The translations under genes were made by a program, and so were the position numbers. Of a stretch of DNA of 64,000 bases, positions 1 through 64,000 are shown piece after piece. Each line of letters begins with the position of its first letter. Positions within the stretch are counted from its first letter, which is position 1. Below the pieces are notes generated by a model, which saw only the letters and a list, made by a program, of their open reading frames with translations, did no database searches and had not been told where the DNA came from. This stretch comes from Giardia intestinalis (Eukaryota), in NCBI GenBank assembly GCA_000002435.2, contig CM018791.1. The stretch is one strand, 5' to 3'.

Positions 1-8740: not shown

Positions 8741-10537
8741 ATGTTGGTAGGATTTCTCCTAGTTTGTGCAACCGTGCTGGCAAAGGACAGCGGGAAGACC
8801 GCGTGCGAGCAGAAGACGGGCGTCTGCGACGGCTCCTTGACCACCGCGGGCTGCGCGACCTGCACCCCGGCGGGCTCCAGCCAGACGTGCCTCACCTGCA
8901 CCACTTCGTCGCATAAGATCAGGCCGGACGAGAAGGGCTGCATCTCCGAGTGCCCCGCGGACGTGAGCACAGACGTCGATGGATTCTGCAAGTGCAAGAG
9001 CGGGTACACGCCGTCGACGAACGGGCAGACGTGCGAGCAGAAGACGGGCGTCTGCGACGGCTCCTTGACCACCGCGGGCTGCGCGACCTGCACCCCGGCG
9101 GGCTCCAGCCAGACGTGCCTCACCTGCACCACTTCGTCGCATAAGATCAGGCCGGACGAGAAGGGCTGCATCTCCGAGTGCCCCGCGGACGTGAGCACAG
9201 ACGTCGATGGATTCTGCAAGTGCAAGAGCGGGTACACGCCGTCGACGAACGGGCAGACGTGCGAGCAGAAGACGGGCGTCTGCGACGGCTCCTTGACCAC
9301 CGCGGGCTGCGCGACCTGCACCCCGGCGGGCTCCAGCCAGACGTGCCTCACCTGCACCACTTCGTCGCATAAGATCAGGCCGGACGAGAAGGGCTGCATC
9401 TCCGAGTGCCCCGCGGACGTGAGCACAGACGTCGATGGATTCTGCAAGTGCAAGAGCGGGTACACGCCGTCGACGAACGGGCAGACGTGCGAGCAGAAGA
9501 CGGGCGTCTGCGACGGCTCCTTGACCACCGCGGGCTGCGCGACCTGCACCCCGGCGGGCTCCAGCCAGACGTGCCTCACCTGCACCACTTCGTCGCATAA
9601 GATCAGGCCGGACGAGAAGGGCTGCATCTCCGAGTGCCCCGCGGACGTGAGCACAGACGTCGATGGATTCTGCAAGTGCAAGAGCGGGTACACGCCGTCG
9701 ACGAACGGGCAGACGTGCGAGCAGAAGACGGGCGTCTGCGACGGCTCCTTGACCACCGCGGGCTGCGCGACCTGCACCCCGGCGGGCTCCAGCCAGACGT
9801 GCCTCACCTGCACCACTTCGTCGCATAAGATCAGGCCGGACGAGAAGGGCTGCATCTCCGAGTGCCCCGCGGACGTGAGCACAGACGTCGATGGATTCTG
9901 CAAGTGCAAGAGCGGGTACACGCCGTCGACGAACGGGCAGACGTGCGAGCAGAAGACGGGCGTCTGCGACGGCTCCTTGACCACCGCGGGCTGCGCGACC
10001 TGCACCCCGGCGGGCTCCAGCCAGACGTGCCTCACCTGCACCACTTCGTCGCATAAGATCAGGCCGGACGAGAAGGGCTGCATCTCCGAGTGCCCCGCGG
10101 ACGTGAGCACAGACGTCGATGGATTCTGCAAGTGCAAGAGCGGGTACACGCCGTCGACGAACGGGCAGACGTGCGAGCAGAAGACGGGCGTCTGCGACGG
10201 CTCCTTGACCACCGCGGGCTGCGCGACCTGCACCCCGGCGGGCTCCAGCCAGACGTGCCTCACCTGCACCACTTCGTCGCATAAGATCAGGCCGGACGAG
10301 AAGGGCTGCATCTCCGAGTGCCCCGCGGACGTGAGCACAGACGTCGATGGATTCTGCAAGTGCAAGAGCGGGTACACGCCGTCGACGAACGGGCAGACGT
10401 GCGAGCCTTCTAATACCAATAAGAGCGGCGGCCTTTCTACCGGTGCCATTGCAGGCATCGCTGTGGCCGCTATCATCGTTGTTGGTGGCCTCGTCGGCTT
10501 CCTCTGCTGGTGGTTCTTGTGTAGGGGGAAGGCATAG
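8741..10537 (+). CDS. Variant-specific surface protein (VSP) with seven tandem 76-aa repeats and canonical CRGKA tail (598 aa from first plausible ATG)
   Basis: ATG at 8741 gives MLVGFLLVCATVLA, a signal peptide. The ORF-track start at 8441 sits in the same open frame upstream but adds a non-VSP leader. The body is CXXC-rich and ends in the VSP anchor GGLVGFLCWWFLCRGKA* followed by an AGTAAAC poly(A) signal. Confidence 0.9.
   Translation: MLVGFLLVCATVLAKDSGKTACEQKTGVCDGSLTTAGCATCTPAGSSQTCLTCTTSSHKIRPDEKGCISECPADVSTDVDGFCKCKSGYTPSTNGQTCEQKTGVCDGSLTTAGCATCTPAGSSQTCLTCTTSSHKIRPDEKGCISECPADVSTDVDGFCKCKSGYTPSTNGQTCEQKTGVCDGSLTTAGCATCTPAGSSQTCLTCTTSSHKIRPDEKGCISECPADVSTDVDGFCKCKSGYTPSTNGQTCEQKTGVCDGSLTTAGCATCTPAGSSQTCLTCTTSSHKIRPDEKGCISECPADVSTDVDGFCKCKSGYTPSTNGQTCEQKTGVCDGSLTTAGCATCTPAGSSQTCLTCTTSSHKIRPDEKGCISECPADVSTDVDGFCKCKSGYTPSTNGQTCEQKTGVCDGSLTTAGCATCTPAGSSQTCLTCTTSSHKIRPDEKGCISECPADVSTDVDGFCKCKSGYTPSTNGQTCEQKTGVCDGSLTTAGCATCTPAGSSQTCLTCTTSSHKIRPDEKGCISECPADVSTDVDGFCKCKSGYTPSTNGQTCEPSNTNKSGGLSTGAIAGIAVAAIIVVGGLVGFLCWWFLCRGKA
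8804..10399 (+). repeat. 7 perfect tandem copies of a 228-bp (76-aa) unit inside the VSP coding sequence
   Basis: The unit tgcgagcagaagacgggcgtctgcgacggc... begins at 8804, 9032, 9260, 9488, 9716, 9944 and 10172, with a truncated eighth start at 10400. The out-of-frame 64-aa ORFs at 8950, 9178, 9406, 9634, 9862 and 10090 are identical. The encoded peptide is CEQKTGVCDGSLTTAGCATCTPAGSSQTCLTCTTSSHKIRPDEKGCISECPADVSTDVDGFCKCKSGYTPSTNGQT. Confidence 0.95.
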
Positions 10538-10559
10538 ATACTTAGCTGTGTACTTAGAT

Positions 10560-10566
10560 AGTAAAC
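10560..10566 (+). terminator. Putative poly(A) signal AGTAAAC
   Basis: agtaaac lies 23 nt after the VSP stop (TAG at 10535-10537) and matches the Giardia AGTRAAY consensus. Confidence 0.55.
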
Positions 10567-10958
10567 GCGTTACTGTGCATAACTTGTATAGATGTGTTGC
10601 TGGACTTGTCTGCAAACGCGGTTCAGAGGCGAAGGTTGGTCGTTGATGATACATAATGAGAGACTTCTCTCCATCAATGCATCCAGAGCCCTGCGCGGTC
10701 CTCGGTCGGCGTGCTCTGTCTGGGGCGCTCCGTGTCGACCTCCAGGATCCGGCCTGCTCAGGGCCATGCGAGTCGCGAGCGTGCTCTCCTTGACCTGCCA
10801 TCAACAACTCGCACTGGGCGCCTTGCTCGGGCAGTAGCCAAGGTCACTCCAAAGGGTGGCTCCGGATTGCAGTTAAAATCAGCGGCGGCTGTTGACTCCA
10901 CTCCCTCTCCCAGCCACCGCAGAGGGCGCCCTAGGAGTTGCTAGTAACAGTGCAGTTA

Positions 10959-11094
10959 ATGGCTTTGCATGGCCGATGGGCACTGGTGGCGTCCCCGTGC
11001 TCAGCAGGCACCCTCAGTGTTATCTACTCTCTCAGGGGATGTCCCTACCTTACTGTGAGAGAGATCCGGCTCGACGGTCTGGATCAGCACGGTG
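10959..11094 (+). pseudogene. Out-of-frame remnant of a kinase N-lobe (subdomains I-II) belonging to the downstream NEK-like gene
   Basis: Frame 3 translates to MALHGRWALVASPCSAGTLSVIYSLRGCPYLTVREIRLDGLDQHG. It resembles the G-loop plus VAVKEI segment of neighbouring NEKs (compare ILDFGAYAKVYRCTRKSDGAALAVKEAHV in the 40617 gene), but GxGxxG is degenerate and the Lys is Arg. The frame closes at 11127-11129, while the kinase continues in frame 1 from about 11098. Confidence 0.35.
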
Positions 11095-11097
11095 TGG

Positions 11098-12411
11098 ATG
11101 CTAAAGCGTGGGCTGACCGCTCTTCTTAACCTTTCCCACCCAGACGTTCTCAAATACCACCAGGTGCTTACAGATGGCAACACGATTCTTGTTGTTACAG
11201 ACCGCTGCTGTGGAGACCTCCGGCAGTTCATCACCGACTACAGGGACATTCACGAACCTATTCCCAGCGAGCTGATGCTCTCCCTCCTGGAGCAACTGGC
11301 CGACGCCCTTGCCCACCTCCACAGCCTCAGCAGAAGTGCCCACAGCGGCCTGCCCTCTAGCGTTGTCCTCGAGCCCGACAACATCATGTTCGCTGGGGAC
11401 GGGCGGCGTGTTGTTCTTGCAGACTTCGGGTTCTGCGAGGGCATATCGAGCGGAGCTGCGAAGGCTGGCGACCCCGCGTACATGGCCCCCGAGACACTCC
11501 TCTGCGGTGACACGACCGCCGCATCCGACGTCTGGAGCCTTGGGGCCGTCGCATACGAGCTCGCCACCCTGAGGAAGCCGGACTTCCTGGGGGGCAGAGA
11601 ACCAGAGGATGTCTTCGTCGATGGATGGAGGCCGGACCTGAGTGGTGTCACTGATGGCTTCATAAAGAGTGTTCTGGAAAGGATATTCGTGCTGGATCCC
11701 GCTGAAAGGCCAACGGCCAAAGAGCTCGGCTGTCTGCTTCGGATGGCCAATGATTCTACTGATGAACAGGAGGCCCAAGACACAAGGCTAAAGGAGGTGT
11801 GTGCAGCCTTTGTAGAAGCCTTGAATAGGGCCAGCAACGAAACAGTAGCTCTCAGGAAGGACCCTCCTGATCGAGCTACAAGAATGGACATCATCAGGGA
11901 GCAGTGTGCTATTGCCGCCAAGCTATTCAGAGAAATACAGGAGATTAAGGCAGAGATGGGCGAAACAGACGAGACAGACGAAATGGAGGAGTCAGACGAG
12001 TCAGAAGAACCAGAAAAGCACCTAATAGAGGAGGACGACTCCACCGACCTCATGAAGGCAGTCGACAGAAACGACGTGGAGGCCGTGAAGACCCTCATAC
12101 CGCTCCAGGGGGGCATGAAGATGAAGGGATGCGCACTTGTAGGTGACTGGAAGATATACGAGGGAACTGCTCTGATGAGAGCGGCGGTATACGGACACGC
12201 AGGGATCGTGGAGCTGCTCGCGGAGAAAGAGAAGGGACTGAAAGATAGCAACGGATGGACGGCCCTCATGTGGGCTGTGAAGAACGATCACACAGACTGT
12301 GTCAGGCTCCTCATGAGAGAGAAGGACTTGAAGGGTTATAATGGAGGGACTGCCCTTGACATGGCTAAGTTATGGAGAAACCATGAGATAGTCGCCCTCC
12401 TCTCAGAGTAA
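11098..12411 (+). CDS. NEK-family pseudokinase with C-terminal ankyrin repeats; N-lobe apparently displaced by a frameshift
   Basis: The ORF-track start at 11092 is GTG; the first ATG is 11098. Kinase subdomains III-XI are present (LNLSHPDVLKYH, LADFGF, YMAPETL, DVWSLG), but the catalytic loop reads VVLEPDNIMF instead of HRDLKPEN. The C-terminus carries TALMRAA / TALMWAV / TALDMA ankyrin repeats. Confidence 0.6.
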   Translation: MLKRGLTALLNLSHPDVLKYHQVLTDGNTILVVTDRCCGDLRQFITDYRDIHEPIPSELMLSLLEQLADALAHLHSLSRSAHSGLPSSVVLEPDNIMFAGDGRRVVLADFGFCEGISSGAAKAGDPAYMAPETLLCGDTTAASDVWSLGAVAYELATLRKPDFLGGREPEDVFVDGWRPDLSGVTDGFIKSVLERIFVLDPAERPTAKELGCLLRMANDSTDEQEAQDTRLKEVCAAFVEALNRASNETVALRKDPPDRATRMDIIREQCAIAAKLFREIQEIKAEMGETDETDEMEESDESEEPEKHLIEEDDSTDLMKAVDRNDVEAVKTLIPLQGGMKMKGCALVGDWKIYEGTALMRAAVYGHAGIVELLAEKEKGLKDSNGWTALMWAVKNDHTDCVRLLMREKDLKGYNGGTALDMAKLWRNHEIVALLSE

Positions 12412-12663
12412 ACGCCTTAAAGCCAATGGATTGAAGCGCCAGTGCCACATTTTACTGATCACAGAGAGACGGAGAGGAGCTCCAGGGACTCGGTGGGGAG
12501 CAAGGGCAGCGCATCCTCAGAGGAGCAGGCACGTGGAACGAGTCCATCTCCACGGCTCGTCTGCTTCTGGTGGGATCTATTACCACGTGGAGGCAGCCCG
12601 GACAGTCCTGGTTTATGTCTGGTGCATCAAGCAAGGTGAAGATTTAATAATAGTTAACGACGA

Positions 12664-15600
12664 ATGAAGGGCTCTGACCTGGCCCAGGACACGCCCCTTG
12701 CCTTCTGTCGAGGACACCGAACAGAGAAAGCTGAATCAGAGAGTAGCGATGGCGACCATGTCACTCCTCGGACGGTAAATCGCGACACTCTTCTGATGCG
12801 TGCGGCCAGCGACGGTGACGCAGATCGTCTACGAAGTATTCTTGACATCCACAGTGAGTTGCTCAGGCAGAAGAACAGGCCCGGTAAAACAGCGCTGATG
12901 TTGGCCGCAGAGAGGGGACACTATGAGTGTGCAAGGGAACTCTTACAGGAAGTGGGAATCACCACACCGTCCGATACCACGGCGCTCATGCTTGCCATCC
13001 GCTCTCGGCATACGCCGATCATTGAGTTGCTGGCCCCGCTAGAGGGTACGCTGTCCGGCATGACAGCCCTTATGCAAGCAATCATTACAGGCTCCGTATC
13101 TACCTCCACCATAGCTACGTACTCAACAGATCTAGGACAACAGGATCGTTGCGGAATGAGCGCTCTCATGTACTCGGCCCTATTCTGTAGGCCCGAATCC
13201 ACGGCACTGATCCTTCAAAGTTCGGTCAGCAGTGAAGTAAGCGAGCTCTCATTGGTTAGTGGCAAACAGGAGACAGCGTTGATGATTGCAACGGAGCAGG
13301 ACTGTCCTGAGTGTGTTGCACAGCTTCTGGCCGAAGCCGGACATATCTCACGTGGCCGTCGCTCTGCACTGTTAATAGCCATGGAGCTACCGAGGAGGGA
13401 CTGTGCAGATCTGCTTCTATCCTCGAAAAAAGAGCGGATGATTAGTAGGGTGACACAACTCATGGTAGATGCCCGCTACGGAGCCTCAACGTCGGACTCT
13501 CTTCTAAGAGATAATGGGAAGAGTGCAGTAGACAAGAAGACCGCGCTCATGCATGCTTCTATTGCGGGTAATTTGGAGATGGTACAGGCGCTGAAGCAGA
13601 GTGAAGCAAGGATGCAGGATAAGCTAGGATGGACAGCGCTTATGTATGCTGTAAGAAGTAAGAACACAGGTATTGTGTCCAAGTTGGCTCTATGTGAAGC
13701 TGGAGTTATCAGTAGATCAGGAGAGACGGCACTGTCCATGGCTATAGAGCAGGCGTTTGAGCCTGCTGTGCAAATACTGCTTCCCCATGAGATGAGCGTT
13801 ACTACGGAGTATTGTCCTAATCTTGTTATGCACTCGGTGCGGAGAAAACCGCCGAACATTCCGATAATAAGTATCCTGATAGAATATTGCATCAAGCATA
13901 GCGCTAAAAGACCCTTTGTGCCACTCCGTCGCCCCGCAGAAGGGTTTTGGAAGGAGACAGCCCTGATCCGCGCTGCGGCTGTAGGAGACAAGGCCCTCAT
14001 AGAGAAGAATATAACACAAGTCGGCCAGATGCACAGAGGATATACTGCCCTGCTCACGGCAGCAGAGAGAAACAGAGCAGATTGCATACCACTACTCTTG
14101 AGAGAGCTGGGTATCCAGGTCTGGGATGGGCAGACAGCCTTGATGCGTGCAAGCGAGCTGGGACACGTCGAATGCATTCCTTTATTGTTAGCAGAGTCAT
14201 ACGCAACCACTGCAGCAGGAACCACAGCCTTGATGAAGGCTTCTGCTGCAAACAAGCCAGATGCAGTGAGACTGCTTCTCCATGAAGCGGGTCTGCAGGA
14301 TGCAGAGGGCCACACAGCGCTGGTGGTAGCGGCCCAGCGGAACCACCAAGAGGTTGTGGAGATCCTAGTGGATCTTGAAAAGGGTATAATGGACAAGGAA
14401 GCTAAAACGGCGCTTGTGCACGCTATTCTCAATAAAGCAACAGATTGCATTGAGCCACTGTTAAGGTCAGAAAGGGAGTTCACGAAAATTAGTCCGTTGA
14501 TGGTGGACGTCAGTTTGGGGAAGACTATTTCTGTAGAAGCCTACAGATCTGAGTTGAGAAGGCTCGACAACCATGGAAACACGGCCCTGATGTATGCGGT
14601 CATGGCTAAGAACTATTCTGGAATACAGGTATTGTTAGAATCCGAGGGGGGCATGCAGAGCCCATCAGGAGCATTCGGGTTGCTCTTGGCAGCAGAGCTC
14701 CAGGACCTTCGGGGAATTGAACTTATCGCGCAATGCCCGCAAGAGCGTTCTCTATATGATGCACGTGGAGACACTGCTCTCACATATTCAATTAAGAGAA
14801 AGCTGAAAGGTAGCACACAGGCTCTTGCCAAGTTGCTGTTTGATATTCCAACTAGCAATGGAACGCTTCCATTAGATATTGCACTGACTGAGGGGAATGG
14901 AGAGGCCTACGCTCTGCTTTACTCTCTCCACCTTGAAAAGTCCACAGAATTCATTCTGACACAAAAGCCTTTAGTGCTGAAGAGGGTGGAGGAACCGACA
15001 GAGCTGCTCCGTGCAGTTGATAGAAAGGACATAGAAGGGGTTCGCGCACATCTCAACCGAGTCGGATACATGTTTCAAGGCCGGAGCGCTCTATTCAAAG
15101 CTGCTGAAGCGGGAAGCGTAGACATTCTCCGCCTGCTACTCTGTGAGTCTCGCAACACTAACCTCATTGGTGAGACCGCACTTATTCTTGCTACGCTGTC
15201 TGGCAACCGAGAGGCTGTCCAGATCCTTGCCCCATTAGAGACAGGAATTAGTGGCTTTAACGAAGCCATGGTCTGCGCCGCTCTAGATGATCTCCCAGGT
15301 TTGAAGAAGTGTATTGGCGACGGTAGCTGTATGGCTGACACATTGGGTAACACAGCGTTGGTTTACGCAGCAGCATGCGGTTCATTACTGTGCATGGAGC
15401 ATCTACTTAAGCAAGGAATCGGGAAAGAAAGCGGAAAGCTGACGCCTTTAATGGCCGCAGCGCGTAATAATAAAGTTGATGCTGTACGGCTGCTACTCGA
15501 GTGCTCCCAGTTTCATGGACAGCAAGATGTCCTTGGAATGACTGCGCTGATGCATGCAGTTGATAAGTGCGCCTGCGAGGCTGCATGCTTGCTCTTGCCG

Positions 15601-15681
15601 CATGAGGCTACGTTGATAAATGCATTCGGAGAGACAGCCTTCGATATAGCCAGGAGACGCAATGTCAGCCTATCAGAGTGA
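12664..15681 (+). CDS. Protein 21.1-family ankyrin-repeat protein (1005 aa)
   Basis: ATG at 12664. More than 20 degenerate ~33-aa ankyrin repeats of the Giardia TALMxAA...GHxExVxLL type. Confidence 0.85.
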   Translation: MKGSDLAQDTPLAFCRGHRTEKAESESSDGDHVTPRTVNRDTLLMRAASDGDADRLRSILDIHSELLRQKNRPGKTALMLAAERGHYECARELLQEVGITTPSDTTALMLAIRSRHTPIIELLAPLEGTLSGMTALMQAIITGSVSTSTIATYSTDLGQQDRCGMSALMYSALFCRPESTALILQSSVSSEVSELSLVSGKQETALMIATEQDCPECVAQLLAEAGHISRGRRSALLIAMELPRRDCADLLLSSKKERMISRVTQLMVDARYGASTSDSLLRDNGKSAVDKKTALMHASIAGNLEMVQALKQSEARMQDKLGWTALMYAVRSKNTGIVSKLALCEAGVISRSGETALSMAIEQAFEPAVQILLPHEMSVTTEYCPNLVMHSVRRKPPNIPIISILIEYCIKHSAKRPFVPLRRPAEGFWKETALIRAAAVGDKALIEKNITQVGQMHRGYTALLTAAERNRADCIPLLLRELGIQVWDGQTALMRASELGHVECIPLLLAESYATTAAGTTALMKASAANKPDAVRLLLHEAGLQDAEGHTALVVAAQRNHQEVVEILVDLEKGIMDKEAKTALVHAILNKATDCIEPLLRSEREFTKISPLMVDVSLGKTISVEAYRSELRRLDNHGNTALMYAVMAKNYSGIQVLLESEGGMQSPSGAFGLLLAAELQDLRGIELIAQCPQERSLYDARGDTALTYSIKRKLKGSTQALAKLLFDIPTSNGTLPLDIALTEGNGEAYALLYSLHLEKSTEFILTQKPLVLKRVEEPTELLRAVDRKDIEGVRAHLNRVGYMFQGRSALFKAAEAGSVDILRLLLCESRNTNLIGETALILATLSGNREAVQILAPLETGISGFNEAMVCAALDDLPGLKKCIGDGSCMADTLGNTALVYAAACGSLLCMEHLLKQGIGKESGKLTPLMAAARNNKVDAVRLLLECSQFHGQQDVLGMTALMHAVDKCACEAACLLLPHEATLINAFGETAFDIARRRNVSLSE

Positions 15682-15777
15682 GCTAGTGAGAACATCCTCG
15701 TGCACAGTGAAAGACGAAGTGAATGCACAAACATCTAAAAGCACGGCATCTTTAAAAACACGAGTTGGGTAGCATCG

Positions 15778-18700
15778 ATGGAGCCAACCGTAGCGATTAA
15801 GCCGGAGGCAGCGGTTGTCTGCACAAAGAGTCTTGAGTCCATCTTTACACGTAGTGACCCCAAAGAGATGTGCGAGGCACTGCAGACAGCGATTCAACTG
15901 GCGTCAAACAAACAGAGTATTGATCATCTGGTCCTTCCCGTGATCAAGCACGCCAGCACCTCAACCGACCATAGACTGAAAAAGCTCCTCCACATCTTCT
16001 GGCCGCTTGTTGAGTGCTATCATGGAGGTCAGCTGAAATCTCACATTATACTGATGTCGAACTCCATTCTTCACGACCTCAAAAGCCCCAATGAAATGAT
16101 CCTCTGCTCAGCACTTCGCTGCATCCTTCACTTGCAAGTCATCGAGGTTATATCTAACATCATCACTGGGGTCCCGCCACTATTGTCTCACCCCGACCAT
16201 AGAGTTCGCTGCGCCGCAGTTGCCGCTATTCATTCTGTTCGTGCGCGCTATGGTGACATTATTTCGCTTGGAGACGTATATACACGCCTAGCAGAAGAGG
16301 AGAACGTTGCGGTCTTGCGCCGTCTTGTCTTCCTTCTTGCGGATCTAGACCCAGAAAATGGTGCTCTTCACGTACTCAAACTCCTGAGGCGCATGGGTGT
16401 TGCCGACGTCTCTGACTTTTTATATGATGTGCTCCCCCAACTAGTTAAAGGGATGCAGGGCGATAAAATAGGGTTTCTGGAGACTGTGCTCTCTGTCACA
16501 AAGAAGTCGATTGCACAATTTGATTCACGTGTACAATATTCAGCGGGCCTTGGCCTTTGGGCTATTGTAGTTCTTTATCCAACAATTAGCTTCCAAGGCC
16601 TAAATAAGGGCCAATCAGAGGGGAATTGCAGTGAAATTACGCGAGAGGATATTGCTGTGATGGCAGTTCAGTCTCTCCTGCACGCCAGTAGAACCATTGA
16701 CGATGCTTGCATGATAACAATACTTGATATTATTAGGGAAGCCGTTTCGCTGTTTGCACAGGCCTTCATGAATCACAGCATTATTAGCAATATCACCTTC
16801 TCCCTTTGCTCCAGCCATATGTCTGATGCTGCCCGATCCCGTCTTCTGGGACTCAAACTCTTCAGCACACTTGCTCATATAGGTTCTGCCCGCCAGCTTC
16901 TAGAAACATTTATTTTGTCCCCCTTTATAACTACAAGCTGTATTACTGTGCTGTATGAATCTGTATCAGAGATATTCAGTATTGTATCTAGCTTGAAGAC
17001 CTCTGAAGAACTTATGGAACTGGGAGCTACTCCTTTTGTGCTTACCGAGTTGGTTCATAAAGTTACCACATATTCTCCGGCCTATACAACCCTTGCCAAG
17101 ACAAACGCTGAGTACAAGCGTGGGCTGTGGACCGATACTTGTTGCGATGTTGTAAAGGTGCTGATGTGCATCTTAAAGGGTATTGTGACCACTGACAGTC
17201 CACCTTCTGTTGCAGCGCTAGAGACAGGGCAGTTGTGCATGAGACTTCTCCTGTACCTGGTGCTCTGCAACAAAGGTCCAAATGGTAGATGGAACCCAGA
17301 GGTATCTCAAGCAGCAATTGTGGCTGTTGGAGACATCTCACCGATGCTTGTGCTTCTTCTTGTTTGCTATTTCTTGAAAATTGCATTTAAGACATCTTCC
17401 GAAGAGAAGGATCTAAACTACGACTTCTCTACGCAGTACTTGGGGATGTCCCCCCTGGCATTTTTGCCCACTGCCGTAGCAGAGGCATCAAAGGGCTCCG
17501 TTGATCCTAGAACCCTTTGTGGACTTGCAACTAAAGAGATGTACGATGCCCAGGATTCACTTATCATTGCCGTCTCTTGCAGGTACCTTCTTGCAGGTAT
17601 TGATGCCTGCGTCAAAACAGGTCTTTACACAAGGGAAGGTATATCTGGCCTGCTGTTAGTTGGCATTGCAAAATACTACAAAGTCATCGAAAAAAATACT
17701 GCAGTGTGCAGCAGCGACCTCTGCTTTATTAACTTGCAGATGAAGCGTATCGTGAACCATTGCAAAGGAGAAGTTGACGGCAAGGACTTTTCGGAAAATA
17801 AAACAAGTTATAATCACTCGGCGCATCATTCAACGCACACATTAGGCTCTTCAGCTGCGTCTCCTAGACTTGTCTCGTCACTATCTCACGCCATATCTGG
17901 TGTGCAATTCAGTATCTTAGGCACCTCGGTTGAAAGACCGACTATTACACAGGAGACAGCTATTCTGACGCGCAGCTTTGGGTCTGACGACTTGTATAAC
18001 ACTCTAGTCGAACTAGCTGTGCCCCAATCTTCTGAAAAAGGATCTTCTCTCGCCACTGTCTTTACTAAGGACACAGATTTTTCGCTATACACTCCCAGTC
18101 AGAGTGCATCATGCAATGCCATTAGTATTGATTCAGCTGGGAAAATATATAGTAGTGGATCGCTCGGGAATGTGGTCCAGCTTTCAGGAGACTCTGAGCG
18201 AATCTACGCCGAGGCTATCATTCAGGTCTCTCCCTCCTTGATAGCTCTAGAGGTACTCTTCATTAATAGAACTAATGAGTCTGCACAGGATGTCACATTG
18301 GAACTGTTTGCAAGTCCCTCTCTCCGGGTGCCTCATACAGCCAATAAAGTAGTCAATCTAGAACCCTACGGATTTGCAAGGGACAAGTACATCCTCTACG
18401 TAGACAACTGTGAAGCTGGGGTTATTTATGGAAATATAACGGCGAAATTCACCCAGGAGAAGCAGAAAAACGAGTCAAGGACACACGAAGTCATTCACCG
18501 CACTAAGGAGATTGATATCAATATTCGATCATTCCTTACCCCCTATTCTCTAAGAGACAGAGAGTTCTGCCGTCTATGGTCCATATTTGATTGGGAGTAT
18601 AAGGTTGCAGTGTCAACATTAGCTCCACCGGAGGGGGTCGCGTTAATGGTTAAGGCAAGCCTCAATGCGTTCGTTCTTCCGGAAGAAGAGGCTCTCTTAC

Positions 18701-18924
18701 TGAGAGGCTTGTCTGATACTTCTATTTGTGACAAAAAGTTAAGAACATACTGTTGCAACTTTGCAACTCAATCCAGGGGGACCGTCGTCCTTTTCAATCT
18801 CAGCCTCGAGGTCTTCTGCGGTCCCGATGGTTCGCTAACATCAGGAAGCCTTCGGCTTCGTAGTCCGTCAAAATTCCTTGCACAATCTATTTCATCTTAC
18901 CTTTCATCCACGCTTGTCTTTTGA
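15778..18924 (+). CDS. Coatomer beta subunit (beta-COP)
   Basis: ATG at 15778. The N-terminal adaptin trunk matches COPB1 blocks: DHRLKKLLHIFWPLVE resembles DHTIKKLLLVFWEIVPK, and DLKSPNEMILCSALRCI...HPDHRVRCAAVAAIHSV resembles DLQHPNEFIRGSTLRFL...HRHSYVRRNAVLAIYTI. The C-terminal appendage motif FCRLWSIFDWEYKVAVST resembles FRQMWAEFEWENKVTVNT. Confidence 0.8.
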   Translation: MEPTVAIKPEAAVVCTKSLESIFTRSDPKEMCEALQTAIQLASNKQSIDHLVLPVIKHASTSTDHRLKKLLHIFWPLVECYHGGQLKSHIILMSNSILHDLKSPNEMILCSALRCILHLQVIEVISNIITGVPPLLSHPDHRVRCAAVAAIHSVRARYGDIISLGDVYTRLAEEENVAVLRRLVFLLADLDPENGALHVLKLLRRMGVADVSDFLYDVLPQLVKGMQGDKIGFLETVLSVTKKSIAQFDSRVQYSAGLGLWAIVVLYPTISFQGLNKGQSEGNCSEITREDIAVMAVQSLLHASRTIDDACMITILDIIREAVSLFAQAFMNHSIISNITFSLCSSHMSDAARSRLLGLKLFSTLAHIGSARQLLETFILSPFITTSCITVLYESVSEIFSIVSSLKTSEELMELGATPFVLTELVHKVTTYSPAYTTLAKTNAEYKRGLWTDTCCDVVKVLMCILKGIVTTDSPPSVAALETGQLCMRLLLYLVLCNKGPNGRWNPEVSQAAIVAVGDISPMLVLLLVCYFLKIAFKTSSEEKDLNYDFSTQYLGMSPLAFLPTAVAEASKGSVDPRTLCGLATKEMYDAQDSLIIAVSCRYLLAGIDACVKTGLYTREGISGLLLVGIAKYYKVIEKNTAVCSSDLCFINLQMKRIVNHCKGEVDGKDFSENKTSYNHSAHHSTHTLGSSAASPRLVSSLSHAISGVQFSILGTSVERPTITQETAILTRSFGSDDLYNTLVELAVPQSSEKGSSLATVFTKDTDFSLYTPSQSASCNAISIDSAGKIYSSGSLGNVVQLSGDSERIYAEAIIQVSPSLIALEVLFINRTNESAQDVTLELFASPSLRVPHTANKVVNLEPYGFARDKYILYVDNCEAGVIYGNITAKFTQEKQKNESRTHEVIHRTKEIDINIRSFLTPYSLRDREFCRLWSIFDWEYKVAVSTLAPPEGVALMVKASLNAFVLPEEEALLLRGLSDTSICDKKLRTYCCNFATQSRGTVVLFNLSLEVFCGPDGSLTSGSLRLRSPSKFLAQSISSYLSSTLVF

Positions 18925-19021
18925 TCTAGTTGGCATGTGAAAAAATTTCACCTAAGGCTGATATAAGCGATGGTGTGCCTAGCACACAACAGTAAATGTG
19001 CGATACGTCCACAAACTTTAT

Positions 19022-19519
19022 ATGGTAAAAATATTGGAGCGCCCAACAGCTATGAGCCTGAAGAAGGTATCCTCAGTTGTTCAGCAGACGCTGGGGTACG
19101 TCGCCATTTTCGCAGCACAGGTAAGCGGAGAGCTGGATCCCGTGAGTATGTACGGATACTTTTTGAATCTAGTTTTACGGTCACGATGCGAGTTGCATAT
19201 TTTTGTATATGCATCTTGTGTTGCCTATAACGTTTTCTGTATTTGGACTGGGCAACTAAGTGCTCTTCATGTTCGGCGGATTTTTCTCGCCGCTCTTAGC
19301 CTCTCCTACAACCTGCTTTCAGACACCGGAGCAGAAACAAGTGCGTGGGCAGGCGTCGCAGATGATTCCCTTTCTGAGACGGAACTAGCCAGGCTTCAGC
19401 AATGGGTCCTATCAATCACCGGTTGGAACATTCATCTACTGTCCTCTGACATTGATCGGATTTGGGCGTCCATTCTCAGGGGCAAGAGCATTTCACTATC
19501 AACCCCACCTAGCTGTTGA
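19022..19519 (+). CDS. Hypothetical protein (weakly cyclin-box-like)
   Basis: The ORF-track start at 18998 is GTG; the first ATG is 19022 (MVKILERPTAMSLKK...). No confident family assignment. The helical segments LARLQQWVLSITGWNIHLL are only vaguely PHO80-cyclin-like. Confidence 0.3.
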   Translation: MVKILERPTAMSLKKVSSVVQQTLGYVAIFAAQVSGELDPVSMYGYFLNLVLRSRCELHIFVYASCVAYNVFCIWTGQLSALHVRRIFLAALSLSYNLLSDTGAETSAWAGVADDSLSETELARLQQWVLSITGWNIHLLSSDIDRIWASILRGKSISLSTPPSC

Positions 19520-19548
19520 TAGGTTGAACAGAGCTGTTTACTTCCGTG

Positions 19549-20640
19549 TCATTGATGGCCCTCTTGGGCCTTATCATCCTTGGGAAAGAACTCGCTGACA
19601 CTATAGCATACTATTTTTGTATCGTGGAGCGCAGACGTGGCGTTTTTCCGCGAAAAATCCCATCCATTCTCCCATGTGTAGGATAGTCCCAGCGCTATCG
19701 TGTCGTGTTCCTGGGAGCTTATGTCTATCGACGCAATTCCCGAACTCTCACAGAGTCGAAACAAGCGCTTGCGGCTTTGCAAATTCCAAAGATACAGGTC
19801 TCCATCGGATCCCCCAGTGAATAGAGCGTTTCGCCATCCGCACCATTTGATCGCATTAATTGGGTACGAGACGAAGACATTGGCTTGCGGGTCTTGATGT
19901 CTGTGACAGCGGAAAGCATAGCGATCGGGTCCTGCAACGTTGTCAACAGCAATCCGTCCCTCGAGGCTGCCAAGGCAAAACTGATTACCGATATCGGAAA
20001 CGATGGCTACTGAGCGTGTTTGGTGTCTCAGGGGAGACTCTCGAACTAGTACCTGTTTGAAGAGAGGGCTACTACCAAGGTCGTTGGTTGGGAGACAGTC
20101 CCACATCTGTACAGTCCTAGAGGACAGCCCTAACAGGACACGGGAACCTCGCACGTCCATGCAGAAGATCTTGCCCCCAGCTGCTATTTTACTGAGTGGA
20201 GGCGGGGACCCGATGCGAGCGATTTCATGCGTTGAAGGGATGGGTGCTGCTGTCCGGATATCCCAAGCAGCCACATGGCTATCCCATGATCCACTTATCA
20301 CAATATTACGATTACTGGGAAGAACGCACACCTCCCGAACAGGAGCTGCATGCCTTCCCACTAGTGAAGTAGCACGCTTTCCGACAGAGGTAGTGAGGAC
20401 ATTGCCATCAGCACCTCCGGAAACTATCGTTGCGTCACTAACCCAGTCCACGGAGAATATTGGCTTGTTGTGCAGAGGAAGGCTTGCGATGAAGGTGCGG
20501 TCAGGATCCTTCTCCGCCGTGTTGTAGACGTATACATTTTCATCCCATGAGCTAACTGCCAAAAGCGGCTTGTCTGGTGCAAAGCGCACTCTCGTGATCC
20601 CATCTTTCGGCGTAACTGATAGTAGTCGCCTTGTCTCCAT
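19549..20640 (-). CDS. BUB3: Mitotic checkpoint protein Bub3 (WD40)
   Basis: ATG at 20640..20638. Strong block matches to Bub3: DGITRVRFAPDKPLLAVSSWDENVYVY resembles DGISSVKFSPNTSQFLLVSSWDTSVRLY; GSWDSHVAAWDIRT resembles GSWDQTVKLWDPRT; RESPLRHQTRSV...GSLEGRIAVDNV resembles RESSLKYQTRCI...SSIEGRVAVEYL; YAFRCHR is shared; YPINAIKW...TGGSDGDLYLWNLQSRKRL resembles YPVNAISF...TGGSDGFVNIWDPFNKKRL. Confidence 0.8.
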   Translation of the reverse strand: METRRLLSVTPKDGITRVRFAPDKPLLAVSSWDENVYVYNTAEKDPDRTFIASLPLHNKPIFSVDWVSDATIVSGGADGNVLTTSVGKRATSLVGRHAAPVREVCVLPSNRNIVISGSWDSHVAAWDIRTAAPIPSTHEIARIGSPPPLSKIAAGGKIFCMDVRGSRVLLGLSSRTVQMWDCLPTNDLGSSPLFKQVLVRESPLRHQTRSVAIVSDIGNQFCLGSLEGRIAVDNVAGPDRYAFRCHRHQDPQANVFVSYPINAIKWCGWRNALFTGGSDGDLYLWNLQSRKRLFRLCESSGIASIDISSQEHDTIALGLSYTWENGWDFSRKNATSALHDTKIVCYSVSEFFPKDDKAQEGHQ

Positions 20641-20750
20641 TTGGATACGCAGCTACACGCAGAGCAGACCGAAGCTCTATCTCTTTTTCATTTTCAGTTG
20701 ATGCAAAAGCCCTTGCATTTCCAATTCTTGTATTCCGCCAGGTTGCCTGG

Positions 20751-21548
20751 ATGATCCCCATGCATGTGGCAGTGATAATGGATGGCAATGGTCGCTGGGC
20801 TCGCAAGCAGTTACAGGAACGGACCTTCGGGCACGAACAGGGCGTATCTGTTTTGGAGAGCATCGTTGATGAATGTATCAACTGCGGAATCCGCTTTCTC
20901 ACTGTTTATGCGTTCTCTACAGAAAATTGGAGTCGTCCCCCTACAGAGGTTTCATTTCTTTTTGAGCTCCTGAGTGCGGCCATTCAACGCGTACGGACCA
21001 CCTACAGAGAGAGGAATGTTAAAGTTCAATTCTGTGGAGAGCGAACCACACAGATACCAGAAACTGTCATCGCTGCAATGAACTGTATTGAACAGGACAC
21101 AGCTGCGTGTACAGGCCTCATCCTTTCCGTTTGCTTTAACTATGGCGGTCACACAGAGATCGCACAAGCCTGTAGAAGCGTCTTAGCTGATTGTCTCGAG
21201 GGTGATGCAGTGGAGAACATCAAGACACGGCTTCAAATGCCAATAGAACAGTTCATCCAACAGATTGATACACACCTCTATGCAAATTTGCCCCCTGTCG
21301 ATCTTCTTATCAGGACGGGTTGCGAGAAGCGACTCTCGAATTTCCTCCCCTGGCACTTAGCCTATGCTGAAATAATATTCAGCGACCTTCTCTGGCCTGA
21401 ATTCTCTGTTCGGGCCTTCAAAGATTGTCTCGATGAGTTTGCTTCGCGCACAAGACGGTTCGGAGGGGTCCAACTATCCCCAATGACGGGCGTTTACTCA
21501 GACACTCATCCTCACTCCTCCACAAATGCCCTATCGAACCATGACTGA
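20751..21548 (+). CDS. cis-prenyltransferase / dehydrodolichyl (undecaprenyl) diphosphate synthase
   Basis: HVAVIMDGNGRWA is the signature motif. FSTENWSRPPTEV, the RTGCEKRLSNFLPW (RxG...SNFLLWQ-like) motif and the C-terminal RRFGG are also present. The ORF-track start at 20631 would overlap the Bub3 start; the in-frame ATG at 20751 immediately precedes the conserved motif and is used here. Confidence 0.75.
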   Translation: MIPMHVAVIMDGNGRWARKQLQERTFGHEQGVSVLESIVDECINCGIRFLTVYAFSTENWSRPPTEVSFLFELLSAAIQRVRTTYRERNVKVQFCGERTTQIPETVIAAMNCIEQDTAACTGLILSVCFNYGGHTEIAQACRSVLADCLEGDAVENIKTRLQMPIEQFIQQIDTHLYANLPPVDLLIRTGCEKRLSNFLPWHLAYAEIIFSDLLWPEFSVRAFKDCLDEFASRTRRFGGVQLSPMTGVYSDTHPHSSTNALSNHD

Positions 21549-23476
21549 CTCTCATAGTCGTCAAAAGCAGAAGGACTAACAGCAGACCCCTTCTCTGCTA
21601 GGAGTTTCTTTAGGGCCCGCATGACACGGCACTCCATTATCACCCACTCAGTGGGCGCCTGTTTGCCACCATAGAGCTTCATGATCCTAACCATCTTCTG
21701 AATGTAATTTTCGACATTGATTGTAAACTGAATGTTGTATTGCTCTTCTGTATAATCTGTGTCGAGCTCAGAGCGGAATAGGCTCTTAAGGTCCTCGTAA
21801 TAAGGGATCCACCCAATAGGTGTGCACTTGGCTCTGTAGTGTCCACGTGTACGCCCGCATGCCCACGCAACCCACACCTTCTTATCAAGTTTGGAGTTGA
21901 GATACTCTCCGGTGGTGGGATCTTTCAGGAAATAGTTGACACCGAAAACCTTTGGCGCACGTGAGCCGAGAAGTCTACCAAAGCGGACGTGGTTCTCAAG
22001 ATACATCGGTACGGGGACAATCAGAAAGTCGAGGTTCGCCATAGGGTTCGACACAACGACACCCTGGGTGCCCAGAGTCGCAGCGGTTGTCTCTGACTCA
22101 ATGGAGCTTCCAATATAAACGCCATGAGCCCAGTTATGCGCCTGATAAACAGGGGGGCATGTGTTGGAGTCGCGGCCGCCGTAGAGGATGAGATCTACGT
22201 CCACACCATCCGGATTGTCCAGCTCCGGAGAAACGTTGCGGAGTTCCTTAAGGTTGAGTGTGAAGCGGGCATTTCCGTGCATGATAGGAAGCTCAGGCTT
22301 CGTCCAGGTCCCCTTATAATTTCGCCCACTGCTCGGAAGAAGACCAGGCTCGTTGACCATGTCGTTCTTGCTCTTGCCATAATACATCCCATCCCAGTAG
22401 GGTCTCCCATCCTCCCCAACTAGGACGTTGGAAAAGATACACTCACGCTCGCTAGTCAGGCAATCATAGATGAGGGGATCGTCACTCGGATTGACACCTG
22501 ATATGATCCCGAACATCCCTGTCTCGATGTTGACAGCCTTGCATCGGCGGATACCCATGTTATCGTCGACAATCTGCATGTAGACCATGTCGTCACCAAT
22601 GATGGATGAGCCTGGGGCCATGGACGTGGAGGTCTTCCCACACGCAGATGGGAATGCACCACAAACGTTAAGCTTGTCATTGGGGATACACGGATTGGCG
22701 AAGGTGGAAAGGAACATGTGCTCCGTAAGGTTGTTCTTCTCTGGGTGATGATTCGAGTCGTAGATTGCCAAGCGAAGAGCAAGCTTCTTGCACGCGAGGG
22801 CATTCCCAGCATATGAATTATTTATGGTATATACAAGATGCTCGACAGGATTGATATATATTCGACGCTTGTCAATGTCGACAGGCCTGTTTGCGCTGTC
22901 TGTTCTGCCCACAGAGTGGTAGAATGCATAAAACGAGCGGTTGGCAGACGTCTCCTTCATGTGCCTATTCACCATCTGTGCGAAGCCATTGCGGTACAGA
23001 ACATTCTCAGAGTGAAGAATGTACCACGAGTCAGTGAATTGGACTGCCGTTTTGGAGAACGAACAATTGACAGGCCCAAGGCAGTAAAAGGCGATAAGCA
23101 TCTGCTTGCCCTCCATACAGCCCTTCATTATCTCACGGACATGTGCAGTGCCTTCCTTGCGGTCGCGGGTCATGACATCTGCGTCCAGTCCAGTCTGATC
23201 GTCAAGAAGAATGAGAGTGTTCTTCTTATCACGACCCTGGTCATCCGGACTATCGAAGTGGTAAGTATGGCCAGGCATGGCGAGCTGATGCTCCTCGCCC
23301 TGTGCAAGAGCGTTCGAGCGGGCGTAGTCGATTTCCTCCTTGGAACTCGTCTGGATGTAAAGGGAGGATGGCCTCATGAGCTCTATCGCGTCCAGCAACA
23401 GCTCATTGAAAGCAGGGCAGTTGAGCTGGTCGATAATCGTCTGAGAACGCTCGTCGACAACGGGGTGGAGGCTCAT
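21512..23476 (-). CDS. Phosphoenolpyruvate carboxykinase, GTP-dependent
   Basis: The ORF-track start at 23551 is TTG; the first ATG is 23476..23474 (MSLHPVV). The kinase-1a / P-loop motif FPSACGKTS of GTP-PEPCKs is present, with conserved blocks along the whole length (654 aa). The 3' end overlaps the convergent cis-prenyltransferase gene by 37 nt. Confidence 0.85.
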   Translation of the reverse strand: MSLHPVVDERSQTIIDQLNCPAFNELLLDAIELMRPSSLYIQTSSKEEIDYARSNALAQGEEHQLAMPGHTYHFDSPDDQGRDKKNTLILLDDQTGLDADVMTRDRKEGTAHVREIMKGCMEGKQMLIAFYCLGPVNCSFSKTAVQFTDSWYILHSENVLYRNGFAQMVNRHMKETSANRSFYAFYHSVGRTDSANRPVDIDKRRIYINPVEHLVYTINNSYAGNALACKKLALRLAIYDSNHHPEKNNLTEHMFLSTFANPCIPNDKLNVCGAFPSACGKTSTSMAPGSSIIGDDMVYMQIVDDNMGIRRCKAVNIETGMFGIISGVNPSDDPLIYDCLTSERECIFSNVLVGEDGRPYWDGMYYGKSKNDMVNEPGLLPSSGRNYKGTWTKPELPIMHGNARFTLNLKELRNVSPELDNPDGVDVDLILYGGRDSNTCPPVYQAHNWAHGVYIGSSIESETTAATLGTQGVVVSNPMANLDFLIVPVPMYLENHVRFGRLLGSRAPKVFGVNYFLKDPTTGEYLNSKLDKKVWVAWACGRTRGHYRAKCTPIGWIPYYEDLKSLFRSELDTDYTEEQYNIQFTINVENYIQKMVRIMKLYGGKQAPTEWVIMECRVMRALKKLLAEKGSAVSPSAFDDYESQSWFDRAFVEE

Positions 23477-23553
23477 CTGAATTCTAAAACGAAAATGTAA
23501 TTTACTAGAAAGAAAACTCTTTGACCAAAAATAGTTTGAACAAAACCACAAAC

Positions 23554-25107
23554 CTAACTATCTGCAAATATGGCGGAATTAAAAGATACATCAGAGAGTT
23601 CCGAATCTGGCCTGCTGGCAAGGCGGCTCCGTATGCCTCGCTTTGACCTGCGCTTATCATCTAAGTCAGAGTTGTACGTACTAAAGCTGGATGTTAATTC
23701 AGAAATAGTTTGCACGGTGGGAACAGCGATCTTTTGTTGTTCTATAGGCCTTTTAGTTAATCCGAAAAGCAAACACTCCTCATCATTGTCGGAGATGTGC
23801 ACTGAGAGGGTCTCCTCATTAAGAACACCGCGATTTGCAGTTGAGCCCATATCTGGAATAGCGTCAGACTCTACATACGCAGCCGCTGCGTCTTTAGATG
23901 CCTGCGAAGACCCTGGAGGGACTACTGGGGCGTTAGAGATCTGAAGGCATGAGGCATACTCTGCTATCTTACTTGAGGTAGACTGAGCTACTATAGGTAC
24001 GTCTGCAGGATTGGATAAGTAGCTTCCAAGAGGACAGTGTGCATGTGAGACAGACTGGGGAACCTGCATTGATAGTGCATTGAGGTGTGTAGGATAGCTG
24101 GCAGAAGAACTTGTCAGACTATGGACAGGGCACTCTAAGTAATTGCTCATATCTGGTAAGCAGCAGCACTTGACGTTAGTAGGGGAGACTGACGGAAGAG
24201 TGGTTGCCTGATTGGAACTGGTTGCTGAAAAGATATTCGTGGGCATAGATGCACTGGTAGACCAAGTGTTAGAGCTAAACGTTGTTAACTGTAGATTTTC
24301 ATATGGAGAGGGGCCCATGTGGAAATTAGGTGATTGATTGAAGTGTGGATGCATTGAGAGTGGCTGTTGAGACTGTAAATACCGAGGGCTAGTAGACGGG
24401 TGGAACATAGACGGCTTGGTGTCTAGGAAGGAGGATATCGGAACTGGGTTCGGCCTTGGTGCCAGTTGATCGATAGATCCCCCCAATGCTCCTGTGGAAG
24501 GAGGGAATGTTTGGCTAAGCATGTGGTGAATAGGAAGATTGGGCATGTTTGTGCTCAATTGTGCCCCTCCCATAATGGGGACAGTATTGTCTTTATCCTT
24601 CTGGCGTATAAACCGACCACCTGCCCGTGGTCTATCACAGGCAATTTTTCTTCGCAGTTCATAGAGGCAGCGCTTGCCAAGAGATCGCAGGCCTCGGCCT
24701 CGCAAATACTTGGTCAGGAGGGACGCCCTTTCTGTCAGAGAAAACTTCCCAATGTGCGAAAGTTGACGAGGGTGCTTAATGTAGTATGTTGTCAATAAGT
24801 CTATGGGCTTAATATAGGTAGAAAGTGTATCTACTTCTGTTGCAAGGTGTTTAAACCCAAATGACTCCACAATGGGGGTGGAGCTAAGCTCTGCTATCTT
24901 AGCATCGAAGCTAGCCTTAGCATCGATAAGAGTCTGGATCTTGTCTTGCTGCTGAAGCTGTCCGACTTTATTACACAGCACAGACTGAACTTTAACAAGG
25001 TGAACTAGTAAATCATCCGGGTTCATTTGATTGAGCGCTGCGATGTCATCAATAATTTCCCCTCCTATCGCGGCGGCGGTTAGAGCCGAGGCAGGTACAT
25101 CGTCCAT
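23554..25107 (-). CDS. Hypothetical nuclear/regulatory protein with a CCT/NF-YA-like basic motif and S/P/Q-rich C-terminal region
   Basis: The ORF-track start at 25149 is TTG; the first ATG is 25107..25105 (MDDVPASALTA). Residues ERASLLTKYLRGRGLRSLGKRCLYELRRKIACDRPRAGGRFIRQKD follow the CCT consensus R-A-x-L-x-(R/K)-Y-x(5)-R-x-(F/L)-x-K-x-(I/L)-(R/L)-Y-x-x-R-(K/R)-x-x-A-x-x-R-P-R-x-x-G-R-F. The remainder is low-complexity, rich in Ser/Pro/Gln. Confidence 0.5.
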   Translation of the reverse strand: MDDVPASALTAAAIGGEIIDDIAALNQMNPDDLLVHLVKVQSVLCNKVGQLQQQDKIQTLIDAKASFDAKIAELSSTPIVESFGFKHLATEVDTLSTYIKPIDLLTTYYIKHPRQLSHIGKFSLTERASLLTKYLRGRGLRSLGKRCLYELRRKIACDRPRAGGRFIRQKDKDNTVPIMGGAQLSTNMPNLPIHHMLSQTFPPSTGALGGSIDQLAPRPNPVPISSFLDTKPSMFHPSTSPRYLQSQQPLSMHPHFNQSPNFHMGPSPYENLQLTTFSSNTWSTSASMPTNIFSATSSNQATTLPSVSPTNVKCCCLPDMSNYLECPVHSLTSSSASYPTHLNALSMQVPQSVSHAHCPLGSYLSNPADVPIVAQSTSSKIAEYASCLQISNAPVVPPGSSQASKDAAAAYVESDAIPDMGSTANRGVLNEETLSVHISDNDEECLLFGLTKRPIEQQKIAVPTVQTISELTSSFSTYNSDLDDKRRSKRGIRSRLASRPDSELSDVSFNSAIFADS

Positions 25108-25228
25108 AGATTCTTTGGTATGCTTTGATATGGTTTTGTGTAAAAACAACTATGCATGTAAATTTTACATTTTTGTACATCAGCGGCTTTAACTTTGCAC
25201 ACTCTCGATTCCCAGGCTGGAGGGTTCC
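25108..25228. promoter_or_regulatory. Putative bidirectional A/T-rich promoter region between divergent genes
   Basis: A 121-bp A/T-rich spacer (taaaaacaactatgcatgtaaattttacatttttgtacatc...) lies between the minus-strand ATG at 25107 and the plus-strand ATG at 25229. Giardia promoters are short A/T-rich initiator regions. Confidence 0.4.
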
Positions 25229-28200
25229 ATGCAGACAGATTCTTCCACTGGGTGTGAGGTGGGGGTCGCCTGCAATGCGTTACCTGATGCAACATATTAT
25301 CTGATAAATTTGAACCAATTGCCATCTGGTGACGCTGAGCTCACACTTTTTCGTGCCAATAAGCTTTCTGTCCGAAAATCATATGGATTTCTAGACTTTT
25401 CATACACACTGATAAATAAGGAGAGTGACTTGCTTATAGCGCGCAAATCGCCTCTTATCTCTAGCTCCCCGTTTTGGGACTATCTATTTGACTCTCAGTT
25501 TCGTTTCCAGTCATGCTCGTTGCTATTTTGGCATGCATTTATCTTCTTATTACGTGTCATCAGATGGGCATCTTCCCAGGGCCCAAGGCACAATGTCTGG
25601 CTAGACTTTCTGAATTCAGCTCTACACGGTAATGTGTTCGACTACCTTATTGTTCTAGATACCGGTATTCTCGTACTTGACACTCCAAACCTACTTCTAG
25701 CATGCCTTAAATCGGGAACTAGCACGATTAAAAGGATATCAGACGAGACCACTCCTATTGTATTGGAGGCAACGCTGGTGTGGGCGCTCGGATCCTACTT
25801 TTCCACGACTATCCCAGAGCTTTTTAACAATCTGGATCCGTGCTATTCCTCTCTTTCTGGTTACACAGCATATCAACCAATAGACGTATCCATGCAGAAA
25901 TTATCTTCTTTAGCTGACAAGATTGCAAACGGAGAAAACTCTTTTCCTGCTGCACAGATACTGAAGGATCCTATTGTAAGGAGGATGGAGATTCTAGTGG
26001 ATAGGCTATGCCTTATTTGCAGATCAGACCGCGGGTTTACACAATTGATGACGGCGGCAAAAGAGAATAACGAGAACGAATTGAAGAAATTTATATACCA
26101 ATCCAATCTGACTTCCAGTACTCCCTTGGGGTTAACGGCATTGATGGTAGCAATCCGCAATAGGTCATCTCTGGCCGCAAAGGTTCTAGTCCCGTATGAG
26201 GCATGTAGTATAGATTCAGCCGGTTCCACTGCTCTTATGTACTCTGTCCAGAATAAGCTCTATGACGGGGCCGAGGCTCTTGCCTCACTCGAGTGTGGAA
26301 TACGCAATAAGGAAAACAAGACAGCAATCTACTTAGCTTACGAGCAGCACGACCATAAAATGCTAGAGATTCTTGCACCGTGGGAGAACCATCTAGTATA
26401 TGATAACGGCAAGACACTACTTATGATAGCCTCCAGCCAGAACAACATCTCAGCTGTTAATATTCTTCTTAAGTACGAAGCTGGCGTTTCTGATCGATCT
26501 GGGCACATGGCCTCTCGCTATGCCCTTCTCAATGGGCATAGAGAGGTTTTCAATGCGCTCCTGCCTGCCGAGCAGAGTATCATGAAGCGCTTTAGTTGCA
26601 CCCCGCTAATGATCGCAGTTGCCCAAAACGATGTCAAGCAGGTCTCCATAGAACTCAACGTATACCCCAGGCGCAAATTCAAGGGAATCACAGCTCTTAT
26701 GATAGCAGTGCTAATGAATTCTAAGGAAGAGATTCTTGAAATGCTGGAGGCTAAGGAGGCACGCATGGTCAACACCAAAGGCCAGACTGCTCTTATGCTC
26801 GCTGTTCAGAGGAATCTAATACCCTACGTTACTAGGCTGGCTCCATTAGAAGCAGGAATATTTGACAAGAGGGGGCATACTGCCTTAATGTACGCTATAC
26901 AAGCTAAGAATATCGCTGCCGTGAAAATTCTAATTTGCTATGAAACCGGATTGGTTAATCCCTACACAGGGGCCACAGCACATCACATGATTAAGTCCAT
27001 TTCAGAAACAGAGCAAGATATTGCTTTAGCGCAGGAGCTAACCCAGACTGTGGGAAGGTATGAGACATTCAATCGTGATGCCTATGGGAACACGCCTTTG
27101 ATTCATGCTGTGATTGCCAATAACAAGGGTTTACTACAAGAATACGCTTGCCAGGCTAAGCTTCGAAACTTCCATGGACGCACTGCCTTGCATTTCGCAG
27201 TTGAGCTAGGTAATTTTGAAGTAGCGCAGGAGCTGCTTGAGCTTGGGGCAGGCGGTTTGCAAGATTACTCTGGAGTAACTGCACTTATGATAGCGGCAAC
27301 GAATGGCCAAACAGACTTGTTGGACCTCCTTCTTAGTCACGAAGCAGGAGAGACCAGGCGTGTGACCACAGCAGGAAAGAGTGCCCTTATTCTTGCTCTA
27401 GAGAATGGGCACACCTCTGCAGCATCTACACTTGCCATCTATGAATCAGGTATTGTTGATGAGGCGGGCGCCTTTGCAGCCAAGATCGCGGCCATGAAAG
27501 GCTACACTAACGTCTTTACTCAGCTTTATGAGCAGGAGAAGAACCTGCTTTACAACGACGGGTTCACTCACCTCATGCTAGCAGCGATAAGGAATGATAT
27601 AAAGACACTCCGGCAAAACATGCAAACGGATGCACGTACTGCGCTTCCTGGAAGTGGGATGTCTGCGCTAATGCTAGCAACTATCCACGGAAATCAGGAA
27701 GCGTGCCGGTTGCTTCTATCAGTCGAAAGTTGTATGGTTAACTCTGAAGGAAAGACTGCTTTGATGCTTGCTGCTGAGCGTGATCTATGCAGCATAGTGA
27801 AGATGCTCTCTAGTATTGAGGCAGGCCTAAGGGACTATAGAGGAACATCAGCGCTGATGATCGCGGCCATGCGGGGTCACCCTGAGAATGTTGCCGAGCT
27901 CATGAGGTACGAGGCAGGAATTGCCAATAATGCAAAGCAAACAGCAGCGTCGCTTGCATACTGGTCCAATCATAAACAGATCTTTTGCATGCTAGCCCAG
28001 GCAGAACTGAGCATCAGAGACGCTCGTGGAAATACTGAGTTAATGAAAGCAGTTATGAATAAGGATATAAAGCAGGCCACTGCTATGGTGCACCTGGCAG
28101 GCTGCAAGAATTTCAACGGAGAAACAGCCCTGATGATCGCTGTCAAAGAGAGGTTCTACGACGGCGTCGTTTTGCTGGCGGATCTAGAATCTAGTATCCA

Positions 28201-29764
28201 AGATGTCAATGGGACCACGGCGCTAATCATAGCGTGTGAGAACTCCTTTATAGAGGCCGTTACCTTGCTTCTAAAAGAAATCAATATACACAAACTGGAT
28301 GGATCTAGTCCAAGGTCAGTTGCACTTGCACGTAATCATTTCGAGTTAGGGAGGCTTCTCCCGAAAAAGCCCTTGCTGGACTCTTTTGGATGCACTCAGC
28401 TGATGCTTGCAATTGAGGCAGGAGACGAGACACTTGCTTTGACCCCACAGATGCTTTCCTTAGAGGGCTTTCAGGACTACGATGGCAAAACCGCCCTTAT
28501 GTACGCTGCCGAGAAAAATATGTGCTCGGTAGTTGAAGCTCTTGTGGGCGTGGAGTGCAAAGTTATGGATTACAGCGGAAAGACCGCCGCAGTTCATGCC
28601 TATTTGACAGGCTCTTTGGAGTCGCTGGCCATTCTTATCAGGTTTGAGGCTCTTCATTACCTCAATAATTCAACACAAACCATCTTTATGCAGGCAGTTG
28701 TGGCCCGGAACATAGAAGTTATACACATTGTTGGGCCATATGAGGCAGGATACCAACTGGAGGATGGAACCACCGCACTGTCACTTGCGAGAACCCTCAG
28801 TGAGAAGTCATGCGAACGGCTCCTCGAAGCTGTACTCCAGTATGAAGCTGGTAATACAGCTCCGCGGGCAACTAGTTTATTAGGACAAAGAGCAGATAGA
28901 GAAAAGATCATCTCTTTCGGCAGTAGTCATAGAGTAGGAACCCCGGAGATAGAGGAGCCGGGGCGAGATAATGATGGAAATACAGCACTAATTCGGTTAG
29001 TTCGCAGCAATTCCAAGGCGGACATCTCTCCCTTGCTGCATCAAGCCGGTCTTGTGAACCGAAAAGGAATGAGCGCTCTAATGTTTGCTGCAGAACTAAA
29101 CAATGTTTCCGCTGCACGACTTTTAGCTGAAAAAGAAGCAGGCTACACTGTAGTTTCACATATAAGCACGCCGTTCATTTTGTCCAATGCAACGGCACTC
29201 CATATTGCTGCTATTCGTGGCAACACAGAAATTGTACAGATTTTGGTGGAGCAGGAAGCAGGGATGGTGGATTATCGGAAAAGATCAGCACTGATGCTAG
29301 CCGCGTACTTCGGCCATCTCTCTGTTGTTCAATTGTTGCTTGGTAGAGAGAAGGCACTTCAGGACTCCAGTGGCCGCACTGCCCTGTTTTACGCGATTGA
29401 GAGTAACAAGGTGCGCATAGTTCAGGAGCTCTTACCGCATGAGGCGACTTTGGTGACAACCGCGGATTATATGGCTGGCCCCGGTTTCACTGCTCTTATG
29501 GATGCAGCTAGGCTGGGTAATATCGCCGCTATCAAGCTGCTTATGGCTAAAGAAGGTGGAATGACACAGCCACAAGAGGCTGGGACACACTCTAATTGGA
29601 CCGCACTAGTCTGGGCATCTTCTCACGGCCAACGAGAGGCCGTTCTCGAGCTTGCACCCTTAGAGTTAGAGATCTGTAGTCAACTGGCCTTTTACTATGC
29701 TCAAGATGCATCGATAACTGACTTACTAACAGAGCTCAGAAGCGCCTTTTCCTCACGTTCTTAA
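25229..29764 (+). CDS. Protein 21.1-family ankyrin-repeat protein (1511 aa) with a ~300-aa non-ankyrin N-terminal domain
   Basis: ATG at 25229 (MQTDSST). From about residue 290 onward there are more than 30 TALMxA-type ankyrin repeats. The N-terminal region has no recognisable kinase motifs. Confidence 0.8.
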   Translation: MQTDSSTGCEVGVACNALPDATYYLINLNQLPSGDAELTLFRANKLSVRKSYGFLDFSYTLINKESDLLIARKSPLISSSPFWDYLFDSQFRFQSCSLLFWHAFIFLLRVIRWASSQGPRHNVWLDFLNSALHGNVFDYLIVLDTGILVLDTPNLLLACLKSGTSTIKRISDETTPIVLEATLVWALGSYFSTTIPELFNNLDPCYSSLSGYTAYQPIDVSMQKLSSLADKIANGENSFPAAQILKDPIVRRMEILVDRLCLICRSDRGFTQLMTAAKENNENELKKFIYQSNLTSSTPLGLTALMVAIRNRSSLAAKVLVPYEACSIDSAGSTALMYSVQNKLYDGAEALASLECGIRNKENKTAIYLAYEQHDHKMLEILAPWENHLVYDNGKTLLMIASSQNNISAVNILLKYEAGVSDRSGHMASRYALLNGHREVFNALLPAEQSIMKRFSCTPLMIAVAQNDVKQVSIELNVYPRRKFKGITALMIAVLMNSKEEILEMLEAKEARMVNTKGQTALMLAVQRNLIPYVTRLAPLEAGIFDKRGHTALMYAIQAKNIAAVKILICYETGLVNPYTGATAHHMIKSISETEQDIALAQELTQTVGRYETFNRDAYGNTPLIHAVIANNKGLLQEYACQAKLRNFHGRTALHFAVELGNFEVAQELLELGAGGLQDYSGVTALMIAATNGQTDLLDLLLSHEAGETRRVTTAGKSALILALENGHTSAASTLAIYESGIVDEAGAFAAKIAAMKGYTNVFTQLYEQEKNLLYNDGFTHLMLAAIRNDIKTLRQNMQTDARTALPGSGMSALMLATIHGNQEACRLLLSVESCMVNSEGKTALMLAAERDLCSIVKMLSSIEAGLRDYRGTSALMIAAMRGHPENVAELMRYEAGIANNAKQTAASLAYWSNHKQIFCMLAQAELSIRDARGNTELMKAVMNKDIKQATAMVHLAGCKNFNGETALMIAVKERFYDGVVLLADLESSIQDVNGTTALIIACENSFIEAVTLLLKEINIHKLDGSSPRSVALARNHFELGRLLPKKPLLDSFGCTQLMLAIEAGDETLALTPQMLSLEGFQDYDGKTALMYAAEKNMCSVVEALVGVECKVMDYSGKTAAVHAYLTGSLESLAILIRFEALHYLNNSTQTIFMQAVVARNIEVIHIVGPYEAGYQLEDGTTALSLARTLSEKSCERLLEAVLQYEAGNTAPRATSLLGQRADREKIISFGSSHRVGTPEIEEPGRDNDGNTALIRLVRSNSKADISPLLHQAGLVNRKGMSALMFAAELNNVSAARLLAEKEAGYTVVSHISTPFILSNATALHIAAIRGNTEIVQILVEQEAGMVDYRKRSALMLAAYFGHLSVVQLLLGREKALQDSSGRTALFYAIESNKVRIVQELLPHEATLVTTADYMAGPGFTALMDAARLGNIAAIKLLMAKEGGMTQPQEAGTHSNWTALVWASSHGQREAVLELAPLELEICSQLAFYYAQDASITDLLTELRSAFSSRS

Positions 29765-30199
29765 ATGAATTACGATGACAAGCTGGTTAATGACATGCCA
29801 TCCCAGTACTTTCCGACAGATCCGTCGGGGCGGAAGAAGATTCTGAGGAAGCGCATAACTGGAGATGCCGTTAAATTCGATGAGGGTGCCCTCCAATCCT
29901 TCGTTACGGGTGGTCACAAGCGCAAAGAAGAAAGGCGAAGAAAAGCACAGCAAGAGATAAGGAGTAAGAAGCTTGAAGAAAAGCGTATGAAACGACGCGA
30001 AAAAGAAGCCACTAAGCGAGCAGAAATCCGTAAAACGAAGGCATTGGTGGAAAGTAACATTTACCTAAAGAAGACCGTAGAGGAGCTTAGAACCATTCAA
30101 AAAGAGCGGATGGGTGGCGAGAGCCAACAAACTGCTGAGGAGCGCAGCTTTGTGTCACCAGATGGAACGTGCATTAAAGCTGTTATCAAGAGCCTATAG
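29765..30199 (+). CDS. Nop25/Rrp17-like nucleolar rRNA-processing protein (144 aa, basic coiled-coil)
   Basis: ATG at 29765 immediately follows the TAA of the upstream gene (taaatg). VKFDEGALQSFVTGGHKRKEERRRKAQQEIRSKKLEEKRMKRREKE fits the Nop25 family core (F..TGFHKRK..R...A..EI followed by a K/R/E-rich helix). Confidence 0.5.
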   Translation: MNYDDKLVNDMPSQYFPTDPSGRKKILRKRITGDAVKFDEGALQSFVTGGHKRKEERRRKAQQEIRSKKLEEKRMKRREKEATKRAEIRKTKALVESNIYLKKTVEELRTIQKERMGGESQQTAEERSFVSPDGTCIKAVIKSL

Positions 30200-30204
30200 T
30201 ACTT

Positions 30205-30624
30205 TTAGTAAAGCCTTGCCAACTCTGACTCTGTTGACGAGCACCGGCCGGCGTCAATCTCATCAGAGATCACAGGTCGTATTTTTTGTGTTGAGTCAAG
30301 GGATAAAACGTCTTTACTCAGTAAATCGTCGAGCGCTGAAGCAATCTTATCTGCAGTGTCCTTTGCCTCGGAAGCTGAGGGTTGGTGCTCTGATGGTGTA
30401 ACTGGTTCAATTGGTAGATCTAGGTACGAAAAGTTGTGTTGAGCCCATGCAGGCCCGTCACTGGGACCCGTGGGAATTGTAGCCAAATCTATCTCGAGCA
30501 TCCGGTCAGAAGATGTATCTAGCATGTATAGATGCTCAAGTGAGACGGTAGAGCTATCGTTAGGACTTTGAGACAAAGAGGATAACGGGCCAGCAATTTT
30601 GCGCATTGGCTCTTGGTGGTTCAT
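30205..30624 (-). CDS. Hypothetical small acidic Ser-rich ORF (139 aa); coding status uncertain
   Basis: Its ATG (30624..30622) overlaps the TGA (30623..30621) of the upstream NEK-ankyrin gene in an ATGA arrangement. It fills the gap down to 5 nt from the convergent Nop25-like gene. The sequence is low-complexity with no recognisable domain. Confidence 0.2.
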   Translation of the reverse strand: MNHQEPMRKIAGPLSSLSQSPNDSSTVSLEHLYMLDTSSDRMLEIDLATIPTGPSDGPAWAQHNFSYLDLPIEPVTPSEHQPSASEAKDTADKIASALDDLLSKDVLSLDSTQKIRPVISDEIDAGRCSSTESELARLY

Positions 30625-33600
30625 TTTTCAGAGGCCTCAGTATTCATAATATCTGGGTCGTCAGCCCCATCGACCGTGATGATGCGATCAATATCTTCGT
30701 TTTGATTAGAGCCGCTTTGATCGCACATAGCAGAGAGCTCTTGACTTCGTAACAAATTTGATAGCTCCGCAAGGGTTTCCTGGGGCACACTCTTTCTGGT
30801 CCGTATCTCGTTTATGATATGCGCTTTACAGAAGCTGTACTCGTGAGGGAGAAGTAACTTCACGCAGTCAATGTGGCCACTAACAATAGCATAGTAAAGA
30901 GCAGGGTACTTCTTGCTCTTGAGCATTCCCTTTTCATACTCAATGAGTTGCCTTACTATGTCACTGTGTCCATTCTTTGCTGCGCACATCAGTGCTGTCC
31001 AGCCATCATCAGCTGTAAGACGTACCTCATCAAGAAGATACTCTACGCAATCTCCATATCCATAAGCTGCAGCGTACATCAGCGCCGACCACCCATCGTG
31101 TTTTTGAATGTGTGACTCGTGTGCAGATAGTACTCGAACAACATCAACCCTCCCAAGAGCTGCTGCGGCCATGAGCGCTGTGCGCCCTTCTGTCTTTTCA
31201 CACATTTTCGCCTCTTTGCAGACAAGCTTCTGAACTATTTCATGATGTCCCAGTGCGGCAGCGATCATCATGGCCGTAACTTCCGTCCAGAGAAGATTTG
31301 TCACCTTGTATTTCTTTGCAACAATCCCCCCTTCTCTATTCACTAGCAAACTTGCTGCCTCAACATTATTATTTGCCGCTGCAAGCATCAGGGACGTCAA
31401 TCCAGCGGAGTTTAGTTCCCTGGCAAGATGACAATACCGCTGAAGATCAGTGCTATTATTTTCCAGAACAGCACGATGAAGCTGTGTGTTTCCGCGGTTA
31501 TCTCTGACAGTGATCGGAGGAAGATCATCGTAGCAGTCCACCAGATGGTGCTCCTCTGCAAGGGCCCGAGGAGTTAAACCGTCGGATTTTCTATATATGT
31601 GTGCCTCGTCCTTCAGAAGGTGAACACAGTACCTGCAGCCAAACTCACACGCGTAGAGCAAAGCAGTCATTCCACGTGCATCCACCATCTTAATATATTG
31701 GTTTCTAAAGTTAAAGACAGAGGAAATGTCTCCCGTCTTTGCGGCGAGCATCAGAGGGGTCGTACGCAAGGAGTCTGAGGCGCTCCGCAACTGCTCTGCT
31801 GCTCGTACGTAATTATCATTTGCGTCCTTTTCACTGGCAAGCAAGATATTAGCTATTTTGTAATGTCCATTCATAATCGCATAACTTGTTGCGTTAAAGC
31901 GTCCCGCATGCATTCCAGACTCTCGTTGAAGTAACTCCATTACCACCTCTTCATACCCATTCGATGCTGCATACATAAGCGCAGTCTTATCTTCTGAATC
32001 AGTGAGGCACGCTTCATATGGAGCCAGAATCCGCACACACTCAATATGGCCTGCCTCTGCTGCAACCATCAGTGCCGTTTTGTTACACGAATAGAAGTTG
32101 TTCGGATTCGTGTGCACGTAGGCTTGTAGCTTTGCTTCCTCAATAGCAAGAAGGCGGCAGAGCATGGGACGATTATTATAAGCTGCATACATAAGTGCAG
32201 AAAACCCGCTAGAGTCGAACCGCTTTGACTGAGTTTGCATGAAGCAGAATGCTCGATATACGTCATTCTCCAGGACAGCATCCATCAGATCTGTGAACCC
32301 ACTAGGGTACTTATCAGGAGAACAGAGATGGAAGGTGCTCGTATCAGTACTAACAGTCCCGTCTTGGCTATGTCCTAACTGTAAATCTTTAGACGAGGAC
32401 TCTCTGACGTACACTGGCTCTGGACCCTCATAAGGGACAAGCGCCAGGGCAGTTTCCATGTTGTTGACCGCGATGGCCAAGTATAGTGCGTTCCTTCCAT
32501 TTTTGTCTGTCATGTTACCTTCGAGAGAGCACAGGAGTTGAAGTAACTCAGAGTTGACGGAAACTTCTTGATGGAAACGACTTCTTTTGAGCCTGCGCAG
32601 ATCGGTAGACGTACTTAGTGCCGATGTTGATAAAGCAGTAGTTGAGCGAAGAGTATTATCTGCAGGCGGAGGGAAAGATCGCGTGCTAGATTGGCTGCAC
32701 ATGATAGACATATCCGATGGAATGTCTATTGTGCTAGGATATGCTAAATGATAAGCCTCGTACTCGTCCAATGAGACACTCCCCCCAGTAATAGCATAAT
32801 GCATAAGCGCTGTTCGACCATTGATGTCACGCATTCCTGCTTCCGACTGCATAAGAAGCTTGCACAACTTAAGGTTGCCAATTGCCGCCGCACGCATAAA
32901 GGCGGTCTGCCCTTGATTGTCTGCATACTTACACTGCCGTGGAAGCCATGACCAGACCCCTACAAGGTCATTGTTCTCTGCTGCTCTCATTAAATTTGTA
33001 ACCCCGTTGCCATCTATGTTAGGAGCGCGATTATCTATTCCTTCATACTTCAGGAGAATAGCAGCACATTCAAGATGCTCCAGCTCGAGTGCAAGACTTA
33101 AAGCTGTTGTCCCATCTAGCAAGAAGCAATTACTTTCAAGAGGCGCCAATTCCCTCACAGCATCAATGGCATCCATCTCTACGGCAATCATTAGAGCGGT
33201 CTTGCCTTTCTTGTTTCGTCGTCCTGCATAGCCCTTTAACTTACTTAAGTCGTTGAGACTAGCCTCCTGCACCGCCAGGTGTAGCGGCGTATTTCCATCC
33301 TCGTCAGGACTAACTGGTGCATCCAAAAGAGTAGCCTGTTCAACATCCGGCTCCGTATGCGTATCGACCTTCAGCGATGTCTTGGAAAGCAGCTCGTGAA
33401 GCTTTTGCTCAGACGGAGCTGTGCGTCGGTATATAATTCCCTGGACTTCACGCAGCAGCAATATTTCGGAAGCACTTGGAAGAGGTTTTGCAGGGTCTTT
33501 TGATGTTAGTGAACGCAGAAATGACTGAAAGTTAGAAGAATATGTAACTGGGATATTTCCTGCTTCAGAAAAGGTCGCCAACTCATGCAGTATAATTCCT

Positions 33601-34484
33601 GCGTCCCGGATATCATCCTCTGGAGTTATCAAAATAAGCGATTCCGGCTCACCATCTGATACCCCTACCTCTAAATTGCGATACCCACTGAGTAAGGGCA
33701 GACCCACGGTGAGCTCATAGTCTGAACGAGATGAATAGTCGCACACAATAGTTGATGTAGAAAGGTTTCCATGGGGAAGTGGCAACGACTGATGGTTTTC
33801 CCCGGCACCGAATGAATGTCTAGCTCCACTTTTAATCTCCAGGTCCAACGGGCTGTGCATGACGGCAAGAAGGTTGAACAGCTGAGCGGCAATGTCCCAT
33901 AACGTCGACTCACAGATGAGCTGCCCCTTATTCTGGTACATGCTGCATATCTCTTTGAGCGTATGGCCCTTTGGTTCACAGGGTTCATAGCTAGCGGCAA
34001 GATAGTCAGACACAGCCCCAGTAGATGTCAAGAAACCGTCATAGAAGTGATCATATGTTCTAAGGTTCTCGTGTCGAAATAGCTTAAGGTTGTTGTAGCG
34101 CTGTTTTAGGTCGCGCTTGGGGCCCTCTTCCAAACCTTCTATGCAGAATGACACGAAGACGTGTGGTGTACTACTGCTTGGATGTGTACATAAATGTTTT
34201 CCCTGAAGCCCGCGGGTTTCGGTACTGTCAGGAATCAGCTTGTATGGATGCGGGGGCTCGAAGGGTGCAAATACCTTAGGGACATGTGCTTCTGAAGGAG
34301 GCAACTGGTCCTTATCAGAAATATTCTTAACAGATCCCGATTTCTTGGTCTTCTGTAATTTAGAGGGCGCCCTTGCCCCTCCCTTCCCTTTTGAAGCACC
34401 TTTAGCATTCGATTGTCCGCTAGAAGCTTGCTTGGACCCAGCTCTTGAAGAATCCTTGGTTGAGGTAGTCTTCTTTGGCGGCAT
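30621..34484 (-). CDS. NEK-like pseudokinase with extensive C-terminal ankyrin repeats (1287 aa)
   Basis: ATG at 34484..34482 (MPPKK). The basic N-terminal region is followed by a degenerate kinase fold (YNNLKLFRHENLRTYDHFYD, LWDIAAQLFNLLAVMHS, PESLILITPED, ILHELATF) lacking GxGxxG, VAIK, HRD and DFG. This is followed by about 20 TALMxAA ankyrin repeats. Confidence 0.8.
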   Translation of the reverse strand: MPPKKTTSTKDSSRAGSKQASSGQSNAKGASKGKGGARAPSKLQKTKKSGSVKNISDKDQLPPSEAHVPKVFAPFEPPHPYKLIPDSTETRGLQGKHLCTHPSSSTPHVFVSFCIEGLEEGPKRDLKQRYNNLKLFRHENLRTYDHFYDGFLTSTGAVSDYLAASYEPCEPKGHTLKEICSMYQNKGQLICESTLWDIAAQLFNLLAVMHSPLDLEIKSGARHSFGAGENHQSLPLPHGNLSTSTIVCDYSSRSDYELTVGLPLLSGYRNLEVGVSDGEPESLILITPEDDIRDAGIILHELATFSEAGNIPVTYSSNFQSFLRSLTSKDPAKPLPSASEILLLREVQGIIYRRTAPSEQKLHELLSKTSLKVDTHTEPDVEQATLLDAPVSPDEDGNTPLHLAVQEASLNDLSKLKGYAGRRNKKGKTALMIAVEMDAIDAVRELAPLESNCFLLDGTTALSLALELEHLECAAILLKYEGIDNRAPNIDGNGVTNLMRAAENNDLVGVWSWLPRQCKYADNQGQTAFMRAAAIGNLKLCKLLMQSEAGMRDINGRTALMHYAITGGSVSLDEYEAYHLAYPSTIDIPSDMSIMCSQSSTRSFPPPADNTLRSTTALSTSALSTSTDLRRLKRSRFHQEVSVNSELLQLLCSLEGNMTDKNGRNALYLAIAVNNMETALALVPYEGPEPVYVRESSSKDLQLGHSQDGTVSTDTSTFHLCSPDKYPSGFTDLMDAVLENDVYRAFCFMQTQSKRFDSSGFSALMYAAYNNRPMLCRLLAIEEAKLQAYVHTNPNNFYSCNKTALMVAAEAGHIECVRILAPYEACLTDSEDKTALMYAASNGYEEVVMELLQRESGMHAGRFNATSYAIMNGHYKIANILLASEKDANDNYVRAAEQLRSASDSLRTTPLMLAAKTGDISSVFNFRNQYIKMVDARGMTALLYACEFGCRYCVHLLKDEAHIYRKSDGLTPRALAEEHHLVDCYDDLPPITVRDNRGNTQLHRAVLENNSTDLQRYCHLARELNSAGLTSLMLAAANNNVEAASLLVNREGGIVAKKYKVTNLLWTEVTAMMIAAALGHHEIVQKLVCKEAKMCEKTEGRTALMAAAALGRVDVVRVLSAHESHIQKHDGWSALMYAAAYGYGDCVEYLLDEVRLTADDGWTALMCAAKNGHSDIVRQLIEYEKGMLKSKKYPALYYAIVSGHIDCVKLLLPHEYSFCKAHIINEIRTRKSVPQETLAELSNLLRSQELSAMCDQSGSNQNEDIDRIITVDGADDPDIMNTEASEK

Positions 34485-34499
34485 TGTTCAAAGTTTATT

Positions 34500-37400
34500 T
34501 TAAAGAATAGAGGATTGCAAAAGAGAAATGGTACTCTGCAGGTTGACGATTGCAACTTCTGGACATCGCTTAGAGAGAGCTTCTAAGATGAAGCGGGCAT
34601 ACTTCTTCTCTCTCTCCTCAGAAAGTAATAGGGTTACCATCTCGGTATGCCCATGAGTAGATGCATAATAAAGAGCAGAATACTTGCTCTTTTTGAGTAG
34701 GCCAGCTTCATAGGGTAACAGGAGAGACGCCGCTTGGAGGTGTCCGTTCCTGGCTGCGGTCATCAGAGCCGTCCACCCATCCTTCATCTGCACTTGTGCT
34801 TCTGCAGGTATGAGGACACTAACTACCTCATCCATGTTATAGGCCGCTGCGTACATAAGTGCTGTCCAACCCTCTGCATTCTGCATCCGTGCCTCCTTAT
34901 CGATCAAAAGACTTACGGTACTGGCATGCCCGTTGATGGCTGCAGCCATCAATGCTGTTCTTCCCTTTCCGCTATCCTTCATTCGTGCTTCTGGCGTTTC
35001 TGCCAGCGCAACCACAGCACCATCGTATCCGTGAGATGCTGCAATCATCAATGCCGTGACATCTTCCCACAGGACTTTTGTGGCTGGATAAGAGCGCACT
35101 GTTCTCCCTAGTTGAGTAGGGTATTCCCTAATAATGACGTCTACCAAATCTGTAAGGCCAAGCTCAATAACCTGCATCAACACCGTCAATCCATCAAGTT
35201 CCTTAGTTCTGTCTTGCAGGTGAAGAAACCGGAGGATCAGCTCTGGATCTTGTTTCCGAATAGCACGCTGTAGCTGATTCATTCCCTTGTCGTCGAAGAC
35301 CTCCACGATATCAAGCATGTCCACAATTTGGGGGTTTTCCTCACGCCAGTGTTGCTCTAAGAGGGCGCGCGCTGTAGTGCCATCCTTTGCTACTAGATGT
35401 TCTTCGTGCCGTAATTGCAGGATGCAATTTATGTCCCCAAAGATGCATGCATACATTAGCGCAGTATAACCACGTTTGTCTTGCAGACCCAGCTGGAAGC
35501 GATAGGACCATACACCAGGAAGGTCTCCGTTTTCAGCCGCTTGCATAAGCTCCGTGTGTCTACCCTGGATTCGTGAAGCCAAATCAGCATCTGGGTACCC
35601 CTCGTACGGGGTCAGTATTTTAGCGATATTCTCATTCCCGTGCTCTATAGCAACATACAGCGCTGTATAGTATGGTCTGCCATTTGTCAGGGTCTTCTCG
35701 TGTGGTGCCAGAAGCTTGACGGCGGCGCTGTTATTGTATCTAGCCGCCCACATCAGAGCAGTCCTCTGGGTGTCATCATGAAGCCCCTTTTCATGCTCCA
35801 ATAGAAGCGGAATAATAGCAACATCGTCACAGATTGCGGCGATGATTAGAGCCGTTGCACCTGGAACAAAGGGATTTATACTAGAGGTATCTGCTCTACT
35901 AAGAAGGACAGTGTCTGGCAAGGCTTCACTGGTTGCAATAAGGTGCTGCCCAGCCTCCTTTAGGAGTAACTTTACTATATTGTACAATGCATACTCCTGA
36001 TAGGTATCACGCTTTACCCCATTCTGAGCTGCGAAGTACTTAGATGCTGAGGCGTGCATGAGTGCAGTATAACCATCTCCTCCTGTATTTCCCAGTTCAG
36101 AGACCCATAAGAATACTTCGAACTCAAGATAGTTCTCCACAGCATTGAGCAGCCGCTGATAATCATTAGCCACAGCCCTATCTATGCTATCGTCATCACT
36201 ATCTATCTGATATTCTTGTAAAATCAGTGATCGTTCGGCAGCAAATACGACCTCAAAGATGTCTATATTTCTATATAAATAAGCAAGCTCTGATGCGAAC
36301 ACTTTTGCTGATACCACATAATTCCCCTCCAACCCTTTGCTAAAGTATGATTTCCCTTTTTCAAGATCCAAAAGAAGCTGCACAATATCAACAGATCCCA
36401 TCTTCACGGCACGGTGGAGGGCAGTCCTACCAGAGAAGTCCACAACTCCTGCTTCCAGCGGTACCAAAAGCTTAATGATTGCCAGAGACGCCTTACTTTC
36501 CACGGCACACATAAGAGCAGTTCGTCCATTTATGTCCTGCCACTTGTGCTGTCTAGGAAGCCAGGACCACACTGCAACGATGTCTCCTGCTATGGTAGCG
36601 CGCATTAGATCTGTCTGGTTCAAGGCATCGATATGTGGGTCTTTAGTTGAGACACCCTCCACATCCGTAAGTATTCTGGCAACGTCATAATGCTCTGAGT
36701 ACAACGCGTAATATAGAGCAGTATGGCCCTGTTTTGTAAACAATCCACCCTCATGGAAGACAAGAATATTGGCACCATCGCTCCAGCCCTCGATGGCACA
36801 AAGCATGAGGGCCGTGTGTCCATCTTGATTGAACCGTTTGGCATATTCCAAATTACGGCCGACTGCCTCTAAGTCTCTATCCAATACTGCCCGGTGGAGC
36901 ATAGTGTTCCCAACGCTGGCCGACGACAAGTATAATACAGATATGCCTAGGTCAACACTACTATCCATACGGCTTGTCTCGCGCGCAGATGGGTCACGAA
37001 AGACACTTGCTACTCTAGGGTAGCCGGCGCTATTACCTGCTGACATTACAGAGGTATGCTCTGCGAAAATAGAGCTCTCGTTGACGACCAGTAGCTCGCT
37101 AAGGTTCTCTGCATGCTCTTGAACTACGGACCTCGCACTCTGAGAGGTTGCTGCACGTTCTGCAGCTATGGGGTCTGTAACGTGCTTAATGTTCGGCAGC
37201 GAGGCTGCCTCTTTAAGATGACGATAAATCTCTAGAGGTGTGCGCGTCTGTACACTTGCAGATGACTGGCTCCTCTCTCTGAACTCAAGGTGTGTGAATG
37301 GAAGTAGCGCCTCGGTGACTCGTTGGGAAAGTAGCAAATTTGATACAACAGGTTTATCGTGTAGGCAGAGAGAACGAAGGGCCAGAATAAACTGCTTCAG

Positions 37401-38258
37401 ATCAGGAGAAAACCGCCGATGATCTAGAGAGGATAACTCAGCCTGGTAATCCTTTGATTCAAAAGGCTGTACGCCGGATGTACAAAGGTCGCAAAGGAGA
37501 AGTGCAATGATATATATTGAATAGATGTCCTTAGCAAAGGAACTGCTTGATGGATTCATGGATGGAAGGTGGGGTGGAACTAGCTTTATAGTATGAGTGA
37601 CAGGATCATAGAAGATGGTATCCGGCCGTATCCTTCCATGGTTGATTGAAATGGACTGCTCAGATGGGATTCCTGTCTTAATACTACTGTGGAGATAAGA
37701 TAGAACGGATACCAATTGTGCTAAAATGGCCCAAACTTCTTCTTCAGCAAAACTGTATATTGAGGTCTTAGTGATCACAGAATGAACAAGAGCAGAGTGG
37801 TTCGATGACGACAATCCTCCATTCTCTTCGCTAAGATCCTCAATAGTCGTGTCGTTGATGAGGGCCAGAAGCTCGCGCTCTACTTTACTCGCTTCCTCAG
37901 TATGGCTAAGACCATCCATTTCGTCCGCAAACGAGTTCATATCTGCACAGTTCTTACCAAACACATCTTCATTGCTCAGCTCTTTTTGGCCACCAAGGAG
38001 CTTAGCCAAAGACGGAAAGCTGGCCTTCTCCATCCATACCATGAGATTAGATTGACCTGAGCACTGAATGCTAAGGCATCTGAGAAGGTTTCTGTGAGAA
38101 AGGTGCTTTACAAGGGAGAGAAGATCACGGTTTCCCGCAATAGCCACAGCCAGGTCTTCGTCCAGAGCATCTCTACGCAAAATGGCAGAACAAGGCGGAT
38201 CGGCCCACTCGACGATCTGTGTATGGTTCCCAATAACAGTGGCGGGGGTTGTAGCCAT
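34500..38258 (-). CDS. NEK-like pseudokinase with ankyrin repeats (1252 aa)
   Basis: ATG at 38258..38256 (MATTPATV). The N-terminal ~330 aa are a degenerate kinase-like fold (LSHRNLLRCLSI, VWAILAQLVSVLSYLHS, IKLVPPHL) without catalytic motifs. TALMxAA ankyrin repeats follow to the C-terminus. Only 15 bp separate it from the next gene. Confidence 0.8.
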   Translation of the reverse strand: MATTPATVIGNHTQIVEWADPPCSAILRRDALDEDLAVAIAGNRDLLSLVKHLSHRNLLRCLSIQCSGQSNLMVWMEKASFPSLAKLLGGQKELSNEDVFGKNCADMNSFADEMDGLSHTEEASKVERELLALINDTTIEDLSEENGGLSSSNHSALVHSVITKTSIYSFAEEEVWAILAQLVSVLSYLHSSIKTGIPSEQSISINHGRIRPDTIFYDPVTHTIKLVPPHLPSMNPSSSSFAKDIYSIYIIALLLCDLCTSGVQPFESKDYQAELSSLDHRRFSPDLKQFILALRSLCLHDKPVVSNLLLSQRVTEALLPFTHLEFRERSQSSASVQTRTPLEIYRHLKEAASLPNIKHVTDPIAAERAATSQSARSVVQEHAENLSELLVVNESSIFAEHTSVMSAGNSAGYPRVASVFRDPSARETSRMDSSVDLGISVLYLSSASVGNTMLHRAVLDRDLEAVGRNLEYAKRFNQDGHTALMLCAIEGWSDGANILVFHEGGLFTKQGHTALYYALYSEHYDVARILTDVEGVSTKDPHIDALNQTDLMRATIAGDIVAVWSWLPRQHKWQDINGRTALMCAVESKASLAIIKLLVPLEAGVVDFSGRTALHRAVKMGSVDIVQLLLDLEKGKSYFSKGLEGNYVVSAKVFASELAYLYRNIDIFEVVFAAERSLILQEYQIDSDDDSIDRAVANDYQRLLNAVENYLEFEVFLWVSELGNTGGDGYTALMHASASKYFAAQNGVKRDTYQEYALYNIVKLLLKEAGQHLIATSEALPDTVLLSRADTSSINPFVPGATALIIAAICDDVAIIPLLLEHEKGLHDDTQRTALMWAARYNNSAAVKLLAPHEKTLTNGRPYYTALYVAIEHGNENIAKILTPYEGYPDADLASRIQGRHTELMQAAENGDLPGVWSYRFQLGLQDKRGYTALMYACIFGDINCILQLRHEEHLVAKDGTTARALLEQHWREENPQIVDMLDIVEVFDDKGMNQLQRAIRKQDPELILRFLHLQDRTKELDGLTVLMQVIELGLTDLVDVIIREYPTQLGRTVRSYPATKVLWEDVTALMIAASHGYDGAVVALAETPEARMKDSGKGRTALMAAAINGHASTVSLLIDKEARMQNAEGWTALMYAAAYNMDEVVSVLIPAEAQVQMKDGWTALMTAARNGHLQAASLLLPYEAGLLKKSKYSALYYASTHGHTEMVTLLLSEEREKKYARFILEALSKRCPEVAIVNLQSTISLLQSSIL

Positions 38259-38334
38259 ACAAAAAGACTAGTGCCCGATTTCTAAATCTTTGCGGCGCCA
38301 GCCGAGTCCATAAATTAAAAAATACGCTTTCACC

Positions 38335-39018
38335 ATGACAACAAGCTCCCACTACCCCCCTCAATCGGACACGTTTACAACAATAATACACACACATGAG
38401 CCAGAAAACGAATCCTGGACACATCTTGCATCTGCAGCTGCCTCAGGTCATGTCGAATTAGTCAGAAAGTACATGAGAGATAGCCCTCAAATACCAATAG
38501 AGGGACAGATCCACTTCGGCTGGCATGCATTTCCAAAGCCGACGCCTCTTATTTTGGCGGCTGGCCACGGCCACCTTGACTGTGTTCGCTTGCTGATGAA
38601 AGATGGAGCCGGTTCCACCACATCGATGGACCAGACGGCCCTTATGGCAGCATCTGCAGGCTGCTACCCAGATATAGTATCAGAGCTTATGGATAAGGAG
38701 GCAGGCCGGGCTGACAAGAATGGATGGACAGCTCTAATGTACGCCGCTGATAGGGGCTGTGTGCCCGTTTGCCAAATGCTTGTTAAACTAGAAGCAAACC
38801 GAACAAGTTTGCGCTCTGAGACCGCCTTAATTCTTGCCGCGACTACTAACAAGAAGCAGGTAGTGGAGATTCTGGCGCCGTATGAAGCATCAGAAAGCGG
38901 CCTCCTCGCCATGGAGCTTACCTCAGACGAGGAGATCCGCAGAATAATTCACAAATACCTTTCGGATGATGCTATTCAAACTCTTATGGACAATGGGGAT
39001 CAGTACGTCTTTGAATGA
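38335..39018 (+). CDS. Small ankyrin-repeat protein (227 aa), Protein 21.1-like
   Basis: ATG at 38335 with an A-rich leader (aaattaaaaaatacgctttcacc). About five ankyrin repeats (LILAAGHGHLDCVRLLM, TALMAASAGCYPDIVSELM, TALMYAADRGCVPVCQML, TALILAATTNKKQVVEIL). Confidence 0.7.
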   Translation: MTTSSHYPPQSDTFTTIIHTHEPENESWTHLASAAASGHVELVRKYMRDSPQIPIEGQIHFGWHAFPKPTPLILAAGHGHLDCVRLLMKDGAGSTTSMDQTALMAASAGCYPDIVSELMDKEAGRADKNGWTALMYAADRGCVPVCQMLVKLEANRTSLRSETALILAATTNKKQVVEILAPYEASESGLLAMELTSDEEIRRIIHKYLSDDAIQTLMDNGDQYVFE

Positions 39019-39080
39019 TTTCTTCGTGCTTCGACGGTAGGTAATGAGCAGTAAACCTCTCTAAAGTTTGAAGAGCTGGC

Positions 39081-40454
39081 TTACTTTAAAATCTCCTGTT
39101 TCAGCTTCTCGACCATATCTTTGTTGGCTAGGAGCTCTTTCTCTAGGGTTGTCAGGCGAGCAAGAATGGTGGGCAAGTCTGCAACCAGTTCTCTGAGATC
39201 ATGCAATCTCCGCGGATTGTCCTCAGCCAGGATCTCTTGCTTCTTGGTAATGACCTTGAGCGTGCCGTCTAGCTCCTTTTGATACTTGATTACACGCAGC
39301 ACTAGTTCCGGGTTAAATACGTTAACCGTTTTGTTCATCTTTGCAATCTTTTCTGCACTGACATTTTGTTTTGCTTCGAGAGCCTTAATGCGGGCCATAA
39401 GCTCAGTGATTAACTTGGCCTGTGCATCTACAGTGTTCTGTAAAGCCACAAGCTCCTGGCGGTTCTCTACTCCCATTGCATGCATGCTTGTTGTTATGGC
39501 ATTGTGCAAAAACCCTGAGCTGATATCTGCGAGCTCTGCTGTTATGGCGGCAGTATCCCACTTAATACCTTGGCCAGGCGCAAGTGCAGGAATAGACTTT
39601 TTTCTGGACAGTGTCGCCTTCCTAGGGTAAGTGGGCTGCTGAACATTTTCCTGGACACTTTCACTGGTAGTGAACTGAATTGCAGATTTCGAACGCGGGA
39701 GAAACTGATGGGTTGCTGATCCTATTGGTATTGCAACAGTGGTGTTGTTAAGGGAGGCCGGAGGCGCTGGTCTCGTATCGGCCTTGGATTTATCGCCAAA
39801 CATGGCCATAAATGAGCCTGCGAAGCTGATTTTCTGGCCTGACTTAGCTGATAGTGGTGGCTGATAGGTCCTCGATGACTTATTGGGGGGAGATGGTGCT
39901 ACTGAATCAGTAAGGGGGGTGTCTTGAAGTAAAAGAGGCACAGTGTCGAAGAGTTCGCTTTGGAGGGCAGTAATACTGTCGTCGTCTTTGTAACATCTGA
40001 CGCTACTGGCGACACTGTTGGTCTCGCTAACTGAATCGTTGGGGCTGGTGAGGAGTACATGCTTACTGGGTCTACTTTCAATGGCAGTCACACCATCTGC
40101 TGCTAGCACAACTGAGCCAGGCGGTGAAGCAACAGGGGGCCCCTCCCTTGCCGTGCTAACCGGACCGATGGCGTTCAATCTGGTATCCAGTGACGTTGGT
40201 GGTTTTCTTCGCCTGAATGGCTTCTGCTGCATGTCAACACCTAGGGAATTGTTGCAATGAGAGTAGTGACTCTGACTTTGCGTCAAGTTAGAGAGATAGA
40301 TACTGTCAGATGAACTCAAATCATTGAACATGCCTATGCCTGCGGAAGCTGTGTTACTTAATTGAGCAGCCGACTCATCAATTTTGATGGTAGGGCCCTC
40401 ATAATTTGCATAGGATGAAGATAGGGTAGGGTTAGGTGGGGCAAATTTAAGCAT
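39081..40454 (-). CDS. Hypothetical protein with Ser-rich N-terminal half and C-terminal coiled coil
   Basis: ATG at 40454..40452. The C-terminal ~150 aa have a heptad-like pattern (LVALQNTVDAQAKLITELMARIKALEAKQ...LTTLEKELLANKDMVEKLKQEILK). No domain recognised. Confidence 0.5.
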   Translation of the reverse strand: MLKFAPPNPTLSSSYANYEGPTIKIDESAAQLSNTASAGIGMFNDLSSSDSIYLSNLTQSQSHYSHCNNSLGVDMQQKPFRRRKPPTSLDTRLNAIGPVSTAREGPPVASPPGSVVLAADGVTAIESRPSKHVLLTSPNDSVSETNSVASSVRCYKDDDSITALQSELFDTVPLLLQDTPLTDSVAPSPPNKSSRTYQPPLSAKSGQKISFAGSFMAMFGDKSKADTRPAPPASLNNTTVAIPIGSATHQFLPRSKSAIQFTTSESVQENVQQPTYPRKATLSRKKSIPALAPGQGIKWDTAAITAELADISSGFLHNAITTSMHAMGVENRQELVALQNTVDAQAKLITELMARIKALEAKQNVSAEKIAKMNKTVNVFNPELVLRVIKYQKELDGTLKVITKKQEILAEDNPRRLHDLRELVADLPTILARLTTLEKELLANKDMVEKLKQEILK

Positions 40455-40616
40455 TAAATTTTAGCACACGGTGTTCAGAACTTCTACAAAGCCCTTACTG
40501 CCCGGACCTAAAATTAGGTTTAAGAAGTCAGCCTGGCGCTCGCTTCAAAAAATAACTTAAGACATACTTTTGGGTTCTAAGGGCGAAATCTTTGGCTTTT
40601 TCACCGTCGATTCTCC

Positions 40617-41951
40617 ATGTCGCGTAGAGCAGCGATCAGTTACCTCCAGCCTGCAAAGCGCATACGTCCGTCTGCATTTAACATTAATTATTTGGAGCAA
40701 AACAAGAGCTATGGAGTGAGTACAGCCCCGCCTCTATTATCTCACCGAAGGCTATCACTGCGTCTGGAGTCCGATGAGGAGAGTAGCTCTGCACACAGTC
40801 AGTTCTCTTTGCCAAATAGTCCTACAAATTTTGCTCTGCTAGGATCAGAGGATAGTCAAGCTGCAAGCGAATACGATAGCAGACATCCGAAGCATACATG
40901 TTCCTTTCAAAAGCATAAGCAATCAAACACTTCGAAAAAGCCTGCACATACGTCTCCGCTGGCTTTACGCCACCCCCCTCACATACTTAAAACTCAATGG
41001 ATCAGCCGTTCAGCTCCCGTTTTGCCCAAGCTCCATCCGCCGACCGCCGTATCTTCTCATTCCAAGCCAGACCCAGCAACTACCTTTGCATCCAAATACA
41101 ACAAGGGAATGATCTTAGACTTCGGTGCATATGCAAAGGTGTATCGTTGCACACGAAAGTCTGACGGTGCAGCCCTCGCTGTGAAGGAGGCGCACGTGTT
41201 CGGCCCCTACAAGGAACAGCTCCTCCATTCTTGCAATATATTGCTCAATATTGACCATCCCCTCTTGACAAGAGTTGTGGACTATATCTATGACAGCACC
41301 GAGGAGAGGGTCTACGTCATCTCTGACCTGTATGAATATGGCTCGGTTTACTCCAAGCTTAAGGCCGAGAGGAGGAACTACAGCACAAGCTATCCTGATG
41401 AAAGAGTAGTCTGGGATATATCTTCGCAGCTGATCGACGCCCTTGAGTTTCTTCACAACCCTGAGAAAAATGGGTTTGGTGTAATCGTACATAGAGACAT
41501 TTCCCTGAAGAATATATTGGTTAGTGATATCGTTACAAAAAAGATAATAGTCATTCTATCTATCCTGGCTGTCGAGCTTGTCGGTAACTCGAAGACAGTA
41601 CAGCTGGTTGGCTGTCCCACATACGCAGCCCCAGAAGTGCTCTGCGGGTCGGAGTATGACGAAAAGGCTGACATTTGGTCTCTAGGGTGTGCTATCTATG
41701 AGGTGTGCAAAGGATATCAGCTGTTTTATAACGAGGCAATATCAGATATTATCAGAGCGCAGTACAGTAAGCCTGCAATCAACCTTGGGGTATATAGTGA
41801 GGATCTTCAGGAGTTCATCAAATCTCTGCTTGTGCTGGATCCGAATAAGCGTATTACCGCCAGTGAGGCTGCTAAGCACCCTAAGGTTATGGAAGCCAGA
41901 CAGCGCCTGGATTCTGGAGCTTCTGCAGGGTATGGGTGGTTCACCGGATGA
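40617..41951 (+). CDS. NEK-family protein kinase (no ankyrin repeats); DFG motif degenerate
   Basis: ATG at 40617. The Ser-rich N-terminal ~170 aa are followed by a kinase domain with ILDFGAYAKVY (G-loop), LAVKEAHV (VAIK), VIVHRDISLKNILV (HRD), GCPTYAAPEV (APE) and DIWSLGCAIYEV. The DFG position reads ILAVELVGNS, with no Asp. Confidence 0.75.
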   Translation: MSRRAAISYLQPAKRIRPSAFNINYLEQNKSYGVSTAPPLLSHRRLSLRLESDEESSSAHSQFSLPNSPTNFALLGSEDSQAASEYDSRHPKHTCSFQKHKQSNTSKKPAHTSPLALRHPPHILKTQWISRSAPVLPKLHPPTAVSSHSKPDPATTFASKYNKGMILDFGAYAKVYRCTRKSDGAALAVKEAHVFGPYKEQLLHSCNILLNIDHPLLTRVVDYIYDSTEERVYVISDLYEYGSVYSKLKAERRNYSTSYPDERVVWDISSQLIDALEFLHNPEKNGFGVIVHRDISLKNILVSDIVTKKIIVILSILAVELVGNSKTVQLVGCPTYAAPEVLCGSEYDEKADIWSLGCAIYEVCKGYQLFYNEAISDIIRAQYSKPAINLGVYSEDLQEFIKSLLVLDPNKRITASEAAKHPKVMEARQRLDSGASAGYGWFTG

Positions 41952-41956
41952 TGTGT

Positions 41957-42355
41957 CTAGACTATCGCCTTGGCCACGATTGGCAGCAGCATGGAATATG
42001 GGAGGCGTCTCTGCATGGCTGAAAAGCCGGACTCATATGCTGTCAAGAGCGTCTTGTCCAGGATGCGCTCTGGGTCATGCCAGTACGTCTTAGCGAAGGA
42101 TCGTACCCCTGCCTCGAGGAAGTTAATAGCGCTCGTCACGGTAATGTAAGGAGGAAGGGGAGATGAGAATACCCGTGAGCGCTGAGTGCCTGGAACGGGG
42201 TGTAGCCCCTGGGACCTTCTCAAATTATTCTCTGTTTCAAGGAGATCACGGACATGTAAATCTTCAAAGAGAGCGTAGTTGGCATTTCCGCAGCCAGGAT
42301 GTTTGGCCATGCGAGGATCATGGCAGATCTTGGGGGTCTCAAGAAAGTCAATCAT
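41957..42355 (-). CDS. Hypothetical small protein (132 aa) filling the gap between two genes; family not recognised
   Basis: The track ORF 41957..42607 opens on GTG and would overlap the divergent plus-strand gene. The in-frame ATG at 42355 (MIDFLETPKICHDPRMAKHPGCGNANYALFEDL...) gives a 25-nt divergent spacer to the ATG at 42380. Confidence 0.25.
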   Translation of the reverse strand: MIDFLETPKICHDPRMAKHPGCGNANYALFEDLHVRDLLETENNLRRSQGLHPVPGTQRSRVFSSPLPPYITVTSAINFLEAGVRSFAKTYWHDPERILDKTLLTAYESGFSAMQRRLPYSMLLPIVAKAIV

Positions 42356-42379
42356 GAGGCTAGATTTAAATAATTCTTC

Positions 42380-43573
42380 ATGCCCCCGAAAGATATCACA
42401 GGATACAGTAGTAATCAGAAGGCAAAAGAGGACGCAAATCCTCTCCCACATCTGAGTCAATTGGCTTGTTCGCCAACTTCCATAATTAATCAGTCCCAGA
42501 ACCAGAGCCAAACCAGGCCACCGAGCTATTCTGATGCAGGACGTCAACACTTTAACGACTACCCGTCGCTCAACAACATGATAACCCCCAGTTCTGGCTC
42601 TTCTCACTCAGGTAACTATCACCAGCAGAGCACCGTGGGAAGCCTACCGGCCTCTAACCTTGCCAGTAACATGGGTTCAGGCATGCCTCACTCTTCTTAT
42701 TTTACACACCCTTCAATGTCAGCAAGCCAGGTCAGTGGGCAGCAGCGTATACCCGTGGGATCATCATACCACCAGCAGGCACCAGTGCCCTCGCGCGATG
42801 ATCAGCGGCACACCGTATCAGTCAAGCATACTCCCGTTTTATCTACACCAAGTTTTGCCCATACTCAGCAGCCTGGAAGACCCGCCCATATGCAATCCGC
42901 ACCAACTGGCACAGTACCTGTTCAGCAGCACTCTCAGCACGATAGCTATCAGGACCCGAGAACACTACCTCAACGGCAGCAGAGTCAGATTCCATATTCT
43001 GCGTATCAACATCACTCTTCCTCGCCATATTCTCAGGTGCCAGGGTCTCTACCGTTCGTCCAGAGCAAATCGGAGTCGCAGCCGATGGGCTCGCGCTCCT
43101 CCAGCACACCACTGGTTACTGGCATGCCAGTTATGCATTCCTCCTCGGCACCAAACGTGCAGCCCGCAGTAGTGCCACGCTCGCCGCGAACTCAAGATAC
43201 CAGTTTGCCGCCTCCGCGGTTTGTGCCGACCTACGACAGTGAAACAATAGCACAAAGGGTAACCGGATATTATTCAAAGCAATCGTCTGATTTCGCTAGC
43301 CTCATCAAACTAATTCAGGATTCCTCAGCAGAGTACTCATGCATATTCAGTGACTCATTAGTGGCAGACCTTATTGGCGCATCCTCCTTAAGCTCTCCCT
43401 CGCAAGGACACTTACGGGCTATTGGTCTTACACTTCAGCACATGCTCACTTGCGTTCTCGAAAAGGCCCATGAGCTCTCGGTTACAACAAATCCCGAAGG
43501 CTCTTCCATCTTGACAGATGCTGATGTGAAAAACGCACTTACTATCCTCGGATTTACTTCGCTTGTAAATTAA
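42380..43573 (+). CDS. Hypothetical Ser/Gln/Pro-rich protein with a structured ~110-aa C-terminal domain
   Basis: ATG at 42380 with an A/T-rich leader (tagatttaaataattcttc). The first ~280 aa are low-complexity S/Q/P/H-rich. The C-terminus (ETIAQRVTGYYSKQ...ILTDADVKNALTILGFTSLVN) is helical, has a histone-fold-like flavour, and is unassigned. Confidence 0.5.
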   Translation: MPPKDITGYSSNQKAKEDANPLPHLSQLACSPTSIINQSQNQSQTRPPSYSDAGRQHFNDYPSLNNMITPSSGSSHSGNYHQQSTVGSLPASNLASNMGSGMPHSSYFTHPSMSASQVSGQQRIPVGSSYHQQAPVPSRDDQRHTVSVKHTPVLSTPSFAHTQQPGRPAHMQSAPTGTVPVQQHSQHDSYQDPRTLPQRQQSQIPYSAYQHHSSSPYSQVPGSLPFVQSKSESQPMGSRSSSTPLVTGMPVMHSSSAPNVQPAVVPRSPRTQDTSLPPPRFVPTYDSETIAQRVTGYYSKQSSDFASLIKLIQDSSAEYSCIFSDSLVADLIGASSLSSPSQGHLRAIGLTLQHMLTCVLEKAHELSVTTNPEGSSILTDADVKNALTILGFTSLVN

Positions 43574-43592
43574 CTGGGTTTCGCCTAAATGG

Positions 43593-44519
43593 TCATGCAT
43601 TGAATGGAAAGCCAAATGGGGGCGATACCTTAAAGGGATGTGGGCACTGAAAGCCAGGTAGTGAGGTGGGATGGTATATGGGCGAAAGAACGGGAAACGT
43701 ATGTGTAATTAGAGGGTAATGGCTCCCGTACGGAACAGTTTGAAAAGGAAGTGCAAACATAAGGTTTAGAGGGCCCTGGTGACCCGCCTGGAGCAGCCCG
43801 GGAGGAGGGTAGTCGGGCAGCATCAGTTTGTCAGACCGGACGGCGGAGCGCGTATGCCGTGCCGGAGGATTTGTACCGTTATATGACTGAACATTGCCAT
43901 CATTAGAGTAATTGTCTGCCAAGAAGTCAGGCTCGGTGAGCAGAGACGGAGTTGTAACGCCATCGTCAGAGGAAGAGGAAAATCGCTCCAAAGACAGGGC
44001 ATCGTGGCAATCCGTCCCGGGCAAAGTCCCAGGTGTACCACCGTTAGTATTGTAGTCGCTTCCTAAGAACGCATCAGTTGCGTCTGGGGTGAGACAGTGG
44101 GGTGTGTTGTTGAGCATATCTTCACGGGGTGAGACGTTCTTATAGCTAATAATAGATAAGTCTAAGATGTTAGAACTAGGTACACGCTGGTGTGGTGCAG
44201 AGCGAGCAGAGGATTTGCCGCTCCGCGGCCCCGGGGGAAAATCAATAATCTCACTGTCCAAAGCCACATTTCCATATATAGCACGATTATAGGCATCCCC
44301 ACGGCGCGTAAGCGTGTAGTATTTGTTCCTGATTGATGTGGCATTCCTCCCAGGGTAGTAGGCCACGTATTGGCTCCACGAGCGATTATAGACCTTGAAC
44401 AAACGCAGGAGAAGAAGCTCCTCATCTAGACCCCATTTCTTGCGAGTGACCCCTACGCGCTTCGGGTGAGCCCCCTGCGCTTTCATTGAAGCAGTGCTGA
44501 CCTTCACTGTTGTCGTCAT
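43593..44519 (-). CDS. Myb/SANT-like DNA-binding protein (single repeat) with Pro/Ser-rich C-terminal region
   Basis: ATG at 44519..44517. RKKWGLDEELLLLRLFKVYNRSWSQYVAYYPGRNATSIRNKYYTLTRR fits a Myb/SANT repeat (W...EE..L......G..W..IA...PGR....I+N+(Y/W)). Confidence 0.65.
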   Translation of the reverse strand: MTTTVKVSTASMKAQGAHPKRVGVTRKKWGLDEELLLLRLFKVYNRSWSQYVAYYPGRNATSIRNKYYTLTRRGDAYNRAIYGNVALDSEIIDFPPGPRSGKSSARSAPHQRVPSSNILDLSIISYKNVSPREDMLNNTPHCLTPDATDAFLGSDYNTNGGTPGTLPGTDCHDALSLERFSSSSDDGVTTPSLLTEPDFLADNYSNDGNVQSYNGTNPPARHTRSAVRSDKLMLPDYPPPGLLQAGHQGPLNLMFALPFQTVPYGSHYPLITHTFPVLSPIYHPTSLPGFQCPHPFKVSPPFGFPFNA

Positions 44520-44597
44520 AAAAGCAGTTGTAAAAGTAAAGAGTTAAGGCTTAAAAAATAAGTACGTTTGGCGTTTCTTTATTACCTGTGGAAGCAG
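44520..44597. promoter_or_regulatory. Putative bidirectional A/T-rich promoter between divergent Myb-like and Arp genes
   Basis: A 78-bp spacer aaagcagttgtaaaagtaaagagttaaggcttaaaaaataagtacg... lies between the ATGs at 44519(-) and 44598(+). Confidence 0.4.
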
Positions 44598-47408
44598 ATG
44601 CAATCTGTCTCCTATGCTGCCCCCAAGTTTGCAAAAGAGAGAGGGTGCCGTACAATTGTTTTGGTGCCAGATGAGTACGAAACCCGCATCGGCCTTGCAC
44701 ACGGCACTGAGCCTATCTTGGTCCCTGCCCTGGTTGCTGTGCGGACACGAGAATCTCCTACGCGGGGTAGTGGTGTTCATCGGTATCACTTTCCTTTATT
44801 CTATGAACGGCTTATGCTTAATTCTTTAATAAATGGGTATCCACAGGCACCCTTGTCTAAATTCCAAGAGTTTAAGAAGGATTACCCCCAGATGGTGCCT
44901 TCAGCAGATACTATCGACGAAACAGACAACGATGAGCAGGTCAGGGAGCTGTCTGACCCTTTTTTATTCGGAAAGGACGTTCTATCGGCATCGTTAGCCG
45001 AGAATTATGACATTTATAATGTGTTTACCGGCGGCGGGCATTTAAACGTTCAGGGGTGTAGTTCACAGCTCCAATATTTAAAGCTTTTAGAGCGTTTTAT
45101 CCGCTACTTATTCACCCAGGTTGTCTCACGCTTTGAAAGTAACCTTATAGAGCTTCAGGAGCTCACTGGGGCCTTTAAAGTCAACCAGGAGCCAAAGCGT
45201 GCCGAGGACAGTCTTGGGGCTTTGGGTTCCTCCGCAGGACCAATCGCTGTCCCTGTGGCACCCCCTCACAACCTGGATGTAGCAGATGGTGGCGGTGAAG
45301 GCGAAGTGCAAGAACTGAAGCAGGAGAAGCAAGAAAAGAAGGCTAGGCCAAAGGCTAAGCGACCCTGCGTTCAGATAACAAAGGACGATACTATTGTAGC
45401 AGACACAGACATACCCATATACCAATCAGAAAGCGAGCTGCGGCAGGTGACGGCTGCCACAAGCAACCTGTTTGGCACCAATGCCAGATCATTGCTCCCC
45501 ACAAGGGAGAGGTTGCAGCTCTTCCACAAGCGCAGGCGACTCAACTACCTTGCAGCCCCATATGCACCCGAGCAATATACCATCGCCGTTGTGCTCCCAG
45601 ACACAATCACTCGTGCAGAATTGAGCATTTGGACCGAAATTATATATGGCAGGCTGGGATTTTCGGGGGCATTCATCTCAACTGCGACCCCCATGGCATC
45701 TTCCTTCTCCAGTGCCTCATGCATGACGCTTTCAGCCACGGCATCCTGTTCTAGAGCCTGCATCGCAGACCCAAGCAACTTCTCATTAAATAATGCATAT
45801 GCCCCTCTGACTATATGCGGAGACGTTATTCTAGGAACCGTTGCTGGCGTGTTGCACTCTCTCGTCGAGGTCGGCAGAAGGAAGACACCGTCGATAGACA
45901 CTGCTGAATCAATGAGCAACTTGGTCGCTCTCCATGACTTTCTACATCTGTATCTGCTTAAGAAAGAGAACGCTCTTCTGTATTTTCAGGAGGCTTATGC
46001 TCAGCTTCTCGAGCAGCTGGTTCTCCCGGACAAGTCCCTGTTGAATCAGTATTTTGAGTGCAAGTCGAACTGTTCCCCGGAGGAATTTAATTGCCTTGCA
46101 AAAAATATAATAAAGCACATCTTATTCAGTTCTGAACATGTGCTCTTTAGTTTGCTGCGGAATAATGGTTTGTCATACGAGGCATTGACTGCACAACCTG
46201 ACGATGATGTCCAGGCCCCAGTCATCAGTCTTGTCCAAAGCTATCCACAGAGATTTCTTTCTGTGCTACTCAAAAGGCAATCTGACCAGCAACAACAAGA
46301 GCAATGCGGTGAAGGCAGTGAAACCTTTAGGAATGGTAAGGATGATAGCGGCGTAAGCAGAGATAGGTATGCATCTATGGGACAGTCTATGGAGCAATCT
46401 AGGCCAATTTCTACGTGTCTTACAGTGAGTTTAGGATATGTGGGCTTGGTTGCTGCAGTTTGTCTATTGAATAATTGGCTGTTTGAGACGCCCAAGCCTC
46501 ACTTCCCTGTACTCTATGCTAGCCAGCATGCGGGTACAGGACTCGAAAAGTTCTTGGTTGATGATACTAATTTCTCTCTTCGCACACTATCACCGAATGA
46601 GCACTTGCAAAATTTAAATGCAAGCCGCTTGCTGGATATAGATTCAAGTGCATGCATTGGCCAGTTTTCGTTTCCATTTGACACCGTAAAGAAGGAGGTG
46701 ATTGACATGTACCAGAAAATCCCCACTACGGATTCCTCAGCAGGAGTCTCTGTGAACGCTGTTCTGGCGACAAAGTATGGAGCCCCAGAGACACTTTCTA
46801 GAGTACACTCTGTCTTGTTTGCAATCTTCATGCACTTACTTAGGCTTTCTTACCTTGTTGACAGCATGCTCAATAAGGAAGAAGCCAAGGGGAAAGGTGG
46901 GCAATCAGTTACTTCTGCCTCTACCAAAGACGCGCCTCCAGATGAGCTAGAGGCGTCGGACACAATAAAGGAGCCCGCAATAAAGAACACCGTGCCTGCA
47001 TCTGGTCCAGCCAAAGGGAAATCGCAGGGGTATGCTACCGGTATCAGCCTCAATTCAAAGGTTGCCTCTGTTTTGCAGATCTTCAAGAGCATCGTAACAA
47101 CTGGAATGCTTGTCTATCTCCCTGGATTAGTAGAATACCTTGGACAAAGCTTTTTAAAGGAGGAGAGCTATCCTGAGCTTCTAGAATTAGGTGTCAAAAA
47201 GGATGACGTTACGATAAGGTCTGCCAGCCTAGAGTGGCTAGATCAAAACTTCCGCATAGGGCCCGACCGAACAGCCTCTTTGGAGTGGCTAGGGGGCGCC
47301 TGGAGCGCACTCTGCGATGCGGGCATAGAATGCTATGTTACCTCAGAGGAGTTCCGTGCTTATGGCGTTCGTGTATTCATGGAGCGTGCGCTCTTCTTTT
47401 ATCCGTAA
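44598..47408 (+). CDS. Actin-related protein with large insertions (nuclear Arp5/Arp8-like), ~936 aa
   Basis: The ORF-track start at 44568 is TTG; the first ATG is 44598 (MQSVSYAAPKFAKERGCRTIVLVPDEYETRIGLAHGTEPILVPALVAVRTRES). This parallels the actin N-terminus [32 protein letters not shown]. The C-terminal LEWLGGAWSAL...YVTSEEFRAYGVRVFMERALF parallels actin SVWIGGSILASL...WITKQEYDE...IVHRKCF. Long unique insertions lie between. Confidence 0.5.
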   Translation: MQSVSYAAPKFAKERGCRTIVLVPDEYETRIGLAHGTEPILVPALVAVRTRESPTRGSGVHRYHFPLFYERLMLNSLINGYPQAPLSKFQEFKKDYPQMVPSADTIDETDNDEQVRELSDPFLFGKDVLSASLAENYDIYNVFTGGGHLNVQGCSSQLQYLKLLERFIRYLFTQVVSRFESNLIELQELTGAFKVNQEPKRAEDSLGALGSSAGPIAVPVAPPHNLDVADGGGEGEVQELKQEKQEKKARPKAKRPCVQITKDDTIVADTDIPIYQSESELRQVTAATSNLFGTNARSLLPTRERLQLFHKRRRLNYLAAPYAPEQYTIAVVLPDTITRAELSIWTEIIYGRLGFSGAFISTATPMASSFSSASCMTLSATASCSRACIADPSNFSLNNAYAPLTICGDVILGTVAGVLHSLVEVGRRKTPSIDTAESMSNLVALHDFLHLYLLKKENALLYFQEAYAQLLEQLVLPDKSLLNQYFECKSNCSPEEFNCLAKNIIKHILFSSEHVLFSLLRNNGLSYEALTAQPDDDVQAPVISLVQSYPQRFLSVLLKRQSDQQQQEQCGEGSETFRNGKDDSGVSRDRYASMGQSMEQSRPISTCLTVSLGYVGLVAAVCLLNNWLFETPKPHFPVLYASQHAGTGLEKFLVDDTNFSLRTLSPNEHLQNLNASRLLDIDSSACIGQFSFPFDTVKKEVIDMYQKIPTTDSSAGVSVNAVLATKYGAPETLSRVHSVLFAIFMHLLRLSYLVDSMLNKEEAKGKGGQSVTSASTKDAPPDELEASDTIKEPAIKNTVPASGPAKGKSQGYATGISLNSKVASVLQIFKSIVTTGMLVYLPGLVEYLGQSFLKEESYPELLELGVKKDDVTIRSASLEWLDQNFRIGPDRTASLEWLGGAWSALCDAGIECYVTSEEFRAYGVRVFMERALFFYP

Positions 47409-47444
47409 GCCAGTAAATAGCCTGGGCCGTGGAAATTAAAACTC

Positions 47445-49313
47445 ATGGGAGGTGACGAGGTCCATGAGTCCGAGGAGAGCCCGCACGGAATCAATAGCTC
47501 GTCTACGGTACGTCTAAAAACGATGAAAAACGCCTCTTATACATGGAAAGACGTCTTAGGACCGCTAAGTAGAATCTGTCGCGATGCTACCCTTATTAAG
47601 CTCTGTTTGCTCCCAAAAATGCGATTTGTGGCTGCAGCATGCAGAGACCCCATCTTAAAAATGTCCTTCCTTGCCCCGTTGGAGCGCTCAAATCATTCGC
47701 TCCATACAATCTTATCTCCTCATAATTCAAGTTTTTATTCACGTATGTATCACGGGGCCGACTATCTTGGCGATGCATACTTATGCCCCACAGACAGCAA
47801 ACGGACAAAGAAGCACGGGCATGCCATTTTCTACTGCACAACCCAAGCTCCCCGGATACCAGTAGTAGCTGCTCGAATTTACCCCAAGTTAAGTCAGAAT
47901 CTTATAATCACCGTCTCCGGTATTCCACGCGAGCTTATGTTTCCAGACTCCTATGCGATGTACAGGTTTTCTCGTCCACTACTTCGGATGGCTATCTGCA
48001 CTCTGAGCCCTAAGGGGCATATACGTGTAAAAGGAAATGTGTATACCCATCCCTTGTTTGGAAAGCACTTAGATTTGTATGACATCCAAGACCCCTTAAT
48101 CCCCGGAACTGCTATGTTCGAGTCGGACAATCATGAAATCTATATTAGAGCCGATATGCTTGCGCATCAGCGGCTGTTTTTGCTGATAGAATTTACCTTT
48201 TTGGCAGATCTCAATAAGGAAGGGGAGTCTAATATACCTCTCATTGAAGTATCAAGAGGTGTGTCTTTTCTGCGACTTAGTCCCATGGAAGACTTTTCCC
48301 AATCATTTATGGAGGGTGTTCAGCAGTCTATGATGTCTTTACCAAAGCTGTTAGATAAACATGAAGCAAAGATGCAGAGAAGGCGGGCAGACGATGACTT
48401 TATGCGTATTTATGACCTCGTGGACATTTTGAATTTGGTAGGGTGCACAAAAAATGATTCAAAGTTAGTAAAGCTCCTTCAATCTGCTTCTAAAAATGTA
48501 AGCAATCCTAATAAACAAAAGCAAAATCTGCAACAATACTCCCCCGTGGATCAAACATCTATAGAGCTGCCCATATTTGAATTCTCAGTCTCGGATCCTC
48601 TTACAACTCTCGTTGACGGAACAAGCTTCAAACGTTGGAAGTCCAAGCCGAGCAGGTCCTGCTCACTTGTGTTGAAAATAAAACCTATACACATTCGTGA
48701 TGTAGGACCACTGAGTAGACTTCCAGGGACAATGATTGTTCCACCGCGATGTCTATTCTTACTAGATCATATTACGGCAGCATATGCTTCCATGCTTGTA
48801 GGTCCACAATCACATCTCCAGCAAGCTAATCCTCAGTTGGGTCGACTCTGCGTAAGACCAGTTGTAGACGATGGTGACACTAGCGGCCTTGCCGCAATGC
48901 TAAGATCTTCATCTGGCTCTGCTTTGCAATTTCCCGCTGAGATTGCAACCCTTACTGCCATAGTGAAAAGTTTTGGCCGACAGAGAGCGGTCATACAAAA
49001 CGAATATCCCGTGGCACTCTCAGGAAGCGCTCTCCTGTACTTTTTTGCCGCTATATTTGAAGAACGTGTGAACGAGGTGCCCCGGGATCTCAGGTACTAC
49101 ATGAACCAAAGCGTTTTGCTACCAGTGTCCTTAAATATTACTGATAACATATTTCTGGGGACATTCATACGATGTTTAAGATACTTTCAACATTCAATAC
49201 TAAGGGAGATGGCAGCAATGAATTTGAGGAACGAGTGGAGGGGAGATGAGACGACATGGGATAAGGAATATGATCAGATAGTCAGGCTCCTTTCAAAAGG
49301 CCAGTCTTACTGA
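47445..49313 (+). CDS. Hypothetical protein (622 aa), no recognised domain
   Basis: ATG at 47445 (MGGDEVHESEESPHG) with an A-rich leader ggaaattaaaactc. The frame is continuous and codon usage is Giardia-like. The 3' end overlaps the convergent ankyrin gene by 7 nt. Confidence 0.5.
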   Translation: MGGDEVHESEESPHGINSSSTVRLKTMKNASYTWKDVLGPLSRICRDATLIKLCLLPKMRFVAAACRDPILKMSFLAPLERSNHSLHTILSPHNSSFYSRMYHGADYLGDAYLCPTDSKRTKKHGHAIFYCTTQAPRIPVVAARIYPKLSQNLIITVSGIPRELMFPDSYAMYRFSRPLLRMAICTLSPKGHIRVKGNVYTHPLFGKHLDLYDIQDPLIPGTAMFESDNHEIYIRADMLAHQRLFLLIEFTFLADLNKEGESNIPLIEVSRGVSFLRLSPMEDFSQSFMEGVQQSMMSLPKLLDKHEAKMQRRRADDDFMRIYDLVDILNLVGCTKNDSKLVKLLQSASKNVSNPNKQKQNLQQYSPVDQTSIELPIFEFSVSDPLTTLVDGTSFKRWKSKPSRSCSLVLKIKPIHIRDVGPLSRLPGTMIVPPRCLFLLDHITAAYASMLVGPQSHLQQANPQLGRLCVRPVVDDGDTSGLAAMLRSSSGSALQFPAEIATLTAIVKSFGRQRAVIQNEYPVALSGSALLYFFAAIFEERVNEVPRDLRYYMNQSVLLPVSLNITDNIFLGTFIRCLRYFQHSILREMAAMNLRNEWRGDETTWDKEYDQIVRLLSKGQSY

Positions 49314-52300
49314 TCATCCTGACTTTCGGTAGAACAGCTGTATGAAGTTGATGAGGGCGATTCAAGTATCCGAGCCATTTCGTTATAGAGAGCTATTTCT
49401 TGTTCATCAGTACACCCATGCTCTTCTCGCTCCTTCTCGATCCACTTCAGTGGAGTCATTCCGGCAGAGTCACATATGCCTCGCTCATAGTCACTAAGAA
49501 TAGTTACTGAAACGAGGTCATGTAATTGTATCGCCATGATCAGCGCAGTATACCCATCTCGATCCGTTTTCACTCCAGCCTCCAGATCTGCAAGCAATTT
49601 GATGACAGGATGAACTCTTTCCCGAGTTGCATGCATCAGCGCTGTCCATCCATTGACATCTTGCAGTCTTCCTTCGTCTTTCTGGAGCAGCTTGACACAA
49701 TCAACGTTTCCATGGATCGCTGCATACATGAGAGCGGTCATTCCTTTTGTATCTCCAAGTCTTCGTTCATATAGCATAAGTATGATTAAGCTTTCAACTG
49801 AGTCGCATTCTGCTGCGTGCATAAGTGCTGTGCGACCATCCTCGTCCCTAAGTCCGTGCTGGACTTCTACATAACTCCACACGGTGATCACATCATCCTC
49901 TTCTGCAGCCTGGATTAGTTCCGTGAACCGATCGATCTTGTTCTCGGTTTTATTTGTGTGCTCAAATGGGATGGACAGTGGGACACCTTCGTATTCCCTA
50001 AGGACCTTAGCTGCCTGGTAGTGCTCTTCTTTCAGCGCCAAAGAAAGTGCCGTCTCTCCATCGTGGCGTTTTATCATGGCCTCCTTCTCCATGAGTGCAG
50101 GAATCAGCTTACTGCGATTCATCAGTGCCGCAAGCATGAGCGCGGTATTACCATCGTTGTTAGTCTGACCAGCCATGTAGATGTATTTGTTTAACTCACT
50201 GATGTCGTTATTGTAGATTGCAAGCATAAGTGGAGTGTTACCCCGCTCATCTTTAGCGCATTCCTTAGAGCTGAGACCTGTTTCTTCCGAAGATGTGGCC
50301 TCTTCGGCACCGAAGTTGTCAGTGAGGCTTTTCAACAACTCTGAGCGAAGAGCAACCTTATTAATGTAGTGTGTTTTCTCTGATGCATCTGAGACATCGT
50401 TGCCAACGTGTACCGTAAGAATTGGGTTTTTGTCTGCAGAATGGGTCAACTCTTCATCTAACAAAGCCATACTGATAATTTGCATGCGTCTAAGCTCCTT
50501 ACGTAAGTGCTCTATTTCGATTTGGAGGTCGTCGTGTTTTGTTACGGATTCATAAGTTTCCAAAAGTCGATTACCCAATTCCTCGATTGTTAAGGCTGGC
50601 CCACGACTGTGATCTGTCTTAAATGGCTGAGGCTCATGGGACTGTTGGCTTTGTTCTTCATCGGCTACATTTAATTTCGTTAATGTGATACCCGGGGGAT
50701 CAGTAAGAGCATCCAAATCTACACTTCCTTGTTCAGGGACACCCTCTGTTGTGCTGTACTTGCCAGAGTCCATTCGTTTTTTGGTGTTTCTTACGCAATC
50801 CTTGTGCCTATTAGGGGTGGAGGCAGATCCTGTTGAACCACTACTAGACTGAAGCGCCTGGGACAGTTGCGGTCCTCCATGCACTTGCTCCTTCTTTTCT
50901 CTCCTACTACTTTGCTTTTCTAGCTCAACTATTCTAATGTTGAGGGAAGTGTTATTGGTTGCAAGCCTATGAATCTGAGCTTTAGCGTCTAGGAGCTGTG
51001 CTTGTAGGGAGTTATTTGCCGTTTGTAGTGTGCACACCTGTCGTTTTAAATCAGCGGACTCCATACGCAGCCGCTGAATATCCGGGTTGGACGACGGCTT
51101 CTTCGCTATGCTCTCAGCCATCTTGAGCTTCTCACGAGAGCTGAGGGTTTTTTTAGTGTGACCTGACAGTACCGCAACAGTACTTCTGTTGGTATAAGTA
51201 CTCTCATCTTGTTCGTGGACATCACTTATTTTCGAAATGACGGTTGCTTTGTTCGGAGCAGGCTTCGATACCGGCTCTTCAGAGTTTTTCTGGTCACATT
51301 GAATGGCAATATCGTTTAGTTGGCTTCTTCTAGTCTTATGTGCTCGGGTGCATTCCTTCATATGTTTTTTGTACTCTACCCTAAGTTGTTGATATGAAGT
51401 TATCAAACTCATCAGCCTCTCGTAGTCAAGCTTAGATGTTTTCTTGTTAGCTTCTGAGAGTGTGCTTAATTTGGACCTTAGTTCTTCTATGGTTTCGTTC
51501 TGACAATGTATTGTCTCTTGCATAGTTAGAATGTCATATTGCGAAGACCGTTCATTCTCTGCGTCACCATTCCGGCCCTGTTGCTGATGAGCTGTGGGGG
51601 GTGTAGAGTGTATACCTTGCTGCGGAAGCTCTGAGCCGATGGGCACAGAACCGTTATTGCGCGGATTTGACTTTAGGTGGCGAAAATTTCCAGATTCGCT
51701 GCGTCTCGTTGGAGATTGGTCTGGTACGTTTGCTAGGGGTTTAGTAAGAGCAGAATGACTACGTTCAGGGGCAGCCTTATACTGATTAGAAGTTCCATGA
51801 TTCTTGGCTGTATGCTGAGTTCGGCTCAAAGACCTCAGCATGGGGGCGATCTGTTCCTGTGAGGAAGTAGAGCTCTGTGGTTCTTCTTGCGCAGATACCC
51901 CTATCTGTGGAGACAACAAGTACTCACCAGAGCTCAAGTACTGGTTCAGGATATCCCTCGTGTATAAAGTCCCAAGACTGATAGCCAACTCCATTGCATG
52001 CTCAAGATCACGCTTAGTGAATATCTTATGATTTAATAGATACATGACACAGCTGAATTTCCGCTGGATTACTGCATGATCTAACGCAGTCCGCCCCTGA
52101 TAGTCCTTTTCAAAAGAAAGATATGGAAACAAGTATGGGAAGCAGGATATACTGGACGATTGAACGGCGACCATAAGAGGCGTTAGACCGTCAATTGTCC
52201 TTATCCTGTATTCTCGCTCCACAAGAATTCTGCAGACATAAACGTGGTCGTGGCGAACTGATGTGATCAGTGCGCTATCGCCTTTACTGTTTGTGAGGCC

Positions 52301-52480
52301 AGCTTCGGAGTCAATAAGGATTTGGACCATCTGCGAATCATTTCGACGGGCTGCTATTATCAGCCCCGTATCGTCATCTTCTGCACGAGATCTAGCATAA
52401 ACCGACAAATTTGCAAGTACATATTCATAATTTCCTGTACATATAGCCTCAAACCATGCTTGCGTGGCGGGACACGCCAT
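49307..52480 (-). CDS. Ankyrin-repeat / coiled-coil protein (Protein 21.1-like), 1057 aa
   Basis: ATG at 52480..52478 (MACPATQ). N-terminal ankyrin repeats (TGLIIAARRNDSQMVQILIDSE, SALITSVRHDHVYVCRILV, TPLMVAVQ). The central ~450 aa are coiled-coil (IEELRSKLSTLSEANKK..., LQAQLLDAKAQIHRLATNNTSLNIRIVELEKQ). The C-terminal ~330 aa are TALMxAA ankyrin repeats. Confidence 0.75.
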   Translation of the reverse strand: MACPATQAWFEAICTGNYEYVLANLSVYARSRAEDDDTGLIIAARRNDSQMVQILIDSEAGLTNSKGDSALITSVRHDHVYVCRILVEREYRIRTIDGLTPLMVAVQSSSISCFPYLFPYLSFEKDYQGRTALDHAVIQRKFSCVMYLLNHKIFTKRDLEHAMELAISLGTLYTRDILNQYLSSGEYLLSPQIGVSAQEEPQSSTSSQEQIAPMLRSLSRTQHTAKNHGTSNQYKAAPERSHSALTKPLANVPDQSPTRRSESGNFRHLKSNPRNNGSVPIGSELPQQGIHSTPPTAHQQQGRNGDAENERSSQYDILTMQETIHCQNETIEELRSKLSTLSEANKKTSKLDYERLMSLITSYQQLRVEYKKHMKECTRAHKTRRSQLNDIAIQCDQKNSEEPVSKPAPNKATVISKISDVHEQDESTYTNRSTVAVLSGHTKKTLSSREKLKMAESIAKKPSSNPDIQRLRMESADLKRQVCTLQTANNSLQAQLLDAKAQIHRLATNNTSLNIRIVELEKQSSRREKKEQVHGGPQLSQALQSSSGSTGSASTPNRHKDCVRNTKKRMDSGKYSTTEGVPEQGSVDLDALTDPPGITLTKLNVADEEQSQQSHEPQPFKTDHSRGPALTIEELGNRLLETYESVTKHDDLQIEIEHLRKELRRMQIISMALLDEELTHSADKNPILTVHVGNDVSDASEKTHYINKVALRSELLKSLTDNFGAEEATSSEETGLSSKECAKDERGNTPLMLAIYNNDISELNKYIYMAGQTNNDGNTALMLAALMNRSKLIPALMEKEAMIKRHDGETALSLALKEEHYQAAKVLREYEGVPLSIPFEHTNKTENKIDRFTELIQAAEEDDVITVWSYVEVQHGLRDEDGRTALMHAAECDSVESLIILMLYERRLGDTKGMTALMYAAIHGNVDCVKLLQKDEGRLQDVNGWTALMHATRERVHPVIKLLADLEAGVKTDRDGYTALIMAIQLHDLVSVTILSDYERGICDSAGMTPLKWIEKEREEHGCTDEQEIALYNEMARILESPSSTSYSCSTESQDDQ

Positions 52481-52622
52481 CTCAAAATGGTCACTTTAGT
52501 TAAAAGTAATTATGCCCTTGTGGTTCATTATGCGAAAGTTAGCGGAGGCTGCGATAAGGCCGCAGTATTATTTATAAAAATGAAGGTATTTGCCTGCGTG
52601 AGATTCGTACCGCATCAGGGAA
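52481..52622. promoter_or_regulatory. Putative bidirectional A/T-rich promoter between divergent genes
   Basis: A 142-bp spacer (...ttagttaaaagtaattatgccc...tattatttataaaaatgaaggtatttg...) lies between the ATGs at 52480(-) and 52623(+). Confidence 0.35.
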
Positions 52623-55600
52623 ATGACGGCTGTCCAAAATTTAAATTCTAGTAATATGACATCTGTAGGAAAGAGTGAACTCTTGACATGGCTAGCGAAT
52701 AGCGCTGGCTACGCATCTATTTCAGACTGGAGCGTGATGACAGACGGTGTTGCGGTCATGCGATGCATTAGGAAGTTCTGGCCAATCACCTGCAGAGGTA
52801 TCATCACCGGTGGTTTTAACTGGACAATAACTGAGGAAGAAGAGAAGAGGCGAAACTGGAGAGTGATAGAACAGTGTCTTAAAGCTGTGACAGTTCCCAT
52901 TGAAATCTTTGAGTTTGGAAAGATTGCACAAGGAAAGAAAAAGGCATGCTACCACTTCCTCGTCATGATGTACTTTATTGGGGCAATCCACTCTGGGACT
53001 GCAAAGAACATTGCATTTGCATATCCTATTGAGGCACCGTTGAAGGAATTTTTGCAAAGTGAAAGGGTTGTAAAGGTTGCGCAGATGGATGCTCAGAAGC
53101 GGCACCACCAGCGCAAGCCTAAATGTTATAGCACTACTCCAAGTAATTTGACCATGATTGATGCAGACGAGTGTGATGATATATTTGAACCCCTGAACTT
53201 TTCGACAAAAGACTTGGTCAACATCTTTGCGGATACAGATTTTTGCACCAGCCCGAATACCAAGACGCCCAATCGTCATCACCCGTCTGGTCTCGTGCAT
53301 TTGCAACTTGCAGGAGAGAAGGTGAAGAGTGTTCTATCACAGAACATAGCAGCTACTGCAAAAACCGTACGTGAGGGAGAAGAGTATTCTGCCATGTCTC
53401 CCTGCAAGTCTGTCAGTTCGTCCGTTTCTAAGCCCCCAATATCACCTGAAGAGCACCCTGATACTGTTAAATCCTTCAAAACGCGTGAGAGCTCTGTTAC
53501 ATCTTTGCATGGTAGGGAAAGTGTTACAATATCAGAAGGAAGCACATGCAAGCACCGCTCTTCGCAAGACGAATCTTTTCGTTCATGCCCGCAGTTTATT
53601 ACACCTTCTCATTCCATTTCAGAAGACCGCGAAGATATTGCTAAAGAGGAGTTTCAAGCAGTTCATCCCAGCCCTAAAAAACTATCGCCACCAAACTCTT
53701 TTGCTGCCATAAAGGCCGCAGCTACCGCTGCAGTACTTAACGCGAGCAGGGGTCCAATGGAATCATCAACCAGCAGCGTGATACATCAACTTCCAGAACA
53801 GGTCGGCATTCCCTCTATTCAGAATCATGCCATTAGACGATTCATCGCAACATCCAAGCCGTCCCTCAGCGGATCTCCTCGTCCAGCAAGCGAAAAGACT
53901 CCACTATCTCGAAATGATGGCTCGCTTCGCCAAGTATCTGCAAGATCCAGGCCATCAGCCTTTCGGACATCCACAGTTACCCATTCGGGCTGCTCTGCTG
54001 GGATTTCTCCTTCTTGTAGCCCTTCAGTATCTCGCTATATGCGTCTCAATAGCCCATCTACCGGTGTTTCCCGTTTTCACGATAATGGAGCCCATTATCA
54101 GGAATCCGGTTTGAAGATTAACTATCTTTATGACTCTAAAAAAGAAGCTACCAGCTCTATTTCGTCAATATGTTCTTCCATGAACAACTCATCTGCAGCT
54201 ACACTTTCATTATTACAAACAGACGAGAAAGCTCAGGCCTATGTAGAAAAGGTCGGTACGATGTTGCAGCAGTTGAATTCAAAAGATGCTAACACAATTG
54301 AGGTAAAAACGGCCACGTCTTCAAAGCCACCTCATATGGCAGGTTTGGCTCTTCTCTCATTTAGTAATTCAGATGCCTCAGAGGGGGCATCCGATTTGCA
54401 AATGGGGCTCGATACCGGTGCGGCAAATTCATCTAAAGAAGCTAGCACAACAGTAGCCCCCCAAAGAACGTCAAGCGCTAACAGCAATCTACGCTCTAGT
54501 ATGCTCTCCCACACACCCTCAAAATCTAGCACCGCTGATTGCTTTTCCTGCCCTTCAAGCGAAGAAATTAGCAATGAGGTCAATTCTACTGTGAGTTCTA
54601 TGAAGCCACTTGGCGAACAAAAGTCGCTAGCTGACTACGAAAGGGGATCAAGCGTACCTAAAAATCTTCCTCGCTGGCCAAGCAAGAAGGTGACCAAAGG
54701 AATCTCTCCGATTGCACCAACAGATCCTTCTACCAGCACAACCTCTTTTATCAACCAAACTCATGGACTTGATGTTACAAACTCCCTTCTAAACGATACT
54801 AAGCTGACGCTAACAAGCAGTAACACAGTCAACGTCTCTAATATTGTTTCAATGTATAGTTCAGACTGCCCCACCAGTATCCTAAGTTCCGGAATTCAAG
54901 GCTCTGGCATTAGTCTTGTTAGTTCCAGCAATGGAAGCATGGCACCGACGAATACAAGCATGGCAGATGTAGAAAAGGCTACCCAAAGTGTGAAATATCT
55001 TGGGCCATCTTCTGAAAAGCCTGCGGAAACAGACCTTGTTTACGACCTTTCATCTAAGCCTAGCATGGTTAATCTTTTGCATTCTCAATTTGGTGCGTTT
55101 CCAGTTGCAGTTGATAGTAGTACCAGCATTCCAATGGTTATAAGCTCTTTCAGTAGTACTTATTCTCAGCCACCTCCTCCGGCACCAAATCCTAGATCGT
55201 TGGCCATTAATTTACAAAGAGTACACCAAGAAGTATCCTTACCAAGTGCACTACCCCCTGCCGAACAGCGTGAGCTTTCATCTCTTAAAACAAGTGGGGA
55301 TCTGATTAATTGTGGCTCGCCCGTGATAGAGCATACTCAAAATCTCCAGTCATCTACAAGCTTTCCAGATAATATTTCACTGAGTCTTAACGTTGGTGAT
55401 GCATCTAGATATTCAGGGGCCTATCTAACAGGCTCCACAAAGCAATGTCTGCCCTCGTCTGCTTCTGATACGTTTCTGTTTGCCAGCTCCACAAGCGGCC
55501 TTGGACTTACTGGCGGAACACATAGCCTTTTCACTGATTTACAAGAGGCTCGTGAGGGCACAGCAAACATACTCAAGATAACTAATAATATGGATGAACA

Positions 55601-57881
55601 GCACCCTTCTAGTCAGAGCACTCCGTATAGTATTAACACAAGCCTATACACAAGCGAAAGTAACCATAATATTCCCAGCACAGAGTCCTTAGATAAGCAT
55701 AAGGTTACCAGCGGACGACCGCAACCATCCATACCTATTCTGCTTACTTCTGGGAGCATTGCCGATAGACCCTCTTTCATACCTCGCTCTCAGGCCCCTC
55801 CGTCAGCGTCTGTGGGCCAGAGCCAATCGTCGTTGGATCCAGAACAAGTTGCTGACATGGCTCTTATCAAGTCTGTTTGCAACAAATTCAATGACATGGA
55901 AGAGCTATCTCGCCAAAAGGACGTACAAATTGATAGCTATGGAGACCTTCTTGTTAATCTTGAGGAGATGTTCAGAATTTCAAAGGAAGAAGCTGCGAGG
56001 ATTCAAGAAATTTACGACAAAAAGATTAGGTTTTTGGACAAGTTTTCCACCAAAAAGGCATTCATCATTGCACACGCTTTGCACACAGAGTTTCTCAAGA
56101 AGAAGTTCTCTCTCAACGGAGTAGAAGAGAAAGAAGAACTAAAGGACTTCCAGAACATGCTTTTAAGCTATCAGAGTGTAGTTGCAAAATATACAGATGA
56201 ACTGAAGACGTTTGAGGCCTCGTTACGAGACGATCTGTTTTCGTTGTCAAAATTTGAAGAGAAGTATAATGATTTGACAAATAACAAGTACATTGCAGCG
56301 CTTAAAGCGATGAATACAGAGCTTGCCCTAAAGCTTGGACAAGCAACGGAAGAGCTAGCCCAACTAACGAACCTATCCATGAACAATGCATTGTCTAATA
56401 CTAGCCCTGTTGCTGACCTGCATCGCTCAGGCCCCGAGGTTGATTCTCCAGATCTCTGCTTTGCAGCTAGTCGCATACCAGCTGCTGTCACAGAGACTGC
56501 CTTTAGTCATCTTCGCAACCCTACAAATCTTTCTCCATCTTCATCACAGACATCCCAGGTTCTTCAACCAGGTAGCCTAACAATAGACACTTTTATCAAG
56601 ACTCTTGTCATGAATAGTCAGCTCCTCACAAAACTGGAGGACACAATAAGCGAACTGGATAGATACAAAGCACATTCCGGGATAATTGATCCTATCAATA
56701 TGGAGTTGGCTACCTTGGCACTGGCGTCAACTGCTATGACCAGTACTAATCCAGAACATGCTCTCAAAAACTATGAAAGTAGTATCTTGCATGTCTTGCA
56801 ACTGCTGAAAAGTAGCGCCAATCATTATCTAGACCAAGATGCAGCGGCCATCATCATCAAAAACCTTGGGTTGGAAAATGTGGTTCTTCCATCAGTCGTC
56901 AAGTCTATTATAGATCAGCATCGTGACATCTTGCTTGAGTTGACTAGAGATGGTCCCGTTAATGCCACCTGTCCTGCGGCATCTCAGATAGCGAACATAG
57001 CTGCAACGCTTTTTGACGAGGACTCCATAGCTGCCATCTTACGGGAAAATAACATCGACAATACTGAGCGTAATCGATTTTTATACTTACGTTCTGTTGC
57101 GGCACAGCTGCTCTGTTCCGAAAACATTCTTTCCCATAGGCTTAATGCTTCACAGTTATATCTTCAAAACGTAGCCCAGTTCATGCAAAAATATGCCCCA
57201 ACCCTTGCCGGTGGGGTACTGGCAGATGCAGATAGCAGGGAGCGTATAGTAAGCATGGTTAGCGCAGATATTAATAAGCTCCGTACCAATTATGGATCTA
57301 AGCTTCTCAACACTCAATCAGCCGTGGCCCAACTGGTGAGGGAAAATGACTCGCTCAAAGCAGAGTTGCTTCACTATAAACAAATAGTTGGTAGTGCGCT
57401 GACCGACGCGACCCCTATAGCTTCCACTGTCCAACAGCTGAAGCAGCGTGATGCTCTCTTCTTTGAGCTTCTTGGTCTTTATGAAAAACTGCTTCGCGGG
57501 AACAACGGAGAAGAGGAACAGCTGAAATCTTATCTGAACGATATCACGCTCTTTAAGGCAGAACTTCAAAAGAGCACTATCAACTACGAACAGCTTGCAC
57601 GGGACCGTACAAATAGCGTAATCACAGACACTATACACAACTATTTACACGTTGTACAGTCGGAACTAGACGATAGAACAGAGCAGCTAGCGGTTATCAA
57701 AAATAACCTTATAACCGAGCGATCTAACACGGATCTGATTTGCGAACACTCCAGAGTCTTAGAGGACCGCATTGCAAGGTTGGAGGCAGAAAATTACAAC
57801 TTACGACTCTTATCGAAGGAAAGCTCTGTGCATGCAGACCTTTCGTCTCTTATGGCTAGTACGCCTCTGCTCAGCTACTAG
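52623..57881 (+). CDS. Giant (1752 aa) coiled-coil protein with N-terminal calponin-homology domain (Hook/EB1-like)
   Basis: ATG at 52623. Residues ~15-130, SELLTWLANSAGYASISDWSVMTDGVAVMRCIRKFWP...NWRVIEQCLKAVTVP...ACYHFLVMMYF, follow the Hook/EB1 CH pattern (ELL.W.N......I....G.A.CQ...FP....NW+.I...LK...; compare DNFEFVQWFKKFF). The middle ~900 aa are Ser/Thr-rich low complexity. The C-terminal ~600 aa are heptad coiled coil (LKTFEASLRDDLFSLSKFEEKYNDL...RIARLEAENYNLRLLSKE). Confidence 0.6.
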   Translation: MTAVQNLNSSNMTSVGKSELLTWLANSAGYASISDWSVMTDGVAVMRCIRKFWPITCRGIITGGFNWTITEEEEKRRNWRVIEQCLKAVTVPIEIFEFGKIAQGKKKACYHFLVMMYFIGAIHSGTAKNIAFAYPIEAPLKEFLQSERVVKVAQMDAQKRHHQRKPKCYSTTPSNLTMIDADECDDIFEPLNFSTKDLVNIFADTDFCTSPNTKTPNRHHPSGLVHLQLAGEKVKSVLSQNIAATAKTVREGEEYSAMSPCKSVSSSVSKPPISPEEHPDTVKSFKTRESSVTSLHGRESVTISEGSTCKHRSSQDESFRSCPQFITPSHSISEDREDIAKEEFQAVHPSPKKLSPPNSFAAIKAAATAAVLNASRGPMESSTSSVIHQLPEQVGIPSIQNHAIRRFIATSKPSLSGSPRPASEKTPLSRNDGSLRQVSARSRPSAFRTSTVTHSGCSAGISPSCSPSVSRYMRLNSPSTGVSRFHDNGAHYQESGLKINYLYDSKKEATSSISSICSSMNNSSAATLSLLQTDEKAQAYVEKVGTMLQQLNSKDANTIEVKTATSSKPPHMAGLALLSFSNSDASEGASDLQMGLDTGAANSSKEASTTVAPQRTSSANSNLRSSMLSHTPSKSSTADCFSCPSSEEISNEVNSTVSSMKPLGEQKSLADYERGSSVPKNLPRWPSKKVTKGISPIAPTDPSTSTTSFINQTHGLDVTNSLLNDTKLTLTSSNTVNVSNIVSMYSSDCPTSILSSGIQGSGISLVSSSNGSMAPTNTSMADVEKATQSVKYLGPSSEKPAETDLVYDLSSKPSMVNLLHSQFGAFPVAVDSSTSIPMVISSFSSTYSQPPPPAPNPRSLAINLQRVHQEVSLPSALPPAEQRELSSLKTSGDLINCGSPVIEHTQNLQSSTSFPDNISLSLNVGDASRYSGAYLTGSTKQCLPSSASDTFLFASSTSGLGLTGGTHSLFTDLQEAREGTANILKITNNMDEQHPSSQSTPYSINTSLYTSESNHNIPSTESLDKHKVTSGRPQPSIPILLTSGSIADRPSFIPRSQAPPSASVGQSQSSLDPEQVADMALIKSVCNKFNDMEELSRQKDVQIDSYGDLLVNLEEMFRISKEEAARIQEIYDKKIRFLDKFSTKKAFIIAHALHTEFLKKKFSLNGVEEKEELKDFQNMLLSYQSVVAKYTDELKTFEASLRDDLFSLSKFEEKYNDLTNNKYIAALKAMNTELALKLGQATEELAQLTNLSMNNALSNTSPVADLHRSGPEVDSPDLCFAASRIPAAVTETAFSHLRNPTNLSPSSSQTSQVLQPGSLTIDTFIKTLVMNSQLLTKLEDTISELDRYKAHSGIIDPINMELATLALASTAMTSTNPEHALKNYESSILHVLQLLKSSANHYLDQDAAAIIIKNLGLENVVLPSVVKSIIDQHRDILLELTRDGPVNATCPAASQIANIAATLFDEDSIAAILRENNIDNTERNRFLYLRSVAAQLLCSENILSHRLNASQLYLQNVAQFMQKYAPTLAGGVLADADSRERIVSMVSADINKLRTNYGSKLLNTQSAVAQLVRENDSLKAELLHYKQIVGSALTDATPIASTVQQLKQRDALFFELLGLYEKLLRGNNGEEEQLKSYLNDITLFKAELQKSTINYEQLARDRTNSVITDTIHNYLHVVQSELDDRTEQLAVIKNNLITERSNTDLICEHSRVLEDRIARLEAENYNLRLLSKESSVHADLSSLMASTPLLSY

Positions 57882-64000: not shown

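What the first reader, a model, noticed from the sequence alone, without database searches (positions are those of the whole stretch)
23554..25107. Protein carrying a CCT/NF-YA-type basic motif, a domain best known from plant CONSTANS/TOC1 and the CCAAT-binding factor
Residues RASLLTKYLRGRGLRSLGKRCLYELRRKIACDRPRAGGRFIRQKD reproduce the ordered CCT consensus R(E)A.L.RY.EK...R.F.K.IRY..RK..A..RPR.KGRF, with the RPRxxGRF ending that is also shared by NF-YA. The rest of the protein is S/P/Q-rich low complexity, typical of a transcriptional regulator. Giardia has a small transcription-factor repertoire that already includes plant-like families (GARP, WRKY), so a CCT-like DNA-binding module would be a further lineage-unusual factor. 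A Myb-like factor (43593-44519) lies about 18 kb away.
Basis: partly seen in the sequence, partly recalled or inferred. Interest (0 to 1): 0.55.

Follow-up and report, generated by a model that had tools for sequence, protein, structure and literature searches.

The report
Giardia protein with a CCT motif
This is a real, strongly conserved Giardia gene (GL50803_15255) carrying a genuine CCT motif, the small basic DNA-binding module known from plant CONSTANS/TOC1; databases already label it that way, the motif also occurs in many non-plant protists, and its function in Giardia has not been tested.

Summary
Window 23554-25107 (-) encodes a 517-aa protein whose residues 127-169 match Pfam CCT (PF06203, E 1.4e-6, 28.6 bits; cut-off 28.4). 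NF-YA (PF02045) is not matched. A profile of the Giardia and protist motifs hits the solved CCT domains of rice Hd1 and Arabidopsis CO at E about 1e-15. AlphaFold2 with 122 sequences predicts two helices (124-139, 143-158) at pLDDT 85-95.

The gene is identical to Giardia intestinalis WB GL50803_0015255. NCBI calls it hypothetical, but UniProt already auto-names it and its orthologues 'CCT domain-containing protein'. Orthologues exist in four other G. intestinalis lineages and in G. muris, in conserved synteny. dN/dS is 0.017 in the motif.

The motif is not plant-restricted. Similar CCT-only proteins occur in oomycetes, ochrophyte algae and ciliates.

My best reading is a nuclear DNA-binding regulator, possibly working with a histone-fold pair as plant CCT proteins do. 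DNA binding, the partner and localisation are untested here. I found no paper on the gene. It is a known kind, already flagged in databases, and of modest interest.

The parts
23554..25107 (-). Whole gene, 517 codons plus TAG stop; equals G. intestinalis WB GL50803_0015255. An alternative start at M28 (window 25026) is used by the NCBI model.
   Evidence: ORF and translation. 490/490 identity to XP_037901821.1 from M28. Orthologues at 87/75/70/68% identity and G. muris. dN/dS 0.106 against the assemblage B orthologue.
24772..25026 (-). N-terminal conserved helical domain (residues 28-112) with no match outside Giardia in this search; function unknown, possibly oligomerisation or partner binding.
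   Evidence: Nearly invariant in 5 G. intestinalis lineages and conserved in G. muris. dN/dS 0.028. No non-Giardia homologue in the exhaustive profile search and no Pfam hit. Helices predicted only at low confidence.
24595..24753 (-). CCT motif with its N-terminal IGxF[ST]xxER extension (residues 119-171). The Pfam CCT match is residues 127-169 (window 24601-24729).
   Evidence: Pfam PF06203 E 1.4e-6. Hd1 CCT 7c9o E 0.0036 with the single sequence and 1.4e-15 with the profile. Gapless alignment with about 50 CCT proteins. dN/dS 0.017. AF2 helices 124-139 and 143-158 with pLDDT 85-95. 30% Lys+Arg.
23848..24591 (-). S/P-rich, fast-evolving linker (residues 173-420) with short invariant islands, e.g. 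KCCCxxDMxNxLECPxH at residues 313-329.
   Evidence: Composition S17% P12%. dN/dS 0.227. Invariant islands seen in alignment A1. Predicted disordered.
23557..23847 (-). C-terminal conserved module (residues 421-517): acidic stretch, basic cluster DKRRSKRGIRSR, and an acidic/hydrophobic tail SDVSFNSAIFADS. A possible second nuclear-localisation signal and activation or partner-binding region (inferred).
   Evidence: Residues 465-516 are nearly invariant in G. intestinalis lineages. TISELTSSFS and the SDVS..IF tail are kept in G. muris. dN/dS 0.020. A helix at 469-497 is predicted only at low confidence.
25108..25228 (.). 121-bp divergent intergenic region shared with the 1511-aa ankyrin-repeat gene (25229-29764 +). 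It contains an A/T-rich stretch about 40-90 bp upstream of ATG 25107 and is the presumed promoter.
   Evidence: Sequence read directly. The same gene order is kept in the assemblage B contigs. Promoter function is not tested.

Best explanation
The gene encodes a CCT-motif protein of the 'CCT-only' type, conserved throughout the genus Giardia. I think it is most likely a nuclear, sequence-specific DNA-binding regulator.

Inferred mechanism: the 45-residue basic CCT motif (two helices followed by the RPRxGGRF tail) contacts DNA. By analogy with plant CO/Hd1, it may dock through its first helix on an H2A/H2B-like histone-fold pair, taking the place that NF-YA occupies in NF-Y. The N-terminal helical domain, which matched nothing outside Giardia, would provide self-association or partner binding. 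The S/P-rich linker is a flexible spacer. The conserved acidic/hydrophobic C-terminal tail with its basic cluster would provide nuclear import and contact with the transcription machinery.

Shown here: family membership, conservation, purifying selection and predicted helicity. Inferred only: DNA binding, the histone-fold partner, nuclear localisation and the roles of the flanking modules.
For: - Pfam CCT above the curated cut-off, covering the full motif; same hit in all orthologues, 27.1-36.9 bits.
- The single sequence hits the Hd1 CCT structure 7c9o at E 0.0036. The profile of Giardia and protist motifs hits 7c9o, 7cvo and 7cvq at about 1e-15.
- Every column that is invariant across 122 CCT sequences is kept in Giardia: R127, R138, Y149, R152, A156, R159, R161, G164, R165, F166.
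- AF2 with a 122-sequence alignment gives helices 124-139 and 143-158 with pLDDT 85-95.
- dN/dS is 0.017 in the motif while synonymous sites are near saturation, pS 0.69.
- Orthologues are present in five G. intestinalis lineages and G. muris, in conserved synteny.
- Plant CCT domains bind DNA with NF-YB/NF-YC; see the review PMC10203454, which cites Gnesutta 2017, Shen 2020 and Lv 2021.
Against: - No experiment on this protein was found in any searchable paper.
- The Pfam score is only 0.2 bits above the cut-off, and the P15 orthologue falls 1.3 bits below it.
- Two positions usually conserved in the first helix differ: G137 where most have Lys, and L143 where most have Phe/Trp. This could weaken docking on a histone-fold pair.
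- Whether Giardia encodes NF-YB/NF-YC-type proteins could not be tested with these tools.
- Fold searches with the free-motif model found nothing informative.
- In plants CCT motifs also serve as protein-interaction surfaces (FKBP12 binding) and, from my own knowledge, as nuclear-import signals, so DNA binding is not guaranteed.
Confidence: 0.55

Rival explanations
1. The CCT motif serves as a nuclear-import or protein-protein interaction module rather than a DNA-reading head. The protein would be a scaffold or co-regulator recruited by other factors.
For: The review PMC10203454 reports that the CO CCT domain also binds a non-DNA partner, FKBP12. The N-terminal half of the motif profile weakly resembles Jas degron peptides, which are pure protein-interaction motifs (E 0.04-0.2). 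Two large additional conserved modules suggest multiple partners. G137 and L143 depart from the consensus.
Against: The residues conserved family-wide in the DNA-proximal second half (Y149, R152, A156, RPR 159-161, GRF 164-166) are all retained and nearly frozen. This is what a DNA- or partner-reading surface would require.
Confidence: 0.27
2. It is Giardia's highly diverged NF-YA orthologue and binds CCAAT boxes with NF-YB/NF-YC.
For: The motif ends in GGRF, as NF-YA does. The G. muris orthologue gives a faint PF02045 hit (E 0.19, profile positions 29-56).
Against: There is no PF02045 hit in this protein at E <= 10. The PDB profile search finds CCT domains at 1e-15 and no NF-YA chain at E <= 10. 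The alignment to CCT is gapless over the whole motif, whereas the alignment to NF-YA covers only the last 29 residues and needs a gap. The NF-YA histidines are replaced by Tyr/Arg/Lys. GGRF is common among protist CCT motifs.
Confidence: 0.06
3. It is a chance resemblance of an arginine-rich stretch to a short, low-information profile, with no homology to CCT.
For: The motif is only about 45 residues long and 30% Lys+Arg. The Pfam score sits at the threshold.
Against: The reciprocal profile gives E about 1e-15 to solved CCT domains. There are 51 independent CCT proteins at E < 1e-3 in a library of 1.84 billion, all aligned to the motif region. The alignment is gapless with 10 invariant columns. 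The G. muris orthologue scores 36.9 bits. Pairwise z is 9-12 against CO and Hd1.
Confidence: 0.02

Closest known systems
Plant CCT-motif family (CMF) proteins, i.e. CCT-only proteins such as Ghd7 and VRN2/ZCCT; more broadly the CCT domains of CONSTANS/Hd1 (PDB 7cvo, 7cvq, 7c9o) and TOC1/PRR
   Same: It has the same 43-45 residue motif with every family-wide invariant residue, a Pfam PF06203 hit, and profile E about 1e-15 to Hd1/CO CCT. Two helices plus an RPRxxGRF tail are predicted. Like CMF proteins it has no B-box, receiver, TIFY or GATA domain.
   Different: The motif lies in the N-terminal third rather than near the C-terminus. It is flanked by N- and C-terminal modules that matched nothing outside Giardia. 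It ends GGRF rather than K/N-GRF, has Gly for Lys at motif position 11 and Leu for Phe/Trp at position 17. No partner or target is known.
Unnamed protist CCT proteins (oomycete Pythium insidiosum GLE06458.1, Pelagophyceae KAJ1445821.1, Ochromonadaceae KAJ1438200.1, ciliate Blepharisma stoltei CAG9314785.1, and many environmental eukaryote sequences)
   Same: These are the closest motif relatives of the Giardia protein. They share the IGxY[ST]xxER start and often the RPRVGGRF ending, and are otherwise low-complexity or very short.
   Different: None shares the Giardia N- or C-terminal modules. All are uncharacterised as far as I could find.
NF-YA / HAP2 (Pfam PF02045), the sequence-specific subunit of the CCAAT-binding factor
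   Same: It has a basic bipartite helix-linker-helix logic and a GGRF ending. The literature holds that CO (through its CCT domain) and NF-YA bind the same position on the NF-YB/NF-YC dimer (PMC10203454). Local similarity is seen over the last 29 residues.
   Different: The Pfam membership test fails. The linker length differs, NF-YA's signature histidines are absent, and no PDB NF-YA chain is matched at E <= 10.
Jas (CCT_2) degron motif of JAZ/TIFY proteins
   Same: The first half of the motif (ER..L..YL.KR..R) weakly matches Jas peptides 4rs9, 3ogk and 4yz6 (E 0.04-0.2).
   Different: The scores are not significant, there is no Pfam Jas hit, and the Giardia motif has the full second half that Jas lacks.

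Membership tests
CCT motif (Pfam PF06203) | Match to the family HMM at or above the curated gathering score, covering the motif end to end | tested here: met
   28.6 bits against 28.4, E 1.4e-6, profile positions 1-43 of 44. Orthologues score 27.1-36.9 bits. The margin is small for this protein and comfortable for G. muris.
CCT motif (Pfam PF06203) | Reciprocal similarity to experimentally solved CCT domains | tested here: met
   Single sequence against 7c9o (Hd1): E 0.0036. Profile A3 against 7c9o, 7cvo and 7cvq: E 1.4e-15 to 4e-15.
CCT motif (Pfam PF06203) | Signature residues R1, Y8, R12, Y23, R26, A30, R33-P34-R35, G38-R39-F40 (motif numbering) | tested here: met
   R127, Y134, R138, Y149, R152, A156, R159-P160-R161 and G164-R165-F166 are all present. 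Ten of these columns are invariant across 122 sequences. From my own memory, the positions of the plant loss-of-function alleles toc1-1 (Ala30), vrn2 (Arg35, Arg39) and ppd-H1 (Gly38) are all conserved here.
CCT motif (Pfam PF06203) | Two alpha-helices followed by an extended basic tail | tested here: met
   AF2 with a 122-sequence alignment gives helices 124-139 and 143-158, pLDDT 85-95. This is a prediction only. Fold searches against the PDB were uninformative.
CCT motif (Pfam PF06203) | Binds DNA (CCACA/CORE-type sites), alone or with NF-YB/NF-YC | not testable with these tools
   This needs EMSA, DAP-seq or ChIP. I could not scan the Giardia proteome for histone-fold partners.
CCT motif (Pfam PF06203) | Nuclear localisation | not testable with these tools
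   No localisation data were found. Basic clusters are present in the motif and at residues 485-495.
NF-YA / CBFB_NFYA (Pfam PF02045) | Match to the family HMM at the gathering score (27 bits) | tested here: not met
   No hit at E <= 10 in this protein. G. muris scores 12.8 bits, E 0.19, on the second half only.
NF-YA / CBFB_NFYA (Pfam PF02045) | A1 helix (YVNAKQY...), about 20-residue linker, and A2 helix with His/Arg signature HxSRHxHAxxRxRGxGGRF | tested here: not met
   Local alignment covers only KRCLYELRRKIACDRPRA-GGRF against RKYLHESRHRHAMARKRGEGGRF.
CONSTANS-like / PRR / TIFY-GATA architectures | CCT combined with a B-box, a pseudo-receiver, or TIFY plus GATA domains | tested here: not met
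   No other Pfam domain appears at E <= 10 or in any orthologue. The architecture is CCT-only (CMF-like).

The most novel reading that the evidence does not exclude
Giardia, which has a minimal transcription apparatus, may use this CCT protein as the sequence-reading third subunit of an NF-Y-like histone-fold complex in place of NF-YA. The protist motifs ending in GGRF would then be evolutionary intermediates between NF-YA and plant CCT. That would place CCT/histone-fold complexes in the last eukaryotic common ancestor rather than treating them as a plant innovation. The gene would also be an uncharacterised developmental regulator (for example of encystation) of a human parasite.
Probability: 0.15. 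Interest if true: 0.6.

Novelty: already known. Interest (0 to 1): 0.3.

Why it matters
Giardia has few recognisable transcription factors, so each credible DNA-binding candidate is a useful target for tagging, ChIP and knock-down, particularly for encystation and antigenic-variation studies. The gene also shows that the CCT motif is not a plant speciality. A deeply branching, non-photosynthetic parasite keeps one under very strong purifying selection. This makes the CCT/NF-YA/histone-fold relationship testable in a minimal system.

The domain assignment itself is not a discovery, because Pfam and UniProt already make it automatically. What remains missing is any functional work.

Tried and rejected
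- Full-length AF2: with 5 sequences the mean pLDDT was 31.7. It is too poor to interpret the N- and C-terminal modules, and I did not use it for fold search.
- Literature: searches on Giardia + CCT motif or domain, Giardia + NF-YB/NF-Y/CCAAT/histone fold/CBFB_NFYA, and six locus tags found nothing relevant. The encystation RNA-seq supplements (PMC4807828) do not list 15255. The Entamoeba NF-Y paper does not mention Giardia.
- Papers not held: the structural papers of Shen 2020, Lv 2021 and Gnesutta 2017, and Iyer 2008, are not in the library. I therefore could not map residue-level contacts from those sources.
- NF-YB/NF-YC in Giardia: no tool gives access to a Giardia proteome or genome. A family-wide search would be swamped by other eukaryotes, so I ran no further search on it.
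- Opposite-strand ORFs (23570-23944 +, 24466-24798 +): rejected as shadows of the conserved minus-strand gene.
- Jas degron reading: rejected because the scores are not significant and the full second half of the motif is present.

Full report
**1. What is in the sequence**

The minus strand of window 23554-25107 carries an uninterrupted reading frame of 517 codons. The ATG is at 25107 and the TAG stop at 23554-23556.

The gene lies 77 bp upstream of a GTP-dependent PEP carboxykinase gene (ATG at 23476). It is 121 bp from a divergently transcribed 1511-aa ankyrin-repeat gene. The window also encodes a protein matching Pfam 'Giardia variant-specific surface protein'.

The product is 100% identical over 490 residues to Giardia intestinalis WB GL50803_0015255 (XP_037901821.1) and 99% identical to the DH isolate protein.

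**2. Is the motif real?**

Yes, on four lines of evidence.
- Pfam-A reports one family only. CCT (PF06203) covers residues 127-169 and profile positions 1-43 of 44, at E 1.4e-6 and 28.6 bits. The curated cut-off is 28.4. The margin is thin.
- The five orthologues score 27.1 to 36.9 bits, with G. muris at 36.9.
- I scored a profile of the first 175 residues of the five G. intestinalis-lineage proteins against 1.84 billion representative proteins. It returned 54 hits at E <= 1e-3. All 51 outside Giardia align to the motif region (mostly profile positions about 100-174; three matches extend further towards the N-terminus), and they line up without gaps.
- A profile built from the Giardia motif and 22 of these hits finds the crystallised CCT domains of rice Hd1 (7c9o, E 1.4e-15) and Arabidopsis CO (7cvo and 7cvq, about 2-4e-15). 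It finds no NF-YA chain at E <= 10.

In a 122-sequence alignment, ten columns are invariant and Giardia has every one: R127, R138, Y149, R152, A156, R159, R161, G164, R165 and F166. Only one such motif occurs in the six-frame translation of the window.

With that alignment, AlphaFold2 predicts two helices (residues 124-139 and 143-158) with pLDDT 85-95. A small bridge joins the IGKF start and the GRFI end.

**3. CCT or NF-YA?**

It is CCT. PF02045 gives nothing in this protein at E <= 10. In G. muris it gives a faint 12.8-bit hit on the second half only.

It needs a gap and lacks NF-YA's histidines. Its z-score is 5.3, against 9-12 for CO and Hd1. The GGRF ending, which looks NF-YA-like, is common among protist CCT motifs.

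**4. The gene is real and constrained**

Orthologues exist in four other G. intestinalis lineages at 87, 75, 70 and 68% identity. The 87% one is P15 (assemblage E) and the 75% one is assemblage B. A further orthologue exists in G. muris. The ankyrin / CCT / PEPCK / prenyltransferase gene order is kept.

Against the assemblage B gene, synonymous sites are near saturation (pS 0.64) while dN/dS is 0.106 overall. By region:

| Region | Residues | dN/dS |
|---|---|---|
| N-terminal domain | 26-112 | 0.028 |
| CCT motif | 113-172 | 0.017 |
| S/P-rich middle | 173-420 | 0.227 |
| C-terminal module | 421-517 | 0.020 |

The protein therefore has three constrained modules, not one.
- The N-terminal module (residues 28-112) is predicted helical, at low confidence. 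It has no homologue outside Giardia in the exhaustive search.
- The C-terminal module holds an acidic stretch, the basic cluster DKRRSKRGIRSR, and an acidic/hydrophobic tail. G. muris partly shares it.

**5. Is it lineage-unusual?**

The motif's nearest relatives are not annotated as land-plant proteins. They are short or low-complexity proteins from environmental eukaryote assemblies. The named ones among them are Pythium insidiosum (oomycete), Pelagophyceae and Ochromonadaceae (ochrophyte algae) and Blepharisma stoltei (ciliate). All carry PF06203. The CCT motif is thus widespread among protists, and Giardia's copy fits a CCT-only type.

**6. Is it new?**

The domain call is not new. UniProt already names the WB (A0A644F3B0), DH (V6TGC5), P15 (E1EZN3), assemblage B (A0A132NV13) and G. 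muris (A0A4Z1T3D2) proteins 'CCT domain-containing protein'. NCBI still calls them hypothetical.

I found no paper that mentions the gene or a Giardia CCT protein. Its function is therefore uncharacterised in the literature I could search.

**7. How it most likely works**

The literature establishes that plant CCT domains bind DNA. For CO and Hd1 this happens in a trimer with the histone-fold pair NF-YB/NF-YC, at the position NF-YA otherwise occupies (review PMC10203454).

By homology, I propose that the Giardia protein is a nuclear DNA-binding regulator. Its CCT motif would read DNA, possibly on a histone-fold pair. Its flanking modules would mediate assembly and output.

I rate family membership at about 0.9, a DNA-binding regulator role at about 0.55, and dependence on a histone-fold pair at about 0.3.

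Two first-helix positions that are usually Lys and Phe/Trp are Gly137 and Leu143 here. That is a caution for the partner model. I could not test whether Giardia has NF-YB/NF-YC-type proteins.

**8. Rivals**
- A protein-interaction or import module without DNA reading: 0.27.
- A diverged NF-YA: 0.06.
- Chance resemblance: 0.02.

**9. Verdict**

This is a known kind that databases already flag. It is a sensible but unsurprising candidate regulator, and the open questions (partner, target sites, stage of action) need experiments. Interest 0.3.

Noticed in passing
window 25026-25179 (-): Gene models disagree on the start codon. This finding uses 517 aa (ATG 25107), the NCBI WB model 490 aa (M28, window 25026), the DH isolate model 541 aa, and there is a mechanical 531-aa TTG ORF. 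The G. muris orthologue starts at the position aligned to M28, and residues 1-25 evolve faster (dN/dS 0.25). However, M1 and D3 are invariant in five lineages, and the A/T-rich stretch lies upstream of 25107.
   Followed up: partly
window 24121-24171 (-), residues 313-329: An invariant island, KCCCxxDMxNxLECPxH, sits inside the otherwise fast-evolving S/P-rich linker in all five G. intestinalis lineages and is absent from G. muris. It could be a small Cys/His metal or lipid-modification site. Other short invariant islands are QTFPPS (199-204), STSPRY (238-243), MGPSPY (264-269) and SKIAxYASCLQ (379-389).
   Followed up: no
   Followed up: partly
window 2426-4204 (-): A 593-aa variant-specific surface protein (Pfam VSP, E 6e-88), which confirms the Giardia origin of the window.
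   Followed up: no
window 23476-23556 and 21515-23476 (-): Only 77 bp separate the stop of the CCT gene from the ATG of the GTP-PEPCK gene. This spacer contains AGTAAA (about 23505-23510), which resembles, from my own recollection, the Giardia polyadenylation signal and must overlap the PEPCK promoter.
   Followed up: no
proteins P0009-P0058 and P0060-P0178 (not in the window): There is a large, mostly unannotated population of very short (53-120 aa) or low-complexity eukaryotic proteins consisting of little more than a CCT motif with an IGxY[ST]xxER start. About half of the representative-search hits (P0009-P0058) end in RPRVGGRF (GGRF as in NF-YA); the alignment consensus of the P0060-P0178 set ends RLRVKGRF. 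The first half of their profile weakly matches Jas degron peptides.
   Followed up: partly
window 39084-40454 (-), 42380-43570 (+), 47445-49310 (+): Three sizeable ORFs (457, 397 and 622 aa) have no Pfam family at E <= 0.001. I did not examine them further.
   Followed up: no
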